A stretch of 64,000 nt of DNA from an uncultured Planctomycetaceae bacterium (GCA_963833985.1 CAWIAD010000001.1:192001-256000); one strand, 5' to 3'. Counted from the stretch's first letter, positions 1-64,000 are shown. Notes: a model not told the origin generated them from the sequence alone. A program made the numbers and translations.

Positions 1-1956
1 CAGCGCGAGGTGGCGTTTTTCAGGCTCTTGCAAAGCCTCATCACGGCGTGCAACGCCGTTGCCTACGCGCACAGCCGGGGGGTGGTTCATCGTGATCTGA
101 AGCCCGAGAACATCATGCTCGGTCCTTTCGGAGAGACGCTGGTTGTGGACTGGGGAATTGCGAAGGTTCAGCCGGAGCCGACGGCCCGCACCCCCGGCCC
201 GGAGCAAACTGCCTCGGGGCGTGGGGACCTGTCACTGACCCACCCCGGCGCGGCCGTGGGTACACCGCGGTACATGAGTCCGGAGCAGGCCGCGGGCAAC
301 CTGGAGCAAGTGGGCGTGGCCAGCGACGTCTACGGTCTCGGGGCCACGCTGTACTGCCTGCTCGTGGGTCATGCCCCGTTCCCGCAAGACGATATGGACG
401 AGGTGCTCGACCATGTCCGGCGCGGTATCTTTCCGGCGCCGCGCAGGCTGCGCCGCGATATCGACCCGGCGCTTGAGAGCATCTGCCTGAAGGCCATGGC
501 ATTACGGCCGGATGAGCGATTCGCGTCCGCGCTCGACCTGGGCGGTGAGATCGAGGGATGGCTGGCCGACGTCCGATACCGCGGCGAACAGGCGCGCGCC
601 GTCGGCGAGGTGAAGGCATCGCTCTGCCGCCTTTGCATCGAGCGTGCGCACAACTTGTTCGGCCGTGACCGGCACGATCACGCCATGCTCTGGCTGGCGC
701 GTGCCCTGGAGAACCTGCCGGCGCATGAGCCGGCCCTGGAGCGCATGGTCCGGGCGAGCCTCGGCTCCTGGCACGCCCGCGACAGGCTGCTGGAACGGTC
801 GGTCCAGCACGGCGCGGCGTTGCACCAGGTGGCGTTCAGCCCGGACGGCCGCCTTGTGGCGACGGCCGGCGCGGACAAGGCTGCCAGGCTCTGGGACGTG
901 GCCACCGGCGACTCTCTTGCCTCCTCCCTGTTGCACGACGCCCCGCTGGTCATGCTGGCATTCAGCCCCAGGGGAAGTCTGCTCGCGACGGCCGGAGCCG
1001 ATGGCACGCTCCGGCTCTGGAATGCCGTGACGGGCAAGCCGATCGTCGGGCCGATCGCGCTGGGTGCGCCGCTTTCAGCCCTGGGTTTCACGCCCGACGG
1101 ATCAAGGATCGCAACGGTGGCAGAGGGCCTCTCGCCGGGCATCTGGGACACGGCAACCGGTGAGCCGGTCCTGCAACCCTTACCCAGCCGGACTCAGGTG
1201 CTCGCGCTGGCCTGCCAACCCGACGGTGCAGCGCTTGCCACCGCCCACGCCGATGGCAAGATCCGCTTCTGGAACACGATCGAAGGCGCGCGCATCGAAC
1301 CAGGGCTTGAGCACGAGTCGCCTGCGGCTTCGCTGGCATACCATCCCGAAGGGTCCGGACTGCTCACGGTTTGCCTGGACGGCAAGGCCCGGCTCTGGGA
1401 TCTCGCCTCGCGGACCGTCACGCGCGAGCTGGCTTTGCCCGCAGCGGTTCGCATGGCCACCTGGGGAAGCTCGGGGCGCATCATTGCAACCGTCTCCGTC
1501 GACGGCACGGCCCGTCTCTGGAGGTCCCACGACGGCCAGCCTATCGGTGAAACGTTGACCCATGACGCGGCCATCGAGTGTCTCTGTTTCAGCCGTGACG
1601 GCACGCTTCTGGCAACGGGCAGCCGCGACCGATCCGCACAGCTCTGGGACACCGCGACCGGCCTGGCCATCGGCCCGCCCATGGCCCATCGGGGCCCGGT
1701 CCACGCGCTGGCGTTCAGTCCGGATGACCGTCGCCTGGCCACGGGCTCGGCCGATGGATCATGCCGCTTCTGGCGGGCCGCGCCACAGCTTCCCGGCGAC
1801 GCGGAGCGCATCGCCTGCTGGGTTCGGGTGACCACGGAACTGGACTTCGATGCCGGCGACGCCATCATCAAGCTTGACGGGCTGCTGGGATGGGAGCTGC
1901 GCCGGCGACTGCACGAGCTGGGCGGACCGCCTCCGAGAAAGCTCGAACGCTGGTGA
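1..1956 (+). CDS. Ser/Thr protein kinase with C-terminal WD40 repeats (5'-partial)
   Basis: HRDLKPEN, VVDWG, GTPRYMSPEQ, SDVYGLG; then repeated 'AFSPDG..LAT..D..ARLWD' WD40 units; frame is open at the window edge. Confidence 0.93.
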   Translation, partial: QREVAFFRLLQSLITACNAVAYAHSRGVVHRDLKPENIMLGPFGETLVVDWGIAKVQPEPTARTPGPEQTASGRGDLSLTHPGAAVGTPRYMSPEQAAGNLEQVGVASDVYGLGATLYCLLVGHAPFPQDDMDEVLDHVRRGIFPAPRRLRRDIDPALESICLKAMALRPDERFASALDLGGEIEGWLADVRYRGEQARAVGEVKASLCRLCIERAHNLFGRDRHDHAMLWLARALENLPAHEPALERMVRASLGSWHARDRLLERSVQHGAALHQVAFSPDGRLVATAGADKAARLWDVATGDSLASSLLHDAPLVMLAFSPRGSLLATAGADGTLRLWNAVTGKPIVGPIALGAPLSALGFTPDGSRIATVAEGLSPGIWDTATGEPVLQPLPSRTQVLALACQPDGAALATAHADGKIRFWNTIEGARIEPGLEHESPAASLAYHPEGSGLLTVCLDGKARLWDLASRTVTRELALPAAVRMATWGSSGRIIATVSVDGTARLWRSHDGQPIGETLTHDAAIECLCFSRDGTLLATGSRDRSAQLWDTATGLAIGPPMAHRGPVHALAFSPDDRRLATGSADGSCRFWRAAPQLPGDAERIACWVRVTTELDFDAGDAIIKLDGLLGWELRRRLHELGGPPPRKLERW

Positions 1957-1985
1957 GATGACTGCGCGTCCTCGACCGCGGGCGC

Positions 1986-2786
1986 TCACGAGCCAACCGG
2001 GCTGTCTCCCGGATCGGGCCGGGGGGCGATACCTCCGCCCGTCTTGCCGCCCGTTGCGCGGCGGTTCGCGATGGCACCGCCCACCGCACCTCCGGATGGG
2101 CCGGAATAAGTCGTGGTCTCGTCGTCGTCCTCCTCCAGCTCCTGGTCGAAGCTGCCACTGCCGGCGGCCTCTTCCAGTCCGGCCTCATCAGGATCGCCCT
2201 CGCCCAGGTTGGTGCCGGCCAGCCCGCCGATCGCCGTGCCTCCACCAGCGGTCCCCGCGGCGTGCCTGTCCGCTTCACGAACCCGCTCCGCCTCCAGGTC
2301 GGTGAAGGGATGTTCCAGGTCGTCGCCACCGGCCGTAGAGGCACCGGCGGGACCATGGCGGCGATCGAGGCCGCCGAATCCCGCTTCGGGCCGGCCCGCG
2401 TTCAGGTCGGCCGGCGCCCCATCGCCAACCTCGGCCGAGCACGAGGTGCAATCGCGCGTGTACGGCAACACCTCCAGCCTCTCCTGCAAGATCGCTGTTC
2501 CGCACCGTTCACAGGTGCCGTAGGCGCCGCGATCCAGGCGGCCAAGCGCATCCCGGATCTCCATCCGGATGGCCTCCTCGTTCTCGAACAACGTCGCGTT
2601 CAACTCCTGGAGGTATTGCTCGGTCCCCAGGTCCGCAAGGTGCAGCGGCGCGTTCGACAGCGAGCCGCCTGCCTCCCCGCCCAGCCCCGTGCGGGCTTGC
2701 TCTTCCAGGCTCTGGATGTCACCGCTGACGCGCCTGTCCATGGCTTCAAGGATCCGTCGAAACTTCTCGAGTCGTGCTTTGGTCAT
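1986..2786 (-). CDS. TraR/DksA C4 zinc-finger protein with Gly/acidic C-terminal extension
   Basis: Coiled coil, PLHLADLGT, YGTCERC...ERLEVLPYTRDCTSC. Confidence 0.85.
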   Translation of the reverse strand: MTKARLEKFRRILEAMDRRVSGDIQSLEEQARTGLGGEAGGSLSNAPLHLADLGTEQYLQELNATLFENEEAIRMEIRDALGRLDRGAYGTCERCGTAILQERLEVLPYTRDCTSCSAEVGDGAPADLNAGRPEAGFGGLDRRHGPAGASTAGGDDLEHPFTDLEAERVREADRHAAGTAGGGTAIGGLAGTNLGEGDPDEAGLEEAAGSGSFDQELEEDDDETTTYSGPSGGAVGGAIANRRATGGKTGGGIAPRPDPGDSPVGS

Positions 2787-3118
2787 GGCCCCGGTCGCCT
2801 CGTTGGGATGTTCACTCAGTGTGCGGGTTCACGCCGGTCTTTTTCCATCTTCTCGCACGTGACGTGCCGCGCGGTTCGCGGTGGCGCTGAAAGCACGAGC
2901 CGGCGGCATGCTGGTGGAGTCCTGGCGACAGATTGCCGCAAAGGGTCCGCCCGCGGCTGCGAAAGTTCACCACCGCGACGGCGCTGTTCTATGGTCCTCG
3001 TAGGCAAGGAACGATGCGGAGGGACCCGACACGACCCCGGCGATTGCATGCATTTAACGGGAACCAGGGAGACTCGGCCGAGGGCTCCAGCCGGTTCCAC
3101 GACAAGGCGGCTGGCATC

Positions 3119-6100
3119 ATGTCTCGAACACGCATTGCAGGATCCACTGCCAGGACCACACCACAAGCCAATCCACGCAAGCGGCATCTCCCGCTGCCGG
3201 TTCCTTCCCGAAGACTGCGGCCCTTGCTCGAGAGTCTCGAAAGCCGGCAATTGCTCTCCACGTACACCGTGATCAACACCAACGACTCGGGCGCGGGCAG
3301 CCTCCGGCAGGCGATCATCAATGCCAACAAGGACTCGACTCCCGACGACATCGTGTTCAACATTCCCGCCTCGACGGCTCCCTTGCTCAATCAGCCGGTT
3401 CCCGGTTTCGATCCGGTGACGCAGACCTGGACCATCAACCTGCAAACCCCGCTCCCGGTGATCAGCAACACCGTGTCCATCGACGGCTACACCGAGGCCC
3501 ATGGCGGGGGCGTCCCGTATCGCTACCCCAACGCCGTCTGCTCCTCCGCGCAGAGCGTGGCGATCACGGGGAGCCCGACGGGTGGAACATTCACCCTGTC
3601 GACCTCCGCACCGTTGCCGGTGGGTACGACGGCTCCGATTCCCTACGATGCGACGGCGGCGACCGTGCAGGCGGCCCTCGGGGCCATCGTCGGCGTGAAC
3701 AACATCGCGGTCACGGGAGGTCCAGCACCCGCGACCGGCCTGACGATCACGTTCCAGCACGTGTATGCCGGGATGAACATCCCCAACCTGGGGGCCGATG
3801 GCACGGGATTGACGGGTGGCACCACCCCGGGCGTGCTGGTCGCGTCATTCGTCCAGGGAGGCACCGCGATCGCCGACCCGGTCTACATACATTCCTTACC
3901 GAACACGACCCCTGCCCTTCAGGGCAACAACGCCCAGGAGCGCGTGATCATCGACGGCAGCCAGGTTCCCATCTCCAACACCGATATCGGTTTCGCACTG
4001 GACGCCTCGCACTCGCTGCTCCGCGGCCTGATCATCACAGGCTTCGACGTCGGCGTCTCCGTTTTTGCCCTCGACACCTCGAACAACCCCGTCGTCGGCG
4101 ACCTGATCCAGGGCAACTCGATCGGCGATTACTTCCTCTATCTGGTGGACGCCAACACCGGCTCTCCGCTCCCCTCGCCGGGAAACGTCGCTTTCACCAG
4201 TGGCGGGGGCAACGCCCAGCAGGGGGTGATCCTCAATTCGCAGAATGCGACCGTCGGCGGCAGCAACCCGCAGGAAAACAATATCATTTGCGGCAATGGT
4301 GCTCAGGGCATTCTGGTGCAGCCGGGCGCCTCGGGCAACCAGATCCTGGGCAACCAGATCGGCATGGCCGGTCCGTCGACCAACGGCCTCTACTCGCAGG
4401 ACGGCAACGGCCTGGAAGGCGTCCTGATCGAGTCGTCGGGGACACCGTCCAATCCGCTGAGCATCGTCTACGCGTCGAGCAACTTTGTGGGGTCGGCAAC
4501 GGGCGGTAATGTGATCTCGGGCAACGGCGCCGCGGGCGTACGAATGGTGGGCGTGGGTGCGATCCGCAACCTGGTCCAGGGGAACTACATTGGAGTCGCT
4601 CCTGGGGGCGGTTACCTGTTCGGCACGGGCGACCCGGGCAACCTCGGCGACGGCGTGCGCCTCGAGGATGCCTCCCAGAACCAGATCGGCGGCACGACCG
4701 CCGCGCTTGGCAACACGATCGATTCGAACCATGGGGCCGGGATCGACTTCCTGGGGCTGGCGACGAACAACGTCGCCGCCAACAACATGATCGGGGTCAC
4801 GGCCGCGGGAGCCCAGGTGCTGGGCAACTGGTCGGACGGCGTCTCGGTCTACTCGCCCAGCAACACCATCGGACCGGGCAACGTGATCTCGCAGAACAAC
4901 CGGGGCATCGGCATCTATGGGCCCCTGGCCGCAACTCCCGGAACCGCCACGAACATCCTGGTGGACGACAACCTGATCGGCACCGACGCCACCGGCCAGC
5001 AGGGCTTCGGCAACGCCTACGAGGGCATACGCGTCGACAACTCGGCGGGCAACACGATCCAGGGGAATGCCGGCGGCTCGCAGACCATCTCCGGCAACCA
5101 GGTGGGCGTGGCGCTCGTTGGCACCGGCTCGTCCGGCAACCTGTTGCAAGGCAACTTCATCGGCTCCGACAACACGGGAACCAGGGACCTGGGCAACAAG
5201 AACGAGGGGATCCTGGTTGCGGGCGCTGGCGACAACACCATCGGCGGCACCGCGGCCACCAGCCGCAACCTGATCTCGGCCAACCACTGGGGCGTCCGGC
5301 TGGATGGATTGACCGCCATCGGGAACATCATCGAGGGGAACTACATTGGCTCGGACGCCTCGGGGCAGACGCGCCTGGGCAACGAGCTCGATGGCGTGAT
5401 CATCAGCAATTCGGCGAATCAAAACATGATCGGCGGCATGACCGCCGGCCTAGGCAACACCATTGCCTTCCAGGTGATGTCCGGGGTACTGGTCGAGTCC
5501 GGAACCGGAAACTCCATCCTCTCGAACAGCATCTTCAGCAACGGCATGCTGGGCATCAACCTGGTGGCTCCAGCCGACCCGCCCAGCGGCGTGACGTCCA
5601 ACGCCCCGGGCGTACGCTCGGGTCCCAACAACTTGCAGAACTACCCCGTGCTCACGGCGGTCACCTCGAATGGCTCGGTCACGCACATCACGGGCACGCT
5701 GAGCAGCCTGCCGGACACCACGTTTCTCTTGCAGTTCTTCACCAATCCCGCGCCGGACCCCAGCGGCTACGGCCAGGGAGAGACGGCATTCGGCTCGATG
5801 CAGGTGATCACCGACGGCAACGGCAACGCCACCATCAATCTCACCGTGGCGTCCGTGTTCCCGACCGGATCGATCGTCTCGGCGACCGCGACCAACCTGG
5901 CGACCGGCGATACCTCGGAGTTCGCCCAGGACGTCGCGCAGTCGTCGGTGTTCCAGTTCACGCAGGCGCTCTACGTGACCAGCGAAGCCAGCGGTTGGGC
6001 GGTGATCACGGTGTCACGCTCATTGACCGCGCAGGCAGCCTCCGTGACCTGTGCCACGGTCGCCGGAGGGACTGCCGTTCCGGGTTCCGATTACGTGCCT

Positions 6101-9100
6101 GTCACCACGACCCTCACCTTCCCGGCCGGCGCGAGCAGTGAAACCTTCAGCGTTCAGATTCTCGACCCGCACCTGGTCGGGGGTTCGCGCACGGTGAACC
6201 TGGCCCTGTCCAATCCCCAGCCGGCCGCGACCAACACCCTTGATTTCCAGCAGACGGCTGTGCTCCAGATCAACGACAACGATACAGGTTCCTCCGCGCA
6301 GTTCATCGTGACCAATACGAACGATCAGGGCCCGGGCTCGCTGCGTCAGGCCATCCTGAATGCGAATGCCGCCTCGTCTCCCAGCACCATCCTCTTCGAC
6401 ATCCCGGCCGCGACCGACGCCCTGCTCTCCATCCCCGTGCCAGGGTTCGACCCCGTCACCCAGACCTGGAAGATCGCGCTGCAATCGGCCCTGCCCGTGA
6501 TCAACCAGACCGTGACGATCGACGGGTATTCCCAGGCGGAGGGGGGCGTCCCGTTCCGATATCCCTCCGAGATCACGTCGGCCATGCAGACCGTCGCGCT
6601 CACGGGGATCTTGAACGGGGGCACGTTCACGCTCAGCACGTCTGCACCGTTGCCGCAGGGAACGACCGGCCCGATCGCCTTCAATGCGTCCGACGCGCAG
6701 GTTCAGGCAGCGCTCTTTGCCATCCCGGGCATGGCGGGAAACGTGACCGTAATCGGCTCACCAGGCTTCTACTTCATCAACTTCCAGGGCGCTCTCGCGG
6801 GCCAGGCGATCCCCCGCCTGGCCGGCAATGCCAGTGGGCTGACAGGCACCAACCCAGGAATCCAGGTCGGCACCCTGGTGCAGGGAGGTTCAGCGCTCAG
6901 TGTTCCGACGATGATCACGTCCAGCGCGAACACAATGGCCGCCACGCAGGGCAATGATGCTCACATCCGGGTGATCGTCGACGGGAGTGCGACGGGCGGC
7001 GCGACGGGATTCGCGCTGAACGCGTCGCACAGCCGTATTGATGGACTCATCATCGACGGCTTCGGGATTGGAGTTTCGATTCCCAGCCCGGCCGACATGG
7101 GCAACCTGATCCAGGGGAGCTTCATCGGCAATTACATGCTCTACCCGGTCGACCCATCGACCGGTACAGCCCTGACTGGTCTGAACGGCTATGAGCTGGC
7201 GGGCCTGGGTAACGCGCAGCAAGGGATTTACATCGACGGCAGCAACACGATCATCGGCGGCACGAACCCCCAGGAAAACAACGTGATCGCCGGCAACTTG
7301 CAGCAGGGAATCTGGATTGATGCCGCGGGCACCGGCAACGTGGTCGAAGGCAACCAGATCGGCATGGTCGGTCCCAGCGACTTCGGGCGCTACTTCCAGG
7401 TTGGCAACGGCGCGGACGGCGTGCTCGTGGACGGCTCGAGCAACGCCATCGGCGGTTCCGGCAGCACAGCCGGGAACGTCATCTCGGGGAACTTTGGTGA
7501 CGGCGTGCATGTTCTTGGTCCGGCCGCCACCCGGACCGTCATCGCGGGGAACCTGATCGGCCTGGCGCCCGGTGGCGGCTACGCGCTGGGGACCGGCGAC
7601 CCCGGCAACCGCGGCGATGGCGTGCTCATCGAGAACTCCGCAAGCAACGTCATTGGCGGGCCAGGCTCGACCTGGGGCAACACCATCTCATCGAACTCCG
7701 GCGCGGGGATCCTGATCATCGGAGCGACCTCGAGCGGAAACTCCGTTCTCAACAACATCATCGGGCTTACCTCCGACGGCAAGGCCGAGAAGGGGAACCT
7801 CTCCGACGGCGTCGCCGTCCAGTCGCCCCAGAACACGATCGGCCCGGGCAATGTCATCTCCGGCAACTTGCGCGGGGTGAACATCTCCGGAGCCCAGGCC
7901 AGCGGGGTTGTGGTTGTCGGCAACCTGATTGGCACCGACGGCACCGGCGCGCTCAACCTCGGCAACGCCGCCCAGGGAGTGCTCATCCAGAGTGCGACCG
8001 ATGCGGTGATCGAAGGCGACGGCAACGGGTCGCAGGTCATTTCCGGCAATAACCAGGGCGTCGTCATCTCGGGGTCCTCATCCACGCGAAACCTGGTCGC
8101 GGGCAACCTGATTGGTACCGACAAGACGGGGCTGTACGCGATTCCGGACGCACAGGAGGGCGTGGCCATCCTCGGCGCGACCGGCAACACCATCGGCGGC
8201 ACCAGCGCGGCGGTGCGGAACGTGATTTCCTCGAACGGCTGGGGGGTGCGGCTCGATGGCAGCTCAGCCACGGGCAACCTGGTCCAGGGCAACTTCATTG
8301 GCACTGACATCACGGGCAAGGCACCCCTGGGCAACGAGGCCGATGGCGTGATCGTGAGCACGAACGCTTCGGCCAACACGATCGGCGGAACGGTCTCCGG
8401 GGCCGGCAATACGATCGCCGACAACGTCCTGGCCGGCGTGCTGGTGCAGTCGGGCACGGGCAATTCGATCCTCACCAACAGCATCGCTTCGAACGGTCAC
8501 CTGGGCATCAACCTGGCCGCTCCGAGCGACCCGCCCAGCGGCGTGACGTCCAACGCCCCGGGCGTACGCTCGGGTCCCAACAACTTGCAGAACTACCCGA
8601 TCCTGTCCACGGCCGTCGGCGGATCCATCAGCGGCTCCATCCAGGGAACGCTGAACAGCGTGCCCGGCACGTCGTTCCTGATCCAGTTCTTCACCAGCCC
8701 GGTCCCTGACCCTTCCGGTTATGGCCAGGGTCAGACGTCCATCGGCGCGACGACCGTCACCACGAATGCCAGCGGCAACGCCGCGCTCACGTTCAATCCG
8801 TCGAGCCCGATCCCCGTCAACAACTGGGTCACGGCCACGGCCACCAACCTCTCGACCGGCGATACTTCAGAATTCTCGAACGCGGTCTCGGCCCTGCCGA
8901 TCACCATGGAATTTCTCACGGCCACCCTCTCGGTCAACGTTTCGGCCGGAACCGCGCTCGTGCATGTGGAACGAACCGGCAATCCCAGCGCGGTGGTCTC
9001 GGTGAACTACGCCACCAGCAACGGCACGGCCGTGGCCGGGAAGGACTACACCGCGGCGTCGGGCACGCTCACGTTCCAGCCGGGCCAGACTGACAAGACC

Positions 9101-10315
9101 TTCTCCATCACGATCCTTCCCAACCCGTCGCAGGCGGCCAGCTCGGTCACGGTGAACCTGACGCTCAGCCAGCCGACCGGAGGGTCGACGCTGGGCACCC
9201 CCAGCACGGCATTGCTCACAATCAACAACAACCTGCCTGCCATCCTTCAGTTCTCGGCGGCATCCTACACCACATCCTCGTCGTCCAGCTCCGCTCTGAT
9301 CACCGTCACGCGCGGGGGCGGGAACAGCGCGGCGACGGTGCAGGTGCAGTACGCAGCCGCCGGCGGCAGCGCCGTGCCGGGCGTCGATTACACGCCGGTC
9401 ACCGGCACTCTCACGTTCCTGGCCAACCAGGCCACCGCAACGTTCAGAGTGCCGATTCTGAAGGGCGGCAATACCACCGTGGCCCGGACCATCGGGCTGT
9501 TCATCGCCAACGCGACCGGCGGCGCCGAGGTGGGGGCCAGGAGCACGGCCACGCTGACCATCAGTGCGTCGACCCCGTACAACCCGGTCGGACCCACTGA
9601 CCCGGTTCCACCGCAGGTCACCGGCGAGCAACTGGTGCTTGGCCCGGCCGGGATCACCGCCGTGTTCTTCGGCTTCAGCAAGCCGATGACCCCCAGCCGC
9701 GTACCCGACCTTGGCAACTATGGTTACTATGTCGATCTCGCCGGTGCCGGCGGGAAGTTCGGGACCTCTTCGGACACCTACGTACCGCTCACCTCGGCGC
9801 AGTACATTGCGTCCAGCTCCACCATCCTGTTGGTTCCGGCTTACCCCCTGCCCTACGGCCGGTTCGCGCGGATCATCCTCAACGGGCTGGCCAATCCGCT
9901 GCTCAACCGCGGGCTGACCTCCGCGTCGGGGGTCTTGCTCTCGGGCCTGAGCAACGGCGTCCCCGGCGCACCGTACGTGGCCACCTTCGGGGTCGGTTCG
10001 GGACTGGCCTACACCGACAGCGCGGGAAAGGCAGTGCAGCTCAGCCTGTCTGGCGGCGGGCTGATCGAGATGTTCCGGATGCCCGCCGGCGATCCGCAAA
10101 CCGTGATGCTGGCTGGTACCGTTCCCGGCAAGAGCGTGCTCACCTTCCAGGCCAACGCGGCCGGAGGCAAGACGACTTATATGCCGCCGATCCAGAATGC
10201 CGCGGGGGTGAAGTTCCGCTACAGGACGCCAGCAAGCGTCTTCCGCTCCACGGTCGCACCGCCGCCGGCGCCGAGCCGCGCCGTCAGGGCCGTCGTCGTC
10301 CGGCGGCGGAAATGA
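3119..10315 (+). CDS. Giant secreted/surface protein with planctomycete extracellular leader, duplicated beta-helix module and Calx-beta domains
   Basis: RRLRPLLESLESRQLLS leader; TNTND.G.GSLRQAI.NAN twice; many GN.IQGN.IG repeats; Calx-beta-like 'VNYATSNGTAVAGKDYTAASGTLTF'. Start ATG 3119 is inferred; the ORF is open from 2933. Confidence 0.88.
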   Translation: MSRTRIAGSTARTTPQANPRKRHLPLPVPSRRLRPLLESLESRQLLSTYTVINTNDSGAGSLRQAIINANKDSTPDDIVFNIPASTAPLLNQPVPGFDPVTQTWTINLQTPLPVISNTVSIDGYTEAHGGGVPYRYPNAVCSSAQSVAITGSPTGGTFTLSTSAPLPVGTTAPIPYDATAATVQAALGAIVGVNNIAVTGGPAPATGLTITFQHVYAGMNIPNLGADGTGLTGGTTPGVLVASFVQGGTAIADPVYIHSLPNTTPALQGNNAQERVIIDGSQVPISNTDIGFALDASHSLLRGLIITGFDVGVSVFALDTSNNPVVGDLIQGNSIGDYFLYLVDANTGSPLPSPGNVAFTSGGGNAQQGVILNSQNATVGGSNPQENNIICGNGAQGILVQPGASGNQILGNQIGMAGPSTNGLYSQDGNGLEGVLIESSGTPSNPLSIVYASSNFVGSATGGNVISGNGAAGVRMVGVGAIRNLVQGNYIGVAPGGGYLFGTGDPGNLGDGVRLEDASQNQIGGTTAALGNTIDSNHGAGIDFLGLATNNVAANNMIGVTAAGAQVLGNWSDGVSVYSPSNTIGPGNVISQNNRGIGIYGPLAATPGTATNILVDDNLIGTDATGQQGFGNAYEGIRVDNSAGNTIQGNAGGSQTISGNQVGVALVGTGSSGNLLQGNFIGSDNTGTRDLGNKNEGILVAGAGDNTIGGTAATSRNLISANHWGVRLDGLTAIGNIIEGNYIGSDASGQTRLGNELDGVIISNSANQNMIGGMTAGLGNTIAFQVMSGVLVESGTGNSILSNSIFSNGMLGINLVAPADPPSGVTSNAPGVRSGPNNLQNYPVLTAVTSNGSVTHITGTLSSLPDTTFLLQFFTNPAPDPSGYGQGETAFGSMQVITDGNGNATINLTVASVFPTGSIVSATATNLATGDTSEFAQDVAQSSVFQFTQALYVTSEASGWAVITVSRSLTAQAASVTCATVAGGTAVPGSDYVPVTTTLTFPAGASSETFSVQILDPHLVGGSRTVNLALSNPQPAATNTLDFQQTAVLQINDNDTGSSAQFIVTNTNDQGPGSLRQAILNANAASSPSTILFDIPAATDALLSIPVPGFDPVTQTWKIALQSALPVINQTVTIDGYSQAEGGVPFRYPSEITSAMQTVALTGILNGGTFTLSTSAPLPQGTTGPIAFNASDAQVQAALFAIPGMAGNVTVIGSPGFYFINFQGALAGQAIPRLAGNASGLTGTNPGIQVGTLVQGGSALSVPTMITSSANTMAATQGNDAHIRVIVDGSATGGATGFALNASHSRIDGLIIDGFGIGVSIPSPADMGNLIQGSFIGNYMLYPVDPSTGTALTGLNGYELAGLGNAQQGIYIDGSNTIIGGTNPQENNVIAGNLQQGIWIDAAGTGNVVEGNQIGMVGPSDFGRYFQVGNGADGVLVDGSSNAIGGSGSTAGNVISGNFGDGVHVLGPAATRTVIAGNLIGLAPGGGYALGTGDPGNRGDGVLIENSASNVIGGPGSTWGNTISSNSGAGILIIGATSSGNSVLNNIIGLTSDGKAEKGNLSDGVAVQSPQNTIGPGNVISGNLRGVNISGAQASGVVVVGNLIGTDGTGALNLGNAAQGVLIQSATDAVIEGDGNGSQVISGNNQGVVISGSSSTRNLVAGNLIGTDKTGLYAIPDAQEGVAILGATGNTIGGTSAAVRNVISSNGWGVRLDGSSATGNLVQGNFIGTDITGKAPLGNEADGVIVSTNASANTIGGTVSGAGNTIADNVLAGVLVQSGTGNSILTNSIASNGHLGINLAAPSDPPSGVTSNAPGVRSGPNNLQNYPILSTAVGGSISGSIQGTLNSVPGTSFLIQFFTSPVPDPSGYGQGQTSIGATTVTTNASGNAALTFNPSSPIPVNNWVTATATNLSTGDTSEFSNAVSALPITMEFLTATLSVNVSAGTALVHVERTGNPSAVVSVNYATSNGTAVAGKDYTAASGTLTFQPGQTDKTFSITILPNPSQAASSVTVNLTLSQPTGGSTLGTPSTALLTINNNLPAILQFSAASYTTSSSSSSALITVTRGGGNSAATVQVQYAAAGGSAVPGVDYTPVTGTLTFLANQATATFRVPILKGGNTTVARTIGLFIANATGGAEVGARSTATLTISASTPYNPVGPTDPVPPQVTGEQLVLGPAGITAVFFGFSKPMTPSRVPDLGNYGYYVDLAGAGGKFGTSSDTYVPLTSAQYIASSSTILLVPAYPLPYGRFARIILNGLANPLLNRGLTSASGVLLSGLSNGVPGAPYVATFGVGSGLAYTDSAGKAVQLSLSGGGLIEMFRMPAGDPQTVMLAGTVPGKSVLTFQANAAGGKTTYMPPIQNAAGVKFRYRTPASVFRSTVAPPPAPSRAVRAVVVRRRK
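5575..5646 (+). repeat. 72-bp perfect direct repeat, copy 1 (copy 2 at 8527-8598)
   Basis: cgacccgcccagcggc...cagaactaccc is identical in both copies, inside the diverged intragenic duplication. Confidence 0.85.
8527..8598 (+). repeat. 72-bp perfect direct repeat, copy 2
   Basis: Identical to 5575-5646. Confidence 0.85.
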
Positions 10316-10361
10316 CGATCCAGGGCAGTACCGATGTTGGGTCGCAGAGCCCGGCCGGGAT

Positions 10362-13300
10362 TCAATGGCTCTCGACGAGCGCCTCGGAGGGCGGCAGCTC
10401 CGGATCCCGAACCGAGTTTTGCAGACGCCTCCAGCGCCAGCGGCGGATGGCGTAAAAGAGGACGGGGATAAGCAAATCGACGACCTCGTCGGCGACGAGA
10501 ATGCCACCCAGCACCGGCGCGGCCATGGGACGGATGATCTCCGAGCCGACTCCGCTGGCCCAGAGCATGGGTGCCAGGCCGATCACGACGGTTCCTTCCG
10601 TGAGCAGCTTGGGGCGTAGCCGGTGCACAGCGCCGTCGAGAACGGTCTGTCGGAGCTGCGCCAGGCTCACCCGCTCCAGCCCTCCTGCGCGTTCCAGGGC
10701 CTCGCGCAGATAGACGAGCATGATGATCCCGGTCGAGGTGGCCATCCCGAAGCAGGCGATGTAACCGACCCAGACGGTGACCGAGAGCGCCTCGCCCAGC
10801 AGCCACTGGAAGAACAGGCCGCCGGCGACGGCCCCGGGGACGGTCAGAAACATGAGCGCGGCATCCGCGAGGTCGTGGTAGGTCCAGCACAGGATGAGGA
10901 AGATGAGCGCGATGACAATCGGGATCACGAGCGTCAGCGTCGTCCGGGCCCGGAGCTGGTGCTCGAACTGACCGGTCCATTCCACGAACACGTTGTCGGG
11001 GAGGTGGACCTCGCGGGCGACCAGTGCGCGTGCCTCGGCGACGAGATCCGCCGCGTCCCGGTCGCGCACGTTGAGACGGACGTAGTTGCGCAATAGCCCG
11101 TTCTCACCCTTGATCGTGGCCGGGCCCTCCACGACGTGGATGTCGGCGATCTGGGCGAGCGGGACCTGGCGGACTTCCGCCGTGGTTGGACCCTTTACGC
11201 CCGAGGTTGCCGGAACCAGCAGGTCGCGGAGCGACTCCTCGTCCTGCCGGAAGTCGCGAGCGTAACGGACCACCACGGGATGGCGCTCGCGTCCCTCCAC
11301 AAGCTGGGTAACCGCCTTCCCCGCGAGCGCCGCTTCGATCACCTGGTTGGCCGCGCCGACGCTCACTCCCAGCCGCCCTGCCCGCTCACGATCGAAACGG
11401 ACCTCGATGGAGGGCTTGCCGCGAAGGGGGTCCGCCACGACGTCCACCGCCCCGCGAACGCGGCGGACGACCTGTGCAATCTGCTCCGAGACTTGCACGA
11501 CCTCATCCAGGTTGTCACCCAGAACTCGGATGCCGACTGTCGTGTTGACACCCGTGGAGAGCATGTCGACGCGGTTCTGGATCGGCATGGTCCAGACATT
11601 GGTCCATCCGGGCATCTGCACGGCTCGGTCCAGCTCACCGCCAAAGCCCGCGAGCTCGTGCCGCTCCAGCTTCCAGAGGATCAGTCGCTTGCCAAACTCG
11701 TCCGAGAGCCGCCTGAGAAGGTCATCCAGGGGAGCAAACGGCTCCAGCAGGAGCTGCGGGCTCATGGCAGCATCATGATGATGTTCGTGGTCGGCGTCTC
11801 CCACTTGCGGGCCCGCGGCGAGCGCCATCCCCCGGCGCGCATTTGCTGTAGCCTTTGCAGGTGGCTCACCACCGGAGGCGCCAGTCCGGAGGCACGTTCC
11901 AGAAGCTCTTCAAGGACGATCCGCGTGAACACCCAGGCGGTTCTGCCCAGCAGCTCGCCATCGAGCGTCTTCACGTGATCGCGCCAGATCGCGAGCAGCC
12001 TCGATTCCTCGAAGGTTTCGGGGTGGATCGATGCCGGTGACGGTCCCACTCCGCGCACGACTTCCTGGTTCCGCTGATAGGCGTACTCGCGCAGGGCCAC
12101 GTCGCAGAGCGGCATGGCCGCCTGTGCCGCTTCTTCAACCAGGCGCTCGCGCTCGGCCGACACTTGAGGGGGCTTCACGAACTGACCGTCGACCAGGGCC
12201 TCGAGCACAGCCATCGTCTGCCGCCTGGCATCGCCCGGGCCAAGCTTGCGGCGTGGCCAGAGCTCGCGGGGGCGGAAGTTGACCATGGTCTCGATCATGT
12301 CCAGGGGCGCGGGGTCGGTCGGAGTCTCGGCCCGTCCTGCCTTGCCCACCACCATGTCGACTTCGGGGAACCGGCAGAGGATCATGTCACGCGCCTTCAG
12401 GTCGTCCAGTGACTCGGTCACCGAGGCCCGGGGGACCGTGATGGGCATATCCATCACCATCCCCTCGTCCAGCGGCTCGAGGAACTTGCGCGGCAACGGC
12501 TTCATGAATTGAGCCGCGGCGAGGGCCACGATGAGCAGGCTGAACGGGGCGAGGAGTTTGACGGACGGCCGCCGGGCCAGAGCCGCCGTGGCTGCCTGCC
12601 CCAGCAGCAGGATCGCCACAGAAAGAGGACGCGAGCCCAGCGGAGCGAACCCGATGAGGAACGTAAGGCTGAGTGTCCACGCGAGAGCCGCCGGGTATTC
12701 CATCAAGTACGAGAGCACCGGCCGGTACACGTCGATCATGCCCCGCACCAGCGGGTTCTCGGTCTCGGACCGCAATCGCCCGCGGATGAGCAGCGAACAC
12801 AGCGCCGGCACCGCGGTGATTGCCAGTCCGGCGACGGCCAGAAGGGCAAACGACTTCGTGTAGGCCAGCGGATGGAACATCTTTCCCTCGATGCCCCCCA
12901 GCGCGAAGACCGGCAGGAACGAGAGCAGCATGATGGCCACGGAGAAGACGATCGGCCTGCCCACTGCCAGGCAGGCCGAAAGGACGACTCCGCTCACATC
13001 CCCGCGCACGGGGCGGTCTCCAAACTGCTGCTGGAGACGGTGCATCACGTTCTCGGCCATGACGATCGACGAATCAACCAGCACGCCGATCGAGATGGCG
13101 ATGCCAGCCAGCGACATGGCGTTGGTCTGCACGTCGACGATCCCCAGCCAGCGGAGTACGGCCATGATCAGGAACGAGGAAAGCGCCGCCAGTGGCAAGG
13201 TGACGACCACGACCAGCGACGCGCGCACGTGCAGCAGGATCGCCAGGACGCAGGCGCTGGCCGTGAGCATGGCCTCCACAACAGCCCCGCTCACCGTGCC

Positions 13301-14335
13301 GATGGCACCCCGGATCAACGGCGTTCGATCGTAAAACGGGACGATCTTGACGCCGGGCGGCAAACCGCGTTGCACGTCGGCGATCTTCGCCTTGAGGCGG
13401 CGCGTGACCTCCAGAGGGTTCTCGCCATGGGACATCAGGACGACACCGCCAGCCACCTCGCTGCCATCCTTCTCCAGAACACCGCGCCGGTAACCGGGTG
13501 CCATCGAGATCCGCGCGAGGTCGCCCAGGCGCTGAACGCCCGCCCTGGACGACGGCACGGGGACCGCCTCCAGGTCCGCGATCGCCCGGACGTCCAGAAA
13601 GCTGGAGTCGCCGGCCTGGGCCAACGCCCCCAGCCAGCCCACGCCGCGCACCACGTATTCGGCCTGTCCCTTCACCAGGACGTGACCCCCGGCCGTTGAA
13701 TTCGAGGAGGCGACGGCATCCATGACATTCTGGAGCGTGACCCCCAGCGCTTTCAGCCGCGCGGGATCGACGGCCACCTCGTACTCACAGGGGTATCCGC
13801 CCACGCTCGACACCTCGGCCACGCCGGCCACGGCGCTGAGCTGGGGACGGACGAACCAGTCCTGGATGGCGCGGAGCCGGCCCAGGTCCTGCCCGGGCCC
13901 CTCCACCGTGTACCAGTAGATCTGGCCGGTGGCCAGGCAGTCCGGCGCCAGGGCGGCGACGGCCCCTTCCGGAAGCACGCGCTGCACCGCGGCCAGGCGC
14001 TGGGTCACCCGCGTGCGAACCTCGTCAAGGCCGACCGAGTCATCGAAGATCACGCTGATCCACGAGAACCCCACATCACTGGAAGACCGCACCACCCGCA
14101 CGCCGGCAAGGCCCTGAAGGCCCAGGGCCATGGGGTAAGTGACCTGGTCCTCAATTTCCCTGGGGCCGTGGCCCTTCCAGTCCGTGAAGACGATGACCTG
14201 GTTCTCGGAGAGATCCGGGATGGCGTCCACGGGTGTCCGCCAGGCGGCCCACGAGCCCAGCACCGCCAGCACAGCGCAGACCGCAATCATCATGTACCGG
14301 TGGCATACGGAAAACGTGATGATGCGATCAATCAT
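10362..14335 (-). CDS. cusA: CusA/CzcA family heavy-metal RND permease, split by one frameshift near 11820
   Basis: TPVDAIPDLSENQVIVFT.W.G..P.EIEDQVTYP; SLAGIAISIGVLVDSSIVMAEN; PIQNRVDMLSTG; RLRPKLLT; ORFs 11762-14413 and 10362-11828 join. Confidence 0.88.
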
Positions 14336-15866
14336 GGGGCAGGCGTTTGAGGTATCGCCGCGAGGTAGCGGCCGGGATTCGCCATGAACGTGTCCTTGCA
14401 CCCGTCGCAGCAAAGGAAAACGACTCGACCGGCGGCCACCACGCGGATCGGGGTACCCATCGATCCCAGCGCCTTCCTCGTCACCGGGCAGATCTTCTGG
14501 CGGCTCGCGAGCTGCTGATCGGACGGATCAGTCGATGATCGCAGTGCAGGCTTACTGGCGGTGACCGTAACGGCAGCCGTCGCGGCCGGTACTGGCGACT
14601 CGGTGCGGGCGCCGGCCCCGAAGTACCCGGAGGCAAGGCTCGGGTTCAGCCTGGTTTCGGCATCGAGCAAGAAGGCGCCGGCGACCGCGACCCTCTGCCC
14701 GGGCTCGAGACCGGAGGCGACAGGGTAGTCGCCTCCACACCTTGGACCGAGCTCGATCTCGACGCCGTCGAACATCCCCGGCATCGTCTCGACGAAGACG
14801 TACGTGCGCGACCCCGTATCGATGACCGCCGACGCGGGCACCGCAAGCACCTTGCCCGGCGGCTGGAACGTCACCACCCGCGGCTCAAGTGCCATCCCGC
14901 CACATTCACCGCACTGCTGACCGGGCTGATTCGATGTGACCGCCGGGTGCATCGGACACCACCACCCGACGCGCTGATTCTCCGCGAGCGCCGTGGCCAT
15001 GAGCGGGTTTCCCTCGACCGAACAGCGACCGGGCGCGGCACGCAGCGCTCTGGGATGTTCCGGGCAGGAATAGATTTTCCGCGGCTCGCCGGCCCGCAAT
15101 GCCGGCGGGCTGGTGGGAAGCGACCGAAACGGCTCAAGCCGGCAGGCCGGCACCTCGCAAACGACGTCGGCCAGCATGCCGGGCCGCAGCCGCCCTTCGG
15201 TGTCCTCGATCACGACGGTCGCCTGGACATCATCCTCCGCCTTTCCAGACGGCCGGTCCGCAAGGCGCAGACGTCCTCTGACCGGCCGCGTATCGGCGGC
15301 GTCCCGGCACCGAACCTGAACGTGCTGACACTCCTTCAGCCATGATGCGTGCCGTGCGGGGATTTCCAGGGGGACGCTGAGCGCATCTCCGTTCCGGCTG
15401 ACGAGCCCGGCGGCGCGATAGCTCCGCGCAAGCGGCTGGTACTCCACGGGCGAGGTACGGATGCCGGCAAGGAGAACCCGGTACGGAGAGACCTGCATCC
15501 GGGCCACGACTCCCTCTGGCAGCACCGTGGCGTCCCCGCGCTGCGCCGGACCAGGTCCATGTTGCAGACGCCGCACTTGCCGGGCCAGTTCGAGAGGACT
15601 CCCGGATCCATCGGGCAGAAGTACTCGGTGTCATTGGAGACCGGGCCCGGCGCGGACCAGCGCGACCCGGCCGGACGCCAGAGCCGATCCCAGTAATTGC
15701 CGATCTCTTCCCAGCGGCCGACGAGGAGCGCCGAGAACAACAGAATCAGGGGGATCCGCAGCCGTACCTGGGCGATCTTGAAGCCCGCGCGTACCGCCTC
15801 ACTCACCCTGGGCAAGGAAAACGCAGGCGCGCGGGCCCGATGGGGCCGGGTCGACACGAAACGCAT
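14332..15866 (-). CDS. CusB-like RND periplasmic adaptor with heavy-metal-binding motifs and YHS-like C-terminus; frameshift near 15545
   Basis: YFCPMDP..PGKCGVCNMDL, YSCPEHP, WWCPMHP..CGECGGM, LRPGM, LAVP.SAVIDTG, GAFLLDAE, CPVT...FLCCDGC. Confidence 0.8.
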
Positions 15867-15950
15867 GGTCGGGCTCTCAGCGAGTGAGGTTGTGAGTCTC
15901 GAAAGGCACGGCGTCGGGGCCAGAGGGAAGCCTCGAACACGGCTGGCAAC

Positions 15951-16405
15951 TCAGCGCCGCCGCCGTGACTTGCCGGCCGGCGGCGAGAGCTTGGGGCCGT
16001 CTTCCATGTTGATGTTGCGAGTGTAATCCTCATCCCGAAAGACCATGACAGGCCCCAGGCCCAGCACGTGGTACTGCACTTCCTGCACCCGCGCCGGCTT
16101 ACCCAGTGAGAGCCGCACGCCGAATCGCTTTTCGGACGGGCCGGATTCCTCGTGCACGATCTCGAACGATTCCAGCTTCGCACCCTGGGCCCACGGCGTA
16201 TCGTGGACCTCGACCACCGGTTCTGTTCCCGCCACCAGGCCGGGTTTCCCGCCTGCTTGCCAGCTCTTGAGCGCGGATTCGAGGGCTCCGCGCGCAGCTC
16301 GTCGCTCGGTGCGGCGCCATGGCTCTGGCCACAGCCGCAAAAGGAAAGAACCAGCCCCGCGCAGGCCAGTGCCGCGACGAACTGGGAGAGTGTTGTCTGT
16401 CGCAT
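15951..16405 (-). CDS. Hypothetical lipoprotein; frameshift near 16295
   Basis: Signal ending LSFCGC; continues in another frame as ARGALESALKSWQAG...YHVLGLGPVMVFRDED; paralog of 18445-19062. Confidence 0.65.
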
Positions 16406-16419
16406 GAGTCTTGGCCCCT

Positions 16420-17475
16420 TCAGTACGAGTCCGAGGAAATGACTTCGCCGCCGTTTCTGGTGCCCAGCGCGCGCCAGGTGGTGAGCGAGACGCCGTTCTT
16501 GACGAACCGCACGCTGCCGTCGCCGAAGAGCACGTTCACGCCGCCGGGGTGCTGGCTGGAGGGAGGCACCTGCATGGGCATGTTGGCCATGCTGTTGTTG
16601 GCGAAGCCCAGTCCGGCACAGGTCCCTCTGTTCGGAGTCGACACGTGGTTGTACTGCGTGCAGCACATCTCGCCCATCACCCAGCTCGCCCCTTGAACGT
16701 GCGTCAGCCGCGTGGCGGTCTGCGGGTTGGCAGCCAGACACGTGAGGTACGTGTCGTTGAGGTTGGTCGGGGAGGTGATGACCATGGAGTCCGAGCGTGC
16801 GTCCGAATCACGCATGCCGGAGCCGCGAATCTTCTCGCTGAAGAACGCCGTGTTGCTCATTCCATCCGTGATCGACGCGAGCTTGACACCGCTCTGAAAG
16901 TAGAAAACTCCCTGGGCCATCTCGGCCGGCGCGACGGTGGAGGGGTTGTTGTCTCCCAGGTCACAGGCCCATGTCTGCATGTTTCCGAGATAGCTGTTCC
17001 CTCCCGGCCAGTCCGAGACGAACGGGTTCGCGTCGGAGGGGCAGAGGAACGCGGCGATCTGGCTCCGCGATGCGGTGGAGTTCGCACGGTTGGCATTCTG
17101 AAATGGCGGCATGAAGGGAACGTCTCCTGCCATGCCGGGCGTTTCCGGAGCGAGGTTGAAGTTGATGCTGTTGAACAGGTTTCCCTGCTCGATGTACATG
17201 AGCAACTGGCTATGCGTGGACCAGCGCGCGTAGAAGACCGTGCCGGGCACGGTGACGTTGTAGCTTGCACCCTTGCCGAAGGGGAGCGTCTGGAAGGTGG
17301 TGAGGTAGTTCTGGCAGGCCAGCCCGATCTGCTTGAGGTTGTTCGTGCACTGGCCGCGGCGGGCCGCCTCGCGTGCCGACTGGACCGCAGGCAGCAAGAG
17401 GGAGATCAGAACCGCAATGATCGCAATGACGACGAGTAGCTCGATGAGTGTGAAGCCGGAGCGACGATTCTGCAT
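16420..17475 (-). CDS. DUF1559 prepilin-type N-terminal cleavage/methylation protein with H-X9-DG motif
   Basis: [70 protein letters not shown]. Confidence 0.95.
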
Positions 17476-17786
17476 GAGTGGTCCTTCCGCTGAAATGAAA
17501 GGAATGGATGAAAAACGAGATGGAAAAAAAGATCGGCCGCTGACTGAAGCGCCCATCCCGCCAGGCACGACCACGCGGGCTCAGTGAGCCGCGGCGATGT
17601 GGCAACGCGGTCGGGCGTCGAACAGACCGCCCGTTCCGGAAGAACCGCTCCATCACCTCGGCGAACTTCGAAGCCGCCAGCCCGCAAGGGCCGGCGTCAA
17701 GACCATCGAGCGCCTCACGACCTGGCGAAGCGCGCGCCGGACGTGCTGTGGAGCGATCAGGAATGGAAGGCGGCAGGCGCGCCGGG

Positions 17787-18299
17787 CTAGGCGGTTGTTC
17801 TGGGCGGGCGGGTCGGCCGATCGGCGCGCTCTTTTCGAGCCGCGCGCTGTTTCGGCTGCGGAAGTGCGGCGGAAATGGATCGTTCCATCAGGCCGGAAAG
17901 AAGTGGCGGGCACCAGCCCTCATGCCGCGGCACGGAATGGGGAACCGCCTGCGGAGCCGGTGGAGCGGAGTTTCCGGAACAATGCGGGCCCGAGCAGGGA
18001 GGAACCGCGGGCCGCGCCGGGGTGCTCCCGGGCGAGACATTGCCAGATTGCGTCAATGAGTCAGCCACGACCCAGTGATCGAGTCGGAGTGTCCGGTACC
18101 AGGCGACATCGGCCTTCGTGGCCACCAGGTGCGAGCAGCCGGCCCGCGCTTGCTGCGCGCCAACCACGCAGGATGTGACCAGCAGCAAGCCAGCCGTCCA
18201 CCACGGGAAGGCCTTCGAGGCCGGGACTCCGGCGCTCAACTGGGCACTCTCCGCGGATCGAGCGTGATTCATCGGCCTTCGATCCGGGTCGGTGGTCAT
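17787..18299 (-). CDS. Small exported Cys/Pro-rich protein ending RPPR (DUF2946-like leader ORF); alternative start 18272
   Basis: Signal peptide ...AQQARA|GCSH, PCSGPHCS, C-terminal DRPTRPPRTTA; co-oriented upstream of the DUF1559-cus operon. Confidence 0.6.
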   Translation of the reverse strand: MTTDPDRRPMNHARSAESAQLSAGVPASKAFPWWTAGLLLVTSCVVGAQQARAGCSHLVATKADVAWYRTLRLDHWVVADSLTQSGNVSPGSTPARPAVPPCSGPHCSGNSAPPAPQAVPHSVPRHEGWCPPLLSGLMERSISAALPQPKQRAARKERADRPTRPPRTTA

Positions 18300-18328
18300 G
18301 GAATTCGAGACACAGAGACTGGAGAATG

Positions 18329-18349
18329 CAAGTAATCTACACTTGAAAG
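18329..18349. promoter_or_regulatory. Candidate operator palindrome CAAGT-N7-ACTTG between divergent genes
   Basis: gCAAGTaatctacACTTGaa is an AT-rich spot in GC-rich surroundings. Confidence 0.3.
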
Positions 18350-18444
18350 CCCGGAACCGCAAGCAGTATGTTCGGCGTGTCGCGTTCGTTTCGAGCATCG
18401 GAAGACCGATGCGGTCCGAGGTTTCAGGCGGTGCGCCGCCGGGA

Positions 18445-19062
18445 ATGGCCAGCGTGTGCAGGCGAGAAGGCCCTGACGGTTCCGTGCGGGATCCCGCAGC
18501 CAGGCAAGGAAACGTGCTGCCGGCGCGTGCCGGTGCGCCCGCAGGCCCATGCGGGCGGCGGTTTCGGATTGCCATTTTTCTGGCGACCGTGTTCTCCACG
18601 GGCATCTCGTGCGGCCACCGTGAGAGCGCGGGACCGGCGCACTTGCTGCCGGACCCGGCGCTGGTGCGCCAGGCTCTGGAGCGATCACTCCGCCGCTGGC
18701 AGGACGCTCCCGAGCAAGTTCTCACTGCCACGCCGCGGGATTCGGTCGTCTTCGTCGATCAGCAGCACCAGCCGGCCCAGGAACTCCATGAGTACGCGAT
18801 CCTGAGCGAATCCGAGACCGAGAGCTCGCGCCGCTTCCTGGTGCGGCTCTCCCTCGCCAGCCCTGAGGAAACGATCACGGCCGTCTACCACGTCTTCGGC
18901 AAGGACCCCATCTGGGTGTACCGCAGCGAGGACCTGGACATCGTCATGCACTGGGAATGCCCGATGGACTCGGACCCCGGGGCATCCTCTGCACCGGAGG
19001 CAGAGGCGACACCGAACCGCCCGGACGCCGTCCCGCAAACGTTCGCGGGCGCGGCCCATTAG
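18445..19062 (+). CDS. Hypothetical lipoprotein, paralog of 15951-16405 (start uncertain)
   Basis: FLATVFSTGISCG lipobox-like; VRQALERSLRRWQ; RRFLVRLSL; YHVFGKDPIWVYRSED. Confidence 0.65.
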   Translation: MASVCRREGPDGSVRDPAARQGNVLPARAGAPAGPCGRRFRIAIFLATVFSTGISCGHRESAGPAHLLPDPALVRQALERSLRRWQDAPEQVLTATPRDSVVFVDQQHQPAQELHEYAILSESETESSRRFLVRLSLASPEETITAVYHVFGKDPIWVYRSEDLDIVMHWECPMDSDPGASSAPEAEATPNRPDAVPQTFAGAAH

Positions 19063-19288
19063 CGTGCCGGCAAGGTGTCCAGACAGCAATCGAGGCAGAA
19101 GCCGCAACCCCGCGGCCCGGTGCCGCCCGGTTCGTGCGTTCGTCCGGTTCGGCCTTTACAAGGCTCGCGTCGTTCTCTCAGAATGTGTGATTCCGTACCG
19201 CGCGTCGCGGCCCACCCCGTGTGTGAGCGAAGCGGAATACCGCGGCGTGAGCGATACTGCGGTCAAATTTTCATTTGATGGAATTGCA

Positions 19289-20099
19289 ATGTCACAGCCA
19301 GAAACGGCGCCCGCCTCGAAGCCCAGGTTCGACAACCAGGGCCAGTACAGTCGCACCTCGATCCTGAGGTACGAGAAGATCTTTGGCGACCATTACATCA
19401 GCACTGGAGGGCACGAGACCACCGAGAATCTCTGCCGCCGGCTGGGCAGTTCGCTACGTCCGGGCGTCCGCGTGCTCGACGTCGGCAGCGGCATCGGCGG
19501 AGCTGCGTTTCACCTGGCCCGTCGCTACAAAGCCAGGGTGACCGGGATCGACCTGGCCGAGGAGATGGTGGCCATCGCGCTGCGAGCGCACCGGGCAGCT
19601 CGGACTGGCAGCAGACGTGAATTTCATCCTGGGGGATGTACTCGAGACTCCACTGACCGACAGGTTCGATATCGTCTGGAGCCGGGACGCCCTCATGCAC
19701 GTTCCCGACAAGCCCCGGCTCTTCGCGCGGCTGTACAGCCTGCTGGCGGACGGCGGGCGGGTTGTGATCACCGACTATGCGCGCGGCAAGACGCCGGCGT
19801 CCGCCGAGTTCGAGGACTACATCCAGAAAACGGGTTATCACGTCGTCGAGCCCGAACAGTACGGTGAGCTGCTGCGGGGTGCTGGATTTCAGGACGTGGA
19901 GGTCGCGGACGTGACAGACGTCTTCGTCGACATCCTGAGGCGCGAATCGAGGCGGCTGGTGGAGCACCGGGCGGAGTTTCTCGCCGCATTCAGCGAGGAA
20001 GACCTCAACTACCTGGTGGAGCGCTGGGCCATGAAGGAGCGGTTCTGTGCAGCCGGCGACATGAAGTGGGGGATCTACCTGGGCACCCGGCGGGGCTGA
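19289..20099 (+). CDS. SAM-dependent N-methyltransferase, phosphoethanolamine N-methyltransferase-like; frameshift near 19585
   Basis: QYSRTSILRYEKIFGDHYISTGG.ETT; VLDVGSGIGG; FDIVWSRDALMHVPDK; ITDY; KWGIY. Confidence 0.8.
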
Positions 20100-20159
20100 T
20101 CGGCAGTCAGCGCGGCGACCAATGACCGCTCGTGCGAGCGTGCTCGAGGAGACACGGCC

Positions 20160-21761
20160 GTGCCGGAGACGGCGAGCGACGATATTCACGACCTGGCGCG
20201 GTTCGGCTACCGGCAAGAGCTGGACCGGTCGCTGGGGAGCTTCTCGTCCTTCGCCGCCGGGTTTTCTTACATCTCCATCCTGACGGGCGTCTTTCAGGCA
20301 TTCTCGCTGGGGTACGCCGCCGCCGGCCCTGCGTTTTTCTGGACCTGGCCCGTGGTTCTCGCGGGTCAGATGGCGGTGGCCCTGGGGTTTGCCGAGCTGG
20401 CTGCGCACTATCCGCTTTCCGGGGGCGTGTACCAGTGGTCGAGGCGGCTCGGTTCCCCGGCACTGGGCTGGATGGCCGGCTGGGTTTACCTGGCTAGCTC
20501 CTTGATCTCGCTGGCCGCCGTCGCCCTGGCCCTCCAGGCGACCCTGCCCCGGATCGCTCCGGTCTTCCAGGTGATTGGCAATGGCGCAGGGCCGCTCGAC
20601 CAGGCTCGCAACGCCGTGCTACTGGGCAGCCTGCTGATCGGCCTGACCACGGTTATCAACTCCGTCGGCGTGCGCTGGCTGGCACGCATCAATAACGCCG
20701 GGGTGATCGTCGAGCTTCTTGGTGTGGTGCTGCTGATCGGTCTGCTGTTCCTCCACGCCCGGAGAGGCCCGGCCGTCGTGCTGCGCCTTGAACCACCGGC
20801 TACGGCTGAACCAGGGGGCGGTGCGTGGCTGCCGGGCTTGCTGGCCGCCGCCGTGATGCCGTCTTACGTGCTCTACGGCTTCGATACCGCGGGCACCCTG
20901 GCCGAGGAGACACGCGACCCCCGGAGGCGTGCACCGTGGGCCATTCTCCAGGCCATCCTGGCCGCGGGCCTGGCGGGCGGCCTGCTCATCGTGGCCGGGC
21001 TCATGGCTGCCCTTGATCCGGCCATGATTGAGCTCGCCCGGATTGACGGCGGTCTTCCCCTGATCGTCCAGCAGGCGCTCGGCAGGAACCTGGGAAGTCT
21101 GTTCCTCATGGCGGTGGTCTTTGCCGTGAGCGTGTGCGCGCTGGCCGTTCACGCCGGTTCGATCCGCGTGATGTATGCCATGGCAAGGGACAACCGCTTG
21201 CCGCTCGCCCGGCGGCTGGCGCACGTGACCACCGAGACGCGCACGCCCGTTTTGCCCGCCCTTGTCACGGGGGCCGGTGCGCTCCTGGTCCTGCTCTTGC
21301 ACATGAACCATCCGCGGATCATGGAGACCCTCTGCTCGGTGGCCATCGTCTGGGCCAACCTGGCGTATCTCATGGTTTCCTGGCCGCTGCTGCGCGCCAG
21401 GCTGCGGGGCTGGCCGAAAGGGTCGGAAGGCACGTTGCCGACCGCTTCGGGCCTGCCGCCGGGATTGCGGGCGTACCGCCTGGGACGTCCGGCCTTATTC
21501 ATCAATGCGGCCGCGGTGCTATGGGGACTGCTGGTGATCGTCAACATCGGCTGGCCGCGAGCCGGCATCTACGGCAGTCACCCGATCGGCCGGTACTCCG
21601 CGGCACTGTCCACCCTGCTCTTGCTCGCCTGCGGCGCGATCCTCTACCTGGGCGTGCGGCGCCGGAACGCCAGCCCGTATCGCGAACACGCATCCCCGCT
21701 GCCGCCTGCCGCGGAACCTGCGTCCCAAGTCGGTCCGCTCCTGCCCCTACCGGTTGATTGA
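20160..21761 (+). CDS. APC-family amino acid/amine permease
   Basis: FGYRQELDRSLGSFSSFAAGFSYISILTG; AELAAHYPLSGGVYQW; YGFDTAGTLAEET; about 12 hydrophobic segments. Confidence 0.92.
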   Translation: MPETASDDIHDLARFGYRQELDRSLGSFSSFAAGFSYISILTGVFQAFSLGYAAAGPAFFWTWPVVLAGQMAVALGFAELAAHYPLSGGVYQWSRRLGSPALGWMAGWVYLASSLISLAAVALALQATLPRIAPVFQVIGNGAGPLDQARNAVLLGSLLIGLTTVINSVGVRWLARINNAGVIVELLGVVLLIGLLFLHARRGPAVVLRLEPPATAEPGGGAWLPGLLAAAVMPSYVLYGFDTAGTLAEETRDPRRRAPWAILQAILAAGLAGGLLIVAGLMAALDPAMIELARIDGGLPLIVQQALGRNLGSLFLMAVVFAVSVCALAVHAGSIRVMYAMARDNRLPLARRLAHVTTETRTPVLPALVTGAGALLVLLLHMNHPRIMETLCSVAIVWANLAYLMVSWPLLRARLRGWPKGSEGTLPTASGLPPGLRAYRLGRPALFINAAAVLWGLLVIVNIGWPRAGIYGSHPIGRYSAALSTLLLLACGAILYLGVRRRNASPYREHASPLPPAAEPASQVGPLLPLPVD

Positions 21762-21869
21762 AAGCGGTCGGGTGCGACAGGCGATGGTTTCCAGGCCGTG
21801 GTGTGATGGAAGGAACGTATGCAGAGATTGAGATCCGGGACCGGTGAGCCGCAGGGCCGGACAGCCCGA

Positions 21870-22637
21870 ATGAGCGGCAAGAGCTCAAGCTTGTCCGGCC
21901 GCTTCCGACCGTTTCTGGGCTGGTGTGTGCACGGGTACACGGCCCTGGGGATGGTGGCCGCGGCACTGATCGCGGCGCTCCTTGTCGAGGGCGGTCCGGC
22001 AGCGTTTCGCTGGTCCTTCCTGCTGATGGGACTGGCAACGATCGTCGACGCGACCGATGGCACGCTGGCACGCCGCGTCCGCATCAAGGAGGTGGTCCCC
22101 AGCTTCGACGGCCGCCGTCTGGACGACATCGTCGACTTTCTGAACTACACGTTCCTGCCGATCCTCCTGATCTGGCGGGCGGGCTTGCTGCCGCCCGGAC
22201 AGCAGGGGTGGCTGGTTTTCGCTTTGCTCGCGAGCCTCTACGGGTTCTGCCAGGTCGAGATCAAGACCGCGGATGGTTACTTTCTCGGCTTCCCCTCGCT
22301 CTGGAACGTGGTCGCTTTGTACCTTTACGCTCTTCCCCTGGGTCCGTGGGCGTCCCTGGCGGTGGTGATCCTGCTGGCGATCCTCACCTTCGTGCCCAGC
22401 AAGTATCTGTATCCTTCCCAGCCGGGACTGCTCAACCGCGTGATGACCATCCTGGGAGGCTTCTGGACCCTGGCGGTGGGCTGGTTGATCTGGAGCCTGC
22501 CCGTGCATACGATTCCGCATCGGGATCCGGGCGTGCAACAGTTGGCCCTGGTTTCGCTGCTGTATCCCATTCTGTACCTGGCGGCGTCGTGGTTCGTCAC
22601 GATCAGGCAGTGGACCGCGGCCGCGTCGCGAAATTGA
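21870..22637 (+). CDS. pcs: Phosphatidylcholine synthase (CDP-alcohol phosphatidyltransferase family)
   Basis: VHGYTALG; DATDGTLARR...FDGRRLDDIVDFLNY; KTADGYFLGFPSLWNVV. Confidence 0.82.
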   Translation: MSGKSSSLSGRFRPFLGWCVHGYTALGMVAAALIAALLVEGGPAAFRWSFLLMGLATIVDATDGTLARRVRIKEVVPSFDGRRLDDIVDFLNYTFLPILLIWRAGLLPPGQQGWLVFALLASLYGFCQVEIKTADGYFLGFPSLWNVVALYLYALPLGPWASLAVVILLAILTFVPSKYLYPSQPGLLNRVMTILGGFWTLAVGWLIWSLPVHTIPHRDPGVQQLALVSLLYPILYLAASWFVTIRQWTAAASRN

Positions 22638-22640
22638 CAA

Positions 22641-24032
22641 TCAGTCTGCCGCGCCGGGATCGGCGGATCTTGCCTGCTTCTGTCCTTCCTCAACCTTGAC
22701 CATGCAGAGCAACCCCCCGCCCACGGCGAAGAAGGCGATCACGCCGAGGATGGCGCCCCGGCTCGACGCGGTGAGCCCGTTGATGACGGCAAAGAGCAAG
22801 GGCCCAAAGATTCCCGCGAACTTTTCAACGACCGCAAAGAAGCCGAAGTACTCGCCCGACTTTTCCCGCGGGATGAGGCTCGCGAAGAGCGAGCGTGAGA
22901 GGGCCTGGGTGCCTCCCTGCACCATGCCGACCAGGATGGCCAGCTTCAAAAAGTCCGCCTCGTTGTGCATCGAGTAGCCGACGACGCAGATGCCGGTGTA
23001 GGCCACCAACCCTAGCAGGATGGACCGCTTGGCGCCCAGCTTGCCGGCCAGCATGCCGAAGAGGAACGAGAACGGGATGCCCACGAACTGGACCAGCAGG
23101 ACCGCCTTGATCATGGCGGTCTCGTTGATGCCGATTTCCTGGCCGTAGATCGTGGCCATGCGGATGATCGTACCGATACCGTCGTTGTAGATGAGGAAGG
23201 CGAGCAGCATGAGGAATGCCTGGCGATAACGGCGCAGTTCGCGCGAGGTCGCGGCCAGGCGATCGAGCACGGCCCGCAGCGGGCTTTCCCCCGCCCGTTC
23301 CTCGCGGGTGTGCACGGCCCTGGGCTCAGGCACGCGCCGGAACAGAGGAATCGAGAAGAACAGCCACCAGATCGCCACCGAAACGAACGCCAGCCGCGTG
23401 GGCAGGGTGGCCTCCGCCTCATTGAGGTTCGTGCCGGAGGGAAGGCCAAAGGTGGCCGGGCTCATGATCCAGGCCAGGTTCAGTGCCAGCAGGATTCCGC
23501 CACCGAGGTACCCCAGCGCATAGCCCGAGGTAGACACCCGGTCGACCTCGTCGTCGCTGGCAATGTGCGGCAAGAGTGCGTCGTAAAAGACAAAGCTGCC
23601 GTTGGCGCCCACGTTGGCCACGATGAAGAGCACCGACGCGAGGACCCAGTCGCCGGTATGGATGAAAAACATCCCGGCCACGGCGGCCGAGCCCAGGGCC
23701 AGGAAAAGGGAGAGCAGCCACTTCTTGCGAGCGGTGTAATCCGCGAACGCACCCAGGACGGGCGAAAGCGCGGCAATGGCCACCATGCCGATGGTCGTTG
23801 CCAGCGCGAACCGGAACGAGGCGACACTGGCCCCGAGCCCGGCGCAGGCGACCCTCGAGTAGTAGATGGGAAAGACGGCCGTGATGATGGTGCAGACCAT
23901 GGCCGAGTTCGCCCAGTCATAGAGTGCCCAGGCGCGAAGTTCGGGACGGTCCAATCCCAGCGCGTGTAAAGCGCGCCGCGGCCATGATTCGCCGGGTGAT
24001 GGCCCGGCTGGAACACCGTCTGGCTCGTCCAT
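22641..24032 (-). CDS. MFS transporter, UMF1/Atg22-like
   Basis: AWALYDWANSA; FYDALLP; S..GYALGYLGG; YNDGIGT; GGTQALSRS. Confidence 0.9.
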   Translation of the reverse strand: MDEPDGVPAGPSPGESWPRRALHALGLDRPELRAWALYDWANSAMVCTIITAVFPIYYSRVACAGLGASVASFRFALATTIGMVAIAALSPVLGAFADYTARKKWLLSLFLALGSAAVAGMFFIHTGDWVLASVLFIVANVGANGSFVFYDALLPHIASDDEVDRVSTSGYALGYLGGGILLALNLAWIMSPATFGLPSGTNLNEAEATLPTRLAFVSVAIWWLFFSIPLFRRVPEPRAVHTREERAGESPLRAVLDRLAATSRELRRYRQAFLMLLAFLIYNDGIGTIIRMATIYGQEIGINETAMIKAVLLVQFVGIPFSFLFGMLAGKLGAKRSILLGLVAYTGICVVGYSMHNEADFLKLAILVGMVQGGTQALSRSLFASLIPREKSGEYFGFFAVVEKFAGIFGPLLFAVINGLTASSRGAILGVIAFFAVGGGLLCMVKVEEGQKQARSADPGAAD

Positions 24033-24383
24033 GTGGGCAGATCCTTTTTGGTCCAGGTGCCGCGCAGGGACGCGCGGCCGCCGGGTCTCTCAATGCGGCA
24101 CTCCCCACGCGGCCGGCAGCCGGTGTCCGCGTTCCGGGCATGGGCCGTTTTGTACGCCAGATGAGGCCTCGTTGGCCAGAGCGGATTCTGGGCCCCGCGC
24201 ATTCAGCGCGGTGGGACCGGCCACGAGGACCCGTGAGAGAGCTCACCGGCCGGGGCCGCCATCTCCGTGGGCTGCCGCGCGGCGAGACTGCTTGTCCACA
24301 AGACGATCGGCTGGCTAGACTGGCTGACACGCACGCCATCGTGATAGCGATCGGGACAGGTCGACCGCCTTGCGGGACAACAC

Positions 24384-27300
24384 ATGAACTCGGCGCCGCT
24401 ACAAGAGGAAACCTTCGTGGTCGTGCGGCAGCTCTGTGGCGAGCTCCGCGCGGATCCGCGCCGGCCAGAAAGCCCGGGTCGAGGACATGCTTGCCGATCA
24501 TCCCCACCTCGCGGGCAACGATGAGGCGGTGCTCGAGCTGGTGCACGCCGAGGTGAGCACCCGGAACGACCTGGGCGAGCGGCCGACTCTCGAGGAATGG
24601 GAGCGGCGGTTTCCTCAGTTGCTGCCGCGCATGGAGCAAACGCTCGCGCTTCGCATGGTGTTCGATTCAGAGATGCCCACCCTCACCGACTCCTCCGCCG
24701 GCAAAGGGAGCTCGAGCGAGGCTGTGGCTGACCTGGCGGCCGACGCGGGCAATGAGCCCGGCGGCCGCTTGCAGATTGGCAACTACCAGGTTCTCCACGA
24801 GATCGGCCGGGGAGGCATGGGGGTCGTCTACAAGGCCAGGCAGGCGAACCTTAGCCGGATCGTGGCGCTGAAGATGATTCTCGCTGGCGAGCACGCCGGT
24901 TTGCGGGAACGCGCCCGGCTGCGCAACGAGGCCCAGGCCGCCGCCCAGCTCGTCCATCCCAACGTCGTCCAGATCTTCGAGATTGGCGAGCACGAGGGCC
25001 TGCCATTCCTGACCATGGAATACGTCGCGGGTGGGAACCTGGCGCGCATGCTGCGTGCCATGCCCCAGGCCTTTCGCTGGTCAGCACGGATGACCGAGAC
25101 CATGGCCCGGGCGATCCACCTCGCGCATCGCCGCGGGATCGTCCACCGCGATCTGAACCCGAGCAACATCCTGATCGCGCCGGACGGCACGCCCAAGATC
25201 TCTGACTTCGGCCTGGCCAAGTTCCTCGTGAATGACAGGGGCCTGTCGCTGAGCGGCGTGATCCTCGGAACTCCCTCGTACATGGCTCCTGAGCAGGTCT
25301 CCGGCAATGGTCAGACCATCGGGCCGGCCACCGACGTGTACGCGCTGGGCGCTCTGCTCTACGAGATGCTCACCGGGGCTGCTCCGTTCCGCGGATTCAC
25401 CCCCATGGAAACGCTCTGCCAGGTCATGGAAGCGGAGCTGGTGCCCCCCTCCAGGTTGCGTCACGGCGTGCCCGAGGACCTGGAGACCATCTGCTTGAAA
25501 TGCCTCGAACGCGACCCCGCAATGCGTTATGCGAGTGCGGAAGAGCTCGCCGAGGATCTGAAGCGGTACCAGGACAGCCAGCCGATCCGCGCTCGGCGGA
25601 CATCGCGGATCCAGCAGGCCCTGCAATGGACTCGTCGCCAGCCCGAAGCCGCGCGGCTGCTTGGGTTGTGCGGCCTGCTGGCACTGGCACTGCTGTCCGT
25701 GGTCGTCGGCTATAGCTGGTACGTCGCCGAGCAGAGCCGGCGCGAGGGCAAGTTTCGCACCCAGACGATCCACGAAAAGACCAAGAGCGAGATTGACCAT
25801 GACAAGCTTCTCCTCGAGGTCCGCACGCTGCGGCGCCGCGCTTACGACGCGCAGCTTTTTCAGATCAAGCAGGCATTCGATTCCGGCCAGATCGAGCTGG
25901 CCCGCGAGCTTCTGGACAAGGCCTACGAAGCACTGTGGGCTTCCGGCGAACCGCCTGGGTTCGAGCTCCAGTATCTGAGCGAGCTCATCGAGCAATCCTC
26001 GATCCTGCTGGAGGGGCACAATGCGAACACCTCGTGCCTGGCGCTGGCAGGGCCGCATGACACGCTCATTTCAGGAGACGTCGCCGGAGGAGTGATCATC
26101 TGGGACCTCCCGCAGCGCACGCCGCGCTATTGCCAGGGCAAGCACTCGGCCGCGGTGAGCCAGGTCGCCATCAGCCCTGGATCGACCGATCATCCCCATG
26201 GCGTCGCCGCCAGCCTCAGCGCGGCCGCGCATGATCGCCTGGAAGTCAAGGTCTGGGACCCGGCCACAGCAGCTCTCATCAGCTCATTGCACGCGGAAAG
26301 CCTGCAATCGCCCACCATGACGCTGAGCCCTGATGGGTCGATCCTGGCACTGTGCGGCCGCTCGCCGGGGGACCACCGGGATCAGCTTTCCCTCTGGAAG
26401 CTGGACCCCAGTCGCCTGCCGGCAGAGCCGGCCGCGCGGGTGCCGGGAATCTCCAGACTGGCCTTTTCGATCGACGGCGTGCTCGTGGCGGCCGGCGGCG
26501 AGGACGGCACGGTGCGGCTCTCCCTTACCAGCGCTCTACCAGGACCGGACCCGGATGCAGCCAGGGCGATCGAGCAGAGGCCGGGCGGCCGCGTGCGGGC
26601 CCTGGCCTTCTCGCGTGACGGCAGCCGTCTGGTTGCCGGCCGCGACGATCGCAGTGTCACCGTGTGGAACACGGCCACCGGCCGGGTGATCGCGCATTTC
26701 GGCGACCAGGAACGCCCCGTCGACCTCGTCGAATTCTGCCTGGACGGCAAGATGCTGGTCGGGCAGACGGGCGTGGACCAGATCTGGACGCGGACCATCG
26801 ATGAGCCGGGTCCGAAACGACGCTTGCCCGTCGTCACGCGTCCCATTCGCTCGGTGGCCCTGTCCCGTGATGGGCGAACGCTCGCGCTGGCGTGGCGCGA
26901 CCAGTCCGTGGAGATCTGGGACCTTTTGACCGGCACCCGGAGCGGTTCTTACCTGGGCAACAACCTGACCGCGCATCACATTGCCTTCACCGCGGACGGC
27001 AACACACTGGTCCTGGGGGGGGATGATCCCAGACTGAGGAACTGGCGGTTTCGTGATGCTCCGGCAAAGTATCAGGTCCTGGACAGCCACCAGGGGCCCA
27101 TTCGCGCGCTGGCGTTCTCGATGGACGAGCGTATCCTGGCATCGGGATCGGAGGACAGCACGGTCAGGCTCTGGGACGTGGATTCAGCTCGTGAGCTGGA
27201 GCGGCTGGAGGGCCACACCAAGGCCGTGACGGCACTGGCGTTTTTTCCGGACGACAATCGGCTGGTCAGCGTCGGCCGCGACGGCCGGCTGGTACTCTGG

Positions 27301-28026
27301 CAACGGGACCGCCAGAGCGCCGAACCGAAACTCATGTCGGCCACTCCGACCGTCCTTCATACGTTCGACGACCGGCTGCACGCGTTGAGCGTTTCCGTGG
27401 TTTCCGAGGGAGAGCGCACGCATCACCGCCTGGCCGCGGCCGGCTCCCGAGGGGTGATCTACGTCTGGGACCTGGAGGCAGGCAAGCTGCTCAAGGAGCT
27501 CCGAGGGCACTCCGCTGTGATCCACGCGCTGGCCTACTCCCCGAACCCGATGGTCCTGGCGTCCGCCTCGGCCGACCGATCCGTCTGCCTCTGGAACCCC
27601 GATGTCGGCACGCTGGTGCACACGTCTCAATTCGCCGAGCCCATGCGGACGGTCGTGTTTTCCTCGCGCGGCATGCTGATGGCCGCAGCCGGCAACCCCC
27701 GGACGGTCGTCTTCTGGGCCATGGACGCCTGGAAACTCAACGGGGAGCTGACCGGCCACCCCAAGCCGGTGCGCTCCATCGCGCTGTCCCCGGGTGATCA
27801 AACACTGGCCACGGCATGTGATGACGGGCAAGTTCGGCTCTGGGATCCCCTGTCGGGACAGCAGTTCTACCCGCTGATGGGGCACTCCGATCGGGTCAAC
27901 TCGGTGATCTTCTCACCGCAGGGACATATCCTGGCCTCAGGCGACGAGGCAGGCCAGATTCTGCTCTGGAAGGTCAAGGCCGTCACACCACCTGAGGCAG
28001 AGCCCGTCGCACGCCTCGCTCCGTAA
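24384..28026 (+). CDS. Ser/Thr protein kinase with TM segment and WD40 repeats; probable start ATG 24384 with frameshift near 24450
   Basis: IGRGGMGVVYKA, VALK, HRDLNPSN, DFG, GTPSYMAPEQ; many GH...WD repeats; upstream frame MNSAPLQEETFVVVRQLCGELRA appears to join RIRAGQKARVE. Confidence 0.9.
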
Positions 28027-28071
28027 GCCCATCGAGATCGTCCGCTGCGCGCCGCGGGAGAATGCTCGCCA

Positions 28072-28347
28072 TCACTCGACGGCCGTCGCGTTGACATACT
28101 TTTCCCCGCTGCCGGTCAAAAGCCAGTGCGGGTTGGTATTGGTCACCTCGATGAAGCGGAGGATTGAGGTTGCCGGTATCGTGCATCCATTCTCGTAGTT
28201 CATCCAGGTTCGAAACGGCACCTTGAGCGACTCGGCTAGCAAGGGACCGCCGTTCTCTCCATAGAGTTCCAGACGCACTTCGCGAATTCGCCGCGCCAGG
28301 TTGTTCTTGATGCCTAGCCAGTCGGAGTTTGGAATCGGTCTTTCCAT
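28072..28347 (-). CDS. Small XRE/Cro-like HTH transcriptional regulator
   Basis: LARRIREVR...[18 protein letters not shown]...[10 protein letters not shown]. Confidence 0.8.
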
Positions 28348-28871
28348 CGCCAATCCAGCCCGGTTTAGAGGTTCTCAACATTCATCCTGGTTTTCCCGCG
28401 GTTCTGGCATATCGGTTCACATCGTGCTCACGGAGTGTACCCGATGGCAAGCAATCGATTCCGGGAACGGGATCCAGACAACTATTTTCTACCTTGTCAG
28501 CGCCCTGTCGCAAGAAGTCCCAGGGCGTTTCCCCATGACTTTTATCATGAAACCGCTGTTTTCACCGAAATCGGCCCGCAATCGCCTCCATTCATCACGG
28601 CATTTCTCATAGAAAGCGTGCATGGAACGATGGTTTACCCGGCACCCTCCGGGTGATCCTTTGCTTGTCGTAATTCGATCCGCCATCATGGTTTGTGCCC
28701 CGGCGTCGGGGCGCGGGAGGAAAATTCAAAAAAAGAGCGCATCGCCGTGACGCGTCGCGACCGGGAATCCGGTTACTGGAGTCGAGTCCGAAGGAAGGGC
28801 TCTTGAAGACGAAGCAAGACGACTCTCCTTGACCCTGGAATGTGGTCCGGACGCTATCGAGGTGAGACACA

Positions 28872-29480
28872 GTGCTGCCCACACAAGAAATGATGGATCG
28901 TCTCGCACAAAGGATCGAACACGCTTTCACTCTCAGGCGGAGTGACTGGTACCGTGGGTGTTCCACTCCTCGGCTCTGGTCCGCAGCCGCGATGATCCTC
29001 TGGGACGCTTACCTTGAGGATCCCTCCATTCCCACCGACCCGGAACTCTTCGTCGCGTCGCAGCCTCTCTCCGGTCCCTACGTCGACCCCTGGACCATCC
29101 TGGCACAGGCCGAAGCCGGCCGCCGATACAGGAAGAACGTGACGCGGATTATCAGGCGTTTACGGCGCGAGCTCAAGCAGGAGATCCGCAGAACCGAGGC
29201 GCTGACCAGTCAGGGGCGATCCCTGAGCGCGCTCATCCGCTTGCATGATGCCCGGTTCTCCCCCCTGGGACTTTATATCACGGCGCATCGGGCCGAGCGC
29301 CCGGACCTCGCTGAATTGCTGCGGTTCGGCGCCATTGCTCAACACAAGAGCTGTCCACTTTATCGAGCAGCAAGCCTGGCATTGTTGCCAGCGAAATTCT
29401 ATCCGATGGTAGAGCATCATCGAAGCCTCGACGACCAGATAACCGCCGAGATGCGGCTCGAGACTGCGTCCTGCAATTGA
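28872..29480 (+). CDS. Hypothetical protein
   Basis: 202-aa ORF with GAGGTG RBS and protein-like composition; divergent from the HTH gene. Confidence 0.65.
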   Translation: MLPTQEMMDRLAQRIEHAFTLRRSDWYRGCSTPRLWSAAAMILWDAYLEDPSIPTDPELFVASQPLSGPYVDPWTILAQAEAGRRYRKNVTRIIRRLRRELKQEIRRTEALTSQGRSLSALIRLHDARFSPLGLYITAHRAERPDLAELLRFGAIAQHKSCPLYRAASLALLPAKFYPMVEHHRSLDDQITAEMRLETASCN

Positions 29481-29807
29481 CACGAGGCCGCAGATTCCAT
29501 CACCGCCGTGCGAATGCCTGATCCAGCAGCGTCAGATTTTGAATCGTCGAGAATCACCCAGTCGGCTTGAAGTGGCCAGGTAAATCCCACCGAGATGAAG
29601 AAGGTGGATACCGCGAACGGCCCTCCAGGGCTGCGGCACGCTGGCCCCTCGCCAGGTGAGCTGCCGTGGCCCCGGCCCGGAACCAATCGCAGGGACGGGA
29701 TGTGTTCAGTGGGTCCCCGCTAAGCCCTCCAAAAACGCACAACTCTCATCCTTGTCAATAGCCGTGATTCCATCCATCCTTCACGCCCATCGGGCGGGAG
29801 TCTATCC

Positions 29808-30047
29808 ATGCGTGCGCGCAGACAGTTTCAGCCGTCCGTCGATGTCCTTCCTTTCCGCCTCGCCCCCAGCGACCTTGGCGTCACCATCAGCCCGATGGAT
29901 CCGCTCTCCGGAGCGAGCAGCTCCCCAACCTTGATCAGCCCGATGGATCCACTCTCCGGCTCGGGTTCAGGCCCGTCCTTGAGCGATCCGACGATGATCG
30001 GTCCTGGCTCCTACACCACCCTGAGCACCACGACTCTTTCTTGTTGA
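29808..30047 (+). CDS. Small peptide: planctomycete-type leader plus duplicated ISPMDPLSG core
   Basis: GGGAG RBS; MRARRQFQPSVDVLPFRLAPS leader; in-frame repeat atcagcccgatggatcc(g/a)ctctccgg with a synonymous change. Confidence 0.65.
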   Translation: MRARRQFQPSVDVLPFRLAPSDLGVTISPMDPLSGASSSPTLISPMDPLSGSGSGPSLSDPTMIGPGSYTTLSTTTLSC

Positions 30048-30584
30048 AGAATCGAAGAATCGGGACGGGCGTTTCCCGGCAGCAGTCTCTTGTCGTACGA
30101 ACACTCGGGAAAAGAGGTTCGAAACGCCCTGCTTGAACGGTTATTCGCGGATTCGCCAGGCCCGGTGCCTGTCGAATCCGGGAGAGCCACTCCGTCACTG
30201 GACTGATGGAGGTGTCGACAGAGGCTTTCAATCACGAGGCTCAAAATTGCTGTGAACTGCGCGCGTGCCTTCTTTCGCGGGGAGCTCAACCTGCCCGTTG
30301 ACTCCCGCAGGTGGAAGTCATGATCCGCATGGATTCGGGCGAGATCTTGGCTTAGCTTGTCATGGAGCATGTCAAACCAGCCATAATCGTCGTCGAAGCT
30401 CTGTTTTTTCCTTAATCCCGGTCGAAACCCCACTTTTTTTGGTCCGAAAGCATTTTCATGCTCGCAGGTGGGGGTTAGAATCGGGTGACGATGGGAGCTT
30501 CGGGCAGGTCGCATCCCCTCTAAATGCTTGCATGCCCTTCGCCCGGGCGGCGATCCTCCCATCGTTCAAGGGGAGGTTTACGCC

Positions 30585-31181
30585 ATGACGATGCTGTCAG
30601 ATCCGGGGCTACCGGACGATCTCACCCGGACGTTGCTCGATGCCCAGAAGGGTGATCAACTGGCATGGGAGACACTTTTTCGAGAGTGTTATCCCAAGGT
30701 GCGCCGGGTTGTACGGCGCAAGCTCGATCGCTCGATGCGATCTCTGTTTGACTCGACCGATTTCGCCAGTGACGTCATGAAGAGCCTGGCGGCGAATCTC
30801 AATCACCTGAGCTTTGGCTCGGTGGATTGCCTGTTCAAGTTCCTTGCGCAGGTCGCCGAACAGAAGGTCATTGACGAGCATCGCCGGCGACACTCGCTGA
30901 AGCGAGACGTGACCCGGGAGCGCCGGTTCTCGATGGACGAGAACGCGGCCGGTCCGGTATTGCTTCCTTCCGCCGAGCCCACCGCGAGTCAGCAGGCTCA
31001 GGCAAACGAGGTCCAGGAGCGGTTGCTGGATCGGCAGGACGAGATCGAGCGGATGATCATCGATCTCAAGCACCAGGGATACTCCACGGCGGATATCGCC
31101 GATATGACTGGCTGGAACATCCGCAAGGTTCAGCGGTTCCTCAAGGATCTTCACGATTCCCTGGACGATGGTGGAAGCTGA
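30585..31181 (+). CDS. ECF RNA polymerase sigma factor, kinase-associated type
   Basis: GDQLAWETLF; RSLFDSTDFASDV; QKVIDEHRR...KRD; GYSTADIADMTG; GGGAGG RBS; directly upstream of a kinase. Confidence 0.85.
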   Translation: MTMLSDPGLPDDLTRTLLDAQKGDQLAWETLFRECYPKVRRVVRRKLDRSMRSLFDSTDFASDVMKSLAANLNHLSFGSVDCLFKFLAQVAEQKVIDEHRRRHSLKRDVTRERRFSMDENAAGPVLLPSAEPTASQQAQANEVQERLLDRQDEIERMIIDLKHQGYSTADIADMTGWNIRKVQRFLKDLHDSLDDGGS

Positions 31182-31183
31182 CC

Positions 31184-33781
31184 ATGAAGTCCCTCCTCGC
31201 CTCGGCTCGTGTCTCCACCGAGCCGGACCAGGTAGGCCGCGACGTAGACCTGCTGGAGGAGGAATGGCAGAGACACGGCGAGGTGTCCCTGGATCGGTTC
31301 TGGCATATTTGCAAAACCAGGGTAAAGAAGGGCGTGTCTGACCGTCTTGGGCACCTGGCCGCGTTGATCAAGGCCGATCTCCGGTGTCGATTCGAGCGTG
31401 GGCAGAAGGTCGAGGTCGCCGGCTACCTCGACCAATTCCCCGAGCTTCGCCAGGATCAGAGCCGGGTCATCAGCCTGATCTACGAGGAATTTTGCCTGCG
31501 CGAGGAGCAAGGCGAGGCACCGGATGTCGATCGGTTCTGCGCGCGCTACCCGGACTGGCAAGATTCGCTGCTCTCCCAGTTGCAATACCACCGGCTCCTG
31601 AGCCGTGCCGCCGGCCTGACCGCGCCGCAGGTCCGGTTTCCCACACCCGGAGATCAATTCGAGGAATTCCAGCTTGTCTCCATGATCGGCAAGGGCGGAT
31701 CGTCGCGGGTCTTTCTGGCCAGGGACCTCTCGCTGGGTGGTAAGCGAGTGGTTCTGAAAGTGTCGCTCGACCGGGGCCAGGAGCCGAAAACCCAGGGTGC
31801 GCTGGACCATCCGCACATCGTGCCGGTGCATGGGGTGGCGTACCAGCCAGCTCAAGGCCTGAGGGGCCTGTCGATGCCCCACCGTCCCGGGTTGCCGCTG
31901 GATGAGATCATCAGGCAGGTGAATCCGGCCCGGCGGCCCAGGGCCGCGAGGGATCTCTGGGACGCCCTGGTCCGCGGAACCGCGTGCGACGAGACTGGCG
32001 ATCCGCCCGACCCTGAGCGGACCTCGCGGGACGCACCCGGGGGCGATCACTGGGGCGGTTTTCCGGTGCGTGGAACCTATGCCCAGGGCGTTGCGTGGGT
32101 CGCGCTGATCCTGGCCCGGAGCCTGCGCTATGCGCACGCCATGAAGACGTTCCACCGCGACGTCAAGCCCGGCAACGTCCTGCTGACGCTCGATCACGGG
32201 CCGCAGCTGCTCGACTTCAACCTGGCGGAGTCTCCACACTCGGCCGGGCGGGCCGAATCGGCCATGCTCGGTGGAACGCTTCCTTACATGGCTCCGGAGC
32301 AGATCGAAGCATTTCTCAATCCCGACCTCTGGAACAAGGTCGGCGCCCAGGCCGACATCTACTCGCTCGGACTTGTGATCCGGGAGCTGCTCACTGGCCA
32401 GGCACCCGACCTGCCGGACGAGAAACTTCCAGCTCCCCGAGCCATGAGCGATCTGCTGGAACGGCGAACCCGCCTGGTGACCGATGTCGGCCAGTTCAAT
32501 CCCTCCGTTCCCCATGCACTCCGTGCCATCGTCGAGCGCGCGCTCTGCTTCAACTGCCAGGATCGGTACCCCGACGCACAGTCTCTTGCCGAGGACCTGG
32601 ACGCCTTCCTGGCTCGACGTCCCCTGCGGCTGGCTGTCAACCCGTCGCGGCGCGAGCGCCTGGTGAACGGGATCAGGCGGAATCGCGTCCGGATCGTCGC
32701 CTCCAGTGGTTACCTGGTACTGGCCGGTGTCATCGGCGTGCTCTGGCTCGGTCCCATGCTCAAGCCTGACCCGGCGTCCCTGCCCGCGTTTCGACAGGCA
32801 GTGTGGGAGATCGACCAGGGCCGCCCGGAGCGCGCCATCGATCCGCTTCGCACCCTGGTCAAGGACTACCCCGATCATCCGCTGCCGCGGTTCGAGCTGG
32901 CGATTGCCCAGGGCAAGTCGCGCCGTGTGCACCGGGATGATGCCCAGATTTCCATGGACGAGGCACTCAGCCTGCCGGACGCCGAGCGGAGTCTTCTGGT
33001 GTGGGGGCGCACCAATCCTTCCCTGGCAAGACAGCTTCAGGACTTCGTCGCCTCCCGGATGGAACTCCTCGTGCGTCTCAAGACCCTGACGCAGCCGGCG
33101 ACCGAGGGTTCCGGAGCCAGCCACCCGCGGCAGGACGCGGCACCGGTCCTCCGCCAGTACTATGAGACCATGCACCGGGCGCTGGAGCTTGCCCTGAACA
33201 TCGACCCAACCCTGAACACGATCCGCGTTCAGGCGGCTATCGTGGACGAATTCTTCGGCAAGTTCGAGTCGGCATACGCCCGGCTGACCAGGCTCATCGA
33301 TGAGAAGAAAGCCCAGGGTGACCAGATTGGCCGTAACGATCGCGATCAGCAGATCGACTGGATCGTCCGCCGTAGCCGGATTGCGGTACTCTGGGCAGCG
33401 GAACTGCACCACGAACCAGGTGCCGCGAACGCCGCCAGGGCGGAAAAACTGCTCCAGCAAGCGGCAGCCGCACTGGCCTCGTGCGAACGGGACATCCCCA
33501 GCCTGACGCTCCGTCCCGACAAGAAGCGGGACCTGAACGAGAGGATCTATCGCTACTTCTGGATTTGCACCGAAACCTGGCTGGCGATCGGCGAGGCGGA
33601 AAGACCGGGCAACGACCCCACCCAGCGCCGGCAAGCGTTTCACAACTCCAAGCGATACCTCGACTCCCTGATGGCCTTCGGAGTCCAGAACTCGCTGGGG
33701 GAAGGTCTCTCCGACGAGATCGAGGCGCTGAAGCAGAGGACCCGCGCAGGCATCCAGGCCGGCTCGAAGTTTCTCGACTAG
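31184..33781 (+). CDS. Membrane Ser/Thr protein kinase with helical/TPR-like C-terminal domain
   Basis: IGKGGSSRVFLA, VVLK, HRDVKPGN, LLDFNLA, GGTLPYMAPEQ, ADIYSLG; TM segment GYLVLAGVIGVLWL. Confidence 0.9.
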   Translation: MKSLLASARVSTEPDQVGRDVDLLEEEWQRHGEVSLDRFWHICKTRVKKGVSDRLGHLAALIKADLRCRFERGQKVEVAGYLDQFPELRQDQSRVISLIYEEFCLREEQGEAPDVDRFCARYPDWQDSLLSQLQYHRLLSRAAGLTAPQVRFPTPGDQFEEFQLVSMIGKGGSSRVFLARDLSLGGKRVVLKVSLDRGQEPKTQGALDHPHIVPVHGVAYQPAQGLRGLSMPHRPGLPLDEIIRQVNPARRPRAARDLWDALVRGTACDETGDPPDPERTSRDAPGGDHWGGFPVRGTYAQGVAWVALILARSLRYAHAMKTFHRDVKPGNVLLTLDHGPQLLDFNLAESPHSAGRAESAMLGGTLPYMAPEQIEAFLNPDLWNKVGAQADIYSLGLVIRELLTGQAPDLPDEKLPAPRAMSDLLERRTRLVTDVGQFNPSVPHALRAIVERALCFNCQDRYPDAQSLAEDLDAFLARRPLRLAVNPSRRERLVNGIRRNRVRIVASSGYLVLAGVIGVLWLGPMLKPDPASLPAFRQAVWEIDQGRPERAIDPLRTLVKDYPDHPLPRFELAIAQGKSRRVHRDDAQISMDEALSLPDAERSLLVWGRTNPSLARQLQDFVASRMELLVRLKTLTQPATEGSGASHPRQDAAPVLRQYYETMHRALELALNIDPTLNTIRVQAAIVDEFFGKFESAYARLTRLIDEKKAQGDQIGRNDRDQQIDWIVRRSRIAVLWAAELHHEPGAANAARAEKLLQQAAAALASCERDIPSLTLRPDKKRDLNERIYRYFWICTETWLAIGEAERPGNDPTQRRQAFHNSKRYLDSLMAFGVQNSLGEGLSDEIEALKQRTRAGIQAGSKFLD

Positions 33782-33944
33782 CATACCGGCCTGGTGCTAC
33801 GTCCAGCCGTTGCGTGCCGCTGCCTCCACGAGCACACCGCTGGCGGTGTTCTAGACTTGCCAGGATGACCGGGCCGCGCGTGAGGCTGGCCCTCCCAATC
33901 ACCGCCAAGAGGCCCAACGGACTGGCGAAGCTGGAGAGCTGGCA

Positions 33945-34301
33945 ATGGCAGATCTGATCACACAAGTCTGGACGGCATTGCGCGACGCGGGTATGCCGGA
34001 AGTGATGCTCTATCTCCCTGACGGATCGGCGTGCCGCTGCCACTGGAACGACACGTCCCTCATCGGACCGGTTCGGGTTGCCCTGCTGGCCGACCAGGAC
34101 CGCAAGATCGTCCGCATCATGCCGGTCGAGGACTGCAAGGGAATTGGCATCGCCAGCCCGAAAGGGACCGACCCGATGGGTTACCGGCCCGTCGTCCTGG
34201 AGAAACTCAACGATTGCTTCGGCCCCAAGGAAGGCGCGGCGGTCGGATCGGCACCCTCGCGTCCGCTTTCGGCGGCGGACGCGGTCTCGGATCGAGGGTG
34301 A
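33945..34301 (+). CDS. Hypothetical protein
   Basis: GGAG RBS, 118 aa, GC3-biased codons; 3' end overlaps xerD. Confidence 0.6.
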   Translation: MADLITQVWTALRDAGMPEVMLYLPDGSACRCHWNDTSLIGPVRVALLADQDRKIVRIMPVEDCKGIGIASPKGTDPMGYRPVVLEKLNDCFGPKEGAAVGSAPSRPLSAADAVSDRG

Positions 34302-35203
34302 AAGCGCGCGTGAACCTCGCGCAGGCGACTCAATTCGACGCGGGTGTAAATCTGGGTCGTTGCGATGGAAGCGTGACCGAGCAACTCTTGCACTGCGCGG
34401 AGATCGGCTCCCCCCGCCAGAAGATGCGTGGCGAAGCTGTGGCGGAGCGTGTGCGGGCTGACATTCGCCTTCAAGCCCGCGCGGCGTGCATGCTGCTTGA
34501 CCACTCTCCACAAGCCGATCCGCGAGAGTGGTTTGCCAGACCTCGAGACCAGCAGCGCTTCGGTTTCGGGATGGCGTGCGGTGAGCGACGGTCGATCATG
34601 GAGATATGCCTGGATGGCCGCGATGGCTCGTACTCCCAGTGGCACCCACCGTTCCTTGTTTCCCTTGCCCACACAGCGCGCCAGGCCCGTACCCAGGTCC
34701 AGATTCTCGAAGCGTAGATTGACCACTTCTGATGCTCGGCAGCCCGTCGCGTAGAGGATTTCCAGGGCCGCGCAATCGCGCCGGCCCAGCCGCGTCTCCG
34801 CGCTGGGAGTGCTCAGCAGCCGGTCCACCGCGGCGGGCCCCAGGACGGTGGGGAGCTTATCCCAGACGGCTGGCGCGACCACCAGCTTGGCAATGTTCTC
34901 CGCGAGCTTCCCCTCGAAGACGAGGAACTTGAAGAATGTCGAGAGACTTGCCAGATGCCGGCAAACGCTGCTGGGCACCAGCCCCGACCGTAGCAGTTCG
35001 CTGGTGTAGGCCTCCAGATGGCCCAGGGTCAAGCCCTCGAGGGAGCCTGGCGCAAATTGCTTGCGCCATCGCAGGAACCGCATCAGGTCGGACCGGTAAG
35101 CCGCCAGAGTGTGCGGCGAAACGCCACACTCGGCCATCAAATAATAGAGAAAGGGACCAGCCAGGGCTCGATCGGGGTCAGGTCTGTAGGGGTGCTTGGC
35201 CAT
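34181..35203 (-). CDS. xerD: Site-specific tyrosine recombinase XerD
   Basis: SPHTLAAYRSDL; LYATGCRASE; GKGNKER; SPHTLRHSFATHLLAGGADLRAVQELLGHASIATTQIYT. Confidence 0.9.
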   Translation of the reverse strand: MAKHPYRPDPDRALAGPFLYYLMAECGVSPHTLAAYRSDLMRFLRWRKQFAPGSLEGLTLGHLEAYTSELLRSGLVPSSVCRHLASLSTFFKFLVFEGKLAENIAKLVVAPAVWDKLPTVLGPAAVDRLLSTPSAETRLGRRDCAALEILYATGCRASEVVNLRFENLDLGTGLARCVGKGNKERWVPLGVRAIAAIQAYLHDRPSLTARHPETEALLVSRSGKPLSRIGLWRVVKQHARRAGLKANVSPHTLRHSFATHLLAGGADLRAVQELLGHASIATTQIYTRVELSRLREVHARFHPRSETASAAESGREGADPTAAPSLGPKQSLSFSRTTGR

Positions 35204-35330
35204 GTCCGCTCGGGCGTCCGGTGATCTGGAGGGGCAGGTGATCCGCCTCGGAAGATCATCGGCCGCCAGTCGACCGCAACTTCACGGGGCCTCCAGAGGA
35301 AGCCGGCTTCGAGAGGTGCCGCGTGCCGTC

Positions 35331-36311
35331 TCAGAGGTTCAATGTCAGCCGGTTTCCCAGGTTCTCCTGCTCGGCCATCGATCGCAGCTTGCTGAGAGCT
35401 CGATCCTGAATCTGCCGTACGCGCTCCTTGGATACGTGTAACACCTTGCCAACCTCGCTGAGTGACAGACGCTCTCGCCCACCCAGGCCAAACCGGAGGG
35501 ACAGGACCTGCTGTTCCCGCGGCCGTAACGTGGCGATCAACTTCTGGACGGCCTCATCCGCATCCACCTCGTCGGTCCGGTCGGCATCCGGATCGCTCAT
35601 GGTGTGCAACAACGTGAAGCGGGACTCCTGGTCGATTGCCGCGTCGAGCGAAATCGTGGGCCGGGTCGCCGAGTGGATGCGGTGAATCATCTCGCTGGCC
35701 ATGGGATCACAAGTGCCTGATCGCGGTTGATCGCCGAGTACCGCCTCCTGTCTTTCCAGTTCCTCCTGAGTCTGGGCCAGTTGCCGCAGGTGGCGGGGCG
35801 TCAGTCGGACCGGGTATGCACCCGAAGCGACAGCACGTTGCATGGATTGACGAATCCACCATGTCGCATAGGTCGCCAGCTTGGTCTCATGAGTGAGGTC
35901 AAAGCGATCAATGGCTTCGAGCAGCCCGCAGAAGCCCTCCTGCAACAGGTCGGCGTAGGAGATACCCCGGTCCCGGAAACGCTTGGCGACGTGGGCGACA
36001 AGGCGGAGGTTCGCAAGTGCCAGCTTTGACCTCAGCTCGGAATACTTGCGATGAATGGCGCCCAGTCGTGCACCAGTCGCCCCGTCGCTGGCGTACGCCT
36101 GGGCGATGTACTGAGCGAGGGCCTGAGGGTCATCCTCGGCATTCGAGACATCCACGCCCTTGATGCTTGCGAGAGATTGGGCCAGCTTGGCCTTGCACGC
36201 GGCCAGTTCCCGCAGCAGCATGCGCTCGTCTTGAGCATTCAGAACCTTGATTGAAGAGGCTTCCGGGCTGGCAAACCCATCTCTTTCCGCAGACTCCGGC
36301 CGGCTACGCAT
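35331..36311 (-). CDS. Sigma-70 family (RpoD/RpoS-like) alternative sigma factor
   Basis: ANLRLVAHVAKRF; DLLQEGFCGLLEAIDRFD; TYATWWIRQ; LSEVGKVLHVSKERVRQIQ. Confidence 0.92.
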   Translation of the reverse strand: MRSRPESAERDGFASPEASSIKVLNAQDERMLLRELAACKAKLAQSLASIKGVDVSNAEDDPQALAQYIAQAYASDGATGARLGAIHRKYSELRSKLALANLRLVAHVAKRFRDRGISYADLLQEGFCGLLEAIDRFDLTHETKLATYATWWIRQSMQRAVASGAYPVRLTPRHLRQLAQTQEELERQEAVLGDQPRSGTCDPMASEMIHRIHSATRPTISLDAAIDQESRFTLLHTMSDPDADRTDEVDADEAVQKLIATLRPREQQVLSLRFGLGGRERLSLSEVGKVLHVSKERVRQIQDRALSKLRSMAEQENLGNRLTLNL

Positions 36312-36357
36312 ACTGCTTCCTTTCTTCGAAACCGTGCACGTTGCAAAGGTGTCATGA

Positions 36358-37305
36358 TCACGAGTTTTGTGGAGGCCCCAGAAATGGAAGGATGACCTTG
36401 CGAGACGAGCTGGACACCTGCCCGCCCGCATGTGCGGAAGATCCCAGGAGCCGGGCAAACTCGGCAAGGTGGGCCATGCGATCGCCGAAGGCCGAGTAAA
36501 TCAGCCTGGCTCGAAGGTCCGCATCCAGGGCCTGCCCGCCCACGATCACGGCGCAGTCCATCTGCACCGCGGTCGCATAGAAGGAAAGGTAGTCGCGGAC
36601 GAATTGCTCCCGATCCCTCAGATGATTCACCGAGAGAAACACCAGTCTGGGCCGGTACTGCTCGGTGGCGTTTCCCAGGGAACGGAGCGGTAGATTCACA
36701 CCAAGATTGCGCACGTCCCAGCCAAGCTCTCGAAGAGCCAGTTCGCCCAGGAGGCAGGCAAGCAGATAGGGGTCCCCCTCGGTCGTGGCCGTGACCGCCA
36801 GCGGTCCGGTCGGATTCCCTTCTCGACCAACCCGGCCGATCACCTCGATCAGGGCCGTGGCGACCGCGTTTGATGCCTGATGCTCCTGGTAGATGTCGAG
36901 CGCCCCGACCATCCACCCATGGCCAATCCGCGCCATGGCGGGACGGATCAGTTGATCCGCCAGCGCAACCGCTCCGCATCCGGAAAGATAGGCTGATTGG
37001 ATCAGGGCCTTGGCCTGTTCGACGTGCCCGTCCGCGAACATCCGGCAGAGCCGATCACACAATTGCTCGTCGAGGTCCGTCACCGCTCCTGCGGCAATGC
37101 CCCGGATCTTGCGCACCCTGGTCCCGTCCAGACCCAGTTCCGATGCCATCCGAGCCGCCTCGGAGCGAGGGATCAAACGGTGCTTTCCCACGGTTCGCAC
37201 CGCACGGATCGTTCCCGAGTCAACCCAGCGCTTGATCGTGCTCACGCTCAGTCCGAGCGCCTCCGCAACCGTTTGAGTTTTCAGGTAGTCATCGGGGATG
37301 GTCAT
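36358..37305 (-). CDS. Excisionase/MerR-type HTH plus B12-binding-domain regulator (CarH/LitR-like)
   Basis: VAEALGLSVSTIKRWVDSG...TVGKHRLI; W-x9-EH; Rossmann domain GWDVRNLG, LVFLS, VIVGG. Confidence 0.82.
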   Translation of the reverse strand: MTIPDDYLKTQTVAEALGLSVSTIKRWVDSGTIRAVRTVGKHRLIPRSEAARMASELGLDGTRVRKIRGIAAGAVTDLDEQLCDRLCRMFADGHVEQAKALIQSAYLSGCGAVALADQLIRPAMARIGHGWMVGALDIYQEHQASNAVATALIEVIGRVGREGNPTGPLAVTATTEGDPYLLACLLGELALRELGWDVRNLGVNLPLRSLGNATEQYRPRLVFLSVNHLRDREQFVRDYLSFYATAVQMDCAVIVGGQALDADLRARLIYSAFGDRMAHLAEFARLLGSSAHAGGQVSSSSRKVILPFLGPPQNS

Positions 37306-37735
37306 GAACGAAATCCTGATCGCATCGGACGGTTTGAACGGATTTATTCTAACCGGCTCACGCTGCGATGGGAATGGGTGCCTAATGTTTTTGTCGAAAA
37401 ACATCGACCCTCGCGCATGCCGAATGCCAGTGCGGCGGTCGCTGGCGAACCGAGGTTGCCGTGGAAGGGATGGCCGGTGGGTTTCTCGATGCGTGCGGAT
37501 GCATCGGGCGGTGGAGCGGCACGCGGGCTTGCGCGCTGGCGCGCCGAGCCCACGAAGCGCGCTTGGCGGATCATGAGGTCTATGCTAGCTTTGAAGCCTG
37601 TGTGAGGGTCGCGAAGATGCCGGCGTGACGCGACGCAAGGCGCTGAATTCCTGGTGATTGCGCCGATCTCAGCGCGCCCGGTCAAAATCGCTGAGCGGGT
37701 CACGCGTGAATTGCGCTGCGGTGAGGGAGGTATCC

Positions 37736-38323
37736 GTGGAAGTGGAGCGGGATTGGGGGATCCCGGAACGGGATCAATTGTGCCGCTTGCTGCAACGTGA
37801 CGCGTTGCGGCTGGGGCCGTTCACGCTGGCCAGCGGCCGGTCATCCCACTATTACATTGACGGCCGCAAGATCACGCTGCTTGCCGAGGGAGCGCAGTTG
37901 ATCGGCATGGGGATCCTCCAGCAACTGGCGGAGTTTCCGGAAGTCTCCGCGGTGGGCGGCCTGACACTTGGGGCTGACCCCATTGTCGGTGCGACGCTGG
38001 CCATGGCCGCGCTTCACGGGCGGCCAGGGCTGCGTGGGTTCCTCGTCCGCAAGCAAGCCAAGACGCATGGCACCGGTAATCTTGTCGAGGGACCCATCGA
38101 GCCTGGTTCAATGGTGGCGATCGTGGACGACGTGGCAACCACCGGCGGTTCGTCGATGCAGGCCGTGGACGCCGTTGAGTCGCTGGGTTGCAAGGTTGCG
38201 GTGGTGGCCGTGGTGCTTGACCGGCTGGAGGGAGCCGCGGAGGCATTCGCGGCCCGGGGCCTGAACTTCCGCTCCCTTTTGAGCATCCGCGACCTGGGCG
38301 TGGAGCCGTTGACCGGGCAATGA
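37736..38323 (+). CDS. pyrE: Orotate phosphoribosyltransferase
   Basis: FTLASGRSSHYYID; GGLTLGADP; VRKQAKTHG; IVDDVATTGGS; GGGAGG RBS before GTG. Confidence 0.93.
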   Translation: MEVERDWGIPERDQLCRLLQRDALRLGPFTLASGRSSHYYIDGRKITLLAEGAQLIGMGILQQLAEFPEVSAVGGLTLGADPIVGATLAMAALHGRPGLRGFLVRKQAKTHGTGNLVEGPIEPGSMVAIVDDVATTGGSSMQAVDAVESLGCKVAVVAVVLDRLEGAAEAFAARGLNFRSLLSIRDLGVEPLTGQ

Positions 38324-38382
38324 CTGTCGACCGGCCCCCCGGAACAAGGACCCCGCCGCGCGGGTTTCGAGGATGAACCACG

Positions 38383-39057
38383 ATGGAGTCGAGCCTGCAT
38401 CGCGCCCTGAAGGAACGGTACGGACTCGAATCGGGGGGGCGTTCCGAAGTGACACTCGGAGGCTTCCGGATCGACGCCATGGACGGAGCTGGGCTGCTGG
38501 TTGAGATCCAGTCCGGGCCGCTCTCGCCGCTGCGCGGTAAACTGGCTCGATTGCTACCCGACTACCGCGTCCGCGTGGTGAAGCCGGTGGTCCTGGAGCG
38601 CACGGTGATCCGCCGCACGTGCGCTCAGGGGCCAGACATCTCGGCTCGGCGCAGTCCCAAACGGGGGGCGCTGATGGACATTTTCGATGACCTGGTGGCA
38701 CTCGCGAAGATCTTGCAGGATGCCAACCTGGCCATCGAAGTGCTGGCGGTGGCCGTCGATGAGATCCGCACTCCATGTCGCCGCCGGCCCGGATACCGGG
38801 TTGTCGACCGCCGCCTGAGCCAGATCCTTCAGAGCCGTCTACTCAGCGAGCCGGACGATCTCTGGCAACTCCTCCCCACCGGTCACGACTGGACCGTGCC
38901 TTTCACATCGGTAGACATCGCCGCACGGACCGCGCGCCCGATTGACTTCGCCCAGCGCGTGGCCTACTGCCTGCGGCAATCCGGGGCGGCACAGGTCGTG
39001 GGCAAGCGTTCCAGCTTCCGTGTCTATCGTCGAGAGGCGGATCCGGCCCGCTCGTGA
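38383..39057 (+). CDS. Conserved hypothetical protein, possible PD-(D/E)XK nuclease fold
   Basis: ESSLHRALK..Y, EV..GGFRIDA...LVEIQ. Confidence 0.65.
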   Translation: MESSLHRALKERYGLESGGRSEVTLGGFRIDAMDGAGLLVEIQSGPLSPLRGKLARLLPDYRVRVVKPVVLERTVIRRTCAQGPDISARRSPKRGALMDIFDDLVALAKILQDANLAIEVLAVAVDEIRTPCRRRPGYRVVDRRLSQILQSRLLSEPDDLWQLLPTGHDWTVPFTSVDIAARTARPIDFAQRVAYCLRQSGAAQVVGKRSSFRVYRREADPARS

Positions 39058-40275
39058 AGCAGCGGCACAGAAAATCAGGCGACCGAGCGTCGCCTGGTAC
39101 CCCAGGAGCGAGCCATCTCGCCGTTCCTGTAGTGCATTTCTTGGGCAGGGTTGTTGCAACTTTGAACAAGGCAAGTTGCCTGGCACTAACCCACGCGGAC
39201 CTTGCTCGCTGAGCCAGTACGCGAGGTGAATGGACTGAGTCGCCATGAGAGAGCTGAGGAGGCGTAGGCGATTCCAGGCCTGGATTGCCTGGCCCAGGAT
39301 CGCTGCGAATCCGCGATCCCGGCTCGAGCGAGGCTCGATGCGATTGCCCGAGTAGCCTAAATCTCACCGCAAGGGTCGCCGAAAACTTCGACGGAGATTC
39401 CAGATACGGTGTTCGGGACGGCTCGTGCCGTGCTCCGGCCCCCGTAGAGCAGCATGAGGTTGCAACGCGCGCGGTCCCAGAGTCGCGATTCGGAGAGATC
39501 GACATGCTCTCGAACCACCGCTCGTGTTGATCCCTCGGTTCGAGAAACCGATGTGGGGTTCATGTCAGTCTACTTCTCGAACAAGGTTCGGTGAAACGGC
39601 AAGGAGATCTGGGGGAGGTTCCCATAGCTAGAGCAAAATCTGGGCCACATTGCCGGATTGCCCACGCTTGTTCCACGCTTCAATCATGTCAAGCACCATT
39701 CATGGCCATGATCTCCTGACATCAAATGCGGACTCCCTGGCTCATCTGAATCGGGCGGTACTGGGGCGGTGGACCCCGTGCTCATGGTCGAGCTCATCAC
39801 GAGGAACCGAAACGCTCGCAGACGCCTCAAAACCAACGCGCACCTGGTGTATTCAGGCCGTCTTGATCCATTTACTGGGAAAGGATAGCCATCCCGAAAG
39901 CCGCGGGCGTCAAAAAAAACCCCGATCAGGCACTGTTCGCCTGAGCAGGGCTGTCTTAGCCAGGGTATTCCCGGCCCGTCGTGAGCCAGAAACCATGTTG
40001 CGAAGGTACATCGTCGTGTCGATCCTGTCAACACGCTTTTCGAGTCCCAAGTTTTTTTAAGATCTGCCCTGGTCTTGCGTTCATGGCAAGGCACGGGGTA
40101 GAGTGCATGCACTATCGGGCCACGCCGCCAGGCTCCGCAATGCGCTCCTCGGTCAGCTCCTGAGAGCATCTGGGATTTACTGACGTGATGCGGACCATGG
40201 GCCGTGAGACACTCCCCCTCGGATTCCAGTACGGCGGAACGCTGATTTCTGGATGGTCTGCCCGTGAAAACCGTC

Positions 40276-40534
40276 ATGCCAGAGAGGTCCCTGTGCGAGC
40301 ACGATCAGGAGATTCAGGCCTATATTGGCTGGACCGAGGAAGATGCAGCGCGGTCCTGCTCCGTCGCCGCTAGGCTGGAGCCGGGTCTTCAGCCGATCGT
40401 CGACGATTCTGTGAGGAGACTCAGCGCCATGCCGAGACGCGTGACCTGCCTGGCGGAGCAGGCATCCGGATCGAGCGGCTCAAGCTCAGCCGGCTCGGCT
40501 GGCTGCGAGAACTTCCTATAATGGTAGGGCAATG
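40276..40534 (+). pseudogene. Truncated, frameshifted protoglobin (globin-coupled sensor) fragment
   Basis: IQAYIGWTEEDAAR...LEPGLQPIVDD, then in a shifted frame EETQRHAETR...IERLKLSRLGWLREL and a stop. Confidence 0.55.
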
Positions 40535-40563
40535 ACCCGCCAGGGGTGCGAGGGTCCCCGATC

Positions 40564-43482
40564 ATGAGCCTTGCCGGACGCGCCGACGATCTCGAGCGAA
40601 CGCTGCACGATTGTTTCGCCCTGGAGCGGTTCCGGCCGGGCCAGCGCGAGGTCATCGAGCGCGTGCTCGGCGGCCGCGACGTGCTCTGCGTGATGCCCAC
40701 GGGAGGCGGCAAGAGCCTCTGTTACCAGTTGCCGGCCATGCTCCTGCCGGGTGTCACGCTGGTCATCAGCCCGCTCATCGCGCTCATGAAGGACCAGGTT
40801 GACGTGCTCAACCAGCGGCACCTGCCGGCCACGCTGATCAACAGCAGCCTCGACCCGGCCGATCAGTGGGCGCGGATGCAGGACGTGGAGGCTGGCAGGT
40901 ACCGACTCGTCTACGTGGCGCCGGAACGCTTTCGCAGCACCCGGTTCCTGGCCATCATGGCGCACATCAAGCCCAGTCTGCTGGCCGTGGACGAGGCCCA
41001 CTGCATCAGCGAGTGGGGGCACGACTTTCGCCCGGACTACGCTCGCCTGGGGCAAGCCCGCATTCGCCTTGGCTCACCCCCCTGCATCGCACTGACGGCA
41101 ACGGCCACAGACGCGGTCCGGCGCGACATCGCCCATCAGCTCGCGCTCCGCGACCCGGAGCTCTTCATCAGCGGGTTCGACCGGCCCAACCTGAGCTATG
41201 CCGCCGTCGAGGCCGGCCGCGACGAGGCCAAGCTGCACGAGCTGCAACGGGCGCTCGATGAGAATCCGGGGCCGGCGATCGTTTACGCTTCGAGCCGGGC
41301 GCGGTGTGAGAGCGTCGCGGAGTTTCTCTCAGACGAGCTGCGCAGGGAGGTGGTGGTGTACCATGCTGGGTTGACCCGGGAGCAGCGGACCGCGGCACAG
41401 GAGCGGTTCATGCAGGGCGACGCCGAGATCGTGGTGGCCACCAACGCCTTCGGGATGGGCGTGGACAAGGCCGAGATCCGCTCGGTTGTCCACTTCAACA
41501 TGCCCGGGACTCTGGAGGCCTACTACCAGGAGGCCGGACGGGCGGGCCGCGACGGATTGCCCGCGCGTTGCCTGCTGCTCTATTCACCCGCCGATCGCTT
41601 CCTGCAAGAACACTTCATCGAAAACGAATACCCCCCGCGCCACGCCATCTACCAGGTGTATGACTTTCTCAGGAAGCTTGATGACGATCCCATCGAGATG
41701 ACGCACACCCGGATCCGCGAGGCCGCCGGCCTGGATCTGAGCGATTCCGCGGTGGGAACCGTGCTCAAGATCCTCGACAAGTTCGGCGCGATCGAGAAGT
41801 TTCTGCCCCGCGAGAACATGGCGATCATTCGCTTCGCCGAGGAACCGGACGAGCCGGCGGCCGCGGGGCGCGCACGCCTGGTGGATCGGCTCAGCCCGCA
41901 AGCGACCGTGCAGCGCCAGGTGCTGGCCGGACTGGAGAGCCTGGTCCGGGACCGCTACGGCGAATCGGTCTACTTCCGGCCCGACGTGCTCGCGGAGTCG
42001 CTGGGGCTCGACCGCGCGGCCCTGGCGCGCGCCCTCAAGGCGCTGCGCGCCGAGCTGCCCATCGATTACATCCCGCCGTTTCGCGGCAATGCCATCCGGG
42101 TGATCGACCGGGCGTGCAAGCCGCGCGACCTCAAGATCGATTTCGCCGCTCTCGAAAAACGCAAGGAGAACGAGTACGCCAAGCTCGAGCGGATGGTTCA
42201 GTATTGCCGCCTCCGGCAGTGCCGGCGATCGCACATCCTGAGATACTTCGGCGAGGGATCAGCGCGAGGTGTTCAGTGCGGAGGGTGCGACAACTGCCAG
42301 CCGGCCGGTTCCCGTTCACGCACCCAACCGGCAAGGCCGGCGATCGACACCCCGGGCGGCCGCGAGCTCCTCCTGAAGATCCTCTCCGGCGTGGCCCGCG
42401 TGAAGGGGCGGTTCGGCAAGATCGCCATCGCCCAGATGCTCACCGGGTCGGGATCGGAGCGGATGGCGAAAGGAAGGCTCGACCAGCTCACAACCTTCGG
42501 CATCCTTCGCGACGCCGGATTCACGCGCAAGGAGGTCTCGGACATCATCGATGCCCTGGCCGTGGCGGGGCTCGTGGAGAGCCAGGAAGTCGACCGGTCA
42601 CGGCCGGTGGTCAACCTCACGGAGATGGGCTGGCAATGGCTCAAAAGCCGCGGGCCCGAGGCGCTGGTGCTGAGTCTTCCGGCGGAGTTGCTGGACCGCA
42701 TCCGCCAGTCGGGCAGCCGGAGCGGCCCGGAGCCAGGGACCGAACGCACCCCGCCGGGCGACCGCCTGGCGCCGGCTCCAGCGGAAGGGCCGTCCGGCAG
42801 CCGGCCCGCCGAGGCTCCCGGCGACCCGGGGACCGATTCGCTGCGATCCCGGTTGAAGGCCCTGAGGGTGGAGCTGGCCCGGGCGCTCAAGCAGCCGGCT
42901 TACTGCGTCTTCACCGACGAGACCCTCGAGGCGCTGGTGAGCCGCCGGCCCGTGACACCGGCCGACCTGGCCGGCATCAAGGGACTCGGACGCGCCCGCG
43001 TCGAGCGGCACGGCGCCGTCTTGCTCCAGGTGATCGCCGGCGCGGCGCCGGCTGCGATACTCCCGGCGGCGGAAAGCGGTCCTGAGCCCGCAGGCAAGAC
43101 CGAGAGGGCCATGCGCGAGCCGGCCGGCGCGACCGCTCCCCCGGAGGTCACCTCTGAGCCGCAACAGGCGGAGACCCCGGTTGCCCCGAAGCCCGCGAGC
43201 ACGTACGTGGCCACCGAGGAATGGACCCTTCGCCTCGTCGAACGCGGCTTCGGCATCGCCGAGGCCGCGGCGATCCGCGGGCTCGATCCGGCCGTCATCG
43301 TCCGCCACCTCACCTGGATGGTCCGCGGTGGCCGCCCCTTCAGGATCGAGATGGTCCTACCAGCGGAGACCATCTCTCGCTGGGATGACTGGCGGCGGGC
43401 TCACGGCGATGCCGCGCCCGTCGAACCCGAGGCAACCCTCCCTCTCTGGCCGCTGTTCCTGGCGTGCCGTAAGGCTCAATAA
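40564..43482 (+). CDS. recQ: ATP-dependent DNA helicase RecQ with RQC and HRDC domains
   Basis: MPTGGGKSLCYQLP; VDEAHCISEWGHDFRP; ATNAFGMGVDK; YYQEAGRAGRDG; CRR...CGGCDNC; PAYCVF. Confidence 0.95.
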   Translation: MSLAGRADDLERTLHDCFALERFRPGQREVIERVLGGRDVLCVMPTGGGKSLCYQLPAMLLPGVTLVISPLIALMKDQVDVLNQRHLPATLINSSLDPADQWARMQDVEAGRYRLVYVAPERFRSTRFLAIMAHIKPSLLAVDEAHCISEWGHDFRPDYARLGQARIRLGSPPCIALTATATDAVRRDIAHQLALRDPELFISGFDRPNLSYAAVEAGRDEAKLHELQRALDENPGPAIVYASSRARCESVAEFLSDELRREVVVYHAGLTREQRTAAQERFMQGDAEIVVATNAFGMGVDKAEIRSVVHFNMPGTLEAYYQEAGRAGRDGLPARCLLLYSPADRFLQEHFIENEYPPRHAIYQVYDFLRKLDDDPIEMTHTRIREAAGLDLSDSAVGTVLKILDKFGAIEKFLPRENMAIIRFAEEPDEPAAAGRARLVDRLSPQATVQRQVLAGLESLVRDRYGESVYFRPDVLAESLGLDRAALARALKALRAELPIDYIPPFRGNAIRVIDRACKPRDLKIDFAALEKRKENEYAKLERMVQYCRLRQCRRSHILRYFGEGSARGVQCGGCDNCQPAGSRSRTQPARPAIDTPGGRELLLKILSGVARVKGRFGKIAIAQMLTGSGSERMAKGRLDQLTTFGILRDAGFTRKEVSDIIDALAVAGLVESQEVDRSRPVVNLTEMGWQWLKSRGPEALVLSLPAELLDRIRQSGSRSGPEPGTERTPPGDRLAPAPAEGPSGSRPAEAPGDPGTDSLRSRLKALRVELARALKQPAYCVFTDETLEALVSRRPVTPADLAGIKGLGRARVERHGAVLLQVIAGAAPAAILPAAESGPEPAGKTERAMREPAGATAPPEVTSEPQQAETPVAPKPASTYVATEEWTLRLVERGFGIAEAAAIRGLDPAVIVRHLTWMVRGGRPFRIEMVLPAETISRWDDWRRAHGDAAPVEPEATLPLWPLFLACRKAQ

Positions 43483-43525
43483 ACTTACATGATTTGTAAT
43501 ATAATTTAATAATGTCATGATCCTC
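43483..43525. promoter_or_regulatory. AT-rich putative promoter/operator upstream of the RAPP-leader-DUF1559 unit
   Basis: CATGAtttgtaatataatttaataatgTCATG: strongly AT-rich, contains TATAAT, flanked by a short inverted repeat. Confidence 0.4.
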
Positions 43526-43673
43526 CGATCATGGCCTGCTCGGGATCAGGGCACTTTTCAGGGCGGATGCAATTGACAACGCGGGTGCGATTCGCCCAAG
43601 ATCAAGTGTTGCTGCGTCAGCTTGCGTGAACGCGCTGGTTGGACCGTCCGCCAGACTGTGACATCCGGACTCG

Positions 43674-44024
43674 ATGACCGTGATCCGATCCCGAGCGGCC
43701 AGATTCCTGCTGGCCTCCATTCTTGTCTTTTACGGCGTCGTCACCCTGAGCGGGCCGGCGCTGCATGGCCTTCCCGGCCTGGGACACCGTTCCTCCGGGT
43801 GGGCCACCGAGCAGGCTACCGCGCCTGGCCACGGCGAGCACGATGGCACGACGGTGCATGATTGCCCCATCTGCCATTTTCACACTCAGGGACAGCTCTC
43901 CACGGGCTCCGACGGCGGAGCCTGCATCGAACTGCTGCTCGATCGCGCCGTGGAGGAACCACAACTCCCCCGTGCCTGCCTGATCACGCGCCCCTCCAGC
44001 CCCCGTGCTCCACCTCTCTCGTGA
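43674..44024 (+). CDS. DUF2946-like leader protein (CruR/CutF type)
   Basis: N-terminal hydrophobic segment, His-rich linker, HDCPICHFH, C-terminal SPRAPPLS. Confidence 0.8.
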   Translation: MTVIRSRAARFLLASILVFYGVVTLSGPALHGLPGLGHRSSGWATEQATAPGHGEHDGTTVHDCPICHFHTQGQLSTGSDGGACIELLLDRAVEEPQLPRACLITRPSSPRAPPLS

Positions 44025-44396
44025 ACCCGGACAGCCCGCGCAACGGCATCCTCGCACGGCAGCCCGGCGCCGGTAATCCGTGCCGGTTCCTTGACCTCCA
44101 GCGGCACTGTGCCACCAGGGCCAACAACCGCCCTGCCGCCGGGACACTGCGGGACTGATTGCGGCTCCATCGATCCTGGACCGGTGGAAAGCGCATCCGC
44201 CGCTCGCCGTCGCATCGCTCTCCACGGCCGCACCCTCATCGACTCGGGGTTCGCGGCACCCGATCAACCGGTGCTTCCGCGTTACTCCCCGGAGCCGAGG
44301 TTCACGATACATCCCCCATGCCGGCCGCACTTGCGTTCCAGGCGGTCGAGACCATATCCATGACGCTTCACTGCTTCGAAATAAGGATAAACACAC

Positions 44397-45448
44397 ATGA
44401 AATACAGTCAATCGAGAAAGTCGCCGGGGTTCACGCTCATCGAGCTGCTGGTGGTCATTGCCATCATCGCCGTACTCATTTCCCTGTTGCTGCCCGCCGT
44501 CCAATCGGCACGCGAGGCGGCCAGGCGCGCCACCTGCGTGAACAACCTCAAGCAGATTGGTCTGGCACTGGCCAACTACGAACAGGCTCTGGCCGTTTTT
44601 CCGCCCGGATATGTCAGCACGATCAATCTTTCCGTGGTGGATCCCTGCGATTTCGACCAGGAGTTGGGCAACGGCGTCGATCTGGGAACGGGGTGGGCAT
44701 GGGGAAGCATGATCCTGCCTTTCCTCGAGCAGCAGAATGTCTACAGTTCCATCAACTTCAATCTTTCGGTGGCCTACGCCGCTAACGACACGTGCAGTTT
44801 GACCGCGCTGAGCGTTTTCCTCTGTCCCTCTGACGACGGGCCCTCGGTCGTGCCGGTGTTCGACGATCCTCCCGATCCGGCCAACCCCGGCAGCTACAGC
44901 GGCACGCACATCGTGGATACGGTGTCGCGCGGCAACTACGTCGGCATGTGGGGCCTGGGCGAGCTCTGCGCCCAGTCGGGAGCGAACGATGCGATGAACA
45001 ACAACGGACTGGGCCCGCTCGGCCAGCACGCCGGCATCTTTTACCGCAACAGCGCGACCAAGGTCTCCGCCATCACCGACGGCACCAGCAACACGATCTC
45101 GGTCGGCGAGCGCAGCCACAATCTGAGCTACGTCACGTGGGTGGCGCGGTCGATCAACGGCTGGCTGGGCAAGACATCGCTGGTGGAGGGCGGCACCGAC
45201 CAGTTCAACCCCTCGCCCGAGGAAGCCTGGACGCAGGTCATGGGGCCATGCGGCCTTGAGGATGGCCTCCGGACGATCAACAATCCGGAGGCGCACGTCG
45301 AGGACTACTGGAGCCGGCATGCCGGTGGTGCCAACATGCTCTTCGCCGACGGATCGGTGCATTTTCTCAAAGCGTCGATCAGCCCGATTCCCTGGCGCCG
45401 CTGGCGACGCGGGCATCCGGAGAGGTGATCTCGGCCGATAGCTACTGA
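44397..45448 (+). CDS. DUF1559 prepilin-type protein; frameshift near 45398
   Basis: [14 protein letters not shown]...AREAARR; ITDGTSNT; SRHAGGANMLFADGSVHF; the tail LATRASGEVISADSY* lies in another frame. Confidence 0.93.
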
Positions 45449-45507
45449 CCAGGCCAGGCCAGGACTGGCCCGCTCCCGCCAGCCAGGCTGTCGGCAGCGG
45501 GCCCGGA

Positions 45508-46323
45508 TCAGGGCTCGTGGAGATAACCGGTGCCCGCGGCGAAGAACTCGGTCGTCCTGCGCGGTATGGTCCGGCCGGCGGCGCGCCTGGCACTCGCGGC
45601 AGGTTCGCGGCCGGCCGGGCCGAACGGTCTGGTCGTGCGGCCGTTCCAGTTCGCTCCCATCACCGCCGGCTCGGATTCCAGATGGATGGCGATGATCTCC
45701 GGAATCAAAACCCGATCAGGCCGCGACCACTGGAGGCCGTGCAAGAGGTCTGTGTGCTCGGCACCGCCGTCGTTGGTGGTCGGGTAGCGGGTGATGTTCG
45801 ACTGCCGGTTCCACATCTGGAAGAAGCCGATCGGCACGTACCCCCCGTAATCATAGTGGGAAAGCCGCGTGCCCATCGGCCATCCGCCCGGCGGCTGGAT
45901 CAGGTAGTGTTTCTGCCCGCCCAGACCCTTCGTCCGTTGCTCCTGCCACGCGTCCCACGTAGGGCAATTGACGCGGTCCACGCCGTGGATGGCGTGCTTC
46001 CGCAGTTCGGCGTTCTCGATGAGCTTGCGGAAGTTGCCGGGAAGGATCGTGTCCGCGTCGATGTGGATCATCCAGTCGGAGCACCTCAGATGTGCAAGAC
46101 CGAGGTTGATCGCGAGCGCCTTGTTGAACGGAGCGTTGTGCTTCTGGAAATACGGACAGAAGACCGTCCGCACCCCGTGGCGCTCGCAGACGCGGAGGGT
46201 GGCATCGTCTTCCTGGCACGTCACCACCACCCAGTCGTCGAAATGGGGCTGGTTGGCTGGAATCGCATGCTCCAGAAAATCCGCATAGTCGAGACAGACT
46301 GTCACGGCTTCGAACCGGCTCAT
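45508..46323 (-). CDS. GT-A fold (family 2-like) glycosyltransferase
   Basis: VTVCLDYADFL; FNKALAINLGL; WMIHIDADTIL; IGFFQMW. Confidence 0.75.
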   Translation of the reverse strand: MSRFEAVTVCLDYADFLEHAIPANQPHFDDWVVVTCQEDDATLRVCERHGVRTVFCPYFQKHNAPFNKALAINLGLAHLRCSDWMIHIDADTILPGNFRKLIENAELRKHAIHGVDRVNCPTWDAWQEQRTKGLGGQKHYLIQPPGGWPMGTRLSHYDYGGYVPIGFFQMWNRQSNITRYPTTNDGGAEHTDLLHGLQWSRPDRVLIPEIIAIHLESEPAVMGANWNGRTTRPFGPAGREPAASARRAAGRTIPRRTTEFFAAGTGYLHEP

Positions 46324-46514
46324 CAGCGAGCTCTCCCGGGGAGATGCTGGCTGGCGGCTCGACCCGGCCCGGCAGTGCGCCCTGAGCCAGAAGATGCGTG
46401 CCCTGGCCGGGAGATGCTCACCGTGAGACCTCCGGCCGCCCTTCCCTCCCATTCTTAGATTGTCACGTGCGCGGCGGATTCAGAAAAAAAGACAGCCGTG
46501 GCGGGATCGATTCT

Positions 46515-47877
46515 TCAGCGTGGCGGTGCATCCTGACCCAGCAAGTGCAGTAGCGTCGACCGCCTTCCCGCTGCCTCGGCGGGCAAGGTCTGATCGGTGT
46601 GAAGCCATTGGACCTGACCGGTTCTGCGGACTTTCCGGACAAGCTCCAGGAGCGTTGCGTCCTGCTCCAAGAGGCTCGACGTAAGCCGGAACCTGGTTGG
46701 GATCGTTGATGGGAACATGGCCGAGGATCTTCCGCTGCCCGTCGCTGTCGATCTCGAAGCTGCGGGCGTCCATGACGAAACCGGCGGGAAAGGATTGATC
46801 CCCCTTGAAGCGCCACCGCGCGTGATCGGGACCGGCGATCAAGCCGGTTGTCTCCGCGATGGTTCCGGGGAGCCGAAGGTCGAACACGAAGAGCGGATCC
46901 CCGCTGGCGAAGAGGCTGAGTGGTAAGTTATAGGGACCGGTCATCTGGAAGATACGGGGTGCGATCTGGTTCTTGAAGGAGGGCTCCAGCGGGTTGAGAT
47001 AAGCATCCCAGCGTTTGGTGAAACGCCCGCTGTTGCTGGTGTCGAGGATGGATTGAATCTCGAGATCGGTGAGGCGGCCGCCGTCGCGATGCCGCAGACC
47101 CAGGGCGATGCGATGGCGCAGGAACACGAGGCATCGTTTCTGAGCATCCTCTCCACCGGCGACGTTTCCTGCCGGGTCCAGGAGATCGAGCCCGAACTGC
47201 CGGCCCAGAACGGCGTACGCGGCGAGTTGCTCGTCGCCTGGGATGTGCCGGGCCATGGTGTCGTAGAAGATCAGCGACGCTTGCTCCAGGAACCGGCGGC
47301 CGTCGCCCTGACAGTAGCCAACCAGGCTGCGCACGTCGTAATCCGGTCCGTAGACCTGCTCGATGCCCTGAACCAGCAAGGGCATCACAAGCTTCAGTAG
47401 CTCGTCACGCGCCTTCAGGAACCGCTCGCGGGTCACGAAGTTCGTCAGGGTCTCCCGGAAGCGGTGCTCGCGGACGAAGCCGTAGTCGATCACCTCATAA
47501 GAGCGCGCCAGCTCACTGGCACCAAGCTCGGGGCTTGCCTGGGCGGGAGCACGGAAATGAGCCGGGATCTCGGCAATGCACGCGAACTTTCCACGGGCAG
47601 AGAAATACGCATGCCCGTCGCTGGCTTGCTGCATGCGGCGGTCCTGCCCCAGTTCCGGGGGGATCGACGTTTGTTCGAAGGAGGTCCACCGCGCCTTCCA
47701 TGCGGGCTGAAGCGCGCCTGCGGGCAGCAGATCGTCCTTCGGCTGCCAGATGGTCCGATCGCACGAGCCGTCGGCATGGATGACGGTCTCCACCTGGACC
47801 ACCGGGGCGGCGTTGCAGCCGCAGGCGGCAGCCAGAGCAGCTACGGCCAGAAGCCGCAACCAGGCGCGGGAGTTCAT
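46515..47877 (-). CDS. Hypothetical lipoprotein; probable frameshift near 46670
   Basis: MNSRAWLRLLAVAALAAACGC lipobox; a more protein-like C-terminus (LLEQDATLLELVRKV...) lies in the 46515-46718 frame. Confidence 0.7.
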
Positions 47878-48155
47878 GTGACCTCCGGCGGTGAAGGCCG
47901 GCCTGAACAGGGCTGAGGCGAGACGAGACGAGCTGGTCTGATTCTGTCCGCGTCTCGTCCCGGCTGTCCACCACAAATGCGCTGCAAGCCGGTGATCCGG
48001 GCTCACGGTTTCGCGCGGCCTTGACTTTCCGCGACATCGACCGGTTTTGCCTTGCTCTCCGGCCGCCAGAGGAGCATACTCCGGGTAGCGGGTTCCTACC
48101 TCTTACCCGCGATCGACGCGCCAGCGCCGAGTATCTCTGGTCAAAGGATCGTACC

Positions 48156-49178
48156 ATGGCGGAACGAACTGATCGGCGTCATTTCATGAGTTCAGCAATG
48201 CTGGGCACGGCGGGCGCAGGCGCCCTGCTGAGCCTGGAGGAGAAGAGCCTTCAGGCCGCCCTCGCTGACAAGACTCCAGCACCGGTGCCGCACCATGCCG
48301 CGTACCACGGGGAGACGCTGGCAACCGGCAAGATCGGCAAGCTGCCAGTCAGCCGGCTGCTGCTCGGCGGCAACCTGATCGGCGGCTACGCCCACAGCCG
48401 CGACCTGCTCTACGTCTCACGCCTGCTACGCGAATACAACACCGACAGCAAGATTTTTGAAACCTTCGAACTGGCTGAAGAGTCTGGCGTGAACATGATC
48501 CAGGTTTCACCAGGATCGGTGGAATACGTTGTGCGTTACCGCAAGGAGCGAGGCGGCAAGTTGCAGATGATGGTCTGCATGGACGTGGACCAGTCGGACG
48601 CGGCGAAGGTGAAGGCCCAGGTTCGCGAGCTGGTCGACAAGGGTGCCGAGACGCTCTACACTCACGGCGAGCGGACGGACCGCCAGGTGATGGCCGGCCA
48701 GATTGACACGGTGGCTCGCGCGCTCGAGATCATGAAGAGCGCGGGGGTGCCCGCGGGCATCGGCAGCCACTCGCTGGAAACACCAATGGCCAGCGAGAAG
48801 CACGGGCTGAATCCGGACTACTACGTCAAGACCTTCCATCCCGACAATTACTGGTCGGCGACTCCTGCCGAAAAGCGCGAGGAGTGGTGCTGGTACAACG
48901 GATCGACGCCCGATCACGATCATTACCATGACAACATCTTCGACCTTCACCCAGACCGCACGGCTGCGTTCATGAAGAGCGTCGAGCGCCCCTGGGTGGC
49001 ATTCAAGGTGATGGCCGCCGGTGCCATCCCCGCGCAGATCGGCATCAATCATGCCTTCCAGCACGGTGCCGATTTCGTCATCGCCGGCATGTTCGATTTT
49101 CAGCTTGCCGCCGACGTGGAGATCGTGGTCAAGGCGCTGAAGCGAACCAGGCTCCGCGAGCGGCCGTGGCGCGCCTGA
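48156..49178 (+). CDS. Tat-exported aldo/keto-reductase-like TIM-barrel protein
   Basis: TDRRHFM twin-arginine signal; VSRLLLGGN; GIGSHSL; AFKVMAAGAI. Confidence 0.75.
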   Translation: MAERTDRRHFMSSAMLGTAGAGALLSLEEKSLQAALADKTPAPVPHHAAYHGETLATGKIGKLPVSRLLLGGNLIGGYAHSRDLLYVSRLLREYNTDSKIFETFELAEESGVNMIQVSPGSVEYVVRYRKERGGKLQMMVCMDVDQSDAAKVKAQVRELVDKGAETLYTHGERTDRQVMAGQIDTVARALEIMKSAGVPAGIGSHSLETPMASEKHGLNPDYYVKTFHPDNYWSATPAEKREEWCWYNGSTPDHDHYHDNIFDLHPDRTAAFMKSVERPWVAFKVMAAGAIPAQIGINHAFQHGADFVIAGMFDFQLAADVEIVVKALKRTRLRERPWRA

Positions 49179-49220
49179 TCCGGCTCTTCTCATGGGGTCA
49201 AGGCCGTTTCATCAACGACG

Positions 49221-50690
49221 ATGAAGAACTCCTGGAACGGTGGTCGCGTCCTGGTGATCGATGACGATATCGACGCCAGGGCGCACCTGCGCGAGATCCT
49301 GGAGCTGGACCAGCATCACGTGGTGACGGCCGCATCGCTGAGCGAGGCGCTCTTGCTGTCGACGATTGCCGACAGCGAGGTCATCATCCTTGACCGCCGC
49401 CTGCCCGACGGCAACGCTCTGGACTTTCTTCCAGGGCTGCTGCGGCGCGTTCCCTCCTCGGAGGTGATGATCGTGACCGCCCTTTCCGATCTGGACGGTG
49501 CCATCGAGGCCCTGCGTCAGGGTGCGGCCGATTACATCGTGAAGCCGATCGACCCGGAGACCCTCCGCTTCCGCACCCAGCGCCTGATCGAGCAGCACCG
49601 GCTGACCCTGGCCCGCGCTCGAGGCGATTCTCTGTTCCGCAACCTGGTCGAGGCCGCCGAGTGCATGATCGTCATGCTCCGTCCCCGCGACCACGCCATT
49701 CTCTACTTCAGCCCATACGCCGAGCAGCTCACCGGCTACGCGGCAGCCGACGTGCTGGGCAAGAGCTTCCTCGATCTGCTCGTCACCGAGGACGACCGCA
49801 CGCGGCTGGCCGCCAGCGAGCACGCGGCCCTGGCGGGTTTTCCACAGCGCGCGATCGAGAGACAGATCCGCTGTCGCGACGGCCGCCTGCGTCCGATGGT
49901 GGGAAATCTTCGCTGCCTGCCCGACTATGATGGCTCACCGGCCCTGCTCATCGTCGACCACGATATCACCGAGCTCAAGCAGGCGCAGCAGCGGGCCCTC
50001 AACGTCGAGCGGCTGGCCGCCATCGGTCAGATGTGCGCGGGGCTGGCTCACGAGAGCCGCAATGCCCTGCAACGCAGCCAGGCATGCCTGGAGATGCTCG
50101 CCCTGAAGCTCAACGACCGGCCGGATGCGCTGGGCCTGATCGGCCGCATCCAGCAAGCTCAGGACGATCTGCACCGGCTCTATGAGGATGTCCGCGAGTA
50201 CGCTGCGCCGATCAAACTGGTGCTGCGCGATTGTGATCTGTGCGAGATCTGGCGGCGGGCATGGTCGAACCTGGAACCGTTCCGGGCCGGCAAGCAGGCG
50301 AAGCTCCGCGAGCCGGTTGCGGAAATTCACCTGGCCTGTCAGGCCGACCCGTTCCGGCTCGAGCAGGTGTTTCGCAACATTCTGGACAATGCGCTGTGCG
50401 CCCGCGACGATGACGTCGAGATCACGATCTCCGGAACGGAAATCTGGCTCGACGGCCGCCCCGCGGTCCAGCTCTCCATCTCCGACAATGGACCGGGCGT
50501 GAACCCGGATCAGCACGACAAGATTTTTGAGACGTTCTATACCACGAAGACCCGTGGGACGGGCCTGGGACTGGCCATCGTCAAGCGCATCGTGGAGGCT
50601 CACGGCGGCCGGATCTGGCTCGATGCCACGGGGCATGAAGGCGCTGAGATCATCCTGACGCTGCCCCGACAGCAAGGAGCCGGCCCATGA
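49221..50690 (+). CDS. Hybrid sensor histidine kinase (REC-PAS-HisKA-HATPase)
   Basis: VLVIDDD, ILDRRLPDG, KP; PAS domain; GLAHESRNALQ; N box, DNGPG, GTGLGL. Confidence 0.93.
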   Translation: MKNSWNGGRVLVIDDDIDARAHLREILELDQHHVVTAASLSEALLLSTIADSEVIILDRRLPDGNALDFLPGLLRRVPSSEVMIVTALSDLDGAIEALRQGAADYIVKPIDPETLRFRTQRLIEQHRLTLARARGDSLFRNLVEAAECMIVMLRPRDHAILYFSPYAEQLTGYAAADVLGKSFLDLLVTEDDRTRLAASEHAALAGFPQRAIERQIRCRDGRLRPMVGNLRCLPDYDGSPALLIVDHDITELKQAQQRALNVERLAAIGQMCAGLAHESRNALQRSQACLEMLALKLNDRPDALGLIGRIQQAQDDLHRLYEDVREYAAPIKLVLRDCDLCEIWRRAWSNLEPFRAGKQAKLREPVAEIHLACQADPFRLEQVFRNILDNALCARDDDVEITISGTEIWLDGRPAVQLSISDNGPGVNPDQHDKIFETFYTTKTRGTGLGLAIVKRIVEAHGGRIWLDATGHEGAEIILTLPRQQGAGP

Positions 50691-51337
50691 CCCGTCACCT
50701 GCGGATCGCCGTGGCCGATGACGAGCTCGATATGCGTGATTACCTCCAGGCGATCCTGCCCAGCCTGGGCCACCACGTGGTTGCCGTGGCCAGCACTGGT
50801 AGCGAGTTGGTGCGGCTCGCGCTCGAGCACCATCCCGACCTCATCATCGCCGACATCAAGATGCCCGACCTGGACGGCATCGAGGCAGCAAGCCAGATCT
50901 ACAAGCACTCGCCGACTCCGGCCATCATCGTCTCGGCGTACCATGACCATGACCTCGTGCAGCGTGCCGAGGAAGACCACATCCTGGCCTTCCTGGTCAA
51001 GCCGATCAAGCAGGCCGACCTCGAACCGGCCATCGCCATCACCATGCGGCGTTTCGAGCAGTTTCAGGCATTGCGGCAGGAAGCGTCCGACCTCCGGCAG
51101 GCGCTCGAGGATCGAAAACTGATCGAGAAAGCCAAGGGACTCCTGATGAAGCGCGCCGCTCTCGATGAGAACGAAGCGTTCCGCCGCCTGCAAAAGCTTG
51201 CCAGTGAGCGCAATCGCAGGCTGGTCGACGTGGCGGCCATGATCCTCACGGCCGAGGAAGCCTATCAGCCGGCGGAACGCGGCCGCGACAAGGACAAGGA
51301 GAAGGATCGATCCGGACCAAGGCACGCACCCGGCTGA
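50687..51337 (+). CDS. ANTAR-domain response regulator (RNA-binding antiterminator)
   Basis: REC (ADDE, DIKMP, KP) plus LEDRKLIEKAKGLLM...ENEAFRRLQKLA. Confidence 0.93.
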   Translation: MTRHLRIAVADDELDMRDYLQAILPSLGHHVVAVASTGSELVRLALEHHPDLIIADIKMPDLDGIEAASQIYKHSPTPAIIVSAYHDHDLVQRAEEDHILAFLVKPIKQADLEPAIAITMRRFEQFQALRQEASDLRQALEDRKLIEKAKGLLMKRAALDENEAFRRLQKLASERNRRLVDVAAMILTAEEAYQPAERGRDKDKEKDRSGPRHAPG

Positions 51338-51378
51338 AAGACCGCCTCGATGCTCGCTCCAGGGCCGTGCGCGGAGCG

Positions 51379-54102
51379 TCAGCGCCCGCGCCCGACAGGC
51401 ACCCAGGTGCTCATGGCCTGGCTGCGACGGCTCGCTCGAAAATGGCGCCACTTCGGCCCCGCAAGCCTCAGCTGTGGAGGCGACGGGACGATGTTGTGGC
51501 CGAGCTTTCGCCTCCACCAGCGACCCGCGAGCTGGCGCAAACGATAGGCGGCCGCGGAAACCACAATCAGACCGGTCGGCATGCCCAGGTCCGCCTCCGT
51601 CATGCGCTCCGCGGCAGTCGCCGCATGGCGATCGCCGCGCTCCGCGGCCGCATTGCTTCCAGACCGGGCAAGCAGCTCCGACGTTACCGGGCCGGCGGAT
51701 CCGCGCGCGCTCGACTGACCCTGGTCCGCCCCCAGCCAGCGGCCAAGACGGCCGGCGATTTCGGCGATCCGGTCGGCCCTGAGCAGCGCCAGGGCGTCTC
51801 CGTTATGCCTGCCGGCAAGCATCAAACGGGCATCCGCGGCTGGCCCGCCTTGCGCCTGGTCGGCTTCCCCGGCCACGACAAGGTTCTCGCTGGGCGTTGC
51901 GGAGGTGTTCGGGGCCTGTACATCGTGGCCGGACGAGCTCGGCGCCTGGAACGGGATACCAGGAAAGAGGGCGAGCGAACCGGTGGCCTGCGCGCTCCAG
52001 CCGCCCACCGCGCCGGTGCCGGCCGCGGCGAGTGGCTCGCTCACGATCGATGGTGTACCCAGCAATCCCGAGCTCACCGTCACCAGCAGGCTGGACGGAA
52101 CCACCGAGACGGCACCCGTATTCGCCACGGTCCCGCCGATGGAAGGGGCAGCGATCGCGGCAACGCCGGGCCCGGAGGGGCCCTGGTTCGAAGCGACGGC
52201 CGAAGACTGGTCGACGGTCCCCGTGATCCCTGCGTTCGTGCTCGGCGGAGCCGTGATCGTGGCGGGAGGTGAAGACGGCGACGCACCGAGCCGAAGGCTC
52301 AACGCGGCGCTCTGCCCCACGCCGTTATTGAGCAGGGACTCGTAGTCGATCAACGCCGTCTTGACGGACCAGAAGCCGACGGCTGACTCAGCCCCCAGCG
52401 AGGTGAAGCTCAGGAAATAGGTCCCCGCCGTCAGGCTCAACGTGTCGGTATGAGCCGTCCCGGCATCATCAGCATTCACGATGGTCAAGCCGTCCGGGCC
52501 GGCAACCACAACCTGCGCGGCTCCCTGGAGAAACGAGGTTTCCAGGGTATACAGGCCGGTCACCGGCGCGACAAAACGGCTCGTGACCTGGTGCCCAGGC
52601 AAGATCACGGTAGGCGGTGAGACGGCCGCCTGATGCGAGGGCCAGATGACGCCGAGGTTCCCGCTGGCGGTCGGCTGCGGCGCTGCGTCGGCCGGCACCG
52701 TGAACGTCGCCAGCACTCCCGGGATATGCCCCGCGGAAACCGGCGCACGGCCGGTGAGGTCGGTCATTCCGCCGCTTGCCGGCAGAACGACCGTGTACTG
52801 CCCGGGCGGCAAGGGCTGGTCGAAAACGAAGCTCACCAGGCTGCTGGAAGGCAGATATCCGGATGCAAAGAGCGGCCAGACCTTGCCCGCCGCGTCATAA
52901 ACCTGAACCGGAGAGCTCACCGCCGAGCTGGACCGCAAACTGTCCAGGGAGATGGGCCCCGAAAAGTTCAGGTTCATTCCGGTCGGCGATGATCCGAGGG
53001 GATCGCCCCATTGCAGCGTAAAGTTCGTGAGCTGGGTCAGGCTGTCCGCGGCATCGGCAACGACCCTGAGGTCGTAGCCACCGCCTGCTTGCTTCAGGCC
53101 GGCGGTGCCATTCGTTCCGGTCACGGGGTTGTAGCCGCCGGGCTGCCCTGCCAGGTTCCCCGCGCCCGAGAGTCCGATGTAGTAGACACCCGGAAGCAGC
53201 CCGGTGAACAGGTAGGGATCGTTCGGCGAACCAACAAGACCCGTGCCCGAATCTCGGGTTGCGAGTACATTGCCCTGCTGGTCGAAGAGAGTCAAGGCAC
53301 CCATGAGCGGACTGCCTATCCGCTGGGCGTTCAGCTCCGCGCCGAGCTGCCAGTAGTGGCCCGGACCAAGAGTCAACTTGTAGAGAGTAACGGAAGTCGC
53401 ACCACCCGTGAGGTCGAGCCATCCGGACGTGGAAACCACCTGAGAGCCGATAATTCCCAGGTCGGTCGCGTTGCTCAGCGTCGCACCCGAGGGTGTGACT
53501 GGAATACTGGGAGCGATCGTGAAATTCGCGAGCGTCTGATCGACGCTGGGATCCCATTGACCACCTGTGAGCGTAACAGGATCCGCTCCACTGAGATAAA
53601 CCGATAAGCCGGAGTCTCCGACGAGGACGATCCGGTAGTGGCCGGCTGGCAAGCTTGAGTCGATGGGAATCGTCGCCTGGGTCCCGGTGCCGTCGAACGA
53701 GGCAACCGGGGGATTGAGCGCGTCAAGGATCGGCGTTGTGGTGCCGTCCGAATTCACCTGCTCGAGTTGAATGTTCCCGTCTGTCCAGAGGAAATCTACC
53801 TCCTGGTTGAAGATGATCACCAGTGCATCCGGGGAATGGGTCATCGTTGAGCCGTCGGCCGGTGAGGTCGAGATCATGCTGGCGGCCGCGCTCAACGTTG
53901 CTCCCGCCTGGCTCGTGGAAGCGTCCGCAGGCTGGATCATCGCCACTCCCGGCGAGGCCTCGCCGGGCAGCAGCGCCGGTGAAAGCAAAACGGATGAGCC
54001 TGGCGTGGATCCGCCCGGTAGGGACAGCAACTGGCGCGGCTCCAGCCCCTCAAGGCTGAAGCCGCGTCCGGTCTTCATTCGACGTCGCAAGGCGCGGCTC
54101 AT
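51379..54102 (-). CDS. Surface protein with LEPR-xLL leader, Ig-like and PPC-like domains and C-terminal membrane anchor
   Basis: FSLEGLEPRQLLS; STSPADG; DPYLFTGLLPGVYYIGLSG; tail PTGLIVVSAAAYRLRQLAGRWWRRK. Confidence 0.8.
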   Translation of the reverse strand: MSRALRRRMKTGRGFSLEGLEPRQLLSLPGGSTPGSSVLLSPALLPGEASPGVAMIQPADASTSQAGATLSAAASMISTSPADGSTMTHSPDALVIIFNQEVDFLWTDGNIQLEQVNSDGTTTPILDALNPPVASFDGTGTQATIPIDSSLPAGHYRIVLVGDSGLSVYLSGADPVTLTGGQWDPSVDQTLANFTIAPSIPVTPSGATLSNATDLGIIGSQVVSTSGWLDLTGGATSVTLYKLTLGPGHYWQLGAELNAQRIGSPLMGALTLFDQQGNVLATRDSGTGLVGSPNDPYLFTGLLPGVYYIGLSGAGNLAGQPGGYNPVTGTNGTAGLKQAGGGYDLRVVADAADSLTQLTNFTLQWGDPLGSSPTGMNLNFSGPISLDSLRSSSAVSSPVQVYDAAGKVWPLFASGYLPSSSLVSFVFDQPLPPGQYTVVLPASGGMTDLTGRAPVSAGHIPGVLATFTVPADAAPQPTASGNLGVIWPSHQAAVSPPTVILPGHQVTSRFVAPVTGLYTLETSFLQGAAQVVVAGPDGLTIVNADDAGTAHTDTLSLTAGTYFLSFTSLGAESAVGFWSVKTALIDYESLLNNGVGQSAALSLRLGASPSSPPATITAPPSTNAGITGTVDQSSAVASNQGPSGPGVAAIAAPSIGGTVANTGAVSVVPSSLLVTVSSGLLGTPSIVSEPLAAAGTGAVGGWSAQATGSLALFPGIPFQAPSSSGHDVQAPNTSATPSENLVVAGEADQAQGGPAADARLMLAGRHNGDALALLRADRIAEIAGRLGRWLGADQGQSSARGSAGPVTSELLARSGSNAAAERGDRHAATAAERMTEADLGMPTGLIVVSAAAYRLRQLAGRWWRRKLGHNIVPSPPQLRLAGPKWRHFRASRRSQAMSTWVPVGRGR

Positions 54103-54222
54103 GAAGTCACCACGAATTCAAGTCGGGAAAAAGCCGGGAAGAGTGAGCATTTGCGGGCGAGGGACGATTCCAGGTTGCAAAGCGGAACGCCCGCGCGCCT
54201 TGACCGAATGTCTCCTGCGAGA

Positions 54223-55743
54223 TCAGTGCATTCGCACGACCTTCAGGGAGCCGCCGTGGGTCGGCGGCAGCAACTGGTTTTTCGGTTTCCAGTTCATGAG
54301 CAGGTGATCGACCGCCTGGAGGGTCGAGAGCGTCGAACCCGGATGAGCGGCCAGCAGGTGTCTCGGCGAGCTCAAGGTGCCGGATGGTAGGATCGTTGGG
54401 ATGGTCCGGGCATAGCTTGTCGTGGTGACCAGTGTGGTCGTGGCACCCGCTGGCTGTGCCTGCGACTGCGTGGGCGCGGCCATGGCGAGGTTCGGCGAGA
54501 GGGCTCCCCCTCCATTCGATCCACTGCCACCATTCAAGATTGTTGCGTCGAGCACGTTGCCAACGGCGGTGAGGTTGCCGATGGTGACAATCTGGACGGG
54601 AGCGCTTGCTCCGCCCCCGCCCTGATCAGGCTGCTGGGCCACGACCGTGTTCGGCGGGGCGATGGGCGGCTGGTAGACCGAGCCGAAATTGAGCTCGAGC
54701 CCGAATCCTCCGGTTGACGAGCCCAGGCCCGTCCCGTTGGCGCGAATGAAATAGCTCTGCCCGGGCGCCACTCCGGCGATCGAGACCGAGGCCGTCCCGC
54801 CGAATGCCGTTGACGTCGCCGTGGCGAGGGGCTTCAACCCGGACGTGTAGACGTAGACAACCGGGCTGAGGCTGCTCAGGTTGCTGGACTGCACCGTGGC
54901 AACCATTGTGCCGCTGGTGGAGCTGGGGACCGTAACCTTGAACCACTCGGCCTGGCTGCCGGAGGTGATATCCAGGCTTGGAATTGCCACCTGTCCATTA
55001 CTATCGATGTAGCTGTTCAGGTTCGTCGCTTTGGCATAGTTGCTGTTCGACAGGCCGTTACTGTTGAACTGATCGTACTGCGAGGCGCCCCAGACAGATT
55101 GGATGCCCGCGACGTCGTCGCTGGTGAGCGACTGCTTCATGCCGTTGTAATAGGCGTACATGCAGGCCGTGGTGATCTGCGATTCGCCCAGACCCAGCGC
55201 GTGGCCGAACTCGTGGATGGCCACGGTCTCCAGGTCGTAATTGCTGTTGATCTGCCAGGTCACGTTCGGGTTGGTGTTCAGGAACATATCACCGGCGTCG
55301 GTGCCGCCGTTGTAGGGCGGAGGCAGGAAGGTCTCGCCCAGTGCACCGGTACCAAGGTTCACTCCGCCGATGCGGATATCGCCGAACCGCGGGTCGTCTT
55401 GCTGGTTGCCGTTGCACGCTTCCGGACTGCCATTGTCGGAGACCAGAGCCAGGTTGATGTTCGCGACCGCTTCCCATACGGAGGCGGCCTTCTCGATGGC
55501 CCCCTGCCAGGCGGCCGTCGAGAACTTGGCGTTCATCGTGGAATTGAGGTTGCTGGGAGTGCCGCCGATGGAGGTTCCATCGGGCATGAAGCTGTAGGTG
55601 ATCCGGCTGCCGAAGACGAAATGACCGCCATACGCGGAATAAAGCAGGAGACGGTCCTCCAGACCTTCCAGTAAGGGACGCGTGGATCGCTTCGGGGATC
55701 GCTCGCCGGACCTTGATTTCGACGGACGTAAGTGAAAGAGCAT
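54223..55743 (-). CDS. Matrixin (M10A-like) metalloprotease with planctomycete leader and PPC domain
   Basis: LEGLEDRLLL; ITYSF.PDG; GDIRIGG; DLETVAIHEFGHALGLGES; Met-turn CMY; DDVAGIQSVWG. Confidence 0.88.
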   Translation of the reverse strand: MLFHLRPSKSRSGERSPKRSTRPLLEGLEDRLLLYSAYGGHFVFGSRITYSFMPDGTSIGGTPSNLNSTMNAKFSTAAWQGAIEKAASVWEAVANINLALVSDNGSPEACNGNQQDDPRFGDIRIGGVNLGTGALGETFLPPPYNGGTDAGDMFLNTNPNVTWQINSNYDLETVAIHEFGHALGLGESQITTACMYAYYNGMKQSLTSDDVAGIQSVWGASQYDQFNSNGLSNSNYAKATNLNSYIDSNGQVAIPSLDITSGSQAEWFKVTVPSSTSGTMVATVQSSNLSSLSPVVYVYTSGLKPLATATSTAFGGTASVSIAGVAPGQSYFIRANGTGLGSSTGGFGLELNFGSVYQPPIAPPNTVVAQQPDQGGGGASAPVQIVTIGNLTAVGNVLDATILNGGSGSNGGGALSPNLAMAAPTQSQAQPAGATTTLVTTTSYARTIPTILPSGTLSSPRHLLAAHPGSTLSTLQAVDHLLMNWKPKNQLLPPTHGGSLKVVRMH

Positions 55744-55976
55744 TCGAACGCTCCGTGCTTCTCCTCGATGTGTTGTCTGCACTAGCTGACACACGGACTT
55801 GAGACGAAAAAAGTGAAGTTGCGAGTCGGCGTACGCACCGGGACCCAGTTGGTGTCTGATGTCCTGGCGCTTTCTAAGGGAACACTAGGTCCCATTCCCA
55901 GCCAGGGCGGGCATGGTGAGAAGCGGAAACACCAGGGCCAGGCCGGCACGCGAGAGCCTCCTGGCACAAGAAGGCA

Positions 55977-57716
55977 GGGTGTAAGACACGGTTCGTTTTT
56001 CTGAGGTCCTACGCCGCTTTCCCAGTTTCCCTGGCTTTATAGTTGCGGAAGGGGCTGCTGGGCCTCTCTTTGAGGTACCGATCCAGGCGTCCGTCCTCCG
56101 AGAGGAACGACGCTCGAAGCTGAAGCATCGTCTCGGCACCGGCGTCGCTCCAGAATTTCTCCGACCCCTTGACCCGCCGGTTGAAGATCTTCACGGTCGA
56201 CTCCACGTGACTGCTCGTCCACGGCAATCCCCCGCGTCGATAAGCAGGGTAGTCCATCCGCTCTCGATTATGCTCCAGGTAGCCGAGTTCTTGGGCGATG
56301 ATCTTGCGCGGGTCATCGTCGGCCAGCCGTTCGAGCTCGTCTCCGGATAAGGACGCCTGGGCATCTCGCAGGGTACGGAGTTCCTCGATCACCTGGCCCA
56401 CGCGTCCCTTCCAGCAGGCCTCTGCCCATGCCTGGAACAACTCCCAGCGGCCTTCGGTCTCGACCGCCGCAGCCTTGGCGGCCGCGAACAGGTGACCCAG
56501 GGCGTGGAGAAAATCAACGATGGCCAGAAAGGTCGGAAAATGCCGTTGCTGCAATTTCCAGATCCAGGCCGAGCCGTCCCCCAGGAACGCCCGATGAGCC
56601 GCTTTCATGAGATTGCGTCGCCACGCCTCCGCGGCCACCATCGGCCCGAATTGCTCGCTGGAGCAGGTGCTCGCCACGTAAGTCCGCACCACCAGTTCGG
56701 GCCTTTCCCTCGGCTCGGACCGATCCCCGGGGGACGGCAGAGATGCTTCGTCGATGTTCTCCGCCGGGGCCTCCTGTAGGCCCATCGAGCTCGCCCCGCT
56801 GATCCCGCCGACAAGCTTCTCGACGTATCCCCGGTCGCGGTAGCAGGCGGGCAACTCCGGCTCCGGGTCGCAGTCCGAGACGACATTGGCCATGGTGGCC
56901 AGAATCGCGATCTTGTCCTCACGCCAGGACGCATCATGGGCACCGGGCCCTTCCCCCTGGCCGCGAATCTGCAGCCGGCCGCCGTCAACCTCGACCACTG
57001 CCAGAGCCGGCCGTGTCTCGACTCGCGGCTCGAGCTTATGGGCTTGAAGTTCGCTCACATGCTGATCTCTCTCGGCCTGCAATTGTTGGCCGACCTCCTG
57101 GGCGATGCGGCCGATCTGCCGACTGCCGATGGTCACCTCGGCCAATTCCGCCATCGCCTCGGCCGCCTCCCGGAAGGAGGGCTCCCGGGCACCGCAACGG
57201 ACGATCTTGCGCAGCACCGAAGGGCTGTAGTCATGTGGCGTGAGGCGCAAGGCCGGACGCTGAGGGAAAAAAATCCCGGCGACATGCCGGGCAGTGGCAC
57301 TTCGGTTCGGCGTAGGTGACCTTGCCTCCCCAGAATTCAATGGTTCGATCGTTGCGTTGCACCGGACAGAGCCGCTTGCAGTTGGGACAAGGCTGCTCGG
57401 CCCCCAAGAGGGAGGCTTTCTGCTTCAGGAGTTCCTCGATGGTTCCCTTGGCCACGGCACAGGCCGCGGTCATGGCCATTTGTTCCATGTCGTCGGCATC
57501 GAGGTCCAGGTCAGGCCCAACTTCTTCGTGGACCCGTCGCGCCACAGTTTTCCCCCACCCTTTGGCCATCTGCTCGACCCCGGTGCGATCCATCGATGGT
57601 GACTTACGGAAAGGCATAGCAGGTCCCTCCTTGGACTTCCGGTGACGGACAATTTGGGAAACTTGACTTGACATGCTACCACCGGCCTCGGGCGGCGCGA
57701 ACCGCGTCTTACACCC
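55977..57716 (-). mobile_element. Complete ISKra4-like insertion sequence, 1740 bp
   Basis: Terminal IRs GGGTGTAAGAC(A/G)CGGTTCG at 55977-55995 and 57698-57716; 9-bp target duplication AAGAAGGCA at 55968-55976 and 57717-57725. Confidence 0.9.
56009..57617 (-). CDS. ISKra4-like DDE transposase in two frames joined at a T7 run
   Basis: orfA 57231-57617 has CPNC...CHCPACRRDFFP; orfB has VEVDGG, WREDK, LGDGSAWIW, VDFLHA, RMDYP.YR..GLP..SS.VES. Confidence 0.88.
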
Positions 57717-57842
57717 AAGAAGGCACTCGAACTCGACAGCCGCTTGGCATGGCGATCAGCGGGGCTTATAATATGCTTTGCTATGACGCGTGTCCCACTG
57801 GCGCCGTCTCCCGGTGACGGCTCTTCGGGGGATACAAGATCC

Positions 57843-58928
57843 ATGGATACGCACCCTGCCCCCAAGCCAGATTCCCCGATCGCCACGACGACCGTGACTG
57901 AAGCCAGATCCGACGCCGACCGAAGCCCGCAGCTCGGCGCGTTGCCGCAACCCCGATACTCCATCGCCGCGGTCTCGAAGCTGACCGGAATCAGTTGCCA
58001 TACCCTGCGGGTCTGGGAACGGCGCTACGGATTTCCCGTTCCCGAGCGGTCGGCGTCAGGCCACCGTCGTTACGACGGCGCGCAGGTGCAGACACTCTGC
58101 CGCATCTCCGAGTTGAACCGGTCCAGCCGGCAATCGATCGGCGAGCTGATCTCCCGCGTCGGCGGCGAGGAAGCGAAGACGGAAGAGCTCGCCGTGCCCG
58201 GCGCGGCGTCGGCCGAGGAGGCGGCCCGCAGCCGCCTGGTCGGCAAGCTGATCCTGGGAGACTATTTGGAAGCGGAGCGTGAATATGCCGGACTCACCAC
58301 CCGCCTGGATCCCTGGGGCATCGTCAACCACGTGATTCATCCGGTTCTGATCGAAGCCGGTGAAGGATGGTTTCGAAAGTGCCATTCGGTCTTCCAGGAG
58401 CGGCTCATCACGGTATTCATGAGACAGAAGCTGGTCTTGATGATCCAGGCCGCCCGCGAGGCGAATCTCCAGCCCACGCGGAGCGTGATCGCGGGAACCG
58501 TGCAGGGAGACCGTCACGAGGGCGGGGTCCTGATGTTCAACCTGGTGATGGAGATGCGCGGCTGGAGGGTGTACAACCTTGGAGTGGATGTTCCCGTGCG
58601 CGAATACGGCCTGGCCATCGAGCGGCTACGCCCGTCCGCACTGGCGCTCTCGTTCGTGCTCTCGCGGAACATCAAGAAGCGATTCCAGGAGTTGCAGCAG
58701 ATTCAGGCTGTTCCCGTCTTCGTCGGCGGCCGGAGTATCGTGAACTATCAATCCATGGCACGAAGCCATGGACTGATCCCGCTTGTCGGGCCGATCCTGA
58801 AGTCGACCGACCAGCTTGAAGCAGGATTTGGCCGCTGGTCCCTCCGCCGCGGTGCGGACAGCGAAGCACCGGAGACCGTCACCCAACAAGAAAGGCGACC
58901 TGCTTCGCCGGGAAGCAGCTCGCCTTGA
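57843..58928 (+). CDS. MerR-family regulator with B12-binding domain (CarH/LitR-like); alternative start 57783
   Basis: YSIAAVSKLTGISCHTLRVWERRYG...SGHRRY; GDRHEGG; GWRVYNLG; ALS; VFVGG. Confidence 0.88.
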   Translation: MDTHPAPKPDSPIATTTVTEARSDADRSPQLGALPQPRYSIAAVSKLTGISCHTLRVWERRYGFPVPERSASGHRRYDGAQVQTLCRISELNRSSRQSIGELISRVGGEEAKTEELAVPGAASAEEAARSRLVGKLILGDYLEAEREYAGLTTRLDPWGIVNHVIHPVLIEAGEGWFRKCHSVFQERLITVFMRQKLVLMIQAAREANLQPTRSVIAGTVQGDRHEGGVLMFNLVMEMRGWRVYNLGVDVPVREYGLAIERLRPSALALSFVLSRNIKKRFQELQQIQAVPVFVGGRSIVNYQSMARSHGLIPLVGPILKSTDQLEAGFGRWSLRRGADSEAPETVTQQERRPASPGSSSP

Positions 58929-59001
58929 TGGGGAGGGGAGCCTGGCCTCGCGAGCAAACCGCGGAGGGCCAAGCTCGATTGACGCCTGCACGACCTCCGG
59001 A

Positions 59002-59778
59002 TCAGTGCTGAGGAGCAGCCTTGGCCGGAGCATAGGGTGCCGCGGACTGAGGAGCCGGGGCGACCTTGGCCGGGGCCATGGGTGCCGCGGACTGAGGAGC
59101 CGGGGCGACCTTGGCCGGAGCCTGGGGAGCCGGGGCGACCTTGGCCGGAGCCTGGGGAGCCGGGGCGACCTTGGCCGGAGCCTGGGGAGCCGGGGCGACC
59201 TTGGCCGGAGCGTAAGGAGCCGGCGCCATCTTGGCCGGAGCCTGGGGAGCCGGGGCGACCTTGGCCGGAGCGTAAGGAGCCGGGGCCATCTTGGCCGGAG
59301 CCTGGGGAGCCGGGGCGACCTTCGACGGCGCGTAAGGAGCAGCCGCCTGAGGAGCCGGGGCGACCTTCGAGGGCGCCTGGGGAGCCGGGGCGACCTTCGA
59401 GGGCGCCTGGGGAGCCGGGGCGACCTTCGACGGCGCGTAGGGAGCCGGCGCCATCTTGGCCGGAGCCTGAGGAGCCGGGGCGACCTTCGACGGCGCGTAG
59501 GGAGCCGGCGCCATCTTGGCCGGAGCCTGAGGAGCCGGGGCGATCTTCGAGGGCGCCTGGGGAGCCGGAGCGATCTTCGAGGGCGCCTGGGGAGCCGGGG
59601 CGACCTTGGAGGGCGCCTGAGGAGCCGGGGCGACCTTGGAGGGCGCCTGAGGGGCCGGGGCGACCTTGGCCGGAGCCTGAGGAGCCGGGGCGACCTTCGC
59701 CGGAGCCTGAGCCGCAGGATAAGCCTGAGGGCTCTGTCCTGGCAGGCTCAGGGCAAGAACTAGAACCGCACTGGTCAT
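59002..59778 (-). CDS. Exported Pro/Ala-rich decapeptide-repeat protein, [APAP(Q/Y)AP(A/S)K(V/M/I)]n
   Basis: AGAGGA RBS; short hydrophobic N-terminus MTSAVLVLALSL; about 22 repeats; no Asp or Glu. Confidence 0.8.
   Translation of the reverse strand: MTSAVLVLALSLPGQSPQAYPAAQAPAKVAPAPQAPAKVAPAPQAPSKVAPAPQAPSKVAPAPQAPSKIAPAPQAPSKIAPAPQAPAKMAPAPYAPSKVAPAPQAPAKMAPAPYAPSKVAPAPQAPSKVAPAPQAPSKVAPAPQAAAPYAPSKVAPAPQAPAKMAPAPYAPAKVAPAPQAPAKMAPAPYAPAKVAPAPQAPAKVAPAPQAPAKVAPAPQAPAKVAPAPQSAAPMAPAKVAPAPQSAAPYAPAKAAPQH
59017..59712. repeat. 30-bp coding tandem repeat array, about 22 units
   Basis: Unit ggagccggggcgaccttggccggagcctg(g/a) with variants. Confidence 0.95.
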
Positions 59779-60359
59779 CGCGATGTCCTCTGTGAAGAGT
59801 GAGGTTGTCGGTCGACGTCTCGATCGAGTCGGTAAGCTGACATTCCCCTGATGGCTCGGCACGGCCGATGCTGAACAACGTCCGATCGCCAACACCACCG
59901 TTCCTGTCGTCGTTCTCTGGCCCGACCCATCGAGGCCGGGGCAGGAATCTTGTCCCTTGTCCGCAAACGGGACAATCCACGAAGGCCTCGGTTCGGTGGC
60001 GGAGGCCTCAAGCCGGTCATCTTGGCCGACTCTCGCTCTCCACCCCAGGGGTGGCCAATGCTGGTTATCGGCATCCGACTTCGATCCGTTTACTGAACTT
60101 GAGAAATTCGATAAGCTGCCAGTCCGGGGAACTCTAGGGGCTATGACGAGTATCCAGAGATTGGGCGACCGCGCATGGTCAATTGGTATCGACCTTGGGC
60201 CTTCACGATGCCGAACCATCACAGGGCATTTGAGGAAGCGACGTCGATCCCATAGGATGGAGATTCCCAGTAGGTGTTGGGGACACGGGCGTCCCCTGTG
60301 AGACCTGGGAATCAAGAGTCATCGGCGTATGTAACTCAACACCGGTATTGGGAGGCAGC

Positions 60360-61917
60360 ATGCGTATTGGCATCCGGCTGGGTGGCTCACTGACATGGGC
60401 GCTCATTGCCGTCCTGGGAATGGCCGCCGGGGCTCAGGCCGCGGACCGCGTCATCATCCCTCTGGGTGGTGTGCTGGAAGATCAGTCCGGTGACCATCAT
60501 TTCGGTGTGTACGTCCCGACGCGGTTCGGCGGCGAGCTCACCGTGACGGCGACCGAGGGGCAGGTCGTCGAGCTCAAGGGGCCAAACGGACAGCAGCGGA
60601 CGAACGGTCAGGACGTTGGACTGGATCAGCACGGCTGGTACACGTTCAAGGTCGTGGGCGGCGCACAAGCCCTACAAGGTGGAAACCCGGTTCGTGCAGG
60701 CGGCACAGAGCCTGAAGAAACCCTGGAATTTCTACTACTGGCCCACCAAGGCGGACTCGATTCACGAGCCCTGGGCCGGCGGCAACGGCCGCGTGGACAT
60801 CGATTACACGATGCTCCGCGGCGACGATGAGTTGATCCGGGCGCCGGGGAGCTATATTCCGCCGGGTGAGGACATTGTCCGGGCCGGCCCCAACGGCTTG
60901 CTCGAATCGCTGCCGCCGGCCGGCGACGACGCCACGTGGTTCCCAAACCTTTACGACGACCTCACGTGGGTGGGCCCCAACAAGGAGAAAGGCGGCGAGG
61001 TCACGATCTTCCAGACGCCTTCCCCGTTGCTGAAGTATGACCAGATCTTCAACTCCCAGGCCCGCTGGTGGGAGTCGGTGAACAGTCAGAATAAGGAGAT
61101 CACCCGCTGGCCCGGCCACTGCCTGGGCGGAGCCGTGGCGTCGATCCTGCTGAACGAGCCGATCCCGGCCCCGGGAAGCGGCATGACGCGCGATGAGCTC
61201 AAGGCCCTCTGGGCCGAGCTCGGAGAGAACCACCTGAACCACCGCATCGGCGACTATGCCAACGAGATTCCCCCGGGCCCTCCCCGTCCCGGTCCCGATG
61301 AATGCGACTGGAAGGCGCCCCGCGTGCACGCCATGTTCGAGAGCCACATCCGCGGCGAGCGGAAGGCGCTGCTGGGCAACATGCGGGCGTTCCCTCCGCG
61401 TGGCACGATCACCGAGGTGTGGAACCAGGGAATCTACAAGTACGTCGCCGAGTACAAGGCCATCCCGCACCGCGGCCCCCGCGCCGTCAACATCAAGCTC
61501 GAGCTGCACACCAACTCGGGATCGATGCTCAACGGTCAGGACGACAAGGACCGCGTGATTTACTACGAGTACAACCTCGTTTACGGTCTCGACGGCAGGG
61601 TGGACGAGACCAACCCGGCCGCGGCGGACTGGGTCTCCGTGGGTGGCGAAGCACTCTTCGCCCCGCTCAACGTCCTGGAGCTCGTGGAGTCGCGCTGGCA
61701 AGGGCATAACCCCTACGTGACCGAAACCAACGTGCGGGCGCTCGACCTCGCCAACGGCGGCGGTGGCGGACGCCTGGCCGCCGTGGCCCCGCGGTTTCGT
61801 CCCGTCAAGGAGTACGAGGGGAATCGCTCCGTCTCCCCCACGATGTTCGCCTCTGGCAACTCGAACGGCGGACCTCGCCGCGGCTTCTTCGGCAGGTTCT
61901 TCGGACTTGGCCGCTAA
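60360..61917 (+). CDS. Secreted protein resembling the transglutaminase-elicitor (GP42-like) family; frameshift near 60660
   Basis: GGAGG RBS; signal peptide ...AGAQA; PWNFYYWP, SPLLKYDQ, WPGHCLGGAVASIL.NEP, ELKAL, EVWNQ, YEYNL in family order. Confidence 0.65.
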
Positions 61918-62319
61918 GCAGGAAACAGGACGTCTCCCAAGCCGCCCCGAGACCGAACGCCTCCCCTACCACATCGCCCGGCTCCGTCATCGGGTTATAC
62001 CGAACCGGAGCCGGGCGGTTTCGTTTCCGCGGCGGTCGCGCCGGTCCTCCCGGTCATCGCGATGGTCGCAGTCGGGCCGGATCTCGGAGTCGTGACACTG
62101 CCAGACCCGCACCGCTGGCGCCCGTCTTTTCGATTTCGTTATCCTCGGCACTGTTGTTCAAGTTTGCCGCGGCCGCTGGACGATCAAGTAAGCCGAGAGG
62201 GCCAGCAGTTCCAGAGCATGCGGCGCCGGCCCTTTCGCGAAGGCCGGACGCGCGGCCCCGCAGGCCCCTGGTCGGGTCGCAACTTGAGCATAGGGCGGTG
62301 GAACGAGCGAGGTGCAGCC

Positions 62320-62865
62320 ATGACATCGAGCGAAGCTCTTCCGACGGTCGTTCTGCCCCTGGAGACCCCCATCCTGGGGGGTCATCGTGGGCTGGTGATG
62401 CACGGGCTGCCGGTCCTGATCCTTGTTCCTCATGTGCGCCCGCAACCGGGCAGAAGGCCAATCGCCCCGCGCCGGACCCGACAGTCGCCAGCGCCCGGTC
62501 GATCGCGCCGGGCACGCCGGCGGCTCCGCCGGCCGGTCCGTATCGCGGCGTATGCACTCGTGGCCTTACTGGCGATGGTGCTGGTGGGCAGAGAGTGCGG
62601 ACCATCGCGGATCCCGCTCCATCCCGGATCGCGGCTGCTCTCGCTGCCGCCCCGCCTGGCGGCGCTCAGCTCGCCTGCCCAGGCGGACGCCAGCGACTGG
62701 CCTGCCGCGGAGGCCCGGCCCGTGCCTGGGTCGCCTTCCCCGGTGATGCTCTGGGTCGAGCCCCTGGGGTCGGCCGTCGATTCTGACACCCCTGCCCCGG
62801 TCGTGTTTCCGGGCTACCTGCTGCCCGACGATCGTCACGAGGAGCCGGTCCATGAGGGAAGTTGA
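62320..62865 (+). CDS. Hypothetical membrane protein (start uncertain)
   Basis: GAGGTG RBS; Arg-rich patch then TM IAAYALVALLAMVLV; tail PVVFPGYLLPDD; overlaps the next start. Confidence 0.6.
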   Translation: MTSSEALPTVVLPLETPILGGHRGLVMHGLPVLILVPHVRPQPGRRPIAPRRTRQSPAPGRSRRARRRLRRPVRIAAYALVALLAMVLVGRECGPSRIPLHPGSRLLSLPPRLAALSSPAQADASDWPAAEARPVPGSPSPVMLWVEPLGSAVDSDTPAPVVFPGYLLPDDRHEEPVHEGS

Positions 62866-63661
62866 TGAAGCCCTGACGCATGCCTACGCCCAGCGCAGCG
62901 CCGCCAGCCCCGCGCAGTCCGTGCCTCCCTCGCCGCACTGGTTGGGCCGCACCGCAGGACCGCACAAGCCGCCGGGAATGATTGCTCAGCCCGCTCTGCC
63001 GGGCCGGACGGCCGAAACGGACCCGGAGGCAGCAAGCGTACTGGCCTGGCCAGGCATTGTCCTGGTTCTCGAGCAGCGCTGGGGCCAGCGCTTCGAGGAG
63101 ATGGCGGAACGGCTGCTGGAAGCGCGCGACCGGCAGCACCTGAAGGCGCTGCTGTTCACGAGTTGCCATCGGTCGGAAGGACGCACCACGCTGGTTCTGA
63201 CTCTCGCCCGCGCCCTGGCCCGCCGTCCTTTCCGCACCGTCATCGTCGATGCCGACCTTACCGGTCCCATGCTCGCGCACGCGCTGGGAGTCAGGACCGA
63301 GGTCGGGCTGGAAGACGTGGTGATGGACGGGCAGGCGCTCGCCGACGCGCTCATCCATGCGGTCGACGACCACCTCTGGCTCTTGCCCATGCGCACGGCC
63401 GCGGCAAGCCCTCGCGAGCTGCTGTCCAGCCCGGGCTGGTCCTGCACGATGGCCAGGCTGCGCCGGGAGTTCGACCTGGTGCTGCTGGACGGCAGCCCGC
63501 TCTTTACCGGTCTGAGCGCCGCGGTCCTGCACCGCTCGGTGGACGCCGCGGTGCTCGTCCACCATCGCGGTATGACCGGCGAGCGCGCCCTGGTGCGCGC
63601 GCGAGAGGTTCTCGATGCCGGTGGGATTCCCCTGCTTGGACTCGCCGAGACCTTTGTGTGA
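62852..63661 (+). CDS. CpsD/CapB (Wzc C-terminal)-like P-loop protein
   Basis: LLFTSCHRSEGRTT; IVDADL..P; FDLVLLDGSP; VDAAVLV. Confidence 0.8.
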   Translation: MREVDEALTHAYAQRSAASPAQSVPPSPHWLGRTAGPHKPPGMIAQPALPGRTAETDPEAASVLAWPGIVLVLEQRWGQRFEEMAERLLEARDRQHLKALLFTSCHRSEGRTTLVLTLARALARRPFRTVIVDADLTGPMLAHALGVRTEVGLEDVVMDGQALADALIHAVDDHLWLLPMRTAAASPRELLSSPGWSCTMARLRREFDLVLLDGSPLFTGLSAAVLHRSVDAAVLVHHRGMTGERALVRAREVLDAGGIPLLGLAETFV

Positions 63662-63701
63662 ACGGCGCGATCGGATGTTCGCGCAAAACCGTGGAGACGG
63701 T

Positions 63702-64000
63702 GTGTACGAGAACCACTTCGGCCTGCGGAGCCGGCCCTTCGACGAGACGACGAGCCCGGCGGCATGCATCGAGCTGCCCAGCCGCGCCGCCGTGCTCCGC
63801 CGGCTGTGCTACGGCCTCGAGCATCGCCGTTCTCCGGCCGTCCTGTTCGGCCCTTCCGGCTCGGGCAAGACGCTGATTGCCGGCGTGCTGGCGTCCCGGC
63901 TGGGCAGCCCCTCGGTTCACGTGACGTACCCCGCACTTCCCGCCGAGGAACTCCTGATCGTGCTGACCACCGAACTGTGCGGGCAGAGCCCGGAGCCGCG
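63702..64000 (+). CDS. ExeA/GspA-family AAA ATPase (3'-partial; absent from the ORF track)
   Basis: GTG start; YENHFGLRSRPF...LRRLCYGL...LFGPSGSGKTL. Confidence 0.85.
   Translation, partial: MYENHFGLRSRPFDETTSPAACIELPSRAAVLRRLCYGLEHRRSPAVLFGPSGSGKTLIAGVLASRLGSPSVHVTYPALPAEELLIVLTTELCGQSPEP

Follow-up and report, generated by a model that had tools for sequence, protein, structure and literature searches.

What would a bacterium do with a Gln/Lys repeat protein whose gene stands head-to-head with that of a transglutaminase-like secreted protein? This question is raised by positions 59,002 to 61,917 of a 64,000-nucleotide stretch of DNA (the window, at its full length) from an uncultured Planctomycetaceae bacterium (GCA_963833985.1), for which the original prediction, drawn from the nucleotides by themselves, proposed an enzyme-substrate pair building a covalent extracellular meshwork. 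The answer favoured here, and considered reasonably probable, is a dedicated transglutaminase-substrate pair that would build an isopeptide-crosslinked protein mesh in the cell envelope, as suggested by (i) the fold of the enzyme, (ii) its conserved Cys, His, Asp and Asn residues, (iii) a head-to-head linkage found family-wide, and (iv) the strict Lys/Gln composition of the repeat. The label "extensin-like" once attached to this mesh is to be taken as an analogy only. The pair itself is real, conserved and apparently undescribed, no account of it having been returned by a full-text literature search whose coverage left out subscription journals and supplements, such as annotation tables.

The repeat protein and its head-to-head partner

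The repeat gene (59002..59778, minus strand), recognised as an open reading frame with orthologs, encodes a protein of 258 amino acids with a short hydrophobic leader followed by 22 xAP[AS]K units, of which the first residue is Q in 15, Y in 6, and M in 1. As anticipated, acidic residues are absent, the composition amounting to 22 Lys, 21 Gln and 7 Tyr with zero Asp, Glu, Arg, and Asn, and at the DNA level the gene is a 30-nt tandem array (TRF scores 378 and 463). The leader bears no basic residue, and a search for the same short leader in other proteins gave one other candidate; from their N-terminal hydrophobic stretches, both the repeat protein and the enzyme are predicted to be exported. 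For the repeat protein, no usable result came from the ESM Atlas. A repeat due to chance or to a wrong frame was ruled out, since orthologs retain the frame, an AGGA-type ribosome site and the leader, and so was a RiPP precursor, a modifying cluster not being seen near the repeat gene.

In the 36 uncut orthologous repeats, Lys occurs 574 times and Arg never, with 539 Gln for 6 Glu and 9 Asn; in the set of 42 orthologs, from which two mis-called starts were dropped and five frameshifted tails were cut by a rule using Arg, the ratios are 629:1 for Lys to Arg and 594:7:9 for Gln to Glu to Asn, all these counts being non-independent (175 distinct Lys contexts) and to some extent circular, as ortholog detection required Lys-containing motifs and the scan of 60 loci also limited Arg and acidic residues per window. 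By comparison, the genome background is 8.7% Arg vs. 2.6% Lys, and Pro/Ala-rich windows of this genome hold 5.1% Arg vs. 2.2% Lys. In 446 of about 594 cases, Gln precedes Lys by four residues, and as unit length and filler residues vary between orthologs, e.g., Ala/Val, Gly-rich or Cys-rich units such as PCPQAPTK in some, Gln and Lys stay constant. A transglutaminase substrate must offer a carboxamide and a primary amine, which cannot be replaced by equivalents in charge or size; the retention of Lys and Gln would fit such a need, and the repeat protein is a candidate substrate acting both as acyl donor and as acyl acceptor. A Lys-over-Arg bias is also met in Pro/Ala/Lys repeats that are not crosslinked, e.g., AlgP and histone H1 tails.

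The enzyme gene starts at 60360 on the plus strand, 582 nt from the repeat gene, and ends at 61917, so that the two genes are divergent as first described. Named matches, together with an 83% identity to an Aquisphaera giovannonii protein, put the organism in the Isosphaeraceae (the family, hereafter), where the enzyme is found in 114 of 120 other genomes and in 46 of 47 good-quality ones (this genome counted). It was found in none of 16 same-class genomes of other families, and related domains elsewhere in the phylum are sparse (18/350), often within larger proteins. A divergent Gln/Lys repeat gene is present at 48 of 60 enzyme loci, fetched from about 150 matches listed and picked for flank length and genus spread. 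In a first set of relatives, 20 of 23 have the pair, with two more seen once longer flanks were used and one truncated where its contig stops; in G055 and G111, the pair is at the other enzyme copy, and altogether it was seen in 70 relatives, which bears out the expectation of synteny at the scale of the whole family. From start to start, the two genes are 541-611 nt apart in 36 of the 42 pairs measured, and the exact two-unit repeat DNA pattern occurs in 55/73 family genomes and 0/227 others. These genomes being kin, the linkage is ancient and conserved rather than a case of independent co-evolution.

Between the two genes, alignment of relatives delineates a conserved leader (59779..60058, minus strand), which precedes the repeat gene over about 280 nt. 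In its 5' part (about 59984-60056), a branched hairpin shows compensatory changes: 9 of 19 pairs differ on both sides, a number reached in none of 500 shuffles and in no slid control, the structure having been derived from the same alignment as the covariation test. The folding energy of the whole leader is not unusual with respect to shuffles (z -0.69), and the three Rfam matches on the leader are all far under gathering scores. Two conserved motifs, facing outward, are putative promoters. For the repeat gene, TAAA-N16-GCCGATAA (60065..60092, minus strand) follows the consensus T[ACG]A[AG]-N16-GCCGAT[AG]A about 295 nt before the gene, its -10 motif recurring in 32 of the 41 intergenic regions aligned; for the enzyme gene, the variant TCGA-N17-GCCGAACC (60189..60217, plus strand) follows TC[CG]A-N17-GCCGAACC about 150 nt before the gene, with 25 matches in the 41 regions, one region contributing two. 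Both resemble the sigma-28 consensus. One FliA/WhiG-family sigma factor scores over the cut-off in this genome, flagellin was not found in it (96% complete), and no sigma-70 promoter was found. Genome-wide, TAAA-N15/16-GCCGATAA was found 32 times vs. about 41 expected, so that there is no enrichment and no regulon is defined.

The two genes could be linked by shared regulation only, the repeat protein being a cationic rod or matrix protein and the enzyme having other targets, e.g., the YTV-like proteins considered below. Roles conceivable for such a repeat protein are the binding of acidic polysaccharides, the spacing of the periplasm or modification by another enzyme. Back-to-back sigma-28-like promoters alone could preserve the arrangement. 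Furthermore, 12 of the 60 enzyme loci are without the repeat gene and make up three clusters in a quickly computed tree (support 100, 94, and 99); 11 of them are second enzyme copies, the pair being present elsewhere in the same genomes, and these duplicates retain the catalytic motif without an adjoining repeat gene, the twelfth, in a genome 87% complete and without close matches to the flanking genes (G066), grouping with the second copies. In one genome (G072; 99% complete, 2 contigs), the enzyme went undetected while a QAPxK repeat protein persists at a second locus; close matches to the two genes flanking the enzyme are missing as well, so that its absence may come from an assembly gap. 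The surroundings of distant homologs in other Planctomycetota, inspected up to 1.5 kb, showed no Gln/Lys repeat gene, which likewise counts against a dedicated pair. Still, charge alone would tolerate Arg, the residue favoured by the genome, Gln stays beside Lys in units that are otherwise rewritten, and the enzyme and the repeat share the same family-limited range, so that linkage through regulation only is judged unlikely, even as the strongest of the alternatives to a dedicated enzyme and substrate.

Fold and active site of the enzyme

The enzyme gene is here in two pieces, separated by a frameshift. The 3' piece (60661..61917, plus strand) encodes a putative GP42-like papain-fold catalytic domain of 415 residues, for which the AlphaFold model has a pLDDT of 91.1. 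In structure comparison, this model matches GP42 of Phytophthora sojae (3TW5) with Z 18.2 and rmsd 3.2 over 250 aligned residues, GP42 being the sole chain at Z >= 8 among 48,161 and the next best reaching 6.9; with Foldseek, it is likewise the sole match with E <= 0.001 (E 3.2e-5). For P0004, an intact relative modelled with a pLDDT of 90.6 and an N-terminal helix at residues 3-25, GP42 is again the top match (Z 17.9; Foldseek E 3.2e-6). The likeness to GP42 first read from the order of motifs thus withstood the structure search, in which GP42 is the only significant match. The 5' piece (60360..60659, plus strand), read from the model of P0004, would comprise a hydrophobic leader and a beta-sandwich resembling PPC/collagen-binding modules (Z 8.9 of the P0004 N-terminal domain to 5SV5).

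At the sequence level, the identity to GP42 is 14-18%. Searches against the sequences of solved structures, with the single protein and three profiles, gave nothing significant, Pfam and NCBIfam scans assigned no family, and the match to PF16683 (TGase_elicitor), on PWNFYYWP, is of 11.2 bits (E 0.7), below the Pfam cut-off of 25 bits. The best named cluster in the ESM Atlas was also PF16683 (0.87), taken as a lead only, and no solved member of the family other than GP42 was found. Among distant homologs, 2/66 pass the PF16683 cut-off and five more match below it. A profile including the window protein matches one bacterial protein, L097, with E 3.6e-18, and L097 matches GP42 with E 3e-44, its GHC aligning on the GP42 catalytic position; as far as sequence goes, the enzyme is tied to GP42 through intermediates only and not directly.

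The motifs lie at 60721 (PWNFYYWP), 61021 (SPLLKYD), 61108 (WPGHC), and 61417 (VWNQ), with the His-Cys codons at 61117-61122 (Cys codon 61120) and the Trp-Asn codons at 61420-61425. The active site was compared in 137 aligned sequences, namely 52 of the family, 57 distant ones and 28 from phylum searches, three motif-less ones having been dropped. W-x-G-H-C, D317, H324, and W-N are conserved across all three groups. The Cys is present in 52/52, 54/57, and 28/28, respectively, counts that are partly by construction because the rows were cut around the G-x-C motif; the His preceding it in 52/52, 51/57, and 27/28; the Asn of W-N (N356) in 52/52, 52/57, and 27/28; Asp317 in 51/52, 54/57, and 21/28; and His324 in 51/52, 43/57, and 22/28. 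In P0004, C255 opens the helix 255-264 and aligns, via L097, with a position reading Ser in the crystallised GP42 chain, and N356 begins the strand 354-368 and aligns to the VWNQ of GP42. In a hand alignment through L097, the Asp of GP42 would correspond to E290 (51/52 family sequences), a candidate acidic partner of the His, with E287 as an alternative.

In GP42, the His unusually comes right after the Cys, where it contacts an Asn of strand beta-2 or an Asp of a side helix (PMC10318531). In the enzyme, this position is Leu in all 52 family sequences (WPGHCL in the window). The prediction had flagged GHCL as a caveat. The concern is weakened, GHC being usual in the bacterial relatives examined, and L097, much closer to GP42, being likewise GHC, for which reason GHC would be a common bacterial form and not decay; it stands inasmuch as the Cys-His motif of GP42 is not kept. 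GP42 is a Ca2+-dependent transglutaminase of the cell wall, described as acting in oomycete walls (PMC9879208; bioRxiv 10.1101/2021.11.23.469665). Common to both are the fold, the Cys at the start of a helix, a D..H motif, secretion (predicted here), and a W-N opening the Pep-13 segment. The enzyme differs by (i) a His before and not after the Cys, (ii) Gly or Ala in place of the Pep-13 Pro, (iii) an additional PPC-like domain at the N-terminus and an insert some 90 residues long, (iv) scores under the Pfam cut-off, and (v) its occurrence in bacteria, near-universal in one family and with a candidate substrate gene head-to-head. The enzyme is best called a GHC-type homolog of GP42, probably working like it; lacking the CH motif and scoring under the Pfam cut-off, it is left outside PF16683.

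Papain-fold enzymes are mostly hydrolases, and the enzyme might be one of these, i.e., a peptidase, an isopeptidase or a Gln deamidase, by which the repeat protein would be trimmed, shed or deamidated and not crosslinked. Such an activity would accommodate the missing CH motif and the low identity to GP42, and the next structural neighbours of the catalytic piece are indeed proteases, including IdeS and streptopain, though at Z <= 6.9 only. GP42 is far closer than any of them (Z 18.2 vs. 6.9), and a hydrolase leaves unexplained why Gln and Lys are retained in pairs, at about 1:1 and without Arg; this alternative appears quite improbable, more so than linkage by regulation.

A candidate cross-linked layer of the envelope

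In the preferred reading of an enzyme with its own substrate, the enzyme would be a secreted cysteine transglutaminase from a branch of the GP42 superfamily with the His before the Cys. The back-to-back sigma-28-like promoters would drive both genes, the structured leader may aid a high output of the repeat protein, and both proteins would be exported. The enzyme Cys would attack a Gln in the extended Pro/Ala chain, with release of ammonia and formation of a thioester, which a Lys of another chain would resolve into an epsilon-(gamma-glutamyl)lysine bond. As every ten residues bring roughly one Gln and one Lys, the chains could form a multivalent mesh, perhaps incorporating a second Gln/Lys repeat protein as well as YTV-like wall proteins, themselves rich in Gln; the product would be a detergent-proof protein layer of the envelope, in the periplasm or at the surface. 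The second repeat protein, of the same kind and with a classic Ala-x-Ala leader, is encoded elsewhere in this genome (L092:5936-6745), convergent with YTV-like Val/Thr/Gln repeat genes, and proteins like it occur in 17 of the 19 relatives' loci inspected. One YTV-like protein (L092:7581-8693) scores 14.2 bits (E 0.046) against PF07639, below the cut-off of 21 bits. The richness of YTV-like proteins in Gln (46-93 in orthologs) also suits the view that the genes share regulation only, with these proteins as targets of the enzyme.

An SDS-resistant protein wall has been described in planctomycetes since the 1980s (PMC3422733), and a 2025 review calls unknown what provides envelope cohesion in orders having lost most mur genes and ldt (PMC12673574). 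The layer proposed here resembles the SDS-resistant one described in these sources, with an Isosphaera study among the works cited (PMC12673574, PMC3422733), and YTV-like genes adjoin the second Gln/Lys repeat gene in this genome; it differs in that YTV proteins are described there as Cys-containing and the pair is restricted to one family. A transglutaminase is named in neither source in the passages covered, the word having 0 occurrences in the review (PMC12673574). The wall protein of Isosphaera pallida is reported to be without Cys, Met, Pro, and Trp (PMC3072084), which argues against a Pro-rich protein as the bulk of the wall and for the genes being linked by regulation only. If taken at face value, this report places a Pro-rich mesh elsewhere than in the bulk of the sacculus. 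These four are also the residues lost in routine acid hydrolysis or primary-amine detection, and the statement that they are lacking may for that reason mean "not determined." The stalk, one of the locations first envisaged for the mesh, is unlikely, the family being described as stalk-free (PMC5352709).

The closest bacterial parallel in function is Tgl of Bacillus subtilis, a transglutaminase fortifying a protein layer, the spore coat, via epsilon-(gamma-glutamyl)lysine bonds, with SafA/C30, GerQ, and YeeK as substrates (PMC6490927). Tgl belongs to another enzyme family, is absent among the fold matches listed for the enzyme and acts in the mother-cell cytoplasm during sporulation. Its substrates are not known to be encoded head-to-head with it as a pure Gln/Lys repeat. 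In the mammalian cornified envelope, small proline-rich proteins and involucrin are transglutaminase cross-bridges rich in Pro, Gln, and Lys, in some cases with Cys; these are intracellular proteins served by a different transglutaminase family, and their likeness to the repeat protein implies no homology.

A bolder picture can be tentatively entertained, with more doubt than assent, in which the Isosphaeraceae would possess an isopeptide-crosslinked sacculus, akin to a cornified envelope, where a GHC transglutaminase under sigma-28 control would weld two Gln/Lys repeat proteins and YTV-like filaments, supplementing or replacing peptidoglycan. The layer would then be load-bearing, in a lineage having lost most wall-synthesis genes and a genome where no flagellin was detected. 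As for the dedicated pair, if true, it would provide the first candidate substrate and a job for bacterial GP42-like enzymes, as well as an enzyme and a short self-crosslinking tag of possible use in protein materials. The locus supplies the enzyme, its putative catalytic Cys and a candidate substrate motif, QAPxK, which makes isopeptide crosslinking directly testable in harmless cultured species.

Reading frame of the enzyme gene and downstream neighbours

The frameshift results from one extra base at about 60659-60660, by comparison with 6/6 same-genus relatives aligned, and the enzyme of relatives is a single intact protein, mostly of 500-525 amino acids. Frameshifts were found in 2 of 15 loci probed in this assembly, namely the enzyme gene and a YTV-like gene, and split enzyme matches occur in several other family assemblies. 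Public sequencing runs matched at most one tenth of the words of the stretch; contigs from related organisms (one DNA run and three RNA runs) lie on both genes and the leader. With a second gene of the assembly also frameshifted, an error of assembly accounts better for the extra base than does a pseudogene. That the enzyme gene is a pseudogene, and the pair non-working here whatever happens in relatives, is very improbable and would concern this assembly only, the single extra base being set against a catalytic piece free of stops and 81-90% identical to its best congeners, besides the second frameshift and the split matches elsewhere.

Downstream, the Wzc-like and ExeA-like genes that had been taken as fitting an envelope locus are present, both under the cut-offs of their families, with 105.5 bits vs. 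324.5 for the ExeA-like one (TIGR03015) and 80.8 bits vs. 108 for the Wzc-like one (TIGR01007). The latter, a Wzc/CapB-like P-loop protein (62852..63661, plus strand), is a frequent downstream neighbour of the pair, which does not imply a role in the system.

Genes surrounding the pair

On the one side of the pair formed by the GP42-like enzyme gene and the divergent Gln/Lys decapeptide-repeat gene, the latter is convergent with a gene encoding a CarH-like MerR/B12-binding regulator (window 57951-58928, + strand), which is found at the same position in several genera. Upstream, the - strand (window 51379-55794) encodes a large protein with Ig-like and CopC domains as well as a putatively secreted, matrixin-like M10 metalloprotease; some relatives also have these genes close to the pair. 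An insertion of two overlapping ORFs (window 56009-57674, - strand; weak UPF0236 match, E 0.015), which look like a transposase pair of tentative family assignment, separates the regulator gene from the matrixin-like gene. On the other side, the genes following that of the enzyme on the + strand (window 62062-64000) encode a small membrane protein, a P-loop protein resembling Wzc/CapB and an ATPase resembling ExeA, as in most primary loci inspected.

Leader of the repeat gene and a sigma factor

The repeat gene is preceded by a conserved leader of ~280 nt (window 59779-60092, - strand), which has hairpins that covary in its 5' part and, immediately before the ribosome site, a conserved palindrome-like block; Rfam gave no family for it. 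Elsewhere, the source genome encodes a FliA/WhiG-family sigma factor scoring over the cut-off (L094, G000:C2:5220779-5221447), and no flagellin match was found in this genome.

A second Gln/Lys repeat protein and YTV-like genes

From its sequence, a second, putatively exported Gln/Lys repeat protein is encoded at L092:5936-6745 (G000:C2:1911935-1912744, + strand), exhibiting a leader with Ala-x-Ala, units of the AAQAPAAPSKSYP type and an acidic, Pro-rich tail. Proteins of this type are common across the Isosphaeraceae. The gene is flanked by a TPR gene on one side and, on the other, by YTV-like genes (below the PF07639 cut-off), among them a Val/Thr/Gln repeat gene (L092:6950-8693, - strand) frameshift-split in the source genome and corresponding to one unbroken protein of 457-659 aa in four relatives. 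Additional YTV-like paralogs were found; in two relatives (G105 and G124), one lies downstream of the enzyme at a distance of 12-13 kb.

Enzyme copies and related domains

Duplicate enzyme copies (L040, L043, L047, L050, L051, L078, L081, L082, L087-L090) keep the GHC and W-N motifs intact, have no repeat gene next to them and constitute three separate groups. In many other bacteria (P0130-P0273, L097-L145), among whose proteins no characterised one was found, the GHC-type domain is C-terminal in long, putatively secreted proteins, its companions being Ig, PKD, dockerin, beta-propeller or beta-helix domains.
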